NCBI RefSeq assembly: GCF_000150275.1
Contig: NW_002060974.1
Location: 341,744 to 405,743, forward strand
From: Trichoplax adhaerens
Taxonomy: Eukaryota > Animalia > Placozoa
Direction of reading: 5' to 3'
Length of the DNA: 64,000 nucleotides
In this document: positions 1 to 64,000 of the stretch, piece by piece
Layout of the letters: each line of letters opens with the position of its first letter
How positions within the stretch are numbered: the stretch's first letter is position 1
The notes under the pieces: generated by a model
Told to the model about the DNA's origin: nothing
What the model saw: only the letters and a program-made list of their open reading frames with translations
Databases searched by the model: none
Program-made: the position numbers and the translations under genes

Positions 1-119
1 CCAATACAACTACCGTTTAACCTTAATATCAATTACACTCAAACTGTAGCGAATTTATGACGCGAATAAATATATCTAATAATTTAATTTTACCACTAAG
101 TTTACGTACGACATGTGCA

Positions 120-1079
120 TTAGCTAAGCAAACTGAATTTACTTTTGGTCTGTAACCATAATTTACTCCGAATTTGTCTATCAAATATTAAATAAAGGAC
201 TGGATTAAGAACGTTCAATGCTGTTGTAACTATATTACCAATATAAAAGAAGAGAAAGAGCACTAAGTTATCTAATGCGGTTTGACGTATACTTTTAGTA
301 CGAAATCCTATGAGAATTGCAGAAATAAAATTTGGCGTTACTATAAGGGCGTAACATATGGCTAGGCTAATTAACATCTTAATAAATCTCATTTTCTTCT
401 GGTGATCTTGCTCAAGTTGATCCGATGTCCAAAAGCCAGGTCGAACGTATTTCTTTTGAGAAACTGATATGCTAATATATGAAATTGCGATGATCGTAAC
501 AGGTATTAAAAACAGGACTATACCAAGTGTCGCAACAACGATAGCTTTTTTAGAATCCATATTTACGAGATCACACAGTAAGGGTGCGTCTGGGTACCCG
601 ACAAAGTATGATCCAAATAGTAATGATAGTATTGTTGCTACTATCCAAATAAGAATTTCACTTATTACTAGAAATTTTACTTTATGGTAACGATAAAATA
701 ATGACAGAGGTCGCACAATAGCAAAATAACGATCAACCGCGATTAAAGCTAAATTCATTAGAGAAATTCCGTTTGATATGGGTCCAATGCTCATAGCTAT
801 GAAGCACCATGCCGCACCACTTTGATAATCTAGGCTATCAAATACTGCAAAATAATATCCAATGATTGATTTTAGCGACGACACAATATCAGATATCGCT
901 GATATACATAACAGGCGATAAGTAGTCTTAAAGAAATCACGATCGGTAAGAAGTAATTCGACTATTGCAATATTTATAATCAATCCAGCCGTAGTGATAG
1001 GAAGAACGCCAATAATAACATCATGGTAAATTCTTGATGCAAGTTTCAAGTTTATTGTTGTATTATTGTAAGCGTCCAT
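120..1079 (-). CDS. Intronless class A (rhodopsin-like) 7TM GPCR, 319 aa, orphan
   Basis: Seven hydrophobic segments; TM2 'SAISD', TM3 'AVDRYFAIVRP' (DRY), TM7 'LNVLNPVLY' (NPxxY); N-terminal sequons NNT/NTT. A pyrimidine tract plus AG at about 1103 suggests a 5'UTR intron. Confidence 0.93.
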   Translation of the reverse strand: MDAYNNTTINLKLASRIYHDVIIGVLPITTAGLIINIAIVELLLTDRDFFKTTYRLLCISAISDIVSSLKSIIGYYFAVFDSLDYQSGAAWCFIAMSIGPISNGISLMNLALIAVDRYFAIVRPLSLFYRYHKVKFLVISEILIWIVATILSLLFGSYFVGYPDAPLLCDLVNMDSKKAIVVATLGIVLFLIPVTIIAISYISISVSQKKYVRPGFWTSDQLEQDHQKKMRFIKMLISLAICYALIVTPNFISAILIGFRTKSIRQTALDNLVLFLFFYIGNIVTTALNVLNPVLYLIFDRQIRSKLWLQTKSKFSLLS

Positions 1080-1449
1080 CGTTTACGAATTTGAGCTATA
1101 TTCTGAAAGACAAACAGATAGAAACAGTAAATCTATTTTGTTCCGGTAGAAATATGATAATACAATTTCGAGAGGTAGAGAAATTGGGATCTTTTGGAGG
1201 CAATATTCGGTTCAATCCAATAGCTAATAGGACGAATTTATTATCTGTGGGTGATATTTGCTAATTCGTCGCGTAAATTAGAAAGAATTAATCCTAGCTA
1301 AAAACGCGTTTGCTTATAAACCTTCGTGAGCATAGCGTAACAAAAGAGATAATACTTGTGTAATGAATATAATATTTATTGTTTATAGTCAGTCGTTGAA
1401 TGCAGGTATAAAACTCAAAAGCATATTAAGATATAGATGCCTTTTATGT
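870..1449. repeat. Near-identical duplicated block, copy 1 (copy 2 at 4425-5003): GPCR 5' coding end plus upstream region
   Basis: Match by eye from 'ttttagcgacga' through 'tatagatg', with scattered substitutions and small indels only. Confidence 0.95.
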
Positions 1450-1840
1450 CTTGGGTTCTTTTAAGCGAATGAATCATTAGGCATGGTACTAGCATTAAAC
1501 AATAAATTTCAAATAATAAATTACAAACTAAAGGTATCAACCTGTTAATCGAAAGAAAAATTAATATATATAATGTGTTTGTAAAGCTAATTCATTTGTA
1601 TTTATAAAATGAATTAATAAATTGTCGCAGTTGCATCACACTGAAACCAAACTTTATCCTCACGCATTAGCTCTGACCCCCTTTGTTATATATTGAAACT
1701 AATTGATTTGATTGATGGAAAACGTATTATAAGAAAAGTAATTGAGCATTTATTAGAATTATCCTCAGAAGACTAGAATGATGACTTATACAGTTTTCGT
1801 AAAACTGATTATAATGGCAATGAAGGGGTCGATTGGATTT

Positions 1841-4000
1841 AGAGTAAACTGCTCGGTATATAAGCATACCAAATGGATTTTCGAAAAGTGCAAATAAGAA
1901 TAGTATTGATCCTTTTTTCAGGTGATGTTTATACCGTTAATTTAATAAGCTGCTTATAATTTCTAATGTCGTTTCCTTACGGAAATAGCAGTCGGTTGAG
2001 TGAATAATGAGGTATTTGCTTTATGTACTAATATACGTTGAATTACCCAAGGGTTAAAGTATGTTCATTTTAAAAATATAAAAAATTAGGTTCAAGTAAA
2101 TGAGAATTTTTGATAAATTCCTGAATGAACTGGTACCGAGTAATATCGAATGGCCAATTAAAATACTTGTTGTAGTTACTGCAAAAAATTTCAAATTTTT
2201 ATCATAAAATTTTAAATAAAAACGAATAAGTTAATTAACTTCATAAGTCAATGTTTATTCCTCATAAGTTACTGCTTAGAAATCTTAAGCATTAATCTAT
2301 ACAAACATCAATCTTTGATTGATTTCATAGTCTATCTAAACAATATCTCCTTTTATCGGTCTGCAACAATGTATCACTCTTGTTATCACTTACTTAAAAT
2401 GAATATACTAACGAGTTATTCAGTATACGTAGCACAATTGCAATCATGAATAGTTTAATGATCCTCATATGAGTAAGTTTTATAGCTATGGCACAGTTAC
2501 ATATTTCTCATGCATAATTGTACGTTATATTTGTACAAAGAATCACGATTTTTGCAAATAATTTGTCCAGAGATATATAATAGTATGCACGTATCATGGT
2601 ATACTATTAATCTAAACTAGAGCTCTCAATCTGAAATTATTAGTCTGGACATATAGGGAGCTAAATTGATGGTTCTTAGTTCAAGATTTAATTTTCTACC
2701 AATAATACTAAAAGACAAAAACATGCAATGCAGCTACGTGACATATTAAAATGTTTCACATGTGCACTAAAACCGAAAGTATTTCATTTAATTAGCTTAT
2801 TGGCAAAATTTAATTATGGATAGTGTCAACAAATTATTTGTAAATATACTATTCAAATGAATACATTTTGATGATAATCAAACTCAACTATTCAGTATGA
2901 AAGATTTTTAAAATTATTTTCATTTATTCATAAAGCTCAGTCTATTATACATAAATATTATTACATTGCAAGTAGTCTCGCAGAAATAAAGTTATTGCAA
3001 TTTAAATTTATATGAATGTTATAACCCGATATTACAGAATTTTTTTGATTTAAAAATAGACATCAAACATACTAAAGCTGTAGCCGTGAATAAAATGGGT
3101 TTATTTTATTTTACAACTGTAAAATAAAAAAATTGTTATTAGACTGCAGCAAAGTACATTAGTTATCCTTTGTTACCTTTTCAGGAGCTTTCCTTTATTA
3201 TTTGAGAGAAACCCGCCCTGTTTACCTTGTATTAGTGATACAAATTAAAAAATGCGGGCATTCTCTTTCATTTGTATAACCTATAATAACGAATTTTAAT
3301 AATTGTGATTAGTTGTGTGGTCATTAATGTAATCTGGTAATTAATAAAAGATTCAATAGCTTTTGAAATCATTTTTCCTCGAACAAGTAATTGGAGAGAC
3401 GAATATCAAAATTGGATCATTCATTAAGACTATAGCACCAAAGATTGATATTCATTTACTGGAAACATCCCTCAGTGTGTCGTGATATTATTAGTTGACT
3501 ACAGTTTATTTCAAATAATGAATTTTATTTTTCTCAGGTTTTTTTCAAGCATGTTGTTAAGCCTTTACTATGACCTAAAGCTGAAGAGATTGTAAGAGTA
3601 AAGCTGTCCAAATTCTTCTTCTTTTTTGATTACTGAGTGCGGAAATACTGTCAATACTAGTAATGCGTTTTCGATCTGCAGGAGCAATGCTATTGTTTTA
3701 TGTTATTTTAAAAGAAATTCAGTTTTAATAAGTAATGTTTTATCAGTTTCAACACAATTCATATTCATACTTATAATATCTAAATTGTAAATTTCTCCTA
3801 ACTTTATCACTATTTTCATCCTTCGGTCTATCCCACTATTTTCAATAAGCGCATCAAAATCAGATGATCTCATTTCGAACAATTATTACAATTTCCGCTA
3901 TAAATGGTTCCGAAGATTAACAGATATTGAATCTCAGTGCTGACTCTGGTATTTTCTTTTGTAATTTAAAGTATAAAGTATTCGGAAAGGATGCAGTTCT
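1841..4000 (+). pseudogene. Possible heavily decayed LRR-receptor ectodomain relic
   Basis: Frame-broken fragments: RVNCS (1841) and ISIPNGF (1860), resembling an LRR N-cap; MFIPHKLLLRNLKH* (2251); IITISAINGSED*QILNLSADS (3882-3947), resembling the LxxLxxLNLSxN consensus. Confidence 0.4.
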
Positions 4001-4110
4001 ACTAGGAAAGGCTTACTTCAGGGTATCCTTGATATCATCCCTAATTTAATTATATAATAATTAATTATAATAAGAGATTACACATGATAGAAATATTTGC
4101 CACTTGATGG
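2270..4110. repeat. Older diverged duplication of about 1.8-2 kb, copy 1 (copy 2 at about 5140-7125)
   Basis: Collinear anchors: 'catgaatagtttaatgatcctca' (2446/5327), 'atgcaatgcagctacgtga' (2723/5481), 'taagagatta' (4071/7090). Confidence 0.88.
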
Positions 4111-4418
4111 AATGGCAATCACTTAATATCAGGTCTCATTTTACTTTCAACTTAATTAACTTCCGTTTTTATTTCAAATTGCTTTTATGAATTTGTGAGT
4201 ATAAACACCTGCCATTTATACCGTATTCGATTATTATATTACATTTTTTTGGAAATCGCAAACTCATCCAAATCAAATCATGAGACGCATTCTTTGTAGC
4301 ACTAAATTCAGTCCTAACTATCCTTCTGCGCAATTAATCTTGAACTTCTTGTTATCTTATTATTGGTCATGAGCAACTCCATTATCAAACTTGTTATATA
4401 TGTAGACAAATGGAGGCT

Positions 4419-4634
4419 CTAAGTTTTTAGCGACGATACAATATCAGATATCGCTGATATACATAACAGGCGATAAGTAGTCTTAAAGAAATCACGATCG
4501 GTAAGAAGTAATTTGACTATTGTAATATTTATAATCAATCCAGCCGTAGTGATAGGAAGAACGCCAATAATAACATCATTGTAAATTCTTGATGCAAGTT
4601 TCAAGTTTATTGTTGTATTATTGTAAGCGTCCAT
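4419..4634 (-). pseudogene. Truncated copy of the GPCR (N-terminus to TM2 only)
   Basis: 71-aa ORF nearly identical to residues 1-70 of the 120-1079 GPCR; similarity stops abruptly at about 4425 and a TAG follows. Confidence 0.9.
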
Positions 4635-5003
4635 CGTTTACGAATTTGAGCTATATTCTGAATAACAAACAGATAGAAACAGTAAATCTATTTTGTTCCG
4701 GCAGAAATATGATAATACAATTTCGAAAGGTAGAGAAATTGGGATCTTTTGGAGGCAATATTCAGCAATCCAATAGCTAATAGGACGAATTTATTATCTG
4801 TGGGCGATATTTGCTAATTCGTCGCGTAAATTAGAAAAGAATTAATCCTAGCTAAAAACCTGTTTGCTTATAAACCTTCGTGAGCATAGCGTAACAAAAG
4901 AGATAATACTTATGTAATGAATATAATATTTATTGTTTATAGTCAGTCGTTGAATGAAGGTATAAAACTCAAAAGCTTATTAAGGTATAGATGTCTTTGA
5001 TGT
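4425..5003. repeat. Near-identical duplicated block, copy 2 of 870-1449
   Basis: Direct sequence match. Confidence 0.95.
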
Positions 5004-5139
5004 GTTCAATCTTTTCAAACCTGAGAGTGATTAAGTATAGGCATTTACTCAAAAGAATATCAATCTATTTAATGAGAGTATAAAGTTAATTGATCAGAAT
5101 ATAAAGGATGATTTTAAATTAGAGAAATTAATAGTTACA

Positions 5140-7125
5140 TATATTCTTGGAAATCTTCACCATTAAGCTGTAAAAATATCTAGTGTACATTTATTTGATT
5201 TCATAATGCAGCTAAACATTAGCACCTTTTATCAATCTGCAACAAATATGTCACGGTCAGTCTAATTAAAAGAGATGAATATAATATCGTAAACTGGTTA
5301 TCCTATACACATCGAACAATAATGATCATGAATAGTTTAATGATCCTCACATGAGTGAATTTTATAGTTATGAACTAAAATTCTTAATCTGAAATTACTA
5401 ATCTTGACGTACAAGGAGCTGAATTGATGGTTGTTAGTTCAAAATTTGACTTTCTGCCAACAATCCTAAAATACGAAAATATGCAATGCAGCTACGTGAT
5501 ATAATGACATGTTTCTCGTGTGAATTAGCGGAGGGAGTATTCAATTTATTTAACTTATTATTGAAAGTTCATCACGGATATAATAAACAAATCATTTACA
5601 AATTTTCTGTTCAAATTAACGCTTTTTAATGCTAACCAAAATCAGCTATTCAACATAAGAGATTTTTAAAATCATTTTATACATTTATAAAGTTCAGCTG
5701 ATTTACGTAAATACCGTTACACTACAAATAATCTTGTAGAAATAAAGCCACTACAATTTAGATTTATATGAGTGTTTTACAATCTGATACTGTAGAGATC
5801 TTTTCAGTTAAAAGTAGACGTTAACATATCAAAGCTTTAGCTGTGAATAATAAAATGAAATTGTTTTGTATAAATATTTAAAGAGAACCATTATTAAAAC
5901 AGTTGTATATGAGTCAGTCGTATATTTCCTTCCGGCTAGGCTTGATTGACAAGAAGGAAACAATTCCTATCAGATCCAAATAAAGTTTATTAGTTGATCT
6001 TTGTTATCTTTTCATAAGCTTTCCGTTATTAAAAACAGTTATTGTATATGAGTCAGTCCTATATTCCCTTCCGGCTAGGCTTGATTGAGTAAAATGAAAC
6101 AATTCCTATCAGATCAAAATAAAGTATATTAGTTGATCTTTGTTATCTTTTCATAAGCTTTCCATTATTATTTGGGCGCAAACAGCCATGGCGACATTAT
6201 ACTAGTGATACAAATTAAAAATTACAGATGTTTAATTTAGTGGTATAATCTATAATAATGAACTTTCATAACGGTGACTTGTAGTGTAATCAGTCATATA
6301 GCCTAATAATCAATACAAGATTTAATAGTTTTTAAAACCGTTTATTCTCGAATAAGTAATTATCAAGGAACAAATGTTTAAATGCATTTAAGAGACAAAT
6401 ATTGAAGTTGAATCATTCATTAAGACTGTACTGTAGCTCCTACGATTGATACAGATTTGCTAAAAATCTAATTCAGTGTGGTGGGATATTACTATTTAGC
6501 TATAGTTTATTTCAAGTAATTATTTCTTTTATTGCATCACCGTCTTTTCTTTCAAACATCTTGTCCACTATTTACTGTAGCCTAAAGCCGAAGGGATTAT
6601 GAGATTAAAACTGCCCGAAATATTCTTCAAATTTTGATTCTGCGTATGAAAGTACTTCAATACTAATAATACATTTTCGATTTGCTGTAGCGATGTTATT
6701 GTTTGTACATTTGCAATAATGTTGATATTGTTTTAGAAGAAATCAGTTAATAAGTAATCTTTATCTTTTTTAACACAATTTATTTTTATGCTCACAATGT
6801 CTAAGTAGTAAATTTTTTCCTTACTTTAAGACTATTCTTATTCTGTCATCTATTTAATAATAATCGATAGGCGCTTCAAAATTGTACGCCTCTTATTTCG
6901 ATAAATTATTACAATTTCTATTTAAATGTGATTCTGGAGATTACTAGATATTGAAATTCGGTGCTGACTTTGACATTTCATTTTATAATTCAAACTATAA
7001 CATTATTAGGAAGAACTCAATTCTATTAAGAAAGGCTCTCCTCAGGATATTCTCGATATCGTTGCTAATTTAATTATACTGTTTAGTAATAAGAGATTAT
7101 ACATAGTAGCGATACTTCCCCACTC
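5140..7125. repeat. Diverged duplication, copy 2 of about 2270-4110
   Basis: Collinear shared anchors as listed for copy 1. Confidence 0.88.
5891..6170. repeat. Tandem duplication, 2 x about 140 bp
   Basis: 'tgtatatgagtcagtc...ttccggctaggcttgattga...tagttgatctttgttatcttttcataagctttcc' occurs twice head-to-tail. Confidence 0.93.
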
Positions 7126-7749
7126 AACAGCTTTTCGGCATTTTAATGCCTACATTCAAAAATATATCGTTTATTCAAATTTATTATAGTTTTTCAGATT
7201 GATCACCTAATCTTTATTGACATTGTCACAGACACTGTGTAGTGGTTTTAGCTGATTACAATAATAACATGAAGTGCTATAGCTCTTGAAAGTAGAACAG
7301 TCTACTACGCTTAGCGAAGTAATTATATGATGACTAAAATGATGAAACAGTGCGCTTGTGCTATTCGTACTATATAGGTAAAGGACATAGATAACAGCCT
7401 CATAAGTGTTTTTATGTAATATATTTATGTAATCATTAATTTATATGGAATTGAGGACGTCGCAGAAGTCGATTATCCTGTTCATTTTAAGCGTTTTTCA
7501 ATTATTACTACGAGGGAAAGAAAAGTGTTTTCTTCTCCTTCTAGTAAGCTGTTATTAAATGATACTTTTAAGGTTATCAAACACGATGTTGGTCTTATTG
7601 TATCGCTTTAAATAAGACAAGAATGAGAATAAGAATTATGAAATAAGAATTCGAGATTTGCTCACTTTTATTAACTTAAAGTTCGAGTTATTAGATTAGC
7701 ATGCTTTATTCGTCATAGGCTCCTGTATCAATATGTAGGAAAGTTCAAA

Positions 7750-10700
7750 GATATAGATTTATATGTATGGTAGATATATACCACTTAGCACTACATGTTA
7801 AGGTGTATATGGCGTTTTACTCAATTCAAATTCAATCACTACAGATGACAGAGACCAATGATAAAACTTTACTATATTTATATCCTCTTGTTTCATTAAT
7901 CAAATCATGTTCTTATATTATAACTTTATAGCCACAGATGCTCAATTGTAATTAAGCATTTAAAGATAGAGTATTAGAGAGATTGCAAAGATAATGGTAG
8001 CAAATGGATCATGATGTAAGAATCATAAGGGCTGAAATAAAAGGATAGTCAGAATTCGTGTAAGATATCTAAGCTAGTTACGCAGCATGTGTTCATACTA
8101 TAATTTTATTTCTGTCTATTTATTAGACTATCATTATAGTAATAAGATTTTTAAAGAGTAATTTGTCATGGTGATATTGATACTGATAATTAATTGCATC
8201 AGTCATTGGAGTGACTATCGTCAAACGTTCGCATATATATGGCTGCACTTTCACACAGAATATAGCTCATATAATTGTGTCATAGATCTCTTACTCTTGC
8301 TGGATATAAGAATGCTAACAATAATAAAGTATCTAACTTATTAATCATTGGCAATCTTGAAATAGATTTCTATTATATTTTATAAACCATTTATAGTCGT
8401 AGACAGACGAAATATTAAGATACCAACCGCAACAGCAAGAAATTGAGGCAGTGAAATTTTTTTCCTCTGTAAAAGCTTATTCTGTTTATACAGATAGCTT
8501 TTATAATTATAATTAAAGTTATCACAAATAAGTTACTGTAATTAAGCCTTGACCAACTTCCTATCTGATATCGATCTATAGTCACTTAGTTCCAAATACT
8601 TAGTATTAGAAACTCCATTATAGGCAAAAATAGCGCTCATACTATCCTATTAACATACAGTACCAATGGCGTTTATAGTTCCATTGGTAGTTGAATTTGA
8701 AACTCAATGATTTTTAATAAATGCTGATAAAGCAAAATCTAGCTCGGTCTCATTTAGTGTTCAATAAAGTTTTAGTATATTTCTTGTTTCGACTGAAAGC
8801 AGGATCATCAACAAATAGGTTTAATTCCATAAGGTTAATTTCGAAGAAGAATTATTAGAATTGTTTCAGATCAAATAGAAATTAGTTGCCTAATTTGATT
8901 AGGGTACAAAGTTTTAAAGGTTAAAGGATACTTTTAGCACCCCTGGTATTCGATATCTTAACTCCCAGTACTTGAATTTAATATTTAATATTAACCAGGT
9001 CGATTTATTTTACTTCATTCTAGCTTTAAGCTTATTATATACTTTGATATCTTTATTGTATCTTCTATACTATTGGCACCATAGATGCTGTATGATATTA
9101 TCTTCAATAATTATGTAGTCACTTACGTTAGACTTTAAAAAAATTTAAGATATTACATCCGGTTAGACATAAATTATGTATAGCTTCGATTCGGATCATT
9201 AGTTGAGTATAAGTGGTGGTTTTGTTCGCTCATTGCATTGCACATCTATGTCCTATTAATTAAATAAAGTTGTTGAAAGTAAAATTGATAGGTTTGAAGT
9301 AGATGGATAAATTAAATATTTTGGCGAATTTTTAACTAATAATTCACATTTTTCCTATATCCTATCCAATTGGGTATACTAGTTGTTATTTACGTTTTAC
9401 TTATTTATTTATCGACTTCATTTTACTTAATTCTACTTTGAAAATTGGACTGTTCCAGAAGTTGTGTTTAATTATTCTTTGATGTGTGGTATCGAGTAAG
9501 TTTACAATTTATTACATTCTCAGCTATTTCAGTACAATTCACCTCGGCGTCCTTAAAATATTATTCATACATTGTTGGGGATAAATGACTAAAAGCGAAG
9601 CATTTAATCCAATGGTCTACCGTTTTTTAATCAAGCCACTGTAATGCCGATGTAGTTTAGGAATAAGATGAAAGAGAAAACAATCAATTCAGGTATATTT
9701 ATTGATTTACAGTGAATAGAAACTGTCAAACTTTGAAAAAATACGGTAATAAACAACGCAGATTACAACTACATATTTACCGTATTTGATAATTTTACAA
9801 ATTATCTCAGTAACTGTGTTTATGTAGGGATGGATACGTGCAGGAAGTTCACAGTATTCTAATTACAAATTCATAAGAGGGTTTGATGATAAAGAATTAA
9901 TGTATGACCTTATGATCGTGTATTAAATACTCCTATAATTGGATTTATTAGGCATAGATATATAATTTTAATATTGTAATTATGATATTAATTTAGCAGT
10001 AAGCAAGAAAATAGATTGTTCTAGTATGGCTTATTGTTTTAAATGCATTTAAAAAGTATTCCAGTCGATATTCTCTAATATCATTGGAATATTGAAATTT
10101 CGGTAGTAAATAGGTAAAATTATAGTTGAATGATGTTAACATAGGCGAAAGACGATAAATATGGTATACTATTATTGATAGCCGTAGATTTCCTTTACGG
10201 TGCTTTAAGATTGAATTATTGACGCGCAAATAAGCGAATAGCACCGCTATTTCAACACTGGAAATGAAACGACCTAATTTTAGGTTTTCATACCATATCG
10301 AAATAAGCAGTTTCAGTTAAGTAAAAATTTAACTAAAGCGAGTGTCTTAATCGTGTAAATAATTCGCCAATATTCCGTATGCGCTAATAAGAAAAAAATT
10401 AGTGTGACGGTCTAATGACGAAATCTTCTCTTGTTTCAGATAACAAAATCAGGGAGATCCTTACTGATAGGTATTTTTGGAAATTATCCTAGTTCATCTA
10501 AAATTATAACAACGAATAGCAATATACAATTCGGAAAGTTTTCGAGTATTTGTAAATAAATTTAAAAGCAAGAGAACAAGTATTTTACAACTTAAAATCC
10601 GCTAATAGAAACAGTAATATTTCGCGGAAAAGTAAATCTTAACCACCAGTGTTTACTGGCATATACTTTAATTGAATGAAATTGAGCTGAAATAATAAAT

Positions 10701-11100
10701 GAACTTAGGACTTGAAGCAATTCTTGTACAAGTTTTTATTTCTTCCTTAATTGATAGAATATTCATTCCCAATATTCTCTATACTCTTACTACCATACAT
10801 TTGTATACAGTATACGTAAAATAGCCAAGAGTTCGGTATATTTCTACTGCTTTTTAAATTAATCATAACTACCGCATTTCTGGGAATTATTTTTATTAGC
10901 TGTTAAGTCAACAGTTTTCGTTGGTCTGTTATGTGCTAAGCATATATACTGTATGGCATGATAGTAGCTAAAAATATCTTACAACTAGTAACGATAAAAC
11001 TGAAAGTTTAATATTTGATTCTTGACGAGTTCACCTTCCGCTTATATAGATGAATATCGTTAGTAGCAAAAGAAAAATTGCCAATTTTAAAGATAGATAT
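7750..11100 (-). pseudogene. Possible heavily decayed LRR-GPCR (LGR-like) relic
   Basis: Minus-strand fragments in the expected order: LRR-like LSCKILVLLLLNLFTNTRKLSELYIA (10595-10518) and LEYFLNAFKTIS (in ORF 9993-10244); then TM6-like ALMILTS / PFATIIFAISLIL (about 8032-7969, frameshifted) and TM7-like NAIYTLT (7816-7796). Many stops and frameshifts. Confidence 0.35.
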
Positions 11101-13537
11101 AGCTTTACGGAGTAGAAGAAGCTATTAAAGTACGTAGACAAAATTGTTTATATACTATAACATTAGGGGATTTTGGATTAGCTACCTTCCATTTTAATAT
11201 ACATAACAATATAGAGTAAATTAAAATTTTACACGTGATTAGCTACTAGGATATGTACATTGTACAAGAGGTTTATTTTCCCTGTATGACATGGCTTTTA
11301 GACTACCTATTTCCTATTAGCTTTTAACACTGTGGCTGTTTTTTGAGGATTCCAATAAATAAAAACAGAATATACAAAGCGGAAAGAGTATTAAAATCAA
11401 CTTGAGGTCACGAGTCAAAGATCAGAGTGTCATTGGATAGCAATGAAGCCCATTCATTATATATGAGGTGCTCAAAATTTGAAGGAAGCCTTTTAAAATA
11501 AAGTAGTAGAAGAAGCCGTAACATAGGCATTCAAGATACTTTACTCCTATTGTTATATTATGACTTATGAAAATTACCTTTAACCCATATTGTTAAAAGC
11601 GGGTCTCAGCAAATCGGATAAATACTCACTACTGGATTATAATTTGCTTTGATCTCAATGACACAATTTCAAGTTGTAGTTTACATTTTTACATATGATT
11701 TACCCACAACCAAATATGGTATCTAATTTTAATGATTTAGACTTCATTTATAATTTATAGTTATTTTTTTTTAATTCAATTTAACAGTCAATATCATCTT
11801 TGTTGATCAAGAATGGTACCATAGCGTTTTTACCCAATCGATTTCGTATTCTGTATTTTATTTACTGGATTGATGATGTTTTTTTGATTAATTGCTTATT
11901 GTGCGATATTTTGATATGATGCCATAGGTCTCGTGCAACGTAGTTAATAATATACTAACAACTAATGCAGAAGGTCAAACAAGTAATGACAGCCATTATT
12001 CAATTTTCATCATTTCTGTATATCCCCACCTCCCACTCCATAATTATAGATCATTTTTCTATTCCCCTTTGGGAAGTTCATGTATCATGCGATTGTTTTA
12101 AAATTCACTTTAATACTAAGATTTCGGCTATGACCATTAATTAGTATTCCTGCTAGGTAGGATTTATTATGCCATGCTATAATTAAATGATACCATTACA
12201 GTTAAATGGAATATTTTTATGTAGTGGTATTTTTTATTAAGAACAAATCCTTACGCACTAAACTTGCGAAATCATTTCTGTAGCGATTACTGTAGATCGC
12301 CTAGCAGCAACATTAAGTTAAGCTAATATAACTGCAGCTGAAATCATCTGCCATAAGACGGAGATATTTTAGGTGAAGGAATGAATTCAAATTGCTAAGG
12401 GTATACTTGCCATATTGCTACAGTATCTTAACGCTTGCTAATAATCTAATTAGGCAATGACCATGGTCTAGTGTACGGGTTGTTAGCTCTACACAAAACT
12501 ACTGTAATTAGCTGAAATCACTACACATGGGTACACTAGTCTACCATCCAATAATTCGTATCATCTCTAGTATCCAACCACCATCATAAGGACTTTCCTA
12601 ATCAAAGCTACTACATTTACTGTAGCCACAGTATTTAGCACTTACACTCGCTCAACACCATTTTAAGGCTCCAGTTAATCTACAATCTCGCACATACAGC
12701 ATCAACCTACACTTTCTACATATCACTTAGTGATTTCCTATAATTTCTTAAGCTATTTTGGGGTCTGCATTGCAGAGGATATAAATAAAAGCGATCCATT
12801 TATAACTATTTAACATCGGCCATTGACCAACGTCATGACTGCTAGTGCTACGAGTAATATCGTTAATTTTGTATCATATTTACGAATTGAAATTTTAAAG
12901 CCCACTAGTCATTACAGCATCTAAAGGTGCTTTCAACGATGCTATCAAATTGATGATTTAATACTATTTCGCCCTTAATTAATATTGCAAATTGTCGGCA
13001 TTCATTTTGCGTCGTAAAGATTTGTGGTCTATAGTTTGGCTACCCAAACAGTACTACGTGTTAGTCAGTTCCTACATTTACCTGAGCGTCGTTTTGAACA
13101 GCCCTACTGGACTATACGAAATGTAGCATACATTACCAAGATGACTTGAATGTATGGAAAGCTAACTTTGTGCAGAATTTTTGTCCTGTAATACCATATA
13201 AGCTGCCTTGTGTCAGCAGATCAGAGTTTTACACAGACTGTCCATTCGCCGGTCACTCGACGCTACCACTGAAGCAGCAACGAACTTCGCAGTCTAGCGT
13301 AGGATACAGCACGTGATCTCTATACGATTCTGTATGACGTATTATGGTGATACGATACCCTCGATCGCCTCACTACTCATAGTCTGTTGGGCGCATGCGT
13401 GATGGCTTGTGGAGGTGGAAAAATGTTTAGTAGACTGTCTATTTGTTTTCCATGAGAGGATTTATTATTATTATTGGATGGTAAAGGAAGAAGGAAATCA
13501 TCTTGAAAGTAAAGGAGATATCTTCAAAGTAATCATC

Positions 13538-16500
13538 ATGCCGAGTTCTTGCCCTAAATGTGGTGGTACTGATATTGACTACGATCAAGCACGAGGAGAT
13601 GCAGCTTGTACGTCGTGTGGTGCTGTTTTAGAGGATAGTATTATCGTCTCGGAAATCAGCTTTAAGGAGAATGCTATGGGAGGTGCTAGTGTCATTGGAC
13701 AGTATGTAGCTCCCGATGGTAAGTGCAATCAGTCATAGTCATGACATGATTAGACGATCAATCGTTATTGATATCGTTAATCCCGACCATCAATTAGCTA
13801 GTTTACTTTAATATGTAATAACAACGTATAGAAATGCAATAGCCAAAGTGATTAGTTATTGACTTGCACTTTTGATAAGGGCAACGTATTGTTTCGTTGC
13901 AAAACAATCATGGAAACACGTTATATCGAAATGGTAGAATTGTCTTTAAATACTATTTTAAAGCTATTCCAATGCATGGTTGTAATAGGATGGATGAACT
14001 CCTCTATACTTGTAGCTGTCTATTATAGATAATATAATAATGACCACTGTAGAAACAGGAATGATCAGGAGATACTATACTTTTATTCTCAACATGAGAC
14101 TTAGCGCATTATAAGCTTTGCCTTATGGCAGTACAAAATATACAGCGTAATGTCATTTCTGCAACAAGGTATGACAGGATAAATCAACCTTTTTGCTACA
14201 TTTGTTGCTATTTTTACCCATAACTTGTATATCTTATATTGTGATAGGTAAATCTCATGGATATGTTGACGGATTTCATGGTTTTAGCAAAGAATCGCGG
14301 GAAATAACGCTACAAAATGGTAAAACTATGTTTTTATTACACTTGAAAATAGCATGTAAACACCGTATGCCATTACTGCACCGTACGCAGTCCTAATAAA
14401 GTGGCCGATAAGTTGATGCTGTAAAGTATTGCAAATATTTTTCGACGTTATTCTAGAGATGTAGCTAAGTGTAACGAATAGCCAGAATAATCATACTACC
14501 TTTGCGTACTGCTGTTTATAAATTAATGAATAGAGATAATGCTATCATTGAACTATAGGAAAGAAGAGATTGACTCAATTAGGGCAACAGCTAAAACTGA
14601 ATCAGAATTGTATTGATATGGGTTATCGATTTTTTAAAATGGCTGTCAACAAGAGATTAACTAGGGGTAGAAAGACATCTCATGTTGTTGCTGCTTGCTT
14701 ATACATTGTATGTCGTGTAGAAGGTACTCCACGTATCCTTTGCCATGTTATCTTCCAGTACTATTTTCCTGAACGGAATCGATAATTATATTTTATTATA
14801 TAATCTCTAGTGATTGATCTAATGAATTATCATCGTAATCTGTTGCTTATCAATTCGTGTTGTAAACTAGCAATATAACACTGAAACTGCGTTATTGCTT
14901 TCGAGTGTTATCTCCTTAACAGTATTATTAAAATGCATTTAGACATGCTGCTCGATTTCAGCGATATCTTACAGGTAAAGTTGATATACAAATTACAAAG
15001 ACTATTTGTTGGATAACTTAGTTAATGATTGCATATGTTATAAAGTATTAAAAATATTATAAAAGTAAGACCTGTCTCCGGGATTATTTTAATAATGATC
15101 TTTATTGTACGCTATTTGAACCTTGGTATCATTATTGGAATTAGGTTAATGTGTACGTGCTGGGTAAAACTTACTTAAGGATCACCGCAGCCTTATCCAT
15201 CAATATTCCAGCTATTGGTAAGATTGCATATTTTAGCATAAACGAATACTCTAAATTATGTCAGTGCAATAAGATGCGAGTAGGGTCAATTAGCATGACG
15301 GGTTATTTATGTTGTTTTCTTTACCTTGATTATTAAGCAATTGCTGTTACTGTTGAATACGCGTATATCTATTTGCTATTCTCATATATTAGAAATATCA
15401 CATTAGTTCATATTATTATACGACGTATGAACGCTCATGACTAATAGTTTCGATTTTGTGATCACAGACCCTTGTTTATACATTCATCGTTTTGCAAACA
15501 AACTGGAATTTGGCGATAAAACACACGATGTATGTATGATGGCGTTAAGATTAGTTGCTAGAATGAAACGTGATTGGATGCACCATGGTAGACGCCCATC
15601 GGGCTTATGCGGAGCTGGTAAGATATTTATAAACATAGTTTCTTTTTTACCTGCGAATGATTACTGATTCAAGATATCTTTGAATTGCGATTCCGCAAAC
15701 ATATGTATACTGGACAACATTAAGTGGATACAGTAGTAACTTTACGTCTTTGGTATAATAGAATGGATGATGTTATAATAGTTACTTTGAAAATATTGAA
15801 CTACGTATATTAGCTACTTGGACTTATATTGTATCGTCAGGACTCTAAAATGATCAACTTTATTATACTTATCAGGTCTTTTAGTTTCTGCACGACTTCA
15901 TGGTTATAATCGTACGAAAAAGCAGATAATCCGTGTAGTTCGAGTTTGTGAAGCTACACTTAGAAAAAGGTGATAGCCTTCTTCCCAATCATGGGCCTGT
16001 AAATTGTTCGCATATAAAGTGAAAACACTATATTGAAAGTTTGCGTATCATTTGTGCAGAGATTAGTAACTTCTGTATTCGAATTTTTCTGTAGCTTTCG
16101 TGTTTAGAAGTAACTATGCGATTATATTAAGTACTTCGTACACTTGCATTACAGACTTGGCGAGTTCGAAGAAACCCCATCGGCAAAGCTTACTATAGAT
16201 GAATTTCAAAAGATAGATTTAGAAGAAGAGCAAGATCCTCCATCATTTACGCAAAGTAGAAAGCGTGCTAAACAGTTTCAGGTATAGCTTTCTATTATTG
16301 CACCAAACACCTTGTTATGGCTAGAGCGTGGCTTAGGAAGTTAAGTGTTGTAATATTAGTGCTACTTTGTTGTTTTTTCTAGGAAGATCCAGTGATATCA
16401 ACGGATTTAGCAGGTACTCCATGATATTAATTACTATTGGATTATGTTAGAAATTTGAAGATATAAAATATGCGAATATAAATATGAACGTTAATTGTTT

Positions 16501-18007
16501 ACAGGGGAAGTTCAAGCTATTCAAGAAGAGCTTGAGAAGGTGCTTGAAAAGAAGCGATTATTAGAAGGTTTGCAAATTTATATATTTGATATCATCGAAT
16601 AACTATACTAATATTATCAAACCGATTGCCTTACTTTATTTGTAAAGATGTAGAACAGTCCAACCAAGAAGAAGAAAAGAGGGATAATATACCTGTCTTA
16701 AATTCTACTAACAGTTATTGTACAAGGCTATCAGGCCCATTGCCAACCGTTGAAACTGTATGTGGCAGGACCCCATCTCTTGCTACACAAGAATTTAACG
16801 GTATGATACATCAAGATAATTTTTCTGTTGTCAAAAGAATCTATAAATATGTTATTGCATATTTATAACACTGAAGTAAAATTAAATTGTCTTTATTTCT
16901 AGATAAAGGCGTTGAGGAAGATCTTTCATATGTTGATGATGATGAGATTAATGAGGTAAAATAAAAGTTGTACTAAAACATATTGGTCAAAACTTCCGAT
17001 ACACATTGTATTGTTAATTTAATATAATATTCTTATAAAATTCTTGTCATCAAAGTATTTGTTAGACGAAAAAGAAGTTGAAATTAAAACTAAAGTTTGG
17101 ACTGAAGAAAATAAAGATTACCTAACTGCGCAATTAGGTTTGAATGCTTGCATGGCTTTATCACCTTAGGTAGCATTATGAAACTTAACTATATTGCTAT
17201 TATTTGTGCTAACCTTTATAACGTAGAAAAAGCAAGTCGAATTGATAAAGATTCTAATGATAAACCTGAATCCAAAAAGGTAATTTTAAAATACTCATCA
17301 ATAACGTTAAGATGACTTATTGATTGCTCGTATTTGTAAATCAAGTTATGGAATCTAGTTTTTGACCTATTACTTATTATAAAATGTGAAAATTTTTGTC
17401 CTTCAGAGAAAGAGAAAATATAAAAGAAATCAACTTATTTCACCAGCAAATTCGGTTGGAGAAGCAATTGAGAAAATGCTCGCCGAGAAAAAGATATCTA
17501 GTAAAATCAATTATGAAGTATTGAGGGACTTAACGGAAACTAACGCTTGCACCACTAGCAGCGTGGAAAAGAATTCGAACTCGGCTAACACTTCGAAAGA
17601 TACAGTCAACCAGAGGTATAGTAAAAGAAATGAAATTGATTGTTGCCTGACATTGTTTTTCTTATTTTCTATTTGTTTGTCTTCAGATCTACCTCTACTC
17701 CCGCATCATCTAGTAAGAAAATTTTGAAGGTAAGATCGTACTTAATGAGATTGCTAATTGATGAAGATATTTCCTGTTAATCAATCGTGGAAATGATGAG
17801 TTTCCTGAGGAGGTCTTCTTACGCATTTATATCTAGACAATACCTGAAGAAGTTTTGTCGAGCGATGTCACTGTAGAAACTGGACCGATTGCCTATGAAA
17901 CTGGACCAATTGAATATGAAAGTGTACCTACAAATGATAATGAAGCAACATTAACAAATGAAATTCTATATGAGTCTAACTCTGATGATTCGGATTACAG
18001 TAGTTAA
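13538..18007 (+). CDS. BRF1: Transcription factor IIIB subunit BRF1 (TFIIB-related), 17 exons, about 586 aa
   Basis: Zn ribbon 'CPKCGG...[17 protein letters not shown]'; cyclin folds '[18 protein letters not shown]', '[10 protein letters not shown]', '[10 protein letters not shown]'; '[10 protein letters not shown]'; C-terminal 'KKISSKINY'. Exons: 13538-13718, 14248-14319, 14559-14732, 14943-14974, 15145-15217, 15468-15617, 15876-15969, 16155-16281, 16383-16413, 16505-16567, 16648-16800, 16903-16955, 17056-17137, 17227-17279, 17407-17615, 17687-17729, 17837-18007. Sum 1761 nt, frame-consistent. Confidence 0.96.
14733..14942 (+). other. U12-type (minor spliceosome) GT-AG intron in BRF1
   Basis: 5' splice site GTATCCTTT at 14733; branch site TCCTTAAC at 14913-14920; AG at 14941-14942. 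Splicing restores the conserved [15 protein letters not shown]. Confidence 0.9.
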
Positions 18008-21000
18008 CTAGCTGGTGTTTACGAATTTCGGGCAAGCTATTTTATTTAACGTTGGTATTGTTTATTCTTGCCACCATTTTTTATCGTTCATTCGTACCTG
18101 TGTAGACAGTAATTGCAGAAAATTGCCAAGTTGGCTTTACTGCTGCTAGTTATGGAATATAGCTGTATGAAGCCATCGACTTTTAAATATTAACGATGTT
18201 TATGGATGGGTATATCTGCCTTATAGAGTTATGGTCTACCTAACACCTTTTTCTTCGTTTGATGAGGCTTCTATTGATATCCTGGTGCATCCGAAATATC
18301 GATACACGGCTCGGTCTATTTTATATATATTTTGTCTTTATTACTACTAATTTTCATGAATGATTGTACAACGAAAATATTGCTCTTCCATAATGAAAAG
18401 AATGATAGTTAAAAAAGTTTAATTTTATTAGCCGATTATATTTGTAATGTATATTATTCATATTGCAAGTTATATAATGCATGTACATCGAGTACGATTT
18501 GTATGCAATTGTAACTTTTTTATATACTGATTCTCTTTAGTAATGATAAGAGATTTACCTGGGTCTATTTTTTTATTTTTGTACTATAGAGATATTGTAT
18601 ATATAACTATTATTAACAATTCAAAAGCAGCTTATATTGGAGATGTTTATTGGATATTAAACTTTAATGCCTATTTATTTCCTATTACTAAAATTATCAC
18701 TTATGAGCAGTGCTGAATACGCTCGGTATTGTCTCATTAGTGAATTCTGTATAGTATCATTGCACTAACATTCTCAAGTACTTAAAATCTATCTTGAATA
18801 TTACTGAATGTTCGATATCCTTTCTGATAATACCGATCATTGAGCGAAAGTATTGGTATTTATGTCAAATTTGCCCTTGAAGTTGTTATTGATATGATTA
18901 AACTGGAAAATAAAGATCTTTCATAGAGAAGCTAGTTAAGAACGGAATGTTCCTTCTAATGGTCATGTTATGTTTTCAGTTAAAGAATACAGTTGAAGTA
19001 AAGATGGGTCGAGAAAGTCCAATTAATATTATTTATAGTATTTGCTTATTATTATAAAATTATATATATATGTTTGAGTAAATACGCAAATTGTACTGTA
19101 CAAATCACACGCCAATAATATACAGCAATTAATTAAGCTGTAGCTTTATTCTACGTCAGGTTTGAAATAGCACTATAGCATTTCAACTGCAGTATATGTA
19201 AGCGTTTTATTGTAGCATACTTATGAAGGTAAAATTGCATTAAATTATATCCGATATTTTTTTATTTTCACATGATGCCTGTATCTAAATACAGGCCATG
19301 TCTTTCTTATCCATATAGACAACCAGGGTTTCTTATGGCAGATGGATTCATTCATACTTAGAAGGTATAGTAGTATACCGGCTTATTTACTGAACAGTAT
19401 ATCAATACGTATACGAGTAAACAAGTAATTTCTAGTTATTTTTAACGAATTGGCCACCAGCAGTGGATGTTTTCTGTCATGCAGGGCGTATATTTATATA
19501 ATTAATCATTCATCAATTCTCCGTTGTAGTACATACGTTAAAAATAGTTAATTTTTGATTCGTTGGTTATTACCTTCAAAAGATACAGTAAACATTAGCT
19601 AGATTCGGCTTAGAAACCACATTAAATGGGAATTAGTTGTCCATGATCCATTTTTGTCACTGTTTTCATTTTGATTTGATCAAATTTACTTATACTTTGT
19701 GAAATCAATAATGGCTTAGATTTGAGTTAATCGAATGAACATAGCCAGTAGTACAGTACTGTACAGTTTAATTGCTATACAATCGTACGTACGAGTTGTT
19801 ATGCCAGCATTGTAATTCGTATATGCATGCAATGATCAGTTAAGGCCTAAATCTTTACTAATTTCTTTATCGTTGGTAACATTACCCGTTGGAATCTATT
19901 TCGATGCATCGTATACGTACGCTGGAAAAGTTTGATAAATCCATTCAAGCCTTGCCATCTTGTATTTTAGGCTACTACTGTGTTACTATATTCTACTGAC
20001 ACCTTAAAACGAAACGCAATGCATTCCTAAATGTGCATGTTATTTTCAATGTTATAATGTAGATGGCATCAGCTATTTGCTTGCATAAGCGTATTTAGTT
20101 TGTTCGACAAATTTAGCTGATAGTGATCAATGTTTTCGCGTCCTGTGTAGATTTTATCCTTCGCTTATACTATACTCCTAACTGTACCGTAGGATAAAAT
20201 AACAAAATTCAATAATGACGATACCGCCCCACACTCCACTCTCGGCATCCCAGCGATGCCACCTGCAGTCGTGTGTACAACACTGTAAATAGTAAAGTGA
20301 GTCTGCTGTAAACTAGCAAGTATCACACTAAACTTTGTAATTCTGATAGGCAAGCTCTATTCAGACTGCATACCAATGATGCCATGACCAGATTGAACGA
20401 TATTAATTAGCTATCGCTGCTGTTGTTAATTAACTATCTGATCTATTAATCATTGCAAGATGATGAAAAAGGTCGGGATGCTGGAATGACAAGCAATTAT
20501 AGAGCTGGTTACTAATGGGCCTGATGGAATTCCGCTGAGGGTCCAATTTATAATCATTCATATGCCTTCCAGTATTGTGAAGATACTGCCTATTGTATTG
20601 ATTTAACTCATGGAAACCAATCTTGTCAAGACGCTAAATTAGTCCTGTTTTCACTCCTGTACCACGTTGGAAAACTTTACTCTACTTTTAATTTCGGAGC
20701 AGACTGGAAAATGCTATGCATACTTTTAAGTATGCATGTGTCCGCTATGTACTCTTGTACAGTGTCCATATTCAACTGTACTATACGTGTATAGTTGACA
20801 ACGACGGAATGACTACTGTATTATATACTCCGTGGATAGTGGATAGTGGATACGATAACGATGTCAGTGCCTCATTTTCACATGCTGATAATTCAGAATT
20901 TTATCAAGGGAGTGACACAGAGAGATCTGCATGTTAATGACTGCCTACTAGCAGAGCAAGTGGAGTCATTTGTACTCATTTTCTACCAAAAATCTACTGT

Positions 21001-21466
21001 AGCAGGATTCTTGAATGGGATGAATGGAAGGCTATTAAGTTAACCATGACGCAACTTTTCATCTTGTCGATCAATGAATCTTATTGTTTACTAAATTGAT
21101 TAGCATCAGGATTTAATCCAAAGGAGGTGATAACATAATGAATGATCATCAATTAGAGCGTAATTAAAAATGTCGCTTTGATTTAAAAGTGCAGACTACT
21201 TTAGTGATGAATACAAGATGTTCATCATGGTAAAATACCATGCAGCAAAGGACATGATGATCATGAACGATGGCCATCCAAGGAATCATCGTGTTAACGA
21301 AGCAACCATGACTATTTGGGACCGTATCGGCTCACTTACTTGACAACGTTGTATTACTATATACTGCGCCATGGACTACCAACGAAGTAGTAGTCCATGA
21401 CTGGACTTGAACATTATTCGACGAGACTCCCATTACTTGCCATAGTCATAGGGTGCTCCGTGGGGA

Positions 21467-21542
21467 AACCGGTTCCGCCGGATTTGTTATTACTTATTAT
21501 GATTGCCTTTTAACCGGTTATTACCGGTTATTGACGTCCAAT
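21467..21542. promoter_or_regulatory. Candidate enhancer or promoter: clustered Grainyhead/CP2-type AACCGGTT sites plus CRE-like and CCAAT motifs
   Basis: AACCGGTT at 21467 and 21512, TACCGGTT at 21522, TGACGTC at 21532, CCAAT at 21538. Confidence 0.4.
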
Positions 21543-23929
21543 CCACTATTTCGTAGTAACCGTGGCACGCTCCAATACAGTACAGTACACACGCATTACC
21601 GACATAGCGTACAGTACTGTAGGCTCCAGTAGATTCTCTTCTGGTCTACAGTACTAATACTGTATGACCGACTAGGATAGTACCAGTACTGTAACAGTAT
21701 CGACGAATAATTGCTGCAGTATTTGTAAACATGGTGAATTATTTTGGGACACGAAAAGTAAACATGGTAGTAGAAGGACACAAATGGATGGATGACGATT
21801 TGGACAAGAGGGAAAAGATAAATCAATTAATCCAATGGCTTGAGATGATGGCAGAGTGATAAATGGTATGACAGATCAGCATCAAAATCATAGACAAGCA
21901 TCCAAAGTTGTATCCTCCACACCCTAGTGATGATAACACAGAACAATCAATCATGTTCTAATTGCCATTAATCTCATCGATTGTCGCGAAGAGGCAGGAA
22001 AGCGCTATGATTCCCATTCAAATACAGCATTCTACTGGATTGCATTGAAATGATAATGAATTCATTCAAGCATCCGTACCCCGCAAGCTATTTCGCGTTG
22101 CTATTAAATGCTAAGCCAATCCAATAGTTATTGTTGTTTTGATCAATCCGTTAGTTTTGCAGTATTGTCAAGGCGTTTAATCCATACTGTAGTAGAGTCC
22201 AGTATGTATAGGCATTTATTGGGCAATCGTCAATCCATTTTATTGCTATGAATAATGTTGAATAATTGTATCCCATTCATTTATTCTGCAATTATAAAGG
22301 ATAAAGTGGTGTCGAAACGGGCGATGTTTATTATGTTAATGAAAGGGCTGATGGCAATCTAGCGCCTACAACTGTACTCTACACTAATAGCAGTAATATG
22401 TTACGGTTATGCACTACTTGCTGTAGTGGTGTGGTCTAGTTTAATGAATTGTTCAAGTCCGTCCCCAGATCATGCTAGTCTATCTAGCCTTGGCAATTGT
22501 TCAAAACTCAGCGGTAGTGAAAATTAATCCAGTCCTCCTACCTTACCCATAACAGCATAACAGTGTTAATTCAATCATGACAATATTCAAAAGTCATGCA
22601 AGGCCTCCCAAAAGATGGACAAGCCAAAAATGTTAGGGTTACATAGGCATAGTGTGTCTTTCTCAGGCACAAGATCGCTTAATTTAAAATACATCCATGA
22701 TCATGACTTGGGATTTTGAATACTGTATCTAAAGTAGAGTTCAAAGGGCGGCTGAATGGAGTCCATGCTACCTTTGTGGGTACATACAACCGGTACACAT
22801 GATACAGAGCAGTTTAATGTAAATATGGGATAGGCTAGAAGCCACTAAAACATGAATTGCTTGACTATACTGAACAGTCTAGAGCCGTCTACGTTCAGGA
22901 ATGGATAGCGGTTTGCGCGCTGTCCAAGAATAGATTGCATCATCATTCATTTTCCTCTCGAGTAGCACCGTACTGTTGTAAACTACCTCGAGAGAGATAG
23001 AGCTTTGTATCATTTACAAAGACTCCTATCCATACTAGAGTAACACGCATGAGTCTATCCATGACTAAACATTTTTCCATTTGTTGACAGTGACAGTCGT
23101 TGCAAGTGAGAAAGAAGTATTGATTTTCGGCCTATACCGCTATATATCCATTAATTTTTAGCCGTAGAAATCAAACGGTCCAATTCAATGTTCATCATGG
23201 ACCATTGGCCACTGTAACGACAAGATTTTCAACTTGTCTTTGTTACTACACCAACGTCCAATGTTGACGCTTGCAAAACGTCAGCATGAGTGACAAGGTG
23301 GCATGAACCTGTGTGTGGTGTTTATTTATTAATTTACGCATATTTATTTTTAATACGTGTTGTGTCCAGCCTTAGTGTTGCTCTGTATTACGCCGTCAAT
23401 TGTGCAAAATAAGACCTGAATAAGCAATCAAGGATGTCCAAGTTGATTTGTAATCCATCCTTGCTTTAGTCATTGATCGCCTATCATTATGATCGAGTAA
23501 TTCATGTTCGTTTCCAGCAAGTTTTGTAGTATTGTCCATTGAATTCACCAGTTCGACACATTGCTCTTGCTACCCATCCAAGCAAGTACAATAGTCGACT
23601 GCTTAGAGGAAAAGCATGTGTATTCCACTGACTGTTTATAGTCCAATCATGTCGATGCTTGTGTATTTTCCACATCGACTACTACGTAAAGTAAACTAAT
23701 CCACTCCATCGTTCATCGTTGATGCGCTTGGAATGAACGCTACAGTATGGCAAGCCGTCATGATTGATTTCGTCAGCATGAGACACTCCTTCCATCCTTT
23801 CAGCCGGCGTACAGTACCCGCCAACATTGTACAGTACGCCTTGATGGATAGTACGGTACAGCATTGCGCCAAATGGAATGCACCAGTCAATGTACAATTT
23901 GGGGGCATTGTTGATCGGCAGGCATCTAG

Positions 23930-24621
23930 CCAATAAGATTGTAGCTCAAGGTGGCTCTCGCCAGCTCTGATTGGTCTCTCATCGCCCTATTGTACGGCAG
24001 ATGGTCGCTTGTGGTGAGTACACACTTCACTTTACCGCTACCGCTTGACCATTATTAGAAAGGAAAAACGAATCCATACAACAACAAACGTCGCTGGCTC
24101 CTGGCACGAGGTAATGGAATTTTCTTCGCCACTGTAAATCTTTGAATTTCAAGCCATTTTTTTCCTTCTTCTTATAGCGTGGATAAAGTCTTACTTCATT
24201 CTATATACAGTCATGATGAATAAGTGTTTAATGGTTATTTTATGTTGGTAGTGAGAGAGAGCAAAGGGTTGTTTTTTTATTGCAGATTGCTTATGTTGAT
24301 ACGCTACAGTAACTAAATCATCCTCGCCATTTTGAGTCCTCTTATTGTCTTTGACTGTACTGTATTTTTTTTCACTGTCGCTACTATTAGATTCACACGG
24401 TGTTTTGGGCGCGGAATTGTTTTTGTGGATTGTTATCACGGGTTTTTGTAAGTCCTTTGCATAGAATAGTGCTTTAAAAGCCAACTGGATACAGACCATG
24501 ACAGGGTAGAGTAGAAAGTAGATGAATTGACGTTATCCTTTTTTTTCCCCCTTGCTATTGGTATTATAGGAGAAGGATCTTCTTTCTTTCAACTGCCCTT
24601 TTAACTCAACGTTGATTGTAG
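23930..24621 (+). promoter_or_regulatory. Putative promoter, non-coding first exon and 5'UTR intron (24111-24621) of the SLC3 gene
   Basis: GC-richer patch with CCAAT (23930) and ATTGG (23970); donor GAG|GTAATG at 24110/24111; acceptor TTGTAG ending 24621, about 107 nt before the ATG. Confidence 0.4.
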
Positions 24622-24662
24622 ACAAGTGAGTCAAGACCGGAAAAGTGTAAACTCCTTTTTTC

Positions 24663-24677
24663 GTGTGTGTGTGTGTG
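24663..24677 (+). repeat. (GT)7 microsatellite in the SLC3 5'UTR region
   Basis: gtgtgtgtgtgtgtg. Confidence 0.85.
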
Positions 24678-24727
24678 CTGTCTAAGACTGCGACTAACGT
24701 ACAAGAGGAAAAGAAAAAAAATCCAAA

Positions 24728-26509
24728 ATGGGAACTGAAGAAGATCACAGAAATGGCGAATCCAATAACGTTGACAACCCAAGTGAAAAGGAAAAGATTG
24801 ATTTTTATACGCCTGGGTTAGTTTTAACACGTAAAATTTTCTTATGGGCGTACGCATTGGGTACTATTGGTGTCTTGATTGCCGCCTTTGCCTTAATTGC
24901 TACCATGCCTAAACGATGCCCTAAAGAACGTACTTGGTATCAACAAAATGTCATGTACAAAGTTTATGTACCATCGTATAAAGATAGTGATGGCGACGGA
25001 ATTGGCGACTTAAATGGCATTTTATCCAAGTTAGACTACATTGCTAGTTTAAATGTCAAAACACTCTGGTTAAGTTCATTGTATGAGGCACCGACTACTG
25101 GGATCAAACCCAACGGCATGGAATCGAATTTTACCGCTGTTGATTCTAAATTAGGCACAACTGCCGATTTATCTGCTTTAATTCGCGCTGTCCACAAGAA
25201 AAAAATGAAAATTATGCTCGACTTTTTACCTACCGCTACCAGCAACAACAACAGTTGGTTTATTGAAAGTCGAAGCTCTCTTGATAATGCCAAAAGTAAC
25301 TGGTATGTTTGGGAAAATCCATACAATGGTGGCCCACCACGAGTCAATTGGAGTTCAACAGAGAATAACAATATCCATTGGCAATATGATAATCTCCGCC
25401 AACAATATTACATGTACTATGATATCAAGGAACGACCAGAGTTAAATTTCAAGAGTAGTTCGTTGCGTGCTGAAATCAAAAGGATTTTCAGTTATTATCT
25501 TAAATTAGGTATTGATGCTTTCAATATCCATGGTATGGAATGGCATTTCGGTAGTGGTTCAACTGTCAACGGCAATGTCAGACCATCATTTAGTGTCTTA
25601 TCTGAATGGAATACTCAAGTTGCTGGCTATACTGACACCAAGTATACCTTCTTGGTTGGTCAAGTGCCCAACGATATCAATGCTATAACCGTTAGCCAAT
25701 CGTGTAAATTCAATGCTCTCTACTTGTTAACCTATAGTCTACTACCCAACAATGGCCCATTAACTGGTACTGGTATTGCCAATGTTGTCTCCAATTGGAT
25801 TGCTACTGTTAGCATGTCTTCACCCAATCGTTATCCACATTGGATGTTGCGTAACCAAGCTAAAACCCGAGTTGCTGCAAGTTTCGGTCGCCAATATATT
25901 GATGCTTTGAACTTTATTATGATGACTTTACCCGGTGTGCCCAGCAGTTATTACGGCGAAGAAATTGGTATGATTGATAGCACTGTTTCTTATGCACAAA
26001 CTCGTGACCCATTAGCTCTACTCTACGGCCCTACCAACTATGCCACTGTATCACAAGATAAAACAAGAGGACCAATGGCATGGAATTCAACCACCAATGC
26101 CGACTTTACTAATGGTACATCAACGTGGTTACCACTTGCAAGTGATTACTCAACTGTTAATGTCGCTAGTCAAGTTGGCTCGGTCGATTCTAACCTAGAA
26201 CGTTATAAAAATATCACAGCCTTTCGAGCTAGCGAAGATTTACTCAAAACGGGCAACTACAGTCGTGTTATGGCCACCAATGAAGTTTTCGCTTTCTTCC
26301 GTTACTCCAGTAGTAAAAGCTACGTTGTCATGACTGTTGCCAATGTTGGTGCAACTTCACAAAATGTTGACATCAAACAGTATTATGGTACATCTGCTAC
26401 AACCGCTACTGTCAAAGCGGCTACTAGGTCTAGTGTTCATGGCACTACCGTTCAATTGAACAACATACAGCTAGCCAGTGGTGAAGCCGTAGTAGTACAA
26501 ATTGGTTAG
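24728..26509 (+). CDS. SLC3A1: SLC3 heavy chain of heteromeric amino-acid transporters (rBAT/SLC3A1-like), 593 aa, single coding exon
   Basis: Short acidic N-terminus, one TM helix, juxtamembrane 'PKRC' cysteine then 'WYQ'; GH13 fold 'YKVYVPSYKDSDGDGIGDLNGILSKLDYI', 'TLPGVPSSYYGEEIG', 'SQDKTRGPMAW'. Catalytic positions are degenerate (DAFNIHG, VGQV, NQA). The B-domain-length segment is retained, as in rBAT. Confidence 0.85.
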   Translation: MGTEEDHRNGESNNVDNPSEKEKIDFYTPGLVLTRKIFLWAYALGTIGVLIAAFALIATMPKRCPKERTWYQQNVMYKVYVPSYKDSDGDGIGDLNGILSKLDYIASLNVKTLWLSSLYEAPTTGIKPNGMESNFTAVDSKLGTTADLSALIRAVHKKKMKIMLDFLPTATSNNNSWFIESRSSLDNAKSNWYVWENPYNGGPPRVNWSSTENNNIHWQYDNLRQQYYMYYDIKERPELNFKSSSLRAEIKRIFSYYLKLGIDAFNIHGMEWHFGSGSTVNGNVRPSFSVLSEWNTQVAGYTDTKYTFLVGQVPNDINAITVSQSCKFNALYLLTYSLLPNNGPLTGTGIANVVSNWIATVSMSSPNRYPHWMLRNQAKTRVAASFGRQYIDALNFIMMTLPGVPSSYYGEEIGMIDSTVSYAQTRDPLALLYGPTNYATVSQDKTRGPMAWNSTTNADFTNGTSTWLPLASDYSTVNVASQVGSVDSNLERYKNITAFRASEDLLKTGNYSRVMATNEVFAFFRYSSSKSYVVMTVANVGATSQNVDIKQYYGTSATTATVKAATRSSVHGTTVQLNNIQLASGEAVVVQIG

Positions 26510-29500
26510 TAAGTTGGGGTAGAAGTATTGCAACGTATCGCACGGATACAATATTACGAAATCATAGCTGTCATCGGATCACTGGACAACATGAGTTATA
26601 TGACCCAAAAAAATTAAGTAGTATAGTGAATGTCCTTTCATTGTTCTAGTTCTATCTATTTAATAAGTTATATGTAGTAATGTCTTGTGCATAGTAGATA
26701 GATTAAAATCTTATTCTGAATAAAAAAATATTTGTAGTTAATCACTGTTATTAGTAAAGGGTTAGCTTTTAACGTTTTGATTCATAAATCATTTCTATGG
26801 AATCGCCACTGCCATATAGGAATGACCCACACTGAGTGGATTTAGATAGTTGGAGTTAACACCTTGAGAAAGATAAATCAATGCAGTTGTAAATAACAGC
26901 TATGAGCAGCTGTAAATCATATTGATAGTATTATGATAACGGTAATAAGTCTTTCAATTGAGTACATCTCAGGAAGTTGGTACTGTCTCCTGTTGTATAG
27001 CAAAACAATTGTCATGTGGATAGTGCTTGGAAGTAATATTGAAATGCTTTATTTACTATTAAAATTGTAAGATGGTGTTGTTGTATTCTGGTTGATGCAA
27101 TTACCTTGTTACCATTAATCCATCTTATACCATTTGAATGATAGCTTCTCGATGTGTTAACTTTAGTATTGCAAACACTTTATTTTCTCTTGTTACTGCT
27201 TAACTCTTAAAATTTAGCAATTATTACCAGCTATTTATAATCACAATGGTTGTTATTTAACGGATTTTAGTATTAATTTGCTTATTGTTTTGTAATGTAT
27301 GCGATTTCTCGCCAGTCAATAGATATATGATTTTCAATCTCATTCCTGCTAGAAAGTTGAATGAAAGCAGTGATGTTACTAAATAATATTATGCAGAAAT
27401 TTTGCATTCTGGCTGAGCTGCGCACCCAAATATTAATATCTTATATTGTACGTTGCCATAATATGTACTTAGTCTAATCTACGTACAATTTTAATTCATT
27501 TGGCAAGATAATAATATTATTGAAATTTTTACTTAACTGACGAGTACTGTACGCCTAGATATTTTAAAATACAGGTTTCGATTGTTATAGTATTTAGTGC
27601 ATTAAAGACTATTCTCGATCGATGTAAGGCTGATGGTAGTTTCAATATGGAGTGAATTAGTTTGTTCTTCAAGCATTTCTGTTTGAATTTTATAGTGAGC
27701 ATCACAGTATTATAGATTAGAGAGGATAGGACCTACGGTACCATTTTATTTGCACTTGCGGTATAGCATAAGGAAATTTTGTTGATACTTCAATTGAACG
27801 TCTTTCTTGGAGATAAGGACAAAAGTTGATAATGGATTTTCATGCAGTGGTAGTATATATGAAAAAATTATACGTGCTACAACTAGATATAGGTAAATTC
27901 TTCAGGGGAATAATTCGTAAGATTTCATCCGGCAGTGAGCACGGTGGACGGTATAGTAATACAGTAATCTTAGGACAGAAGATCCCGTTCTATTCCCAGG
28001 CCAAGCTGTATCCATTGCTATTTATTTTTATTTTTTAATCAATAAATCCATTTCCTTTAGTTTACTCACGATCATCATCAATTTACTGTACATGGCTTGA
28101 TCGATTCTTATCTCAACGCAAATATACTACTGTACTATGTTATCTTATATCGATAAATTCATTTCCTTCTGATAATTAATCGATTACCATCATTTCTAAC
28201 GACCGCCATTATAATTATCAGTTGTTGGGGGTATCCTTTTCAATCTAATTAACGTTTACAATCTGACAAAATAGAAGAAGGGGTAAGCACTATTAGAGTC
28301 TAATAAGACGAAATTTAATCTTTTCATTGTTGTTATAGGATGGAAAACGACTTTGTTATAGGGAACAGTTACACTAACAATAGAACAGCATATGTCGCAT
28401 GCAAAAAAATCAATCTGTTAGATAAGTAATCTTTGAACTCTGGTTTCTACATTCTTAACACATAGATGATATCACGGATATCCACTATGACAATCGGATT
28501 CGATATATTCCTGATGATGGCAATAAAATGATGCTACCATAGATTGTAATTGCCTCGTCAATATCATAATATTAGTACAGTTGTTTATTACATAACATCG
28601 AGGAAATAGATTATCCCATAATCTATTCATCAAAAAGTAATGCTTCGTCCAAGAAATGACGGCTTGTTGGTACAAGAGTAGTTAATGGCAGCTGGCGAAT
28701 TCTGTCACGTAATTTGGACAGTCAATATCCTGGTTTTTGAATATACTCCTACTTGATAATTCTAATTCCTAGCATAAATATAGCTTGGATTCATTGTATC
28801 ATGAATAATAAATTTTCTAGTAGTTGTTCTACCAACAAATAGAAGAAATTCATAGTTGGTACTGCTTATGTAATCAAGGGCCATTCAATCGACCTCACGT
28901 GATGCTGAATTTAGTTTACCGCAGAGTAAATAAAGCCCAGCGTAATTGCTTCGTCATCATACTATAGTGCTAAGGTAAAGATATGCTCGGATGAGAATAA
29001 CGTGAAAGTAGTCGATTTATTTATAGAAGAATTAATTTAACTATGAATAGCAGCAGCCTGGCGTTATAAAATCTATAAAAGAAGTAACAGCTCTTCAAGA
29101 CGAACAATCAATTCTTGATTCATCCATTCAATATTGTGATACTCAGATACGCAATAATTTCAATGAACGATGCATAGCGTTCGGTACGTTGTGCTATAAC
29201 TGTGCCACAACCAAGTAATTTCTAGATTACTTATATAGACAGAGATATGATAGTTATCTTCTCTTTTTAAAGATAATGACATCGTAGTGTTACCAAACTT
29301 AATTAATACAGCGTATAGAATAGCAAGTATAAATAGAATGTTCACAGAAGTTCAAGGTAGAATCATAATGTTGTTAATAATAAAAGTAGATACCTAGCCG
29401 GATTACAGGATCATTTTAAATGTACTGGTGAAGTATCATTGATTACATTTGAAATAGCATAACGAAAATTCTGAATTTTGAACGCATTTTAATTCCACTA

Positions 29501-29806
29501 ATGAATTATATGGCCGAAGATACGTAAGAGATTGATTATTTGACATATTGCTACAGTAAAGATTCTCTGAATACCTCATTCACTTACTTGATTTGTCCAT
29601 GAGACACTTCAATAGCCTAAAAATATCTAAGCAACTGGGTAGTATCGGCACAAAGAGAAATATTACTAATCATGCAGAACTCTTTATACTATAAGATTAA
29701 TGTCATTGTTTGACAGAAACAGATTCGTCTTTTATTGCGGCTGTAATTTATCAATTCTGTATAGATAGAATATGTATTAAAATGGTAATAGGATCTCTCG
29801 TTGATT

Positions 29807-32800
29807 CTAGTTAAAAGTGTTCAAGAGTTCGTCAGGCAGATCTAGGGCTTTATGGAGGAATGCAATCTCAAAAGCAGCCTGCAGTATAAAGCAAATTTAT
29901 TATGTTACCAACTGATACAATATTCAGTGAAGCAACGGAGCTATTAATAAATTCGTACGCTTTCATGAAGCAAAGCATCAATAAAGCTAATAAAGTTGAC
30001 TATTATAGAAGCAGTGTGTAAATATAGTCCAGAAAAATAATTGAATCTAGTCAATCAATTACGGAACATTAAATAGTATCTTTGTGTCCGCTAACCCCTA
30101 GGTTACCAATATCGTTCGTTTAACATAACTACAGCCGTTCCCAATTGGAATTGCATCTACGACTAGTATTACATAGATACTACTGTAGTTGGTAGAAGTT
30201 TCACAAATTCAGGCACATTAGGCATTACCTCTTTTAATCCTTCATCGCCAGCTGTACCATAATGACCGGATGACAGATTAGTTTTTAAGATGTGATAAAT
30301 TTTATTATTCGTTGTGGCACCTTCATGTTGTGATTGATAGTCTCGTTGAGCTGCTCTCAATTTTGCCATAAAGCGAACTGGAGACCAATAAGGTACTCGA
30401 TTGTCATTATAAGATGCAGTTAATAGCAAAGAAGGATAAAGCTAATAGTTGGCACAAAAAAATAAGACCAATACAAAAAAGTAACATGCATTCAGCAACA
30501 ACAATTGCATACGTGTATTTAAATAACAAAATTAAACTATGTAGCAGAAACCTACATTGCGCTGAATATTGGTGTAAGGGCAGTAAGAACAAATATAGTC
30601 AAATACATGGCTGGAATTTAAATCACCCCATTCTTCATACTCTTCGACAGTCAATGGCAAGGACTGATCAAGCATCGTTCCCAAGATATCTACATGTGGT
30701 ACCTAAAATGACAAGATCATAAATAGACGATAAACCTTGTATTTAATTTCCAGTATGGTACATACTACAGGCCAATGCAATCGGCTACTCTAAGCTTACC
30801 TTCATAATTGCTGCAGCTATTTTATTCGGGTGATTGTTACAAAGATGAGCAACAATCAAACCTCCGGCACTAGTACCTTTGCAAGATGTCAATGTTGGCT
30901 TAGTGTAGCCTTGATCTTGTACCTCATTAATGCAAGCTAAGAAGTCATAGAATGAATTCATTTTATTAAGTTGACGACCTTGATAATACCAATGCCTTCC
31001 AAATTCACCACCACCCCTGTAAAATTAAAATGAAACATGTAATTGCTGCATTTAATTTAATGGTAAAATATAGCAATTACAAAATAGAGTTATGCACATC
31101 TTCGGTTCAGTTTTTGGTAGTATTTATCAACTGTATCCTTGGTAATGTCGATTAATGCCTTACTGTACATATAAAGTTTAATCACCTGACATGACAGAAG
31201 GCAAGAACCCATCCAGCTTTCAACAAACACATATTTTGAACTGAAAACTGTCGGTTTAATTCCATTCCATAAGCACCATAAACTATGGCTAGCAAAGGAG
31301 TGCTGCTATTCAGAACGATATCTTTGCGATGACATAACGATATTGGTATTTTACATCCATCCTGTAAATGATTTTGTAGTAATTAACTTTGAAATTCACA
31401 CTTAAAATAATAATATCAAATAATAGACCTATATCATTTCACGTAGCATCGTAATATCTAGGTTAGTGTTACTTTGTCTAACCTTGCTAGTGGCATGTGA
31501 AATATAGAATGAGTATTGATCACTATCCAAGCCAATCGTTGATGGCGTCAAGTTGTTTAATGCCATAGTTCTCATATCCAACTCATAAAATGTATCAGCA
31601 ATTAGAGGGGACGAATATGAAAACCTTACAGTATCTGCGGAGAAAGTAAAGTTAGAAGCAGAGGCGATGGTACCAATAGGAAGTTTAAAGGTTTGGCATT
31701 GGAGTGGTGAATGTAGGTTAACTATTGTTATCTGCGGTTCTAAGTTTTCTCTTTGGTAGAGAACACAATAATCTGCAAAGATATCCATATCATCTAAGAG
31801 AGTGTCAGTACTATCACTAGCAGAGTCCTTATCCATAGCTTGCAGTTCTTTCCAATTATCACGACCAGGATTTTGATCAGGTGCCATCATAACCTGTCCA
31901 AAAAGTATTACAAGCTTTCATTATGTACACCACACTCGTATCAAGATTCTGTGCCAATACATGACTGAGAATTAGTATAGCGATAATTTGATTCTAAATA
32001 GTCTTGGTTGATACACATTCTATAACGTTATTAACTAGCATTTATTAGCGTAAAGCAGCTTGAATAGATTCAAAGTTTCATCATCCAAAACATACGATAA
32101 GCTGCTCAAGTGCTCATCCATTCCTGGCTGAAGAATAATAATTATATAATTTATGTCTAACGCAAAAGCTGTTTACTTAAAATGTAGCCGTGTGTAGATT
32201 AAATATTCAATATAATCAATTACTATCAAAATCTGTTCTGTAAAGTTGCAATTCATTGGGCAATGACACACTGTAACTGATTCTTAATAAGCCATTAAAA
32301 GCATGACATGGAAAATGGCGTCGGTATGCAAAAGATAGTCGCACGCATTTTCATTTACCTTATATTTTCCTGAAGATTTGTCATTAGTTAATATATAAAA
32401 ATGATTGTTGCTATGATCGACATAACATTCACAGTCAAGTTCCCTTTCTTTAATAAGAACCGGTTTAGATTTCAATTTTTCTGTATCTAAAGCCCAAACC
32501 TGTTAGGGTAACAAATACATAGAAACTAGTCACGAAATGCTGATAATTAAAGCAGAAAAATTGAATACGTACGTACCTCAGATGATGATTTTGAATTCAA
32601 GTTAATAGTAAGAAAGCGATGATTCTTTGTACATACAATATGTAGGAAATACTTTTCGTCATCTTCTTGGAAGAGTAGTCGATCCGTTAGTCTAGAATCG
32701 AACGCTCTTAACCATACTTGGTAGGGTCGACGTCTATAATTTTGTTTAGTATAGATAATACTATCTTCATTCGATGCAAATTCAACAGCGAACGCATCCC

Positions 32801-33892
32801 TGATTACGTCTATCACATTCGGTTGATTTCCACTTAGATCTATTATATGTGCTTCATAATTTTCTTTTCCGTTAGTGTCAAAAGTGTAAGCAACTAGCTA
32901 GGTAAAATATTAGAAATAAGAAAGCAATTGCATTCTCATTAATATATACTACATGCGATTCATACAATCCATCAGTTCATTAACACGCAAATCTTAAACA
33001 CCTCTAGGAGCAACTACGAGGTACAGTACAAGAAAAACTAAACAGCAGCTAATGACTTTACCATAATATTTTTACGCTATAAAACTGATGATATGTGCAA
33101 CACATACCCGGTGAGATGGAGAAACTTTCAGCTGACCGACACAACAATGTTGATGTCTTTTCGACAAATCATTTAGATCTAAAATGACTTCTTCATTATT
33201 ATCGACAAGATTGCTATCCAGCTTACGGCGACAATAAATAGGTAAAGATGCAGCGCTCTCTTCTTTCATATAATACTCATATTTTTCCAATATCTTTATA
33301 AAAGAAATATACGATAATCTTTAACATATAATATGTAATGATAAGTCGATGAACTTAGTTATCTGCATTCTAATTATAGGCATACTGGAGATATTGTAAT
33401 AAAATCGAATTGATTAGGACAATCATGGCAGAGGCTGACGGAAGCGTTTTCGCATTTATTATACTATTTGCAACCATTTGTTTTTAAATAGCTTACAAAT
33501 ACTGTAGGTACGAAGATTACCTCAGGAGGAACAGTTAGCTGAGCTTCTATGTCACTCATTGTTCGTACTAGCTTAGATTGGATTGATTTTGTATTTGTCA
33601 TGACCTTCTTAGCATATGAATTTTCTTGCTGAAGATATTTCATGACTGCTGCATTACCTTGATCTTTCAACCAGTGATAGGGATCTGAAATTGTTTTGCC
33701 ATGCACACTAATAGTCCAAGGTTTGATAGCTGCTTTCGGAGTTGAAATATAATCTTTACGGTTGAAAGGCCAATTAAATTTTAATCTTCTTGACAGTAAT
33801 TGGTACGGCAATGAGAACTTGTTGTGTATATTGCCTATCCATTCGCTTGATATAAGCTTGGACATAGATCCTTTCAATATGACCGTCGCCAT
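29807..33892 (-). CDS. PREPL: Prolyl endopeptidase-like / oligopeptidase B-like S9A serine peptidase, 10 exons, about 751 aa
   Basis: 'VHGKTISDPYHWLKD', 'VYGAYG', 'HVRGGGEFGRHW', nucleophile 'GTSAGG', 'LPLTVEEYEEWG', 'NDNRVP', 'GHYG'. Exons: 33892-33521, 33293-33108, 32897-32577, 32499-32359, 31893-31483, 31361-31186, 31016-30800, 30702-30556, 30441-30229, 29878-29807. Sum 2256 nt, in frame. Confidence 0.88.
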
Positions 33893-35969
33893 TCCAGGTA
33901 AGACTAGCTGGTTATCACTCCAAAACGATATGCAGTATATCCATAAATACAGTGCCGTGATTAAAATTAGAAATCATGCTATCGTTTAAAAGTCCACCGT
34001 GTACCATACATGAACACCATTGACATAATAGCCATTTATTAGAGGTTAGCGTTAAATATCGTTGCAGCTCCAACAGCTCGTTGTTGCAAAGCTTCCACCT
34101 ATCAATACAGTAATAAGTTAGTAGTCGCCGATATTAAAAATGGTCAGGGGATTGTAGATTATTGATGTAAGCGATAGCAGCTACTCTTCACCCACTGCTC
34201 TATTAAAAATGCTTTCTTCTAGCTTCGATCGATTATACTATCATCAATGCAATCATTGAGCAGTCTTAAAGTAGCAAGATGCTGGCTTGCAGTTTTCTGG
34301 CATTGCAGATACTGCTGGAATAAGATCGATTGGTTTCTGGCAGGTCCTTTTGCGCTTCGTGTCCAAGAGTCCATCCGTACTGCGTGCTATGCACAGTACC
34401 TGCGCAGTTGCACTCCCTTCTTGTAACACATATCGACATAGGCAATACAGTAGCCTATCCACTTTAGCTTATTTCATACACATACCCAATATAGTATGAA
34501 ATCTCATACTAATCACTATTTTGTGACTCAAACGGTACTTTTAGCCTATATACTGCATTCTAAAGCAACAGGTGTGCAAGTGTAACAGGTTGTGCACTGT
34601 GCAGGAAATGTTGCTGATAGTTCAAACTTAATTGACTATGGCCTTCGAATGAAGACTCTCCTAGCCTTGTAGATTTAATACTTTATACTATTATTGGCAA
34701 GTATGGATGTAATTGAAGTTACGGATGCCCATTTAGTGTCCTATAATAATAGTAATTAATATTTGCTAATTTCACCTATTGTACATTGAGTGTACAAATA
34801 TAGATCTATTTTAGAGCTGGACTATATTTCCATGGTAACAACATTTCCTGTACATCATTCCACTATAGTTGCCATTTAGACCTCGAAATGTTAATTACTG
34901 TTAAAGTCAAGTTATGCATGCACATTAGTTACTTAATGCTGTGATTACTATATGCCTTATTAGCCATTAAACAACACTATCATTATAATTATAATGTAAG
35001 CTCAAACAAGATATTGCGAAACTAATTACACCTACAAGCTTTATTACAAATGGCACTAATAAAATCTTAAATCTTAGTACCACCTAGTGCAAAGTAATAT
35101 GAACAAACTTTAGTGCTTTCATTCAACCGATTAAACCCGTTTAGTAACAATCATTATGTGTACGTACATTTATTATAATCGCAAAAACGGATGAGATTAT
35201 GACTGGGCTTACATTTCATATCGTCAAAGGGTATATCTGCACGATCGTTCCACAGATTTGAAATTGAAATAAATTCACTCTAAAATAGACTCAATGTTTA
35301 GAAACATTAAAGTCTAAAAATAGCATGCTGATAGTTAATTTGGAAGTAGCTCGCAACTTCGGTTGCATGTATAATGTACACTATATATTAAATACTATTA
35401 TATCGTGGAGGAATAAAAGTAACCAATTTTTTCTATGCATACACGGTAAATTATAGGTATAGGGGCAAGTGGTCCAACAGCTATAACTTGGTTGAGGAGG
35501 TAAATATTAATAAGCCTTTAGCCTGTATAGTTATGGACATCGTCTAATAAATGTTGATTACAATTCAAATAGTTAACGAACAAAGATTTATAAACAGAAT
35601 ATATATCATATACATTACAAATCGTATTCATTGACATAGTAATTTCGTTCAATTTTATTTTCTCATAAACAGCCAAAAATTAAAGAGGCAGTATCATCTA
35701 GAACTTTAGTTCATCATATTAAGCACTTAGTAAATGCAAGTTTATATTCTCATCAGTATGAAAATAAATCAGTACGAAAATGATTGGATAAATAACAGAC
35801 TTGCGTAGTCCACCTTCGCAATATTATTAAATATTGATTATAGATATTATTTACGAAATAATTTAGAGTCTGAGCTGCCTTGGAAATCATTAGTATTCAA
35901 TAAGGAATAGCGTAGTAGACGATAATATTGTGAGGATTTCAACTTGAAATATGCTTTCGGTGATGCAGT

Positions 35970-37669
35970 TTAAACTTCGTTTTCTTCAAAAAACTCAGCA
36001 TCTATACCTAATTTGGTATGGCAATCATAAAACTATTTTCAGAAATAGTTTATCAGATAGAAATCTATCTTTTGTCTTATAGTATGCAATTTTAACAAAG
36101 CCTGATTGAGATGTATCATATGCTCATACCGTGAGTATCACCTAAAATAACAGGATTGACATCGTCAATAGAGTGCCCTCTCGGAAAATTATCTGGCCTA
36201 GAAGTAGTAAGAGAGCCAATAGTGATTGGAAGCCGCATTATCAAATTCTTCGCTTTTGGAACAAGCACAGTAACCTATATTGAACGAAATTAAGAACAGT
36301 TTCAGTTTAAAACATCAACTATGACAGCACAAGTACCGTATATCCCATATTTCTCCAAAATTGAAAATAATTAAAATAAATCAGAACCTGAACACTGTAC
36401 TCCGCTTTAATAATGCGTCTGTAACTGATTGCTGGTGGTATATGCGGAATGTCGAACGATTCATCATTTAAGTTAAAAGTCTTTCCTCGATCGACTGGCT
36501 GATCAGATTCAAGTGCCACAATAGTATCGTAATATTTATAAAAATTGCCTATATGCATTGCCAAGTTTATAAAATGAATTAGTAAAATCCTTCAAAAACT
36601 ATTACTTACAGTTTATCAACCCATTGAGATCGAGACTACCTTCTACACTAGCTAAAACTCGACGAACTAGTGCCACTTGAATCCCTTTTAGAACTACATT
36701 ACTTGAATTCTCACACTCAATATTTAATAACATTGTTTCGCCAGGAAGGTAACCAGAACGATCTGCTTTTATACTTAGTTTAACGGTTCCAAATTGGCAT
36801 AAAAAACGATTTAAAGGCTGTTCGAGGCGCAATTGTGATGGCTGTTCCTATATTAGGATAAAATAAGACAATCACCCTTGTTAAATACTATCTATCTCAA
36901 AATTGTCAAAAATTTCTAGCTTTTTATAATTTAAACTGTCAATATACTGTGAAATAATTTGGCTTCAGCCAGTCCCTATTCTCGTGAAATAGTTTACTGT
37001 TTTAACTCAGTTATTCCTAGTGCACCATAAATCATAAAGAGGGGATTATACTTACTCGTAATAAGGGGCGAGGTACATCCACTGTTTGAATATATGTAAA
37101 TCCTGTTTCACAAGTGTAATTCTTAGATGGAGGCCTCTCAAATTGAGCAACAATTCCATAAAATATGATACAGTAAGGTCTACTATCAAACGATGACGGC
37201 ATGTCATCATCGGTATTTAATTGATTTGTAAACTTAAATTCATGATAGCCAGCAGGCAATGAATGTCTGCTATCAAACACTTGATCAGATGCTATAATAT
37301 ATAGAGGGATAAGAATCAACGCAGATACACAGTTAGAAAGTTTCCATCAAAATTATTACTAGGGTTTATCTGTTATAGATAGTAAGTGCATAATTCATGG
37401 TATCCATACAGATTCGGCATGTTTTTAACAATAATTTCCTTACCATCACCCCAAATAGTTTGCTTTTCATCAAGGAAGTAGTGATCGACATTACAACCAT
37501 GTTTACTTCTAGAAGCAGCCGAAGCCCGTCCACGAAGGCGAATACTCAAACCCAATGCTGGCATTGCAACTTGTATTTGGATTTTGATGGTGCCATTTAT
37601 AATATCGCCTTTATAATAATTAGCTTTAGGATTTTCTAGCTGGATTTCGAAAAGAGTCAATTTTCCCAT
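35970..37669 (-). CDS. Alpha-arrestin (arrestin domain-containing, ARRDC/TXNIP-like), 6 exons, about 335 aa
   Basis: 'YYKGDIINGTI', 'LPAGYHEFKF', 'MPSSF', 'GYLPGE', 'IENSS'-like 'CENSS', 'RLPITIGS'. Exons: 37669-37444, 37291-37056, 36847-36640 (alternative in-frame donor at 36610), 36548-36388, 36274-36130, 36001-35970. Confidence 0.88.
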
Positions 37670-40600
37670 GTTAATTACTTCTATCTTCTAAGCTGGAACC
37701 AATAGGGTAAAAAGAAAGGATTGATTAGAGCTTTAAACTTTTGAAATCTCAGTTTAGGAAACACGTTCTAGTTCAATGGAAATACGAATAGTTTTTCAAA
37801 TGGAGAGTACAGCAGCAGTTAGTAAAATTAAAGATAGCATTAGTAAATAATTTCATCTCGTAACTTGTCGTTGTCTTAATCTGATGTTAGAAAAGCAGAT
37901 TTAAAAAATACAAATGGCTAATTAAAATTTATTATCTTACTATAGTGTTAATATTAGTACGGCAATAATTTTAGCTTAAGCCAATTATATTCGATCTGAT
38001 TGTGGTTTGTCACGCCTAATTAGTATATTGTATAATGTCTATTTACCCATTCTGTAAACATAGCGAAAGTCTTGTTAAAGCATACGTTACATGTGTTGAG
38101 TAATGCACTTGGTTATGTATTCTCCTTCTTTTTGTAGCATGAGCACCAGAAAAACGTACACTGATGCCCAGAAGTATCTAATCAATGGATGCTGAAACAA
38201 CATAAGCAGTATATTTACCAAGAAATATCCCCAAAAAACTTTACCAGGAACTGTAAAAGACAAGGGTTCATTTTAAGTAATGAGTAAAACAAAAATCGGT
38301 CACAAGGTGTATACTGATAGCTTCTGCTAGACATGAAGTGAATATTATTTGGCAATCCTTTAACCTGAAGTGTCTTATTTGCTTAGTATGGTATCAAATC
38401 GCTTTAAAAATTTATGGTACATGTGTATATATACAGCTCATTATAGCTAAGTAAATGCACATAGAAATCAAACTAGCTTGAATTTTATACTACGAGCTAC
38501 CCTAGCATATCATTTAAAAGCTATTTTAAATGTATTACTTAATACAGTACATTAAATTTGCTTAATTCGATGAACTGTATTTAGCAGCTTTCGGAAGACG
38601 ATATAAGCTTAAAAAGTGGATATCTATTGTAGTCGATTCGAATGTATAAGATAATTGCCATATTAGATTGACGACGCTATAATTTATTTCAATTGCAGCT
38701 TCATCATCACCAGCTGAATCATTACTGATCACAAAGCAAGGCAGAAAATCTAAAAACTAACCTGCTCTAATAACTGTATATGCTTATTCCAGCGTTATAT
38801 CTTATGATAGTGTTATAAGAAGATTACCTAATCAGCTTGCTGTTAAAGTTTTAATCGTGCAATATGAAATTATACAAATCTTGACTGGCATATCCTATAT
38901 TAATTAATAATGAATTAGTTTAGATAATTTGAGACGTTGGATCCATCATGATGTCATTGCTACTTTTTTCTCTAATTGCTCACCAGTACAAAAACATAAT
39001 GAATTTAAGGATACGTAGGAATAGGGTGTATATCATCATCTATTTGTTATGCTTATCTTCTAAGCTTAGAATATTTTATATCATATTCAGCTCAAGACAG
39101 ATCTTTCTGCTATCTTCTAATTCAGTAAAAGTGATTTAAGTTTTTCGATTTCTCGTTAGCTGTCAACGATTTGATCGTGACATAATTGTTGAATCATCAG
39201 ACAATATGTTAATAAAAGAACTGAATTAAATTCAAAATTGCTCCTCCCTAGGTTCTTCCTGAAAGGTCTTCAGGTTCTTTTATATGAAACATTACTTTAC
39301 ATTGTAATATCATAAAAGCTACTTTAGGACTAGTGTTACAGTCATCAACTAATCTATGTGCCAGAATAGATATAATAAATAATTCATTAATAATTGATGT
39401 GAGCATGTTAAAATGTCAATCGGTTTTTATAAATTGATGCTCATGTATGAACAATCAAACTGGATTATTAATTCTCTTGTTCGTTGCTATTTTACGTCTG
39501 CTTTAATGCGAGTTCTCGTAGACCTCTAGTAGAGCTAACATCTTGATAGCGCAGTAACATTTAGTAATCTTAAAATGAAATCATCGAAACTGAGTAGAAT
39601 TCAATTAAGTTGTGGTAATATAAACTTTCATATGAGGCAAAAGAAATAGTCGTTAAATAGATAAATCTGCTATATTTCTTCAAATTTAATTGCTGCTACT
39701 ATTTTTGAATTGATGTTGTAGAGACGCGCATATCAGTGTCAAAATGTTAATAAAAAGAAAACAAGACTCGTAAATTAGCGAAGTAACAGCCATTATTTTG
39801 TTTAAATCAGTAATATGTCAGTACAGCGTAGTATATAAGCTTTGCAGGCACATTTGATATACTTTGTATATGCAAACTTAATTTTTTTATCATTATAGGT
39901 ACACTATGATAGTAAATTAATTAATGATCGTAGTTCAAGGGTTCAAAATCTCCTTAAATTACAAAAAGAAGTTACTAACACATGTACTTCGAAAGAGTCG
40001 AAATCATCATATCCCTATAAGCTGTAAGGTTATATCTTGACAGCAAGACATTTTATACGTCAAGACCTTGACACATTAACAATGTGTTTTTAAAAAAATG
40101 TGAGGCAATAACGATCAATGCGTTAGCGTCGATATCTAAAAGCTTCGCTAAATGGCAACAGCTGCATATAATGTCTTTAGAAAAGAGTTATCCTCAACTG
40201 TTTCATACAACAACTAATCTCAAAACCTAAAATCCACTCGATAATTTTTTCTGGCTACAGTAACTCTACAGTTAGTTGATATTACATACTTATAATTGAT
40301 GAAGTAAATGATTTACTGGACTGTTTTTTATCATCCTTCTAAAATTCTTATTTTAGTTAGGGTTTATACTTTATCAATCGTTCGATATAACTATGCTGTG
40401 CATAAATCGAGCCATAGATACATTCCAAAAATATTGTCAAGAATGCGTGAAAACTTCCAATATTAATTGTCAACATACGTATAATTCAAGAGCAAAAGAT
40501 GTTTTACCTGGTGTCAGGAGGGTGGTTTCTATTAAATTTTATGCCAAATACGATTTTCGTTTTAAGAAAATAAAACTGTTTTCAAGCATTTCTTAGCTTT

Positions 40601-43259
40601 TATTATATCAATTTACCGTTCTGTCTTCAATTTAATTGCTGTTGCTGTATCCAGTAATCTTAATTTGAAAAATTTCAGATATTTTTGTCTGCTATCTGAT
40701 TGATATATATGACATAGACTAGCACTAGTGATGGCGTCCGTGTCCGATGATAAGAATTGATCTATATAAAACTAGTAAGACTTTGATAACGACCGAATCA
40801 GTAATTGTTTACTCTCGCGGTATATATTGTTTAGTAAATATAATAGAAGTGTTAATGCTTTCGTATGAATTTAGTCCATACTAAGGGGCTATGCAATGTG
40901 CCGATGCATTCAGAAATAGTAACAGGTTATACGATAAGAATAATCTTCTTAATCGGGAAGCTTCTGCACCCGATACAGGAACAGTAGCTTTATAATGTTA
41001 TTTCACTACATAACATTATGTAGATAAGTAATACAGTATTATAACATGTAACGGTATGCATATATGTTATTTACTCTAATCAAGTATATATGTAACATAT
41101 ATAATACTTTGCTATTGATCATATTGAGGGCGGAAATTAATTTATATGTTTGGATCTATAGTTTAATATATGTAATTGATGAAGTACAGTAACAGGCCAG
41201 ACGTCATTCCATTGATGGATGGATGTTCTATCTTAGAATAAGCTGCTCACATATTGCATAACGACATCAAACGGTTCATTTTTAAAAAGAACTTGAAAGA
41301 GAACTTAATCTAAGTTCTAGACTAATTTAAATCATAAAATATCTACTTCTGCTATCGATTTAGAATATTAAATAGGGTATTCATCTCTCAACAAATACGT
41401 CCGTTAGTAATTAGGAATTACAAATATTTTAATGATATTCAACAAGTTAAAGAGCAGGCGAACTTTATCGGTTTTTAGTTGCAGTTCTAGGTGATAGCCT
41501 TTAGTTAAAGGTATATCACCGTAATGAGGGATAGCAAATTTGTTTTTGATTAGATGATAGAACTATAGCACTGGTACTACTCTGAATTTTATCCTACAGA
41601 CAATTTTTATCGATATGTATACTATTCTACCGTACTATTGGCTTTTTTAGCTCAATTTTCACAATTTAGTACTACTCGTCTAACCGATTACTCAACTCGC
41701 TTTTTATATAGATGTTACGGAGCTTGATGCTCCTTGCGTATAACTAGTAGTAATTTACGATAGTAGAATAACTGTAATGATATACTGTATTGCACAATTA
41801 TATAATTTAACGTGAAAGATTAGCACCGGGGTTATTTGTGTGACATATGAAATTGTATATAAGCTTGATGTCACAAAACAGCTTTGCAACAAGATAACGT
41901 AATGTACGATTAATAAGTCAATTCCTTGAACCACGTATCAAGGAATGATATCTGCACTATCAGAAACACTTTCGCTCTACTAGCAGCCTACACAAAGACT
42001 TAAACGCCTCGTATTTTACGTTAAATACTAAGTTTGAGAATCCACTTTATTACACGATATACTGCATTTATATACTATTCCTCAATAGTTCATGAGTCAT
42101 AGTTAATACGATTAACATTGGAATCATTTACTGAATTAGATATTAATTTTAGCTACTGCTCCCTTAATGCAGACTACAGTATTTACGAACATAGACATGT
42201 GATGACTAATACAGAATAGTCAGATTACGATATGTCCTATCACGGAACATTTCCACGATAATTTACAATCTACCAAAAGTAAGTTACAGTCACAATGATT
42301 TGAACTGCAAGTAGATGATTTGCATTCCCTATTGTAACTATTAATTTCAGTATGTGTATATGTGTCACTGTCATAAAAAGTCAGTGCTATATTAAAATAC
42401 AGTATATCCAAATTAGAAGTTAACTAAATAAGGATAGGCTAAGGATTATCCTAACATAGATACTTCTACTCTAATACAGTATTTAACACTGTCACACTTG
42501 ATTATTAATTTTTAATCTCAGTTCCACTGAGGTTAACGTAGAGTACACTGGTACTAACGTAAACGGGCTAGTAATAAATATATTTATTAACCTAAACCTA
42601 TCGTTTGACTCGATTACTATAGTATAGGAATAAGTAAGTTTTCCCTTACTGAGGATCTCCGGAGTTAGTTGGAGAACCATAAGAGTAGATAGATTAGTTT
42701 AGGTACGATTACCAAAGATGTTTTGTGACAACAGAACATACTTTAATAAAGTAATTAATTAATAAGGTTTACGCTTTGAGTTCGCCGTTGTCACACTCGC
42801 ATTTACATTAATTAGTAACAGACTTATAAGTGTCTTCAGGTGTCGATTAAATCCAGTTAATTAGATAAAGTAGAAAATAATGCAAAAGTTAAAGTTATAG
42901 GAAATGCACCCAAATCCTCACTTCATTATTGCTTTCTTCTTGGCGAATAGAAAGAAAAATTGGATAGAAAAATCAGCTATATGAATGAGCTGACCGTTGT
43001 GAAACTTGTAATAATAGATAAATTTAATATTAACATAGTCAAAATTTTATTTATTGCAATGTTACATCAATATCGTACGAAAAGAAATTAGTTTTGTCTG
43101 TTAATAAATTGTTACGATTAATTTATTTGTTATAAAGATTGGACGGATTTATGAACATTAGAATATAGAAAATAGATTCCACTGCCGTGAACATTGATTG
43201 ATATTAAGAAATCTCGAAAAATTCCTTATTTAGTCTTATCTAGCGTTTATAACAAATCA

Positions 43260-43596
43260 CTAGCCGCTAGGTTGTGTTACACTTCTAGCTTTATTTTCTA
43301 GTTTAAGCCCAAACTCTTTAACAACTCTAGTCCTATTTTTTTTAATAAATCACAAAGCTGTATAAAATCTTTGCCATCATGTCGATTACTCAAGATATTT
43401 CAAAGATGGCTTGCTCGATTCTCTCGATGCGGAAGAGCTTTTATATTATTAACATCTCTTTCGCTCAATATAGCAGACGAAACTAACGAGTGTAATAGAT
43501 CATCCGTAGGTTCGACTTCAATAAATTCTTGGGCATAACTGCTAAACACGGAACGCAATTGTGATTTTGATATCTCTTCATTTGTTGTTGGTGAAT
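43260..43596 (-). pseudogene. Disrupted death-fold (CARD-like) exon
   Basis: 'LRSVFSSYAQEFIEVEPTDDLLHSLVSSAILSERDVNNIKALPHRENRASHL*NILSNRHDGKDFIQLCDLLKK'. In-frame TGA at 43400-43402 and a probable 1-nt deletion in the 8-nt homopolymer at 43336-43343 (adding one base gives NRTRVVKEFGLKLENKA). Confidence 0.65.
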
Positions 43597-45891
43597 CTAC
43601 ATTTGGGTGGAATAAATCAATTGTATGATGAAGAAGGCTAAAATTAAATCTATTAAGAATAATCAGTCTAAATATCATCCCAGTATATAAAATTTATTAA
43701 CTGCATTTAAGAGCTTGTTACAGACTATAAATTAATTCGATATGACCCTTGCATTGCAGTAACATCCATAGTTTGATCAATTGAACTACAATTTTAAATT
43801 TAGATGTGTTTAATTCAATTCTTCAGATTTTACTTGAGTTTATCTCCGAAAAAAATACGTACAAATTATCATTATATAACTGTGATATGGTTAACGACGA
43901 TATATTGTTAGTACTATCAGTAGATATAGACAGTAGATCTAATTTAATCTGATTATTGCGTTGGCTGCCACAATCTACTGTGGCTTTGCAATAAGATAAC
44001 GTTAAATTCAAGCTCAATTACCAATCATATTACAAAGCATACTCTGTAAATATAAATACTCTTTTGAAGTACTGTAGTTACAAATATTAGTATTAGTATC
44101 GCAAGAATGAAGTTATATTCTATTGCCTATTTCATTCAGGTGCATTTATAAGCGTGAGATCCTGATAGGACTATATTGATGTTTAATCTAAATTACGGTA
44201 TAAGTATACTAATTACGGCAATTAATAAATTTACCATGACATAATCATAATCTTGGCCATCATTACTTGTGTTTTTTTCTAGATCTGGTAAGCTCAGCTA
44301 AATTACAAGCAAAATTTGTGGTTCTGGGTCATACTACAAATATCCGATCTCAATTATCCTATAAGAGTATTAAATTTATCTAACGTACTATTTCTAATTC
44401 GCCTTGGCTTGTGTCGTGATATTATATATGTTGTTGGAAGGTAAATGCTTTGAATATTTAGTACTAATACAAGTGCAGGTAACAGACCAGTAATGAAAGC
44501 TTGAAAATCTTCCACCACTTTGTTAAAGGAACAAATATAATGGCTACATTGCTACAAATGTTCGCTCTCATAATTTAGAATTGAAGAATAATTCAAAATC
44601 TAACAGTTTTTCAGTAAATTTCAGTTACTAACTGGCATTCTAATAAGAATAGTCTGCTCTTCTCAAACTAGTTACCTATCTAATTTAATCATACGAAGAA
44701 ACATACGAAGAATCACAGTTGTTATTAATCATGATGATTCATTAAATTAAATCAAATTGCTTCGTTTGCCATATTTACTATCTATCACTGGGAAGCTTTT
44801 GCATATCAGCCGTTGCATAACTTTCATCAGATAACTCATCCAAAAGTGCTTTAATTATAATGATTCATGTGTGATACTTTGCAAACTTTTATCATACTTT
44901 CTAAGTATTAATAACTAATGTTTAAGTAGCAATACTATGTAAATTGATTGATTTTCAATAAATCTTGGATTCAGCCTTCAGTCTTGCCTAGAGAAAGACA
45001 TATAGTTTACTACAACTACCTGGCGATAGCATTATTGTTAGTATTTGGATTTGTACTGAAGGAAAATGTTGGCGAATCAAACCTGACAACATGCTGGTGG
45101 TATTTGATCTACTATTTTTAGTTTAATTTCTTCGTTACAAGTTTCATTTGTGACATAATTAAGCAAAGTATAGCAGTGGCTAGTATATTAAGAATGTTGG
45201 CAAATTAACTACGATTAAATACGGTACTTATTAACATCATTTTTTGCAATACAGCATCTTGGGATTTTAAAGTAAAAGTAAACACCTTAATCATTTAACG
45301 AGATATCTAGTAGATTAAATATCTTTCGTCAGTTTGAATGCGGATGGTCTATAGATACTGTATGAGATCCTTTAGCAGCTTTTAAATACTGCGACTTTAC
45401 TCCTTATTTTAGCCATTCAGTATAATAAGCCATTAACAGAGCAGTACTAAGCGATAGCGTATAAGCCGGATATTCCTCCACGTCGAACTATTTCGCTTAT
45501 ACAGCACTTTATCGTGAGTTAGTCGATATCGAATTCAAATTACGAATAGTTAGAAACAGAAAATATATTATTGTTTGTCTCATACGCTATTAAAAGCCAA
45601 TAATGTTCTCAGTAACATGACAGTGATTAGTTTTACTCTTTTAACCGTCGAAATTTCTGCTCTGTAGCATGTAAAGAAATCATCATAGTGCAACAGATAA
45701 ACATTAATGTTCATTGATTAAGGATTTTAAATAAGTAAATATGCAAATACAGATTGAACGCTCGAAGATGCGATTTTCAATGTTCTTTGCAAGATTTATT
45801 ATCTAGCTTACACTAATCATTAGTCGTTCAGATTGTACGACGATTGGATTAACATGACTTTAATGACTCAGATTTCTCTTTCTGATATTTT

Positions 45892-48800
45892 TCACTCTTT
45901 CAATATTAATTCGATTTGATCTGCTATGTCGTTGACTCCAACCTTACGTAATGCTGAAATTACTTCCTTATGATCAGCATCTTGGCCTTTCTTTTGCTTC
46001 CACAACTCTAGTACTCGATATTTTTTTTCGTAATCACTATCAATTTTAGTGCTTGATACAATTTCATTTATCTCATTATATGTTAAATGTAATGAAATTC
46101 CCAATTGAAATAATTTACTTATAGGAAGTTTCGTAGCGATCATGTCGAAGTACGTCCTAAAAAGTTCTTCTATATTAAAACACAGTTGATAGTATTAGTA
46201 AATTAGATCCATTTGATTCTCCCAGCTTATAATTAGGTCTAAATAGTATCATTGATAGTCATTATCTTCAACAATTTCACCTCATCACAACCGTACATCA
46301 AACTGGTATGCTAGTTTATAAAGCAAACTGTTACTAATACTACCTGTTAACAAACGCTAATGTCAGTATGAAAATAAATTTACATACAATGAGCCATTAT
46401 AATAAATCATTGGAAGTGTACATTAAAAGCTATTGCATACTGTATCATAAAATATTTATTTCTTGATAATGACAAAGTTTTACATTTCTCATACTATTAT
46501 AACAATTATAAATTGTTGAGAGATGAAATAAAGACCGTAAATTTTTTTTAAAATATCAAGTAAGTATACGCGTGTTACCTTGTCTACTCGAGGTTATTGG
46601 TATTTGATGTTTCTGTTGGACTTGTTGCGGTTGATCTAGATAATATAGTTTCGTTACATTAGATCTTTTAAAACCGAAGATTGTAATTTTCCGTAACCAA
46701 TTAACGGACGATCAAAATTTTGATTAGATAAATACAATCACTTCTTATTCATACAATAAATTATTATAGTTCAATAAATGGTGAGGTTTATTCAGTAAAC
46801 GTAGAGTAAGTTATAAGCCTTGTCCTACAAAAAAGCCCTTTACTACATGATCTATCAATCAAAATTACTAAAATATCTGACATATACAGTTCTGGGTGAT
46901 TTTAAAGCGCTCAAACTAGATAAGCTTTACTAAAATTGTAACGCTGTATGTGGTCGGAGTTATCCTAATATTAAAAATCTATTTAAGACCACAACAATGA
47001 TGAATAAAGCGCTTTTAGTGGTTTCTCCAAGTTCTTCGTGTGTTACACTGACTACTATAGTTGGTTAGGGATCGCTAAAGAAAGCGTCGTTCCTTTTTTA
47101 GTAGATTGCCTAGTGCCTTCACTCTAGATTGGTTCTAGTCTTTATTACTGGCGTAACGATATAGCAGTACTAGTGATAAGAGAGAAAATATCTCTTCTCA
47201 CTGTGGTATTATACTTAGTGAAATTTTAATCTGTAAGAACTAGTTATAAACAAAAATAAAGATTAAGAATTGAATTTGAGCACTACAGATGAGGAAATGG
47301 CTCCTAGCTCGTTAAGCTAGACTATGAACTTTGAAGCAAGAATAAACACCTGCTATTTTGTAATAATAAAGCCAATTGGCTTATAAAGTGATGATCGAAA
47401 AATAGAAAAACTTGTTGCTAATAAATGTTGCTATGTACGTAGAGAATCATCGTCATTCATTCAGAAATGATACAAAATGCAACTATGTTCTATAAAACTA
47501 AATTAATAATCTCTCAAAATTGAAACGATACCGGCATTTGTTAGACTAGCATCAATATTCTTAAGCGTTAATCATATATTATCCATTTTAATCCTAACAT
47601 GCTTAGAATTGGCCAGTGATGATCGATTCATCAAGCCTGTCCAATTCTTGCAAACTCATTTCAATATTCTATTCTTATTGCAAGCGAACAATCGATAAAT
47701 GAAATCTACTGCAGTTTCATTATAATCGTAACTTATTAGTCAATTTGTAAACTGCGCCATTGGTATCCTATTTCTATATTCGTGAAGCTTTATATACTCT
47801 ATATCAGATAATAACTTGAAATACAACTATTAAGATGATTGATCGCGCGTTTGATTTTAGGTATGGTAATGAATATTGAGCAAATGAGTCAAAATAGAAG
47901 ATTATCTTGTTAGTGACTTGATAAAGAATAGTGTGATCGATAGTCTAAGCGGACTTACGATAGCTTTGCTGATTGTTATCTTGTCTTGTATTTTGAGTTT
48001 GAATTTGAGTTTGTAGTTCATCTTGATTGCCTTTGGATGAAAAAAATCAGAACACATTGGCTATTGCATAGAAGAATGCAATAGATGAAATTTTCGAATG
48101 TATGGTATGTTATTGTATAAGTTTGTAAATTTACAAATACCTAAGCTTTAAAATATCGGTAGCGATTTAGCTTACTGTCATATGTATGAGAAGATTATTG
48201 CAAGACTTGTTCTACATGTAACATTATGATCTTATATAGAAGATGCCTAGTATAGTAATATCCTAATATACGAATACTTATCATATACCGTTTAAGTACT
48301 GTATTGTATTACATTCATAATGTACGACATCATGACTACATATAGACGACATGCTATACATATAAAGACATTATCTCAATCCCATCTAAAACCTATAAAT
48401 ACCCTTGTACGCTAACTCGTTAGTCAGTTCCTACATTCCTGCTATCTCAAATACCTTATCTATAACAACCATATCATTGTTAGTCTGTAACTTGTATCTC
48501 AATAAAATCCTTTATACCTTCTATCATCGTCTACCTTAAAATACTTTACGCTACTTAAAGAAGATATCATTACACTACAGAGTAGAATCTGGCTTTCTAC
48601 GCTTTAGTAATACTTATAACAATCAAAATTCAAAACTATTCTAGATATTCATATTTAAGAATAAGCAAACTATTTGCAGAAAAAATTATAAAGTAGTGAC
48701 AACAAGGTAAGACTACTGAAAAAACTGAAAATTGTAAAGAAAAGTTTAGATTTGCTCTGCAACTGTTGTAGAGAAGCTTGTATTGCAAAGTACTGTTGGT

Positions 48801-51800
48801 GGGAAAGACGAAATTTTCGAATGTATGGAATGTTGCCACACAAGTTTGTGAATTGCAAATATCTAAGCATTAAAATATCAACATCGATATAGTTTACAGT
48901 CAGATATATAACTGATTGAGCCATGAGCTTAACGTTGAAGTTAAATTCTTACATGAAATCGAAATTAGTAATATATTAACAGATGAAAGCGCGGCTGCAT
49001 GTATTAGTCGTAGTGATAATTAGAGAATGGCATATATTCGAAACTTAATAGATCATGTACTAAAGTACCATACATAAACGATTGCATCGAGTAAAATTGA
49101 GAGTTCTTCTTACCAACAGTTTGTTTTTAGCTGCAGTTACAGCTTAGATTTTGTTGTAATAAAGCTTAATTCGATTTTAGATATCAAATTAGTCTGATCT
49201 AAGTATGCAACACTTCTGCATATTGACAGTAACTTTCAACTAACGTCTTGTAAATACGAGTATAATCTACGAACCATTATTTACTTATATTGCCCATTAC
49301 ATAATACTAGTTAAAATTATTTATCTAAATAAAACTTTAAAAATTGATATTAAATTATTGAATTATAGAATAATTTTAGTACAAGAATGATACAGCTAAA
49401 TATATTATAGTATCTACAGATAATGAATGAAGTTAAGTTACCAATAATTTAAATTAAAGCAAAGGTAATACCTTCATCTCCTTTTGATATAACCCTTCGC
49501 TTTTTGGATCGTGCTCGTGTATCTAAGATAAACGTAGCGTAATAAAATTACTGATTTCCATCACAATTCTGTATCTGATATTGAACTAAAATAATACTGC
49601 TCAAATACTATGAAGTTAATTTACCAATAATTTAAATTTAAATTAAAACAAACGTAATACCTTCATCTTCTGTGAGGGAAACCCTTCGCTTATTGAATGG
49701 TGCTTGCGCATCTGAAGATAGAGGGAGTGTAGCAAAATTACTTGATTTCTATCATAATTCTGAATGTATAATATAATATCAATCTAATACAACTAAATAC
49801 TCAGTTACGGTCTATCATCTGTGATGGAGATTAGTTTTTAGAATTCTCCTTCAAGTGTTTGTAATGTGATTATTCTAGCTTAGTTTTGGTATCGTTTTAA
49901 GTATTCTAGCTTTAAAAATATGACTTATCTGGCTGATTGCAACAGTAGATTTTACTTACTATAGTATCTTAGCATATTGTAAACCCGACTGCTTTATTCG
50001 GGTTGAAATTTAAGATAATTATTAGCATAATTGTTTTTAAAATTAGATGTCATAAGATTGTAATTCAAATTTTGTAATAGAATATATTTGTAGCTAATTT
50101 CGATCATTAATTACAGTAGAAGTTAATATCACTATGATTTCATACTGTATGAACCCGAATTTTCGATCTGGGTTCCAATTTAAGATTATTGCTTTGTCTT
50201 AGTATATACTGTCGCAATCTACAATTTTAAGCTAAACTATGATTATATTAATTTAGTAATTTAACTAGCTTGTTCAGTTCCTAATTTCGATCGTAATAGA
50301 CAGGCCTGCAACGAGGACTTATACCAATAGAGTATATTATAACATTAAAACTCTTCTAGTAGTTCTATCCTCGACAGTAATAGCAACTAGAGAAGTTTAA
50401 TCGCTCACAAAAAGAAGATATTTGTGACACAAGGGTATAATTTATCGTTATTGCGTGTGTTTGATTACTAGTATAATTTAGAGTACTTTAGAATGATAGT
50501 TAGGTAGTCTAATACCACTAACTACTCCGCGTAGCATATAAAAGGTGGCATAGTTCGATAGTCTAGTACAGCTGAAGATAGAAAAGACGAGAAAAGTCAA
50601 GGATAATCGCGAGTTATCTCATTGATAGTTTGGTTGGTTTAGGCGGTAGTTCTGCTCATATTTTGTTACTCATTTAAGAAATTTTGCTAAGATTGTTGTT
50701 GAAGTTATAATAAACTAGTGTTTCCCCTAATTTATTTTGTTTGGAATTCCATTATTAATAGCTTAATTTAACTTAGCTTTTTTCGTTCAATAATAACATC
50801 CATGAAATAAAATTTACAGTGGCACTACATTAACGTTAGGCGGATTACGTAAAAGTATTCTTTACACGTTACCCGTAACTTATGTCAACTTTGTGCAAAA
50901 TTCTTAACTAAAGCGAAGCATTTACTCTATTTTTGATAATTTTTGATAATTTTGATAAGGTTCAGCAGTAAATAATTCTTGTAGATTCTACAGCCCAGAT
51001 GCAATCTCGTTTCTACTGCAATAAAGTTACTAACTTCATTGAACTCTATATGATATTAATTAGTAATAGCATCACTGTGTAATAAAGCGTCTAACTTTAA
51101 GCAAAGACTTCCGTATCCTGAGAAATATACTTTAATTTAAAGAAGACTGTTGCAAAATACATTTTACTGAATAGAACTTGGCTTTTCACGCTTTGGTAGT
51201 ACTTGTAACGATCAAAATTCAAATGATTGCATACGGTCATATTTAAAAATAAACACATCATTGCAGAAAATTGTAAAATAGTGATAGCAAGATAAGACTA
51301 CTGAAAAACGGATGATTGTAAAGAAAAATTTCAGTTTACTCTGCAAGATTGCAGCAAATTTCGTATTGTAAAGTACCGTCCTGCAACGTAGGTGAAAATG
51401 GGGAAATTTTTGAATGTACGGAATGTTGTTACACAACTTTGTCAATTTGCAATTATCTAAGCTTTAAAAATATCGACATCGATATAGTTCACTGTCAGTT
51501 GCAAGAGCTAATTGCGCCGTGAGCTTAGCACTATAAAGAAAGCGGTTACAAGTATTAAGATGATTACGTCTTATTCTAAAATAGTATCGTACTTTATTAC
51601 TAATTTAAAGCTAATCATAACTTTATCAATAAACATATGTGATAGTTCATCATCTTTCTTTAGATTTTGCAATGGCTGAGCAGTACTGAGCAGCCTTAAG
51701 AATGACATGTAAATAGAAAAGTTAAAATCGATAGAACTTATAATTGACGATTCAATGTTTCTCTTTTTAACCAATGCTAACTTTTATCCGTAAATATCAT

Positions 51801-54800
51801 TAATATTCTTTCTTATCTCCACTAACACTTTAATCCAATATGATAAAAGTAGAGAAAAATTTCAGTTAGCTTGGCGCAATTTATGTATATGTAAAAAGTT
51901 TTTTACACAACTTAGCAAATTTAGTTTAATTAATTAAATTTGAACTTAGCATTAAAGTTCAATTCTGATACAGAATCAGAATTACTAATACATTAGTGTA
52001 TGTTGTTCCAATATCTACTACGATTCTGTTGTAATAAACCTTGGCAGCTACAACAGTTTTATTTGCAAAAAAACGGATCAACAGCTATTTACTTGATGCT
52101 ATACAGTACGTATAATAGAATATCTAATGTAGCAAGAATGAACTATTCTCTCTGAACTACATCGAGAATATTTCTCTTACTGAGCCGTAATTGTTGAAAG
52201 TGCAAGGGAAATCTGGTAGTAGGGTTAAAGAAAAAGTTCAGTCATCTACCCTATCAACGAAAATAGCTCGGTGAGATCTCTTTCTACTTCTGAATTCACG
52301 GTTTCATATCGTAAGTAAGTTTCCCGAACAAGTCATTAACTCATTATTGAACTATTAATTAACAACTGCTAACTACTAAAGTTACATTTAAGGATATCTT
52401 CAACGCTACGTACTGCCAGATAAGCATATATACAACGTAAAATAGAGATAATATACACGCCGCGAAAATTGACTTCCTTGACAGTGCCTGAGCACTTTTA
52501 ATTTGTTCAACTGTAGGTTTTCATGGAATGTACTACCGTAGTAGAGTTAATTAATTAGTTCCATTAAACTGACGGTATGAGAATTCTTTTCTTAGTTTTT
52601 GATATGACCACCAAAATCAAGCTTCTCTCAGCTAACCAACTGCGTGTTTTTTTTTATATAAGAAATGTTCCTAACATGTAGCATGACTACAAACGAAGAA
52701 CTATGTTGATTAGAATGAAAGGACTCTTGCGTTTTGAAACGACCAACAACCGAATAGTTCCGAATTGGAAAAATGCGAATTTAGGTTTTCAAAATAATTA
52801 GTGCTGCAATTGTTTCAAATATTCACGATGTAAAAACGTACTCAATAAATTTTATGGCTTTAATGACAACCACAAAAAAAATTTGAATCTTAACTTTACT
52901 GGCACTTCTTCAGTTTTCCAGTATGTACGCGTATTTTTCATATAAACCGGCCCAAAATGAGAAAATTTGCTACAAATAATAGTTGGCAGTAAATCTCAAC
53001 TCAATACTTCATCTTACCTGCTAATTCTTCTTCGAAAATCTGCCATTGATTCACTGATTCTTTTGGAACTTTAGTCATGCACTCGCTACATTTGATTTTA
53101 GCTGTTTTTTTTTTACAAAGCTTATTAGCAACATCGATCATTTCTTTACAATCCCTTCCACCGCATTTAAAATAAAATTGACATTTAGTAGAGTCAAATT
53201 TTGGCATTTTCTCTGCTATTACCTTTTTTAATTTATCTCGAATAATAAAGTGCGGCTTATGCCGACGAATTGATTTGGTAATACGTTTTTTACCAACCCT
53301 ACTTAATTTTTTCGATGAGGGCCCATAGCATAATTGCATTCCAATAAATGAGTCTTTTTTCTCGACAACTATCCTACATCTACAATCTTCCATATAAAAT
53401 ATTGCACAACGATCATGCGCTTCAACTTTAGGATTATTCCAAACTTTTAAACAGGCTGACAGATGACAATAAAATATTCCATCAGGTATATAGGGTATCT
53501 CGGTGCTATCATACCCTATATATAACCAATCTGATTTCCAATAATTTTCTCTTTTTACCTTGGCAGAAGAACGCAGCAAATAGGGTACGAAATAAAGGCG
53601 ATTAAGATCATCGCTGCTGTTATGATCCTTGTTTACATTCTCAATCTTACAAATTATACTGTAATGCTCCATCAATCTTAAAATATACTCTGTCTTCTTT
53701 TTATCCAGATTAAATTTTTTTATTACAAAATTGATACATTTTTCTGACAGTTTACCAGTTTTGGAAGCGTTTCTGATGAGTAAATTTACTTCCTCATTCT
53801 TACTTATACTCGCAGGTTCAATTGAGGACTTCGATGGATTGCCTAATTTTATAATCGATCGAAGTATATCGAGTAACCAATCAAGATTAGTTACAATTAT
53901 TCCATCTAATCCTTCTTCCTCACAAAACACGATGTCGCCTATATCATGTAAAAATCGTAACATATACCGAAATTTTTCATCGTCTTCGTATAAATTGTAA
54001 TTTTGAGATAACTGTTTGATTTCTTCAAATGTCATAATGTCACCTATCTTACTTATAATTTCATTATTCTGAGTTTCTACCGCAGCTGTTTTATTGTTCC
54101 GGGGATTTCCAATATGGAGTAATGATGTCATAATATACCATTTAACAGGAATCTTTTCTAGAGACAGCAAAGCTGTGGCAAATTTTTGGATGTAATCGTG
54201 GAGAACTTCACTAGTTTTACGACGTTGGTCAATGGATGCTGGAGTGTGATCTGTTGGTTTGCAGTGAAATATGATACGTGAGCTACATAAATTTTTCGCA
54301 AACGGAGGCATAGCTTTAGCCAAGGAATGGCTAAAATCATCAAATTTTTTTAAACGTTTTTTCTCATCCTTTATCAGATCGCCATGCGATGCGATCAAAA
54401 TTATAACCGGTAAATGAAATTCTTCTTCTTTTTCATCAATGGTGACTTTAACCTTGCCTGCATCATTATAACTACCAATCATTGATGTAAGCCATTCTTG
54501 CATGGCTTGTCTATAGGTCATAGTAATTTCATTGCCGTCACGATCGATAATATTGTCATCAAAAGTACGTGTAATATTGAACACTAGAATATAAAGGCTC
54601 TTTCCAGACAAAAATGGACGATGTGTTACATAATAGACAGCTTGGCCTCCAAAGTCGACGAATTTCCCGTATTGACTATCAACGTCAGTTTTCATCTTGT
54701 CCTCCAAACTTGTCTTTGTCAGAGCTTGTAATGGATCGTAGACAACATTACTCTCGTGATTTAATGCAGGCGTTGAGTTTGCGGATATAGCCCCTTCACC

Positions 54801-57800
54801 GTAATCTCTTTCTAGAGATTTCATTTCAGTGTCTGCTGTTGCAGACGTAGGTAATTCATTTGAAGTACTTAAATCGCTATAATCTCTTCCTGAGGATTTC
54901 ATTGCCGAGTCTGTTATTGCGGGCGTAGGTATTTTATTTGAAGTAATTATATCATTCTCTACGTGCTGCTCACCTTCGGAATTAACGTTGGTGGTAAAAT
55001 TTTTGCTAGCAGACGAGGTATCGCCTTCGCAATTTTGTTCCATACGCGTAGATAGTGGTTTGATATTCTGCTTATCAGCATTATTTATCATATATGAATA
55101 TACTTTTTCTTTTAATGCAATTCGATAATCAACTTTTCTTCTGTCTAAAACATCAAATGTCGTTAGCTTTATCAACTGCTGTATATCGTTTGCAATTTCC
55201 GTTTCGCTGCTAGGCTCAATGGATCCATCATTTAAAAAGGCGTTTATAATAGATGTTTTACCGACATTTTCAGGACCACCAATGACAATTTTAATGAAAT
55301 CTTTGTTCCTACTTCCCTCTTTTAATGCTTCATAGTAAGCTTTTAGATATTCTTTATCGTTGTTGGCTAAAGATAGATAAATTAATGAAGTTAATAAATA
55401 GCAGTGTCATGATTTATAATTCAAGTTAAATATCGCCTAGATAAATGTCTCTCAATTAATTATATATTTACGAGTATTCTATCAATTTCTAATAACGTTT
55501 TGATTAGAATTTCTTAATTAAGCGCAGTTCAGGCTACAGTCAACGAGAATTGATTAATATCTGAGCTATGCACTTATAATCATATTTACTTTCGGTAGCT
55601 AATTCCAAAGCTCGCTGTTTCATCCACTCATCAGTTATATCAGATGTCAATATCTGTTCTACTAAGTTTACGTTGTGTAGTTTTAGCCTCTTTCCACGAT
55701 CTTGCAGAAATGCAAGCACTTTATCAAATTTCTTCCAGTCCTTAATAAAATCGCGAATAAAGGATATCAGTAAATGAAAAGCAACACAAATACGAAGCCG
55801 AATTTATGAAAGGGCTATTTATTAAGAAGCAAGTATACCCCTAATACCTATCCACGTTACACACAATCAAGTTTCATATATACGCCGATTACAATAATAC
55901 TAAGTAATTGAGTGATATTTAATTAAATTAAAGTGTTAAATCTAACACTTTATTAAATATTTAGTGTTTGAACAATCTCTTATTTCAGAAAGAGCTAAAA
56001 ATAGCGTAACACTTGATAAGGCGATTTCAGTAAAAATTTGCAACGTATAAGCCTAGGTAATAAATGTCGATGCTACTAAGCTGTTCTAATCTACTAAAGA
56101 AGTAAATTACCGATACCTGATGATTCTTTTTACAGTAGTTCATGTAGTTAGTTATATCGTTGATTAGCCCGGAAATTTCATTGTCAGATTCAATTTTACG
56201 TGACATCCAGTTAAAGTCAGTCATGATGCTTTGCAAATCTTTATCACATTTACCCAATATAGCATGACAAACTGAATTTTGATAGAAATAGTCGTCATCA
56301 GGGAAGGTATACCATCTACCTCTGCATCGACTACGATAACCATCAATTAATTTCTTGCTTAATTTTTCATCATAATCTTGGTTCGAGACTTGCAAGCGTA
56401 GATGGTCCAGCATCAAACCATGTAAAACCCAGTATCTGAACGAATTAACAATATTTAATTCGATTAGTATCGTAGTAAATAGAAAATTAAGAATACTTGC
56501 TATATTGTTGGTGCTGGTTAAATGAGAATCTATACATTATATGTTGAATTCATGCTCTTGCGAAAATAATTACAATACGCTACTGTAGCAAGATTTTTTG
56601 ATTAGAATAGTATGAAATCAATGGCTCATTTTTAGATCTACTTGCAAAATGCAACTGCTTAATACACTAGAAGTTAATAAAATGTTTCTAGAGCTGATTG
56701 CGAAACTGGCATAGTTTAATTAAAGCCAATAAATTCAAACTGTTTTGTAGCGTACTAAATCAAAGATCTTCTTGAACGAGATTTTAATTAAAGTTGAATG
56801 CTCCGATACTCTAGCTATGTATTATGAATATACCGAATGATCAAATACAATCATTATTGATGTTTAACGGCAATGAAATACGAGTAGCCTGTATGTTGTA
56901 TAGAAGTGACAATTGCCTTTGCAACCCTACTAATTTGGTTGAAAATGAAGTCAAACCTATACTTGAGTCTTAAATGTGCAGTAAAATTTGAATGTTTATT
57001 AAAACTTAGGGGACAAGCTGTGTACAAGATATAAAAAATATTGTTTTAAATCATCTTAAGATCACGAATGTGAACACTTACTGTAAAAATCGGTTACACT
57101 AAGGTAGATAAATCGATAACATGCTATCTTCAAACTGCAGAGTCAAATATCTACATACTTTAAATGTTCAATTATTGAATAAAACTAAGCGCAACGATTC
57201 AAAAACTTCGCCAATTTGGAAAATCAATGCTATTTGGCACTGTATGATATTACATTGCAATATATTAACCAGGGGAATTGTCTACTTTAGACTTCAAATT
57301 TGGGGTATCAGACTGTATGACGTTGATGTTTTCGCAACAGTCTCACAGAGCGTTAGGAAATACTTCCCTATCATTTAGAGCTTGTTACTAGTGATTTGAT
57401 AAATGGTACCTTAGGCTTAATACAAAGACATTTGATGTCATGCATATGCATGACATCAACATTTACATACACGTTTAAAAACAATTACACTTCTCATTTA
57501 AGGATGAAATATGACTGAAAACTGAAACATGAATATCCATTGCTATTTCGGATACTGCATACACGTTGGATATTTTATGTTGCATGCGTTGCTTATTTAG
57601 TTCCTAAACATGATGATAGAGCCATATCGTACTTACTTGCTTCCTTCGACGTATGTTAATAATGACCTATTTTGCATTTCCTTTAAAATACGGTTGGCAT
57701 CCTTATCGTCACAGCTCCATACTGATGAAATAGATTCAATGGGGATGGACGCTCGCTTAAATACTGCCAGCAACTTAAATAATTCCCTGTCGGATTCGCT

Positions 57801-60800
57801 TAAAGATTCAATACTTGATTGCAATACACCATATAAATTGGTGTTGACACCTGTAATAGAATTTTTGGCTGTGTTCCATTCTTCATTTGTGCTTAGATTA
57901 AGGCCGCCAATTTCGGAAATTGCTAATGGTAGGTAAGCGCAACTTTCAAAGACGTTCTTGATAATTGGATTTGCACGTAAAACCTCAGAGTGAGCTACGT
58001 GATGCAACGCTAGCAATTCTACGCTTTCTTCAGGAGTCAACCGTTCCTGTACAGTATGGCGTAAAAATGTTTAAGTACATAAAAGATGCAACATTACTTT
58101 TTATTAAACTGCTTCTAAAATCGTGTGTCGAAAGGTAAACATAAAGGCCTAAAATTCACTTCAATCCTCTGACGGTAAAGCTAGTCTAGTTAACAATTAC
58201 CGTGTCTAATTTAGTTCATAAACAAGTCGCATTGTGTGAATAATTATACACAAAATCAAATGAATACAAACCGGCATATTAAAACAGTCAAAATTAAGCT
58301 GGATTCCATCGTAGGTTAATCGTGAAGTAACGATTGATTTCTTAGCAAAGGATAAAAAATATTTGTAATGATCCTTCTTCGAGACGTCGTCGAAAATAAA
58401 TAATGTATTGGCTATTTTGCTATTTTCTATCAAGAAATTACAAAGGAAATACAGTAATTATTTCTATCATTGTCTAACTTGATATCAAATATTTTCATGA
58501 GTGAAGGACGTTGAAATTTTGTGCCTACCTCGTAGGTAATTATCAAGATATTCGCAAACTTCTCTTATTGACTTAATATTCTTATTCCACACAGTGCCAA
58601 GACTGACACCCAAAACCTTCAGCTTTTGGGATAATTCATCATTTGATATATTACCTAGATACAATAATTGTTATAAATATTCAAATACAAAAATACCAAG
58701 AAACATAGAAAATATTTTATGGACGAATATGCTCATTGATCAAACCGGCATAGAATCTGCAGTTGTAAACAATCTTAAATTTTATTGCTATTTCATTTAT
58801 AAACCACTATTTTATCTTACCATACTTTTTTTAAATAGTTTATCAGCGTTATAATTAAAATATGAAGCAGCAGCATACATCACATTATTAGTTTATCTTT
58901 GTTGCGCTATTTTTAGGTATCGATATGCATATTGGATACGTACAGTGCAATGGGCCACAATCGTAGCACTGAAGTAATCAAAGTAAACCAACAACTGATT
59001 ATAATTATAGACCTACTAAGGATAGATAGATATTCTCTGAACCTATATAATAGAGACAAGGACTACTAAACTCTCATAGTTTTCCATAAAAATATCCTAA
59101 TCTCAAGCTTAAAGTTTATATACTTATAGGTTAGTTATCATTAAGAATACACTTTACCTATACGCTTGTAACAGTCTTTTACTAAAGATGGCTAATAAAT
59201 ACAGGCTACGTAGACAAGGGGACAACTACATCATGCAGATTTGCTACCATACTCCCCCAAATCGATGAGTTTACTAATTTTGACTAACGCTAACTAGCAG
59301 ATTAAATTAAGAACCCATTAATTTAAGTAGTAGTTTCATTGAGCTTGGAAAGGAAGCTAATCAAGTGTTTTGCTTTAGATAATATACACTGTACAGTATT
59401 GTATCGGAAATTATGGCAGCGGTAATCATATACACGTTTTAACCTATAGTAAACATCCGATAGCACAAATTAATTCTACACTAAGCATTTTCAGTTCTAT
59501 AATTATTCTATTTCAACATGTTAGATTCTTACGAAAATCATTTATAACACTAATAATATAAAATACTCTCCATTAATAAGTTATAGATCGAAAAATTAGC
59601 TGCAATAAATTTTGAAACTTACCAATCTTCATCCAATAACAACCATTTGATTTAAAGCAGCCATTGCTTACAGCTTGGCGTACAGACTGGCAAACAGCAA
59701 TCGTTTTACCGCTGCCAGCCATCCCATGTATTAAAGCATGGCCGGGTGATTCATCGATATTCTTTAATTTATCGCAAATTTTATTAACGATGTCCTTTCT
59801 TATAATGTAGTCACTTATCGAAGTTGGCGGTAGTTCACGAAGTGGAATTTCTGACAATAAAATAATTTACATAAAGATTTCTTATGAAATACTGCTGTAA
59901 ATCACACTAAATACAAATACCTTTCTAAGGCAGAAAAATTAGAATTGTTTAATGCGTAAATGCCATTTGACATTATGGCAAATAAATCAAATAGCATCAT
60001 CTTAGTGATACTAGTTAAAGTAGAATAAATTATTTAAATAATTATATACAATTAGCACAGTATACTGACGGTCCAATTTTGAATGTAAAATACAAACTGG
60101 AACATTCAATCAAAGATTACATAAAGTAGATTAATATTGACGAATGTACAGAAAAAAACACCGGGAAATAAAGATGTTCTTTCTATTGAAGTCTTCCTGC
60201 TAGATAACTTGGACACTGCAACATTAACAGAATTTAACACTGGGTCTTCAAGTGGTAAGATAAATAAAGCTTTGATATCTAGCTTATGAATTATATCAAT
60301 TTATAATATTATAAGATCTTGATTCTTCGTAGTTAAATGTGGTATTAGAATTAATTTAATGACTTTAAATTTTTGAGAAAATTTAAAGTCGAATAATTCA
60401 ATGAAAGTTTAAATGATCTTAAATTTTTTCTAGACAGAATATCTGCTAGATTCTATTGACGGATTCTACATATTTCTTACAATCATCTACTATTACATAA
60501 GCTATTATCATTTGTGTTGTATTTAATTCTACAATCGTATTTTCTGCATGTATTCTATCTTTAAAGCTAACAAATATTATTAATGTCTACCTCAGATCTC
60601 GATAGTTACAATAGTTGCAATGTTAGTATTCGTGTCTTAGGAGACATGCTTAAGTATGAAATTGTTATTTACATTCAAATATCTATTTAGTCAAGTATGA
60701 TAACTAGCTCCAAATTATGTAGTGTATCACATGAGCGAAGGTTTACTAGTAATTAATCGGGACTAAGTAATCAGCTGAAATCACTACAAATGGTTTGATC

Positions 60801-63732
60801 GCAATAATGTATTTACTATTAAAAATATGCTGACAGCATAGTAAATATGTTTACAATGACTGACAGAGTACGTACAGCTAAAGGGGATAATGACCAATAA
60901 AAGTAGTTACTTATGCACGTTATAGTGTGTTGCGCCTTAAAGTGTGCGCATTTCGAAAAGATTCTAGTTACTATACCGTAAGTGAGAGAAGTAGTCTTGC
61001 TTACTAAAGGTAAACTTCACTTCCTGTAAGTCACATAATACTAAATAATGATATCTTGCTATCTAAACTTTATTTAAAAAACTACTGACTAAGTCATTAG
61101 CTAATTGATTCATCCGTCTTAGTAAATGATGCAATGAACTAGAGGAAAGATGGTAAGCTTTTCAACTTATTGAATAGGCTATTTAGTATACAGTTAGATC
61201 CAAGCATCATTGTAGCTTACTGAAAATATACTGTTACTAGTTTTGGTTTAAAATTATGCATTATGTATAGGTGAAGAAGTGATTTTATAAACGCTTTCTT
61301 GAAAAGCCGGTAGTAAAGATAAATGAGATGCGACGATCAATTTAGTATATGTGTACTGTGTAGTGTACGGCTTATTAGGCCTACACAAAACTACTATAAT
61401 TAGCTGAAATCACTGCAATGTGATAATCCATTGCGATTTTTCGTTGTATCAGTAAAAAATCTTCGTTAGCGATCAGTTTGGGTAATTTTGATAAGGTTCA
61501 GCAGTAAATAGTTCTTGTCGATTCTACAGACCAGATGCAATCTCGTTTCTACTGCAATAAAGTTACTAACTTCATTGAACTCTATATGATATTAATTTGT
61601 AATAGCATCACTGTGTGATAAAGCGTCTAACTTTAAGCAAAGACTTCCGTATCCTGAGAATAAATTACGTCTTCCACCAAGGACCACATTAGCTACGACT
61701 ACCTCAACTTCGAAGGTGAAATCTCCTGCTTATACGTACATTTGGTTGCAAAGTATCATCAAGATACAAAGATCAACATCTATCTTAATTAGCCCAGGAT
61801 TTCGTTACTTGCATATCTCAAGGTGTTAAGGTTACCTAATACAGCATCTCTAAGAACTACTGAAATCTATACTTTTTCTAGTCTGAGTTTTGTAATCGCG
61901 TAGAGTTTAGAATGTAAATGTTTACTAATACTATTATAACCGCAATAAAGCGGGAAAAATATTGGTATGTGTGAGCTTTAATTATTCAACTCGTATTTTT
62001 CAAAAGTCGAAAAGATCATCAACAAGGTAACTCTAGTTAAAATAAAGGTCTTTACCCCAAGTATATATTTAAAAAAGCTTACTAACTCCTATTTCATAGC
62101 GTTTTTAAGATCAAAATTATGATTTATCTCAAAGTTATCCGGAAATGAAATGCAAATGACACCTGAAGAACTGTTCTGAATTAAGCAATTTAGGAAAAAC
62201 TCCATATGGTACGGCATATACCACAGAGATAGCTTATACGTAAATGCAAACTGAATAACATTAGACTACTAAAGAGAACAACCAATCATAGTAACATCAG
62301 TGTTATCAGTAATCATGATATTTGTTACAGTATTATTACTCTGTTAAGTCGTAGGTGTTAAATTTATTTATGAAAACGTGGTACCGCTTGTTAACTAATA
62401 ATATTCTTCCTTATATAATTCCAATGTACGTGATATACTTAAACTCAGCTTCATTACCACAAGCTTCTTGAGAATACAAAGAGCAAATAATCCATGAAAA
62501 GATAATTAAAGTGAAGATTGCTGCAGGAACTGTACTATTGAACTGACTGCGCAGGCTAAATACTGCTTATTGCCATCAAATTGCGTTAGTTGCGGTATTA
62601 TCGAGAATTTAAAGGATGTGATACCCTCAAAAACTATTCTAGAGGATAATATTTTCAAAATTTAGCGTACAGAATTTATCTTTAACTTAATATATTGTCA
62701 TGCTATATTATTTCATATATACAACTGAGCGTAATGTGGCCCAAAATAGATCGTGCCTGAAGCTTATTCGGTATAAAATATCAATGGAAAATTTTGAGAA
62801 AATTTCTAGTCAAGTAATTTAATGAAAATTGATATGATTTTAAATTTTTTCAAGACAGAATATTTGTTGGATTCTGTTAGTATATCAAGTTTTTTGCAAT
62901 CGTCTAACACCACATGAACTATTATCATCTACGTTGAATTTGATTTTACAATCAATATTACCTTCTACATTGACTACATCTCTAAAGCTAACAAATATGG
63001 TTAATACCCGTATCTACCTCAAATCTAGATAGTTGCAGTAGTTGTAGTGTTAGTATATCTTACGTTACTTTACAACATCTAACGCTCCTCTGTAATAACT
63101 ATAGTATTTTTATAGGATTTATGGTCCAAAGTAATGAATCTATTTTCTATTAAACTATTTATTTCAATCTTTCAACAGTAATATACCCTATTAGTATCTT
63201 TGCGGAGATATAGATGCTGATAATCGTCGCTAAAAAACTGATTTGGGTTATAACGCAAAGTTTAATATGAAATCAGAGTCTTGTTGTGTTACGCTTGAGA
63301 TACGCTATCGTATCTACAGTAAATTAAAAATAGTCCATGAAAATTAATTTATCATAAATTGTGTAAATAATGAAAAGAAAATTTTGATAAACACTTTCTG
63401 TTTATAGCATAAAAGCTTACCATCTTCTTTTACAGCATTGGATTTCCTTTTTGAATTTTTATATGTAGAAATAACTTTACACATACGATGATCTTCAGCT
63501 ACAGAACGCAGCCCGCTTTTGAAGAGTGCTTCAACTAATGCACTCTTTGTGTAACTCCGACCTTTCCTACTCGCATACATACTCAACATTTGCGCACATT
63601 GATCGTCAACTGATCCATTATTTTCAGCTATAATTTTTTGGATGTCGCGTTGATCCATTCCAAATTCTCTTGCCAAAGTTTTCCACTCCGTTCCGATATC
63701 TTTTGCGATTTTGCTGTTATACTTCTTGGCTG
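45892..63732 (-). CDS. Death domain - NB-ARC (APAF1-like) - ROC - COR - Death domain protein, 5'-partial, about 1,495 aa visible
   Basis: Exons: 63732-63421 (death domain, IGTEWKTLAREFG), 59850-59623 (Walker A HGMAGSGKT), 58654-58529, 58426-58272 (Walker B FIFDDV, sensor IVTSR), 58046-57637 (YLPLAI), 56435-56117 (LHG, APAF1-like helical domain), 55740-55590, 55366-53018 (ROC GPENVGKTS, DFGGQ, ASHGD; COR LHDIGDI, NLDWL, YFVPYLL), 49711-49661, 49522-49472, 46635-46579, 46169-45892 (death domain, stop). All junctions are GT-AG and phase-compatible. The NB-ARC-ROC-COR core is firmer than the two death-domain joins across introns of over 3 kb. Confidence 0.8.
48555..48930. repeat. Intronic repeat family of about 380 bp; second copy 51138-51530, partial third copy about 48085-48182
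   Basis: Shared 'atcaaaattcaaa', 'taagactactgaaaaa', 'aatttt(c/t)gaatgta(t/c)gg', 'tatctaagc'. Accounts for the similar spurious ORFs 48670-48924 and 51212-51445. Confidence 0.88.
49430..49800. repeat. Tandem duplication of about 190 bp, each unit carrying a 51-nt exon
   Basis: 'ttaccaataatttaaatt...gtaataccttcatct...aacccttcgct' occurs twice. Confidence 0.9.
49943..50300. repeat. Diverged tandem duplication, 2 x about 170-185 bp
   Basis: 'cagtaga...aacccga...gggtt..aatttaagat...ctaatttcgatc' occurs twice. Confidence 0.65.
50947..51124. repeat. Near-identical 178-bp repeat; second copy at 61483-61660
   Basis: 'taattttgataaggttcagcagtaaata...gacttccgtatcctgagaa' in both places. Confidence 0.95.
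56607..56790. repeat. Intron segment repeated almost identically at 63815-64000, after the gap
   Basis: 'atagtatgaaatcaatggctcatttttagatctacttgc...gaacgagattttaatt'. Confidence 0.95.
60368..60630. repeat. Diverged intronic repeat of about 260 bp; second copy about 62790-63055
   Basis: Shared 'ttttgagaaaattt', 'agacagaatat', 'ctattatcat', 'taaagctaacaaatat', 'tctacctca', 'gatagtt'. Confidence 0.85.
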
Positions 63733-63764
63733 CTACAATAATTTTATTTTATTTGCAAAAATGA

Positions 63765-63814
63765 NNNNNNNNNNNNNNNNNNNNNNNNNNNNNNNNNNNN
63801 NNNNNNNNNNNNNN
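63765..63814. other. Assembly gap (50 N)
   Basis: Run of N. Confidence 1.
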
Positions 63815-64000
63815 ATAGTATGAAATCAATGGCTCATTTTTAGATCTACTTGCAAAATGCAACAGCTTAATACACTAGAAGTTAATAAAATGTTTCTAGA
63901 GCTGATTGCGAAACTGGCATAGTTTAATTAAAGCCAATAAATTCAACTGTTTTGTAGCGTACTAAATCAAAGATCTTCTTGAACGAGATTTTAATTTAAT

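Follow-up and report, generated by a model that had tools for sequence, protein, structure and literature searches.

In vertebrates, SLC3A1 (rBAT) and PREPL are tail-to-tail direct neighbours, a GH13-type heavy chain being paired with PREPL. Trichoplax is known for its retention of ancient gene order. Human hypotonia-cystinuria syndrome involves a joint deletion of SLC3A1 and PREPL (PMC2713978, PMC6465885). Ancient conserved microsyntenic pairs have been surveyed by Irimia et al. 2012 (PMC3514665); such pairs are unrelated neighbours that are common to distant animals and keep their orientation, as does the pair described below, but by definition they occur in several phyla, whereas the SLC3A1-PREPL-like pair was seen in two lineages only. 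In the literature searched, no paper treating PREPL, SLC3A1 and synteny together, or joining rBAT, 4F2hc and Trichoplax, was found. The supplements of a 2022 synteny paper name neither PREPL nor SLC3A1, and the only such mention in Davila Lopez 2010 is of PREPL-C2ORF34.

The window, i.e. the whole stretch of 64,000 nucleotides of Trichoplax adhaerens DNA that was analysed, carries an rBAT-like GH13 gene (+) and a PREPL gene (-) that likewise converge as direct neighbours. The vertebrate comparison was based on a fish locus (Dallia pectoralis, L012) and published statements. The fish locus comprises PP2C, SLC3A1 (+), PREPL (-) at a distance of 425 bp and Methyltransf_16; the convergent pair that the initial annotation had cited for humans was thus seen in another vertebrate, in the same orientation as in Trichoplax.

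Layout of the locus and its spacer

The two genes had been described as tail-to-tail neighbours 3.3 kb apart, and the coordinates agree with this when the last PREPL exon (exon 10) is included, leaving 3,297 bp between the stop codons, as opposed to 425 bp in the fish. The pair is flanked by BRF1 and an arrestin-domain gene in Trichoplax and by PPM1B and CAMKMT in vertebrates. The features of the spacer are as follows.

26510 to 29806, no strand: spacer between the two stop codons, 3,297 bp
26719 to 26724, + strand: candidate poly(A) signal, first AATAAA past the GH13 stop codon, 210 nt downstream of it
29731 to 29736, - strand: candidate poly(A) signal, first AATAAA past the PREPL stop codon, 71 nt downstream of it

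The open reading frames of the spacer gave no significant Pfam match, the sole match up to an E-value of 0.1 being the sub-threshold DUF4014 (E 0.016), and the spacer had no match in Rfam. A gene or RNA hidden between the two genes was therefore rejected, in line with the earlier reading that no gene is evident there. A repeat origin was ruled out, since the spacer is present as a single copy in the genome. Both AATAAA motifs that had been pointed out, at 26719 (+) and 29731 (-), are present; as the AT-rich window contains 230 occurrences of this hexamer, they are weak evidence for poly(A) sites.

The GH13 gene and its relation to rBAT

The forward gene consists of a single open reading frame with an N-terminal membrane segment.

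24728 to 26509 including the stop codon, + strand: intronless gene, one 593-codon ORF, encoding a type-II membrane GH13 pseudo-enzyme, candidate rBAT-like heavy chain
24836 to 24919, + strand: membrane helix I37-M60 (24 residues, hydrophobic) and neck cysteine C64 (PKRC), from phmmer alignment with rBAT

The protein matches PF00128 over the full profile (2-446/446, E 1.2e-73). Among solved structures (PDB), rBAT was its best match with 258-267 bits, sucrose hydrolase scoring 225 bits, and no 4F2hc chain was found among the best 60 of 93 matches at E<=1e-20. It shares with rBAT the GH13 domains A, B and C and differs from it in an identity of only ~32%, a deletion of ~20 residues past region II and the lack of the vertebrate C-terminal tail. 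All three catalytic positions are replaced, with DAFNIH for GFRxD, GQV for GEA and NQA for NHD; judged from these residues, the protein is catalytically dead. Fish rBAT, in contrast, retains the GH13 catalytic motifs, and the Trichoplax gene further differs from its fish counterpart in being intronless.

The single N-terminal helix I37-M60 aligns with the membrane helix of rBAT, giving a type-II topology, and C64 in MPKRC, four residues past the helix, aligns with the disulfide cysteine of rBAT in SPKC. Residues 31-66 were compared by local alignment and scored against shuffles, yielding z values of 2.9-4.5 to vertebrate rBAT, 2.5-3.2 to hemichordate SLC3A1-like proteins and 6.7 to protein P0182, but only 0.7-0.8 to the two Trichoplax paralogues at C1414, whose closest cysteine lies ~25 residues past the helix. 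The match to the SLC3A2_N profile (PF16028) was weak and below the cut-off (E 0.021). Domain B, which is absent in SLC3A2/4F2hc, aligns with that of rBAT.

Because of its rBAT-type membrane helix and neck cysteine, the protein is probably a transporter heavy chain. It would be disulfide-linked to an SLC7 light chain, which it would carry to the membrane. Trichoplax has LAT-type light-chain genes in which the loop cysteine is kept, and one light-chain exon (C1411:3656361-3656747) scores 132 bits to b0,+AT. Two further amino-acid permease loci were rejected as light chains, being of the CAT type.

Trichoplax has three membrane-anchored GH13 genes, namely the window gene and the two C1414 paralogues. 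Their relationships bear on the possibility of separate origins for the adjacency in placozoans and in vertebrates, with a fast-evolving GH13 paralogue, and not the SLC3A1 orthologue, next to PREPL in Trichoplax; to this account we assign a substantial chance. In its favour, fish rBAT matches the C1414 paralogues better (478 and 453 bits) than the window gene (275 bits), and the latter sits on a very long branch of 2.3-2.7 substitutions/site inside a poorly separated animal maltase/rBAT clade, its position being without support. If it were a placozoan-specific duplicate, the adjacency could not be ancestral. Against separate origins, however, only one of the three paralogues, the window gene, has the rBAT-type helix and neck, and the clade joining it to rBAT was not rejected (AU test, p 0.11). 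The same applied to the other two groupings tested, window gene, rBAT and hemichordate protein (p 0.18) and all placozoan GH13 genes together (p 0.054). Of the initial assignment, the rBAT-like architecture thus stands, as seen in the PDB match, helix, cysteine and domain B, whereas for orthology with SLC3A1 the AU test rejects none of the three groupings.

The PREPL gene

The reverse gene runs from an ATG at 33892 to a stop codon at 29809-29807. Its 10 exons are bounded by GT-AG throughout and add up to 2277 nt or 759 codons. Searches and tree placements were performed exon by exon, and splice sites were derived from summed lengths and short junction peptides.

33497 to 33892, - strand: exon 1, from the ATG; PF02897, E 2.3e-11; donor ambiguous within 33497-33521
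33108 to 33293, - strand: exon 2, propeller; PF02897, E 2.6e-10
32577 to 32897, - strand: exon 3, propeller; PF02897
32359 to 32499, - strand: exon 4, propeller; tblastn with animal orthologues
31483 to 31893, - strand: exon 5, end of the beta-propeller; PF02897 322-408
31186 to 31361, - strand: exon 6, with DGCKIPISL and the start of the catalytic domain; 40-50% identity to animal orthologues (tblastn); GT-AG
30800 to 31016, - strand: exon 7, catalytic Ser codon 30871-30869 in GTSAGG, then HLCNNHP; PF00326
30556 to 30702, - strand: exon 8, LPLTVEEYEEWGD ... SYCPYTN; PF00326 and alignment
30229 to 30441, - strand: exon 9, catalytic Asp codon 30405-30403 (NDNRV) and His codon 30264-30262 (SGHYG); alignment
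29807 to 29878, - strand: exon 10, AAFEIAFLHKALDLPDELLNTFN followed by the stop codon; acceptor CAG, phase 0

Collinearity with animal orthologues extends over the whole gene, and exon-by-exon matches to PF02897 and PF00326 reveal the propeller and alpha/beta-hydrolase domains found in PREPL and oligopeptidase B (OpdB, S9A). Exon 1 encodes ~48 aa ahead of the first OpdB-aligned residue, the N-terminus of OpdB aligning from residue 49. The coding part of exon 10 (29878-29810) lies outside the long ORF, whose end is at 30172, and matches the C-terminal helix of animal orthologues, such as that of Porites (...KEYAFLHKALGLP). When compared with solved structures, exon 7 scored 58.0 bits to T. brucei OpdB, 57.9 bits to human PREPL and 47.8 bits to PREP, and exons 1 and 9 matched OpdB weakly; the only match of exon 5, to viral p81, was judged spurious.

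In a search of 1.84 billion proteins, the named top matches were animal PREPL or "protease 2-like" proteins, with some of the further representative matches lacking a name or being non-animal. The FastTree backbone contained an animal clade that included newt PREPL (support 98). Exons 2, 3, 5 and 6 were placed inside this clade and exon 7 as its sister (0.96), such that 5/9 exons fell in or beside it, the other 4/9 having no supported placement; two exons had their nearest full-length relative in protein P0383. The gene also shares with the animal clade a 'CN' past the serine motif, an insertion past KLR and the loss of a glutamate discussed below. When amphioxus PREPL was used in a word-index search, the matches were OpdB and PREP proteins of amoebae, plants, algae and bacteria, with none from vertebrates or placozoans; newt PREPL had been obtained from the representative search, in which exon 7 served as a query. 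On these sequence comparisons, animal PREPL, a serine hydrolase derived from oligopeptidase B, has its placozoan orthologue in this gene, which had been introduced as PREPL-like.

The Ser-Asp-His triad is intact, with GTSAGG, NDNRV and SGHYG aligning with the catalytic residues. Seven residues past the catalytic Asp, the protein has Ser (YWS) where most bacterial OpdB rows of the alignment have Glu (YWE), and no animal row has Glu at this position. This Glu reads the P1-Arg in OpdB and is replaced by Gly in human PREPL (PMC8634043); like PREPL, the Trichoplax gene has thus lost it. Around the serine, the gene has GTSAGG and retains the peptidase-type motif GxSxG, which it shares with the named invertebrate orthologues (GxSAGG); vertebrate PREPL differs in having AxSxG (AASAGG in the newt), a motif that has been linked to esterase activity (PMC8634043). 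AxSxG therefore looks like a vertebrate innovation, GxSxG in Trichoplax being compatible with orthology, and the chemistry of the placozoan protein may be closer to that of a peptidase.

Occurrence of the pair in other animals and origin of the adjacency

Neighbours were surveyed at nine loci, with 10 kb seen on each side, from two sponges or sponge-like contigs, a coral, a sea star, three hemichordates, amphioxus and one other eukaryote. Within 10 kb of PREPL, no GH13 gene was detected in amphioxus, the homoscleromorph sponge, the second sponge-like contig, the coral, the sea star or the acorn worm; conversely, within the same distance, no S9 gene was detected beside the rBAT-like genes that two hemichordates carry or beside one further eukaryotic heavy-chain-like gene. 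The pair was hence present at 0/9 loci, and tblastn on the DNA found no second family. In a second placozoan (L024), the 6.4 kb contig is too short to reach any PREPL exon. An rBAT orthologue may simply be missing from some of the surveyed lineages. The 3' neighbour of PREPL is a dynein gene in amphioxus, an Rpb7-like gene in the acorn worm and a Ras-like gene in a sponge, and at the PREPL loci only the GH13 heavy-chain-like family recurs as a 3' neighbour, being seen at two of them.

Conservation from an early-branching animal to humans, and the constraint read from it, were not borne out by these data: in the survey of intermediate lineages on which the initial annotation had staked its proposal, the pair was absent within 10 kb at every locus. 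This absence, together with a spacer that is 3.3 kb long, single-copy and featureless, argues against constraint on the pair. An ancient pair that selection has kept together, whether by common regulation, by interplay of the 3' ends or by a functional link, would account for the same partner families in the same convergent orientation in lineages separate since early animal evolution, but appears unlikely to us. A constrained pair would be expected in most slowly rearranging genomes, and amphioxus, acorn worms, sea star, coral and sponges are without it; the spacers of Trichoplax and fish (3.3 kb vs 425 bp) have no recognisable element in common, and no report of conservation of the SLC3A1-PREPL pair was found in the literature searched. 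The co-deletion in hypotonia-cystinuria syndrome could be cited for selection, but it reflects proximity and not a functional link (PMC2713978, PMC6465885).

An ancient linkage is nevertheless possible, and our preferred reading, held tentatively and at somewhat less than an even chance, is that the pair is a passive relic of ancient gene order. On this reading, the heavy-chain and PREPL genes would be unrelated, separately transcribed and without functional coupling, and their shared arrangement would be the remnant of an order that was broken in most lineages and survived here without selection holding the pair together. Coincidence is almost as likely. Beyond the properties of the GH13 gene, separate origins are favoured by the absence of the pair from the nine other loci and by the position of the vertebrate flanks PPM1B and CAMKMT, which lie on other Trichoplax scaffolds, unlinked to the pair (neither PF10294, the CAMKMT type, nor PF00481, PP2C, had a match on scaffold C1383). 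Moreover, with three paralogues and every adjacent pair inspected, a few chance matches per genome would arise by our estimate, which is not a computed value. Conversely, we estimate a prior of ~1e-4 that one named gene has a member of a three-gene family as its convergent neighbour, and the gene order retained by Trichoplax also speaks against coincidence.

The upstream side of PREPL was informative as well. A FERM gene is located there in amphioxus, sea star (Patiria) and acorn worm (Ptychodera), and the vertebrate neighbourhood is therefore derived on at least one side, which again suits independent juxtaposition. In Trichoplax, FERM genes lie at C1414:13199105-13202495 and C1383:93260. A convergent GH13-FERM pair is present at Trichoplax C1414, with a FERM exon nearest to the FERM domain of PTPN21, which settles nothing on FERM orthology. 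These arrangements could be pieces of a pre-bilaterian block running from a FERM gene through PREPL to a convergent GH13 heavy chain, with the convergent 3' ends under shared constraint; FERM-PREPL would have persisted in amphioxus, sea star and acorn worm, GH13-PREPL in placozoans and vertebrates, and GH13-FERM at C1414. We give this block, and the assignment of its pieces, a slim chance.

Orthologues of PREPL are clear in placozoans, sponges, corals and invertebrate deuterostomes, and these retain GxSxG, with AxSxG in its place in the newt, the one vertebrate examined. Should the linkage prove ancestral, the human 2p21 locus of contiguous gene deletion would date to the base of animals, and one more pair would join the catalogue of ancient microsynteny, although ancestral linkage alone would not indicate that cystine transport and PREPL are functionally connected. 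With a dead, rBAT-necked GH13 protein and light chains that keep their cysteine, Trichoplax would provide a simple system for dating the heteromeric amino-acid transporters.

The gene pair and its surroundings in Trichoplax

The genome assembly of T. adhaerens comprises 105.6 Mb in 1,414 contigs, with the window located at C1383:341744-405743 and showing an AT-rich composition (GC 28-40%). The tail-to-tail arrangement of an rBAT-like gene and a PREPL-like gene described in the initial annotation was recovered, with 3,297 bp between the two stop codons (previously given as 3.3 kb).

17383-17724, +: BRF1 (exon for the Brf1 TBP-binding domain), in the flank upstream of the GH13 gene
24728-26509, +: rBAT-like GH13 gene
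33892-29807, -: PREPL-like gene
36322-37687, -: arrestin-domain gene (Arrestin_N and Arrestin_C exons), in the flank upstream of PREPL

The earlier statement that no gene is evident in the spacer (26510-29806) also held, as its ORFs gave no significant Pfam match and an Rfam search returned no match; the spacer is single-copy within the genome. The AATAAA sites proposed as poly(A) signals are the first after each stop codon (210 nt downstream for the + gene, 71 nt for the - gene) but constitute weak evidence for polyadenylation, because the window contains 230 copies of this hexamer. Genes of the PP2C and CAMKMT types were found in Trichoplax on scaffolds other than that of the window. The region 20000-24700 of the window has a GC content of 39-40%, versus ~30% nearby, and its longest ORFs lack a Pfam match.

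Identity of the two genes

The Peptidase_S9_N and Peptidase_S9 profiles (Pfam) matched a row of - strand exons, and eight animal orthologues aligned collinearly with the window from 33826 to 30229 (tblastn). The C-terminal helix is absent from the long ORF ending at 30172 and is encoded by an additional exon (29878-29810) with the sequence AAFEIAFLHKALDLP... (Porites counterpart: KEYAFLHKALGLP). The resulting model contains 10 exons with GT-AG borders throughout and 2277 nt, its 759 codons falling within the length range of animal orthologues (731-791 aa).

Searches and tree placements were performed exon by exon, by reference, and the exons were never joined. Exon 7, the one containing the catalytic serine, scored 58.0 bits with T. 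brucei oligopeptidase B, 57.9 with human PREPL, 47.8 with prolyl endopeptidase and 39 with bacterial OpdB. Among 1.84 billion representatives, its top nameable full-length matches were animal "prolyl endopeptidase-like" or "protease 2-like" proteins from amphioxus, the sponge Corticium, Ptychodera, Patiria, Amphiura, Porites and the newt Lissotriton. In a 100-sequence tree, an animal clade (support 98) that includes newt PREPL was nested among eukaryotic OpdB-like proteins; exons 2, 3, 5 and 6 were placed inside this clade and exon 7 as its sister (0.96), while four others, the shortest or the least conserved, were placed elsewhere without support. The signature sites agree with the animal clade: CN follows the serine motif, KLR is followed by an insertion, and there is no glutamate seven residues past the catalytic Asp. 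In OpdB, this glutamate reads the P1 arginine; human PREPL has Gly in its place (PMC8634043). The serine motif, GTSAGG, is of the same type as in invertebrate orthologues; in the sequences sampled, only the newt has AxSxG, a motif linked to esterase activity (PMC8634043). The only other S9A gene in the genome, on C1408, matches the PREP-type profile much better. Judged by its sequence, the - gene is thus a PREPL orthologue, as initially proposed.

The PREPL-like protein starts ~48 residues ahead of the first OpdB-aligned residue (33749-33892, -), and this stretch is basic with few acidic residues. A mitochondrial presequence, such as the one present in the long human PREPL isoform, is one possible role for it.

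The + ORF is uninterrupted (593 aa), covers the whole Pfam Alpha-amylase profile (E 1.2e-73) and is 98% identical to TRIADDRAFT_51166, a 502-aa model that is shorter than the ORF and covers 85% of it. The rBAT-like character assigned to it was borne out: its top solved-structure matches were sheep and human rBAT (258-267 bits), with insect sucrose hydrolase (225) and bacterial glucosidases lower, and the alignment with rBAT begins within the membrane helix and takes in the cysteine near it that forms the disulfide with the light chain. Two further membrane-anchored GH13 genes form an intronless tandem pair on another scaffold.

L015 1375-3156 and L016 1261-3171 (C1414:13176098-13195212): GH13 tandem pair, catalytic motifs all intact

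These paralogues share 46-49% identity with fish rBAT, with a sea-star maltase and with alpha-glucosidases of Chloroflexi. In Trichoplax sp. H2, where one of them has a 100% identical counterpart, they carry the name "Maltase A3". Fish rBAT scored 478 and 453 bits with them and 275 with the window gene. Their helix is unrelated (z 0.7-0.8, versus 2.9-4.5 for vertebrate rBAT), and their cysteine lies ~25 residues further out than that of the window gene.

The window gene, a candidate SLC3A1 orthologue, and an 84%-identical relative from another placozoan share a branch 2.3-2.7 substitutions per site long, located in a poorly resolved animal clade that also contains rBAT, maltases and the SLC3A1-like genes of hemichordates. 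AU tests rejected neither its grouping with rBAT (p 0.11), nor that with rBAT and the hemichordate genes (p 0.18), nor that of all placozoan GH13 genes together (p 0.054).

Occurrence of the pair in other animals

For vertebrates, a fish contig was examined and the human arrangement taken from published work. In Dallia pectoralis, PP2C is followed by SLC3A1 (+), then by PREPL (-, 425 bp away) and a Methyltransf_16 gene. PPM1B, SLC3A1, PREPL and C2ORF34/CAMKMT form one cluster at human 2p21, and PREPL and C2ORF34 lie head to head in mammals and chicken (PMC2713978).

Nine further loci were surveyed with 10 kb per side. In amphioxus, a FERM gene and a kinase lie upstream of PREPL, with a dynein heavy chain on its downstream side; in Corticium, its downstream neighbour is a Ras-like gene. 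Patiria and Ptychodera both have a FERM gene upstream, followed on the downstream side by no gene in Patiria and by an Rpb7-like gene in Ptychodera. No gene was called downstream in Porites, and a second sponge-like PREPL contig contained no GH13 gene. Glandiceps and Saccoglossus carry tandem SLC3A1-like genes followed by lipocalins, and a eukaryotic heavy-chain-like gene (P0182) has a bZIP gene downstream. By tblastn on the fetched DNA of the surveyed loci, both families occur together in the fish alone.

Absence from intermediate lineages had been named as a refuting outcome, and the absence of the pair from these nine loci, within 10-kb flanks, speaks against the proposed conservation and disfavours the constraint deduced from it; a selectively constrained pair is accordingly improbable. 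The PREPL 3' neighbour differs in every invertebrate sampled, so this junction has been disrupted repeatedly, irrespective of the ancestral order. The sole 3' neighbour family found twice is that of GH13 heavy-chain-like genes, convergent both times. The pair may tentatively be regarded as a passively retained relic, at close to an even chance. Independent juxtaposition in the placozoan and vertebrate lineages is also plausible, if short of even odds: GH13 paralogy and the long branch of the window gene leave room for it, and a scan of every adjacent pair should, by our own estimate, yield a few chance matches per genome.

The FERM genes directly upstream of PREPL (FERM_N/M/C only, 750-850 aa) lie on its strand in three deuterostome loci, and Trichoplax has a FERM gene beside its GH13 tandem pair.

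L018 1-4441 (amphioxus), L021 1-4843 (sea star), L022 1-2544 (acorn worm), PREPL's strand: FERM genes
L026 3906-7296 (C1414:13199105-13202495), -: Trichoplax FERM gene; its tail is long and of low complexity

The latter is convergent with a catalytic GH13 paralogue, ~3.9 kb apart, and a further FERM match lies on the window's scaffold, 280 kb away. These neighbours may point to an ancient FERM-PREPL-GH13 block.

Candidate heavy and light chains

GH13 proteins of eukaryotes in ENA and Logan assemblies (P0127-P0182; e.g. L025 10001-11989) form a well-supported clade and combine an rBAT-like "SPxC" neck with a membrane helix and a cytoplasmic tail; the one locus fetched, that of P0182, is intronless. 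These proteins are possible heavy chains of invertebrates or protists.

LAT-type SLC7 genes with the partner cysteine are present in Trichoplax.

L033, C1411:3656361-3656747: SLC7 light-chain exon, 132 bits to b0,+AT, ffpgCspp aligned with ffptCepp
C1411:3667419-3667805: second amino-acid permease family match, neighbouring L033

The best matches of the former were xCT, b0,+AT and LAT1, with the heavy-chain-bonding cysteine conserved. Because the LAT-type genes keep this cysteine, a disulfide-linked heavy chain is expected in Trichoplax. The three GH13 catalytic positions are replaced in the window gene, whereas fish rBAT and both C1414 paralogues retain them. Its predicted product is a dead GH13 protein with a heavy-chain neck, and the gene is the best candidate for the disulfide-linked heavy chain of Trichoplax.
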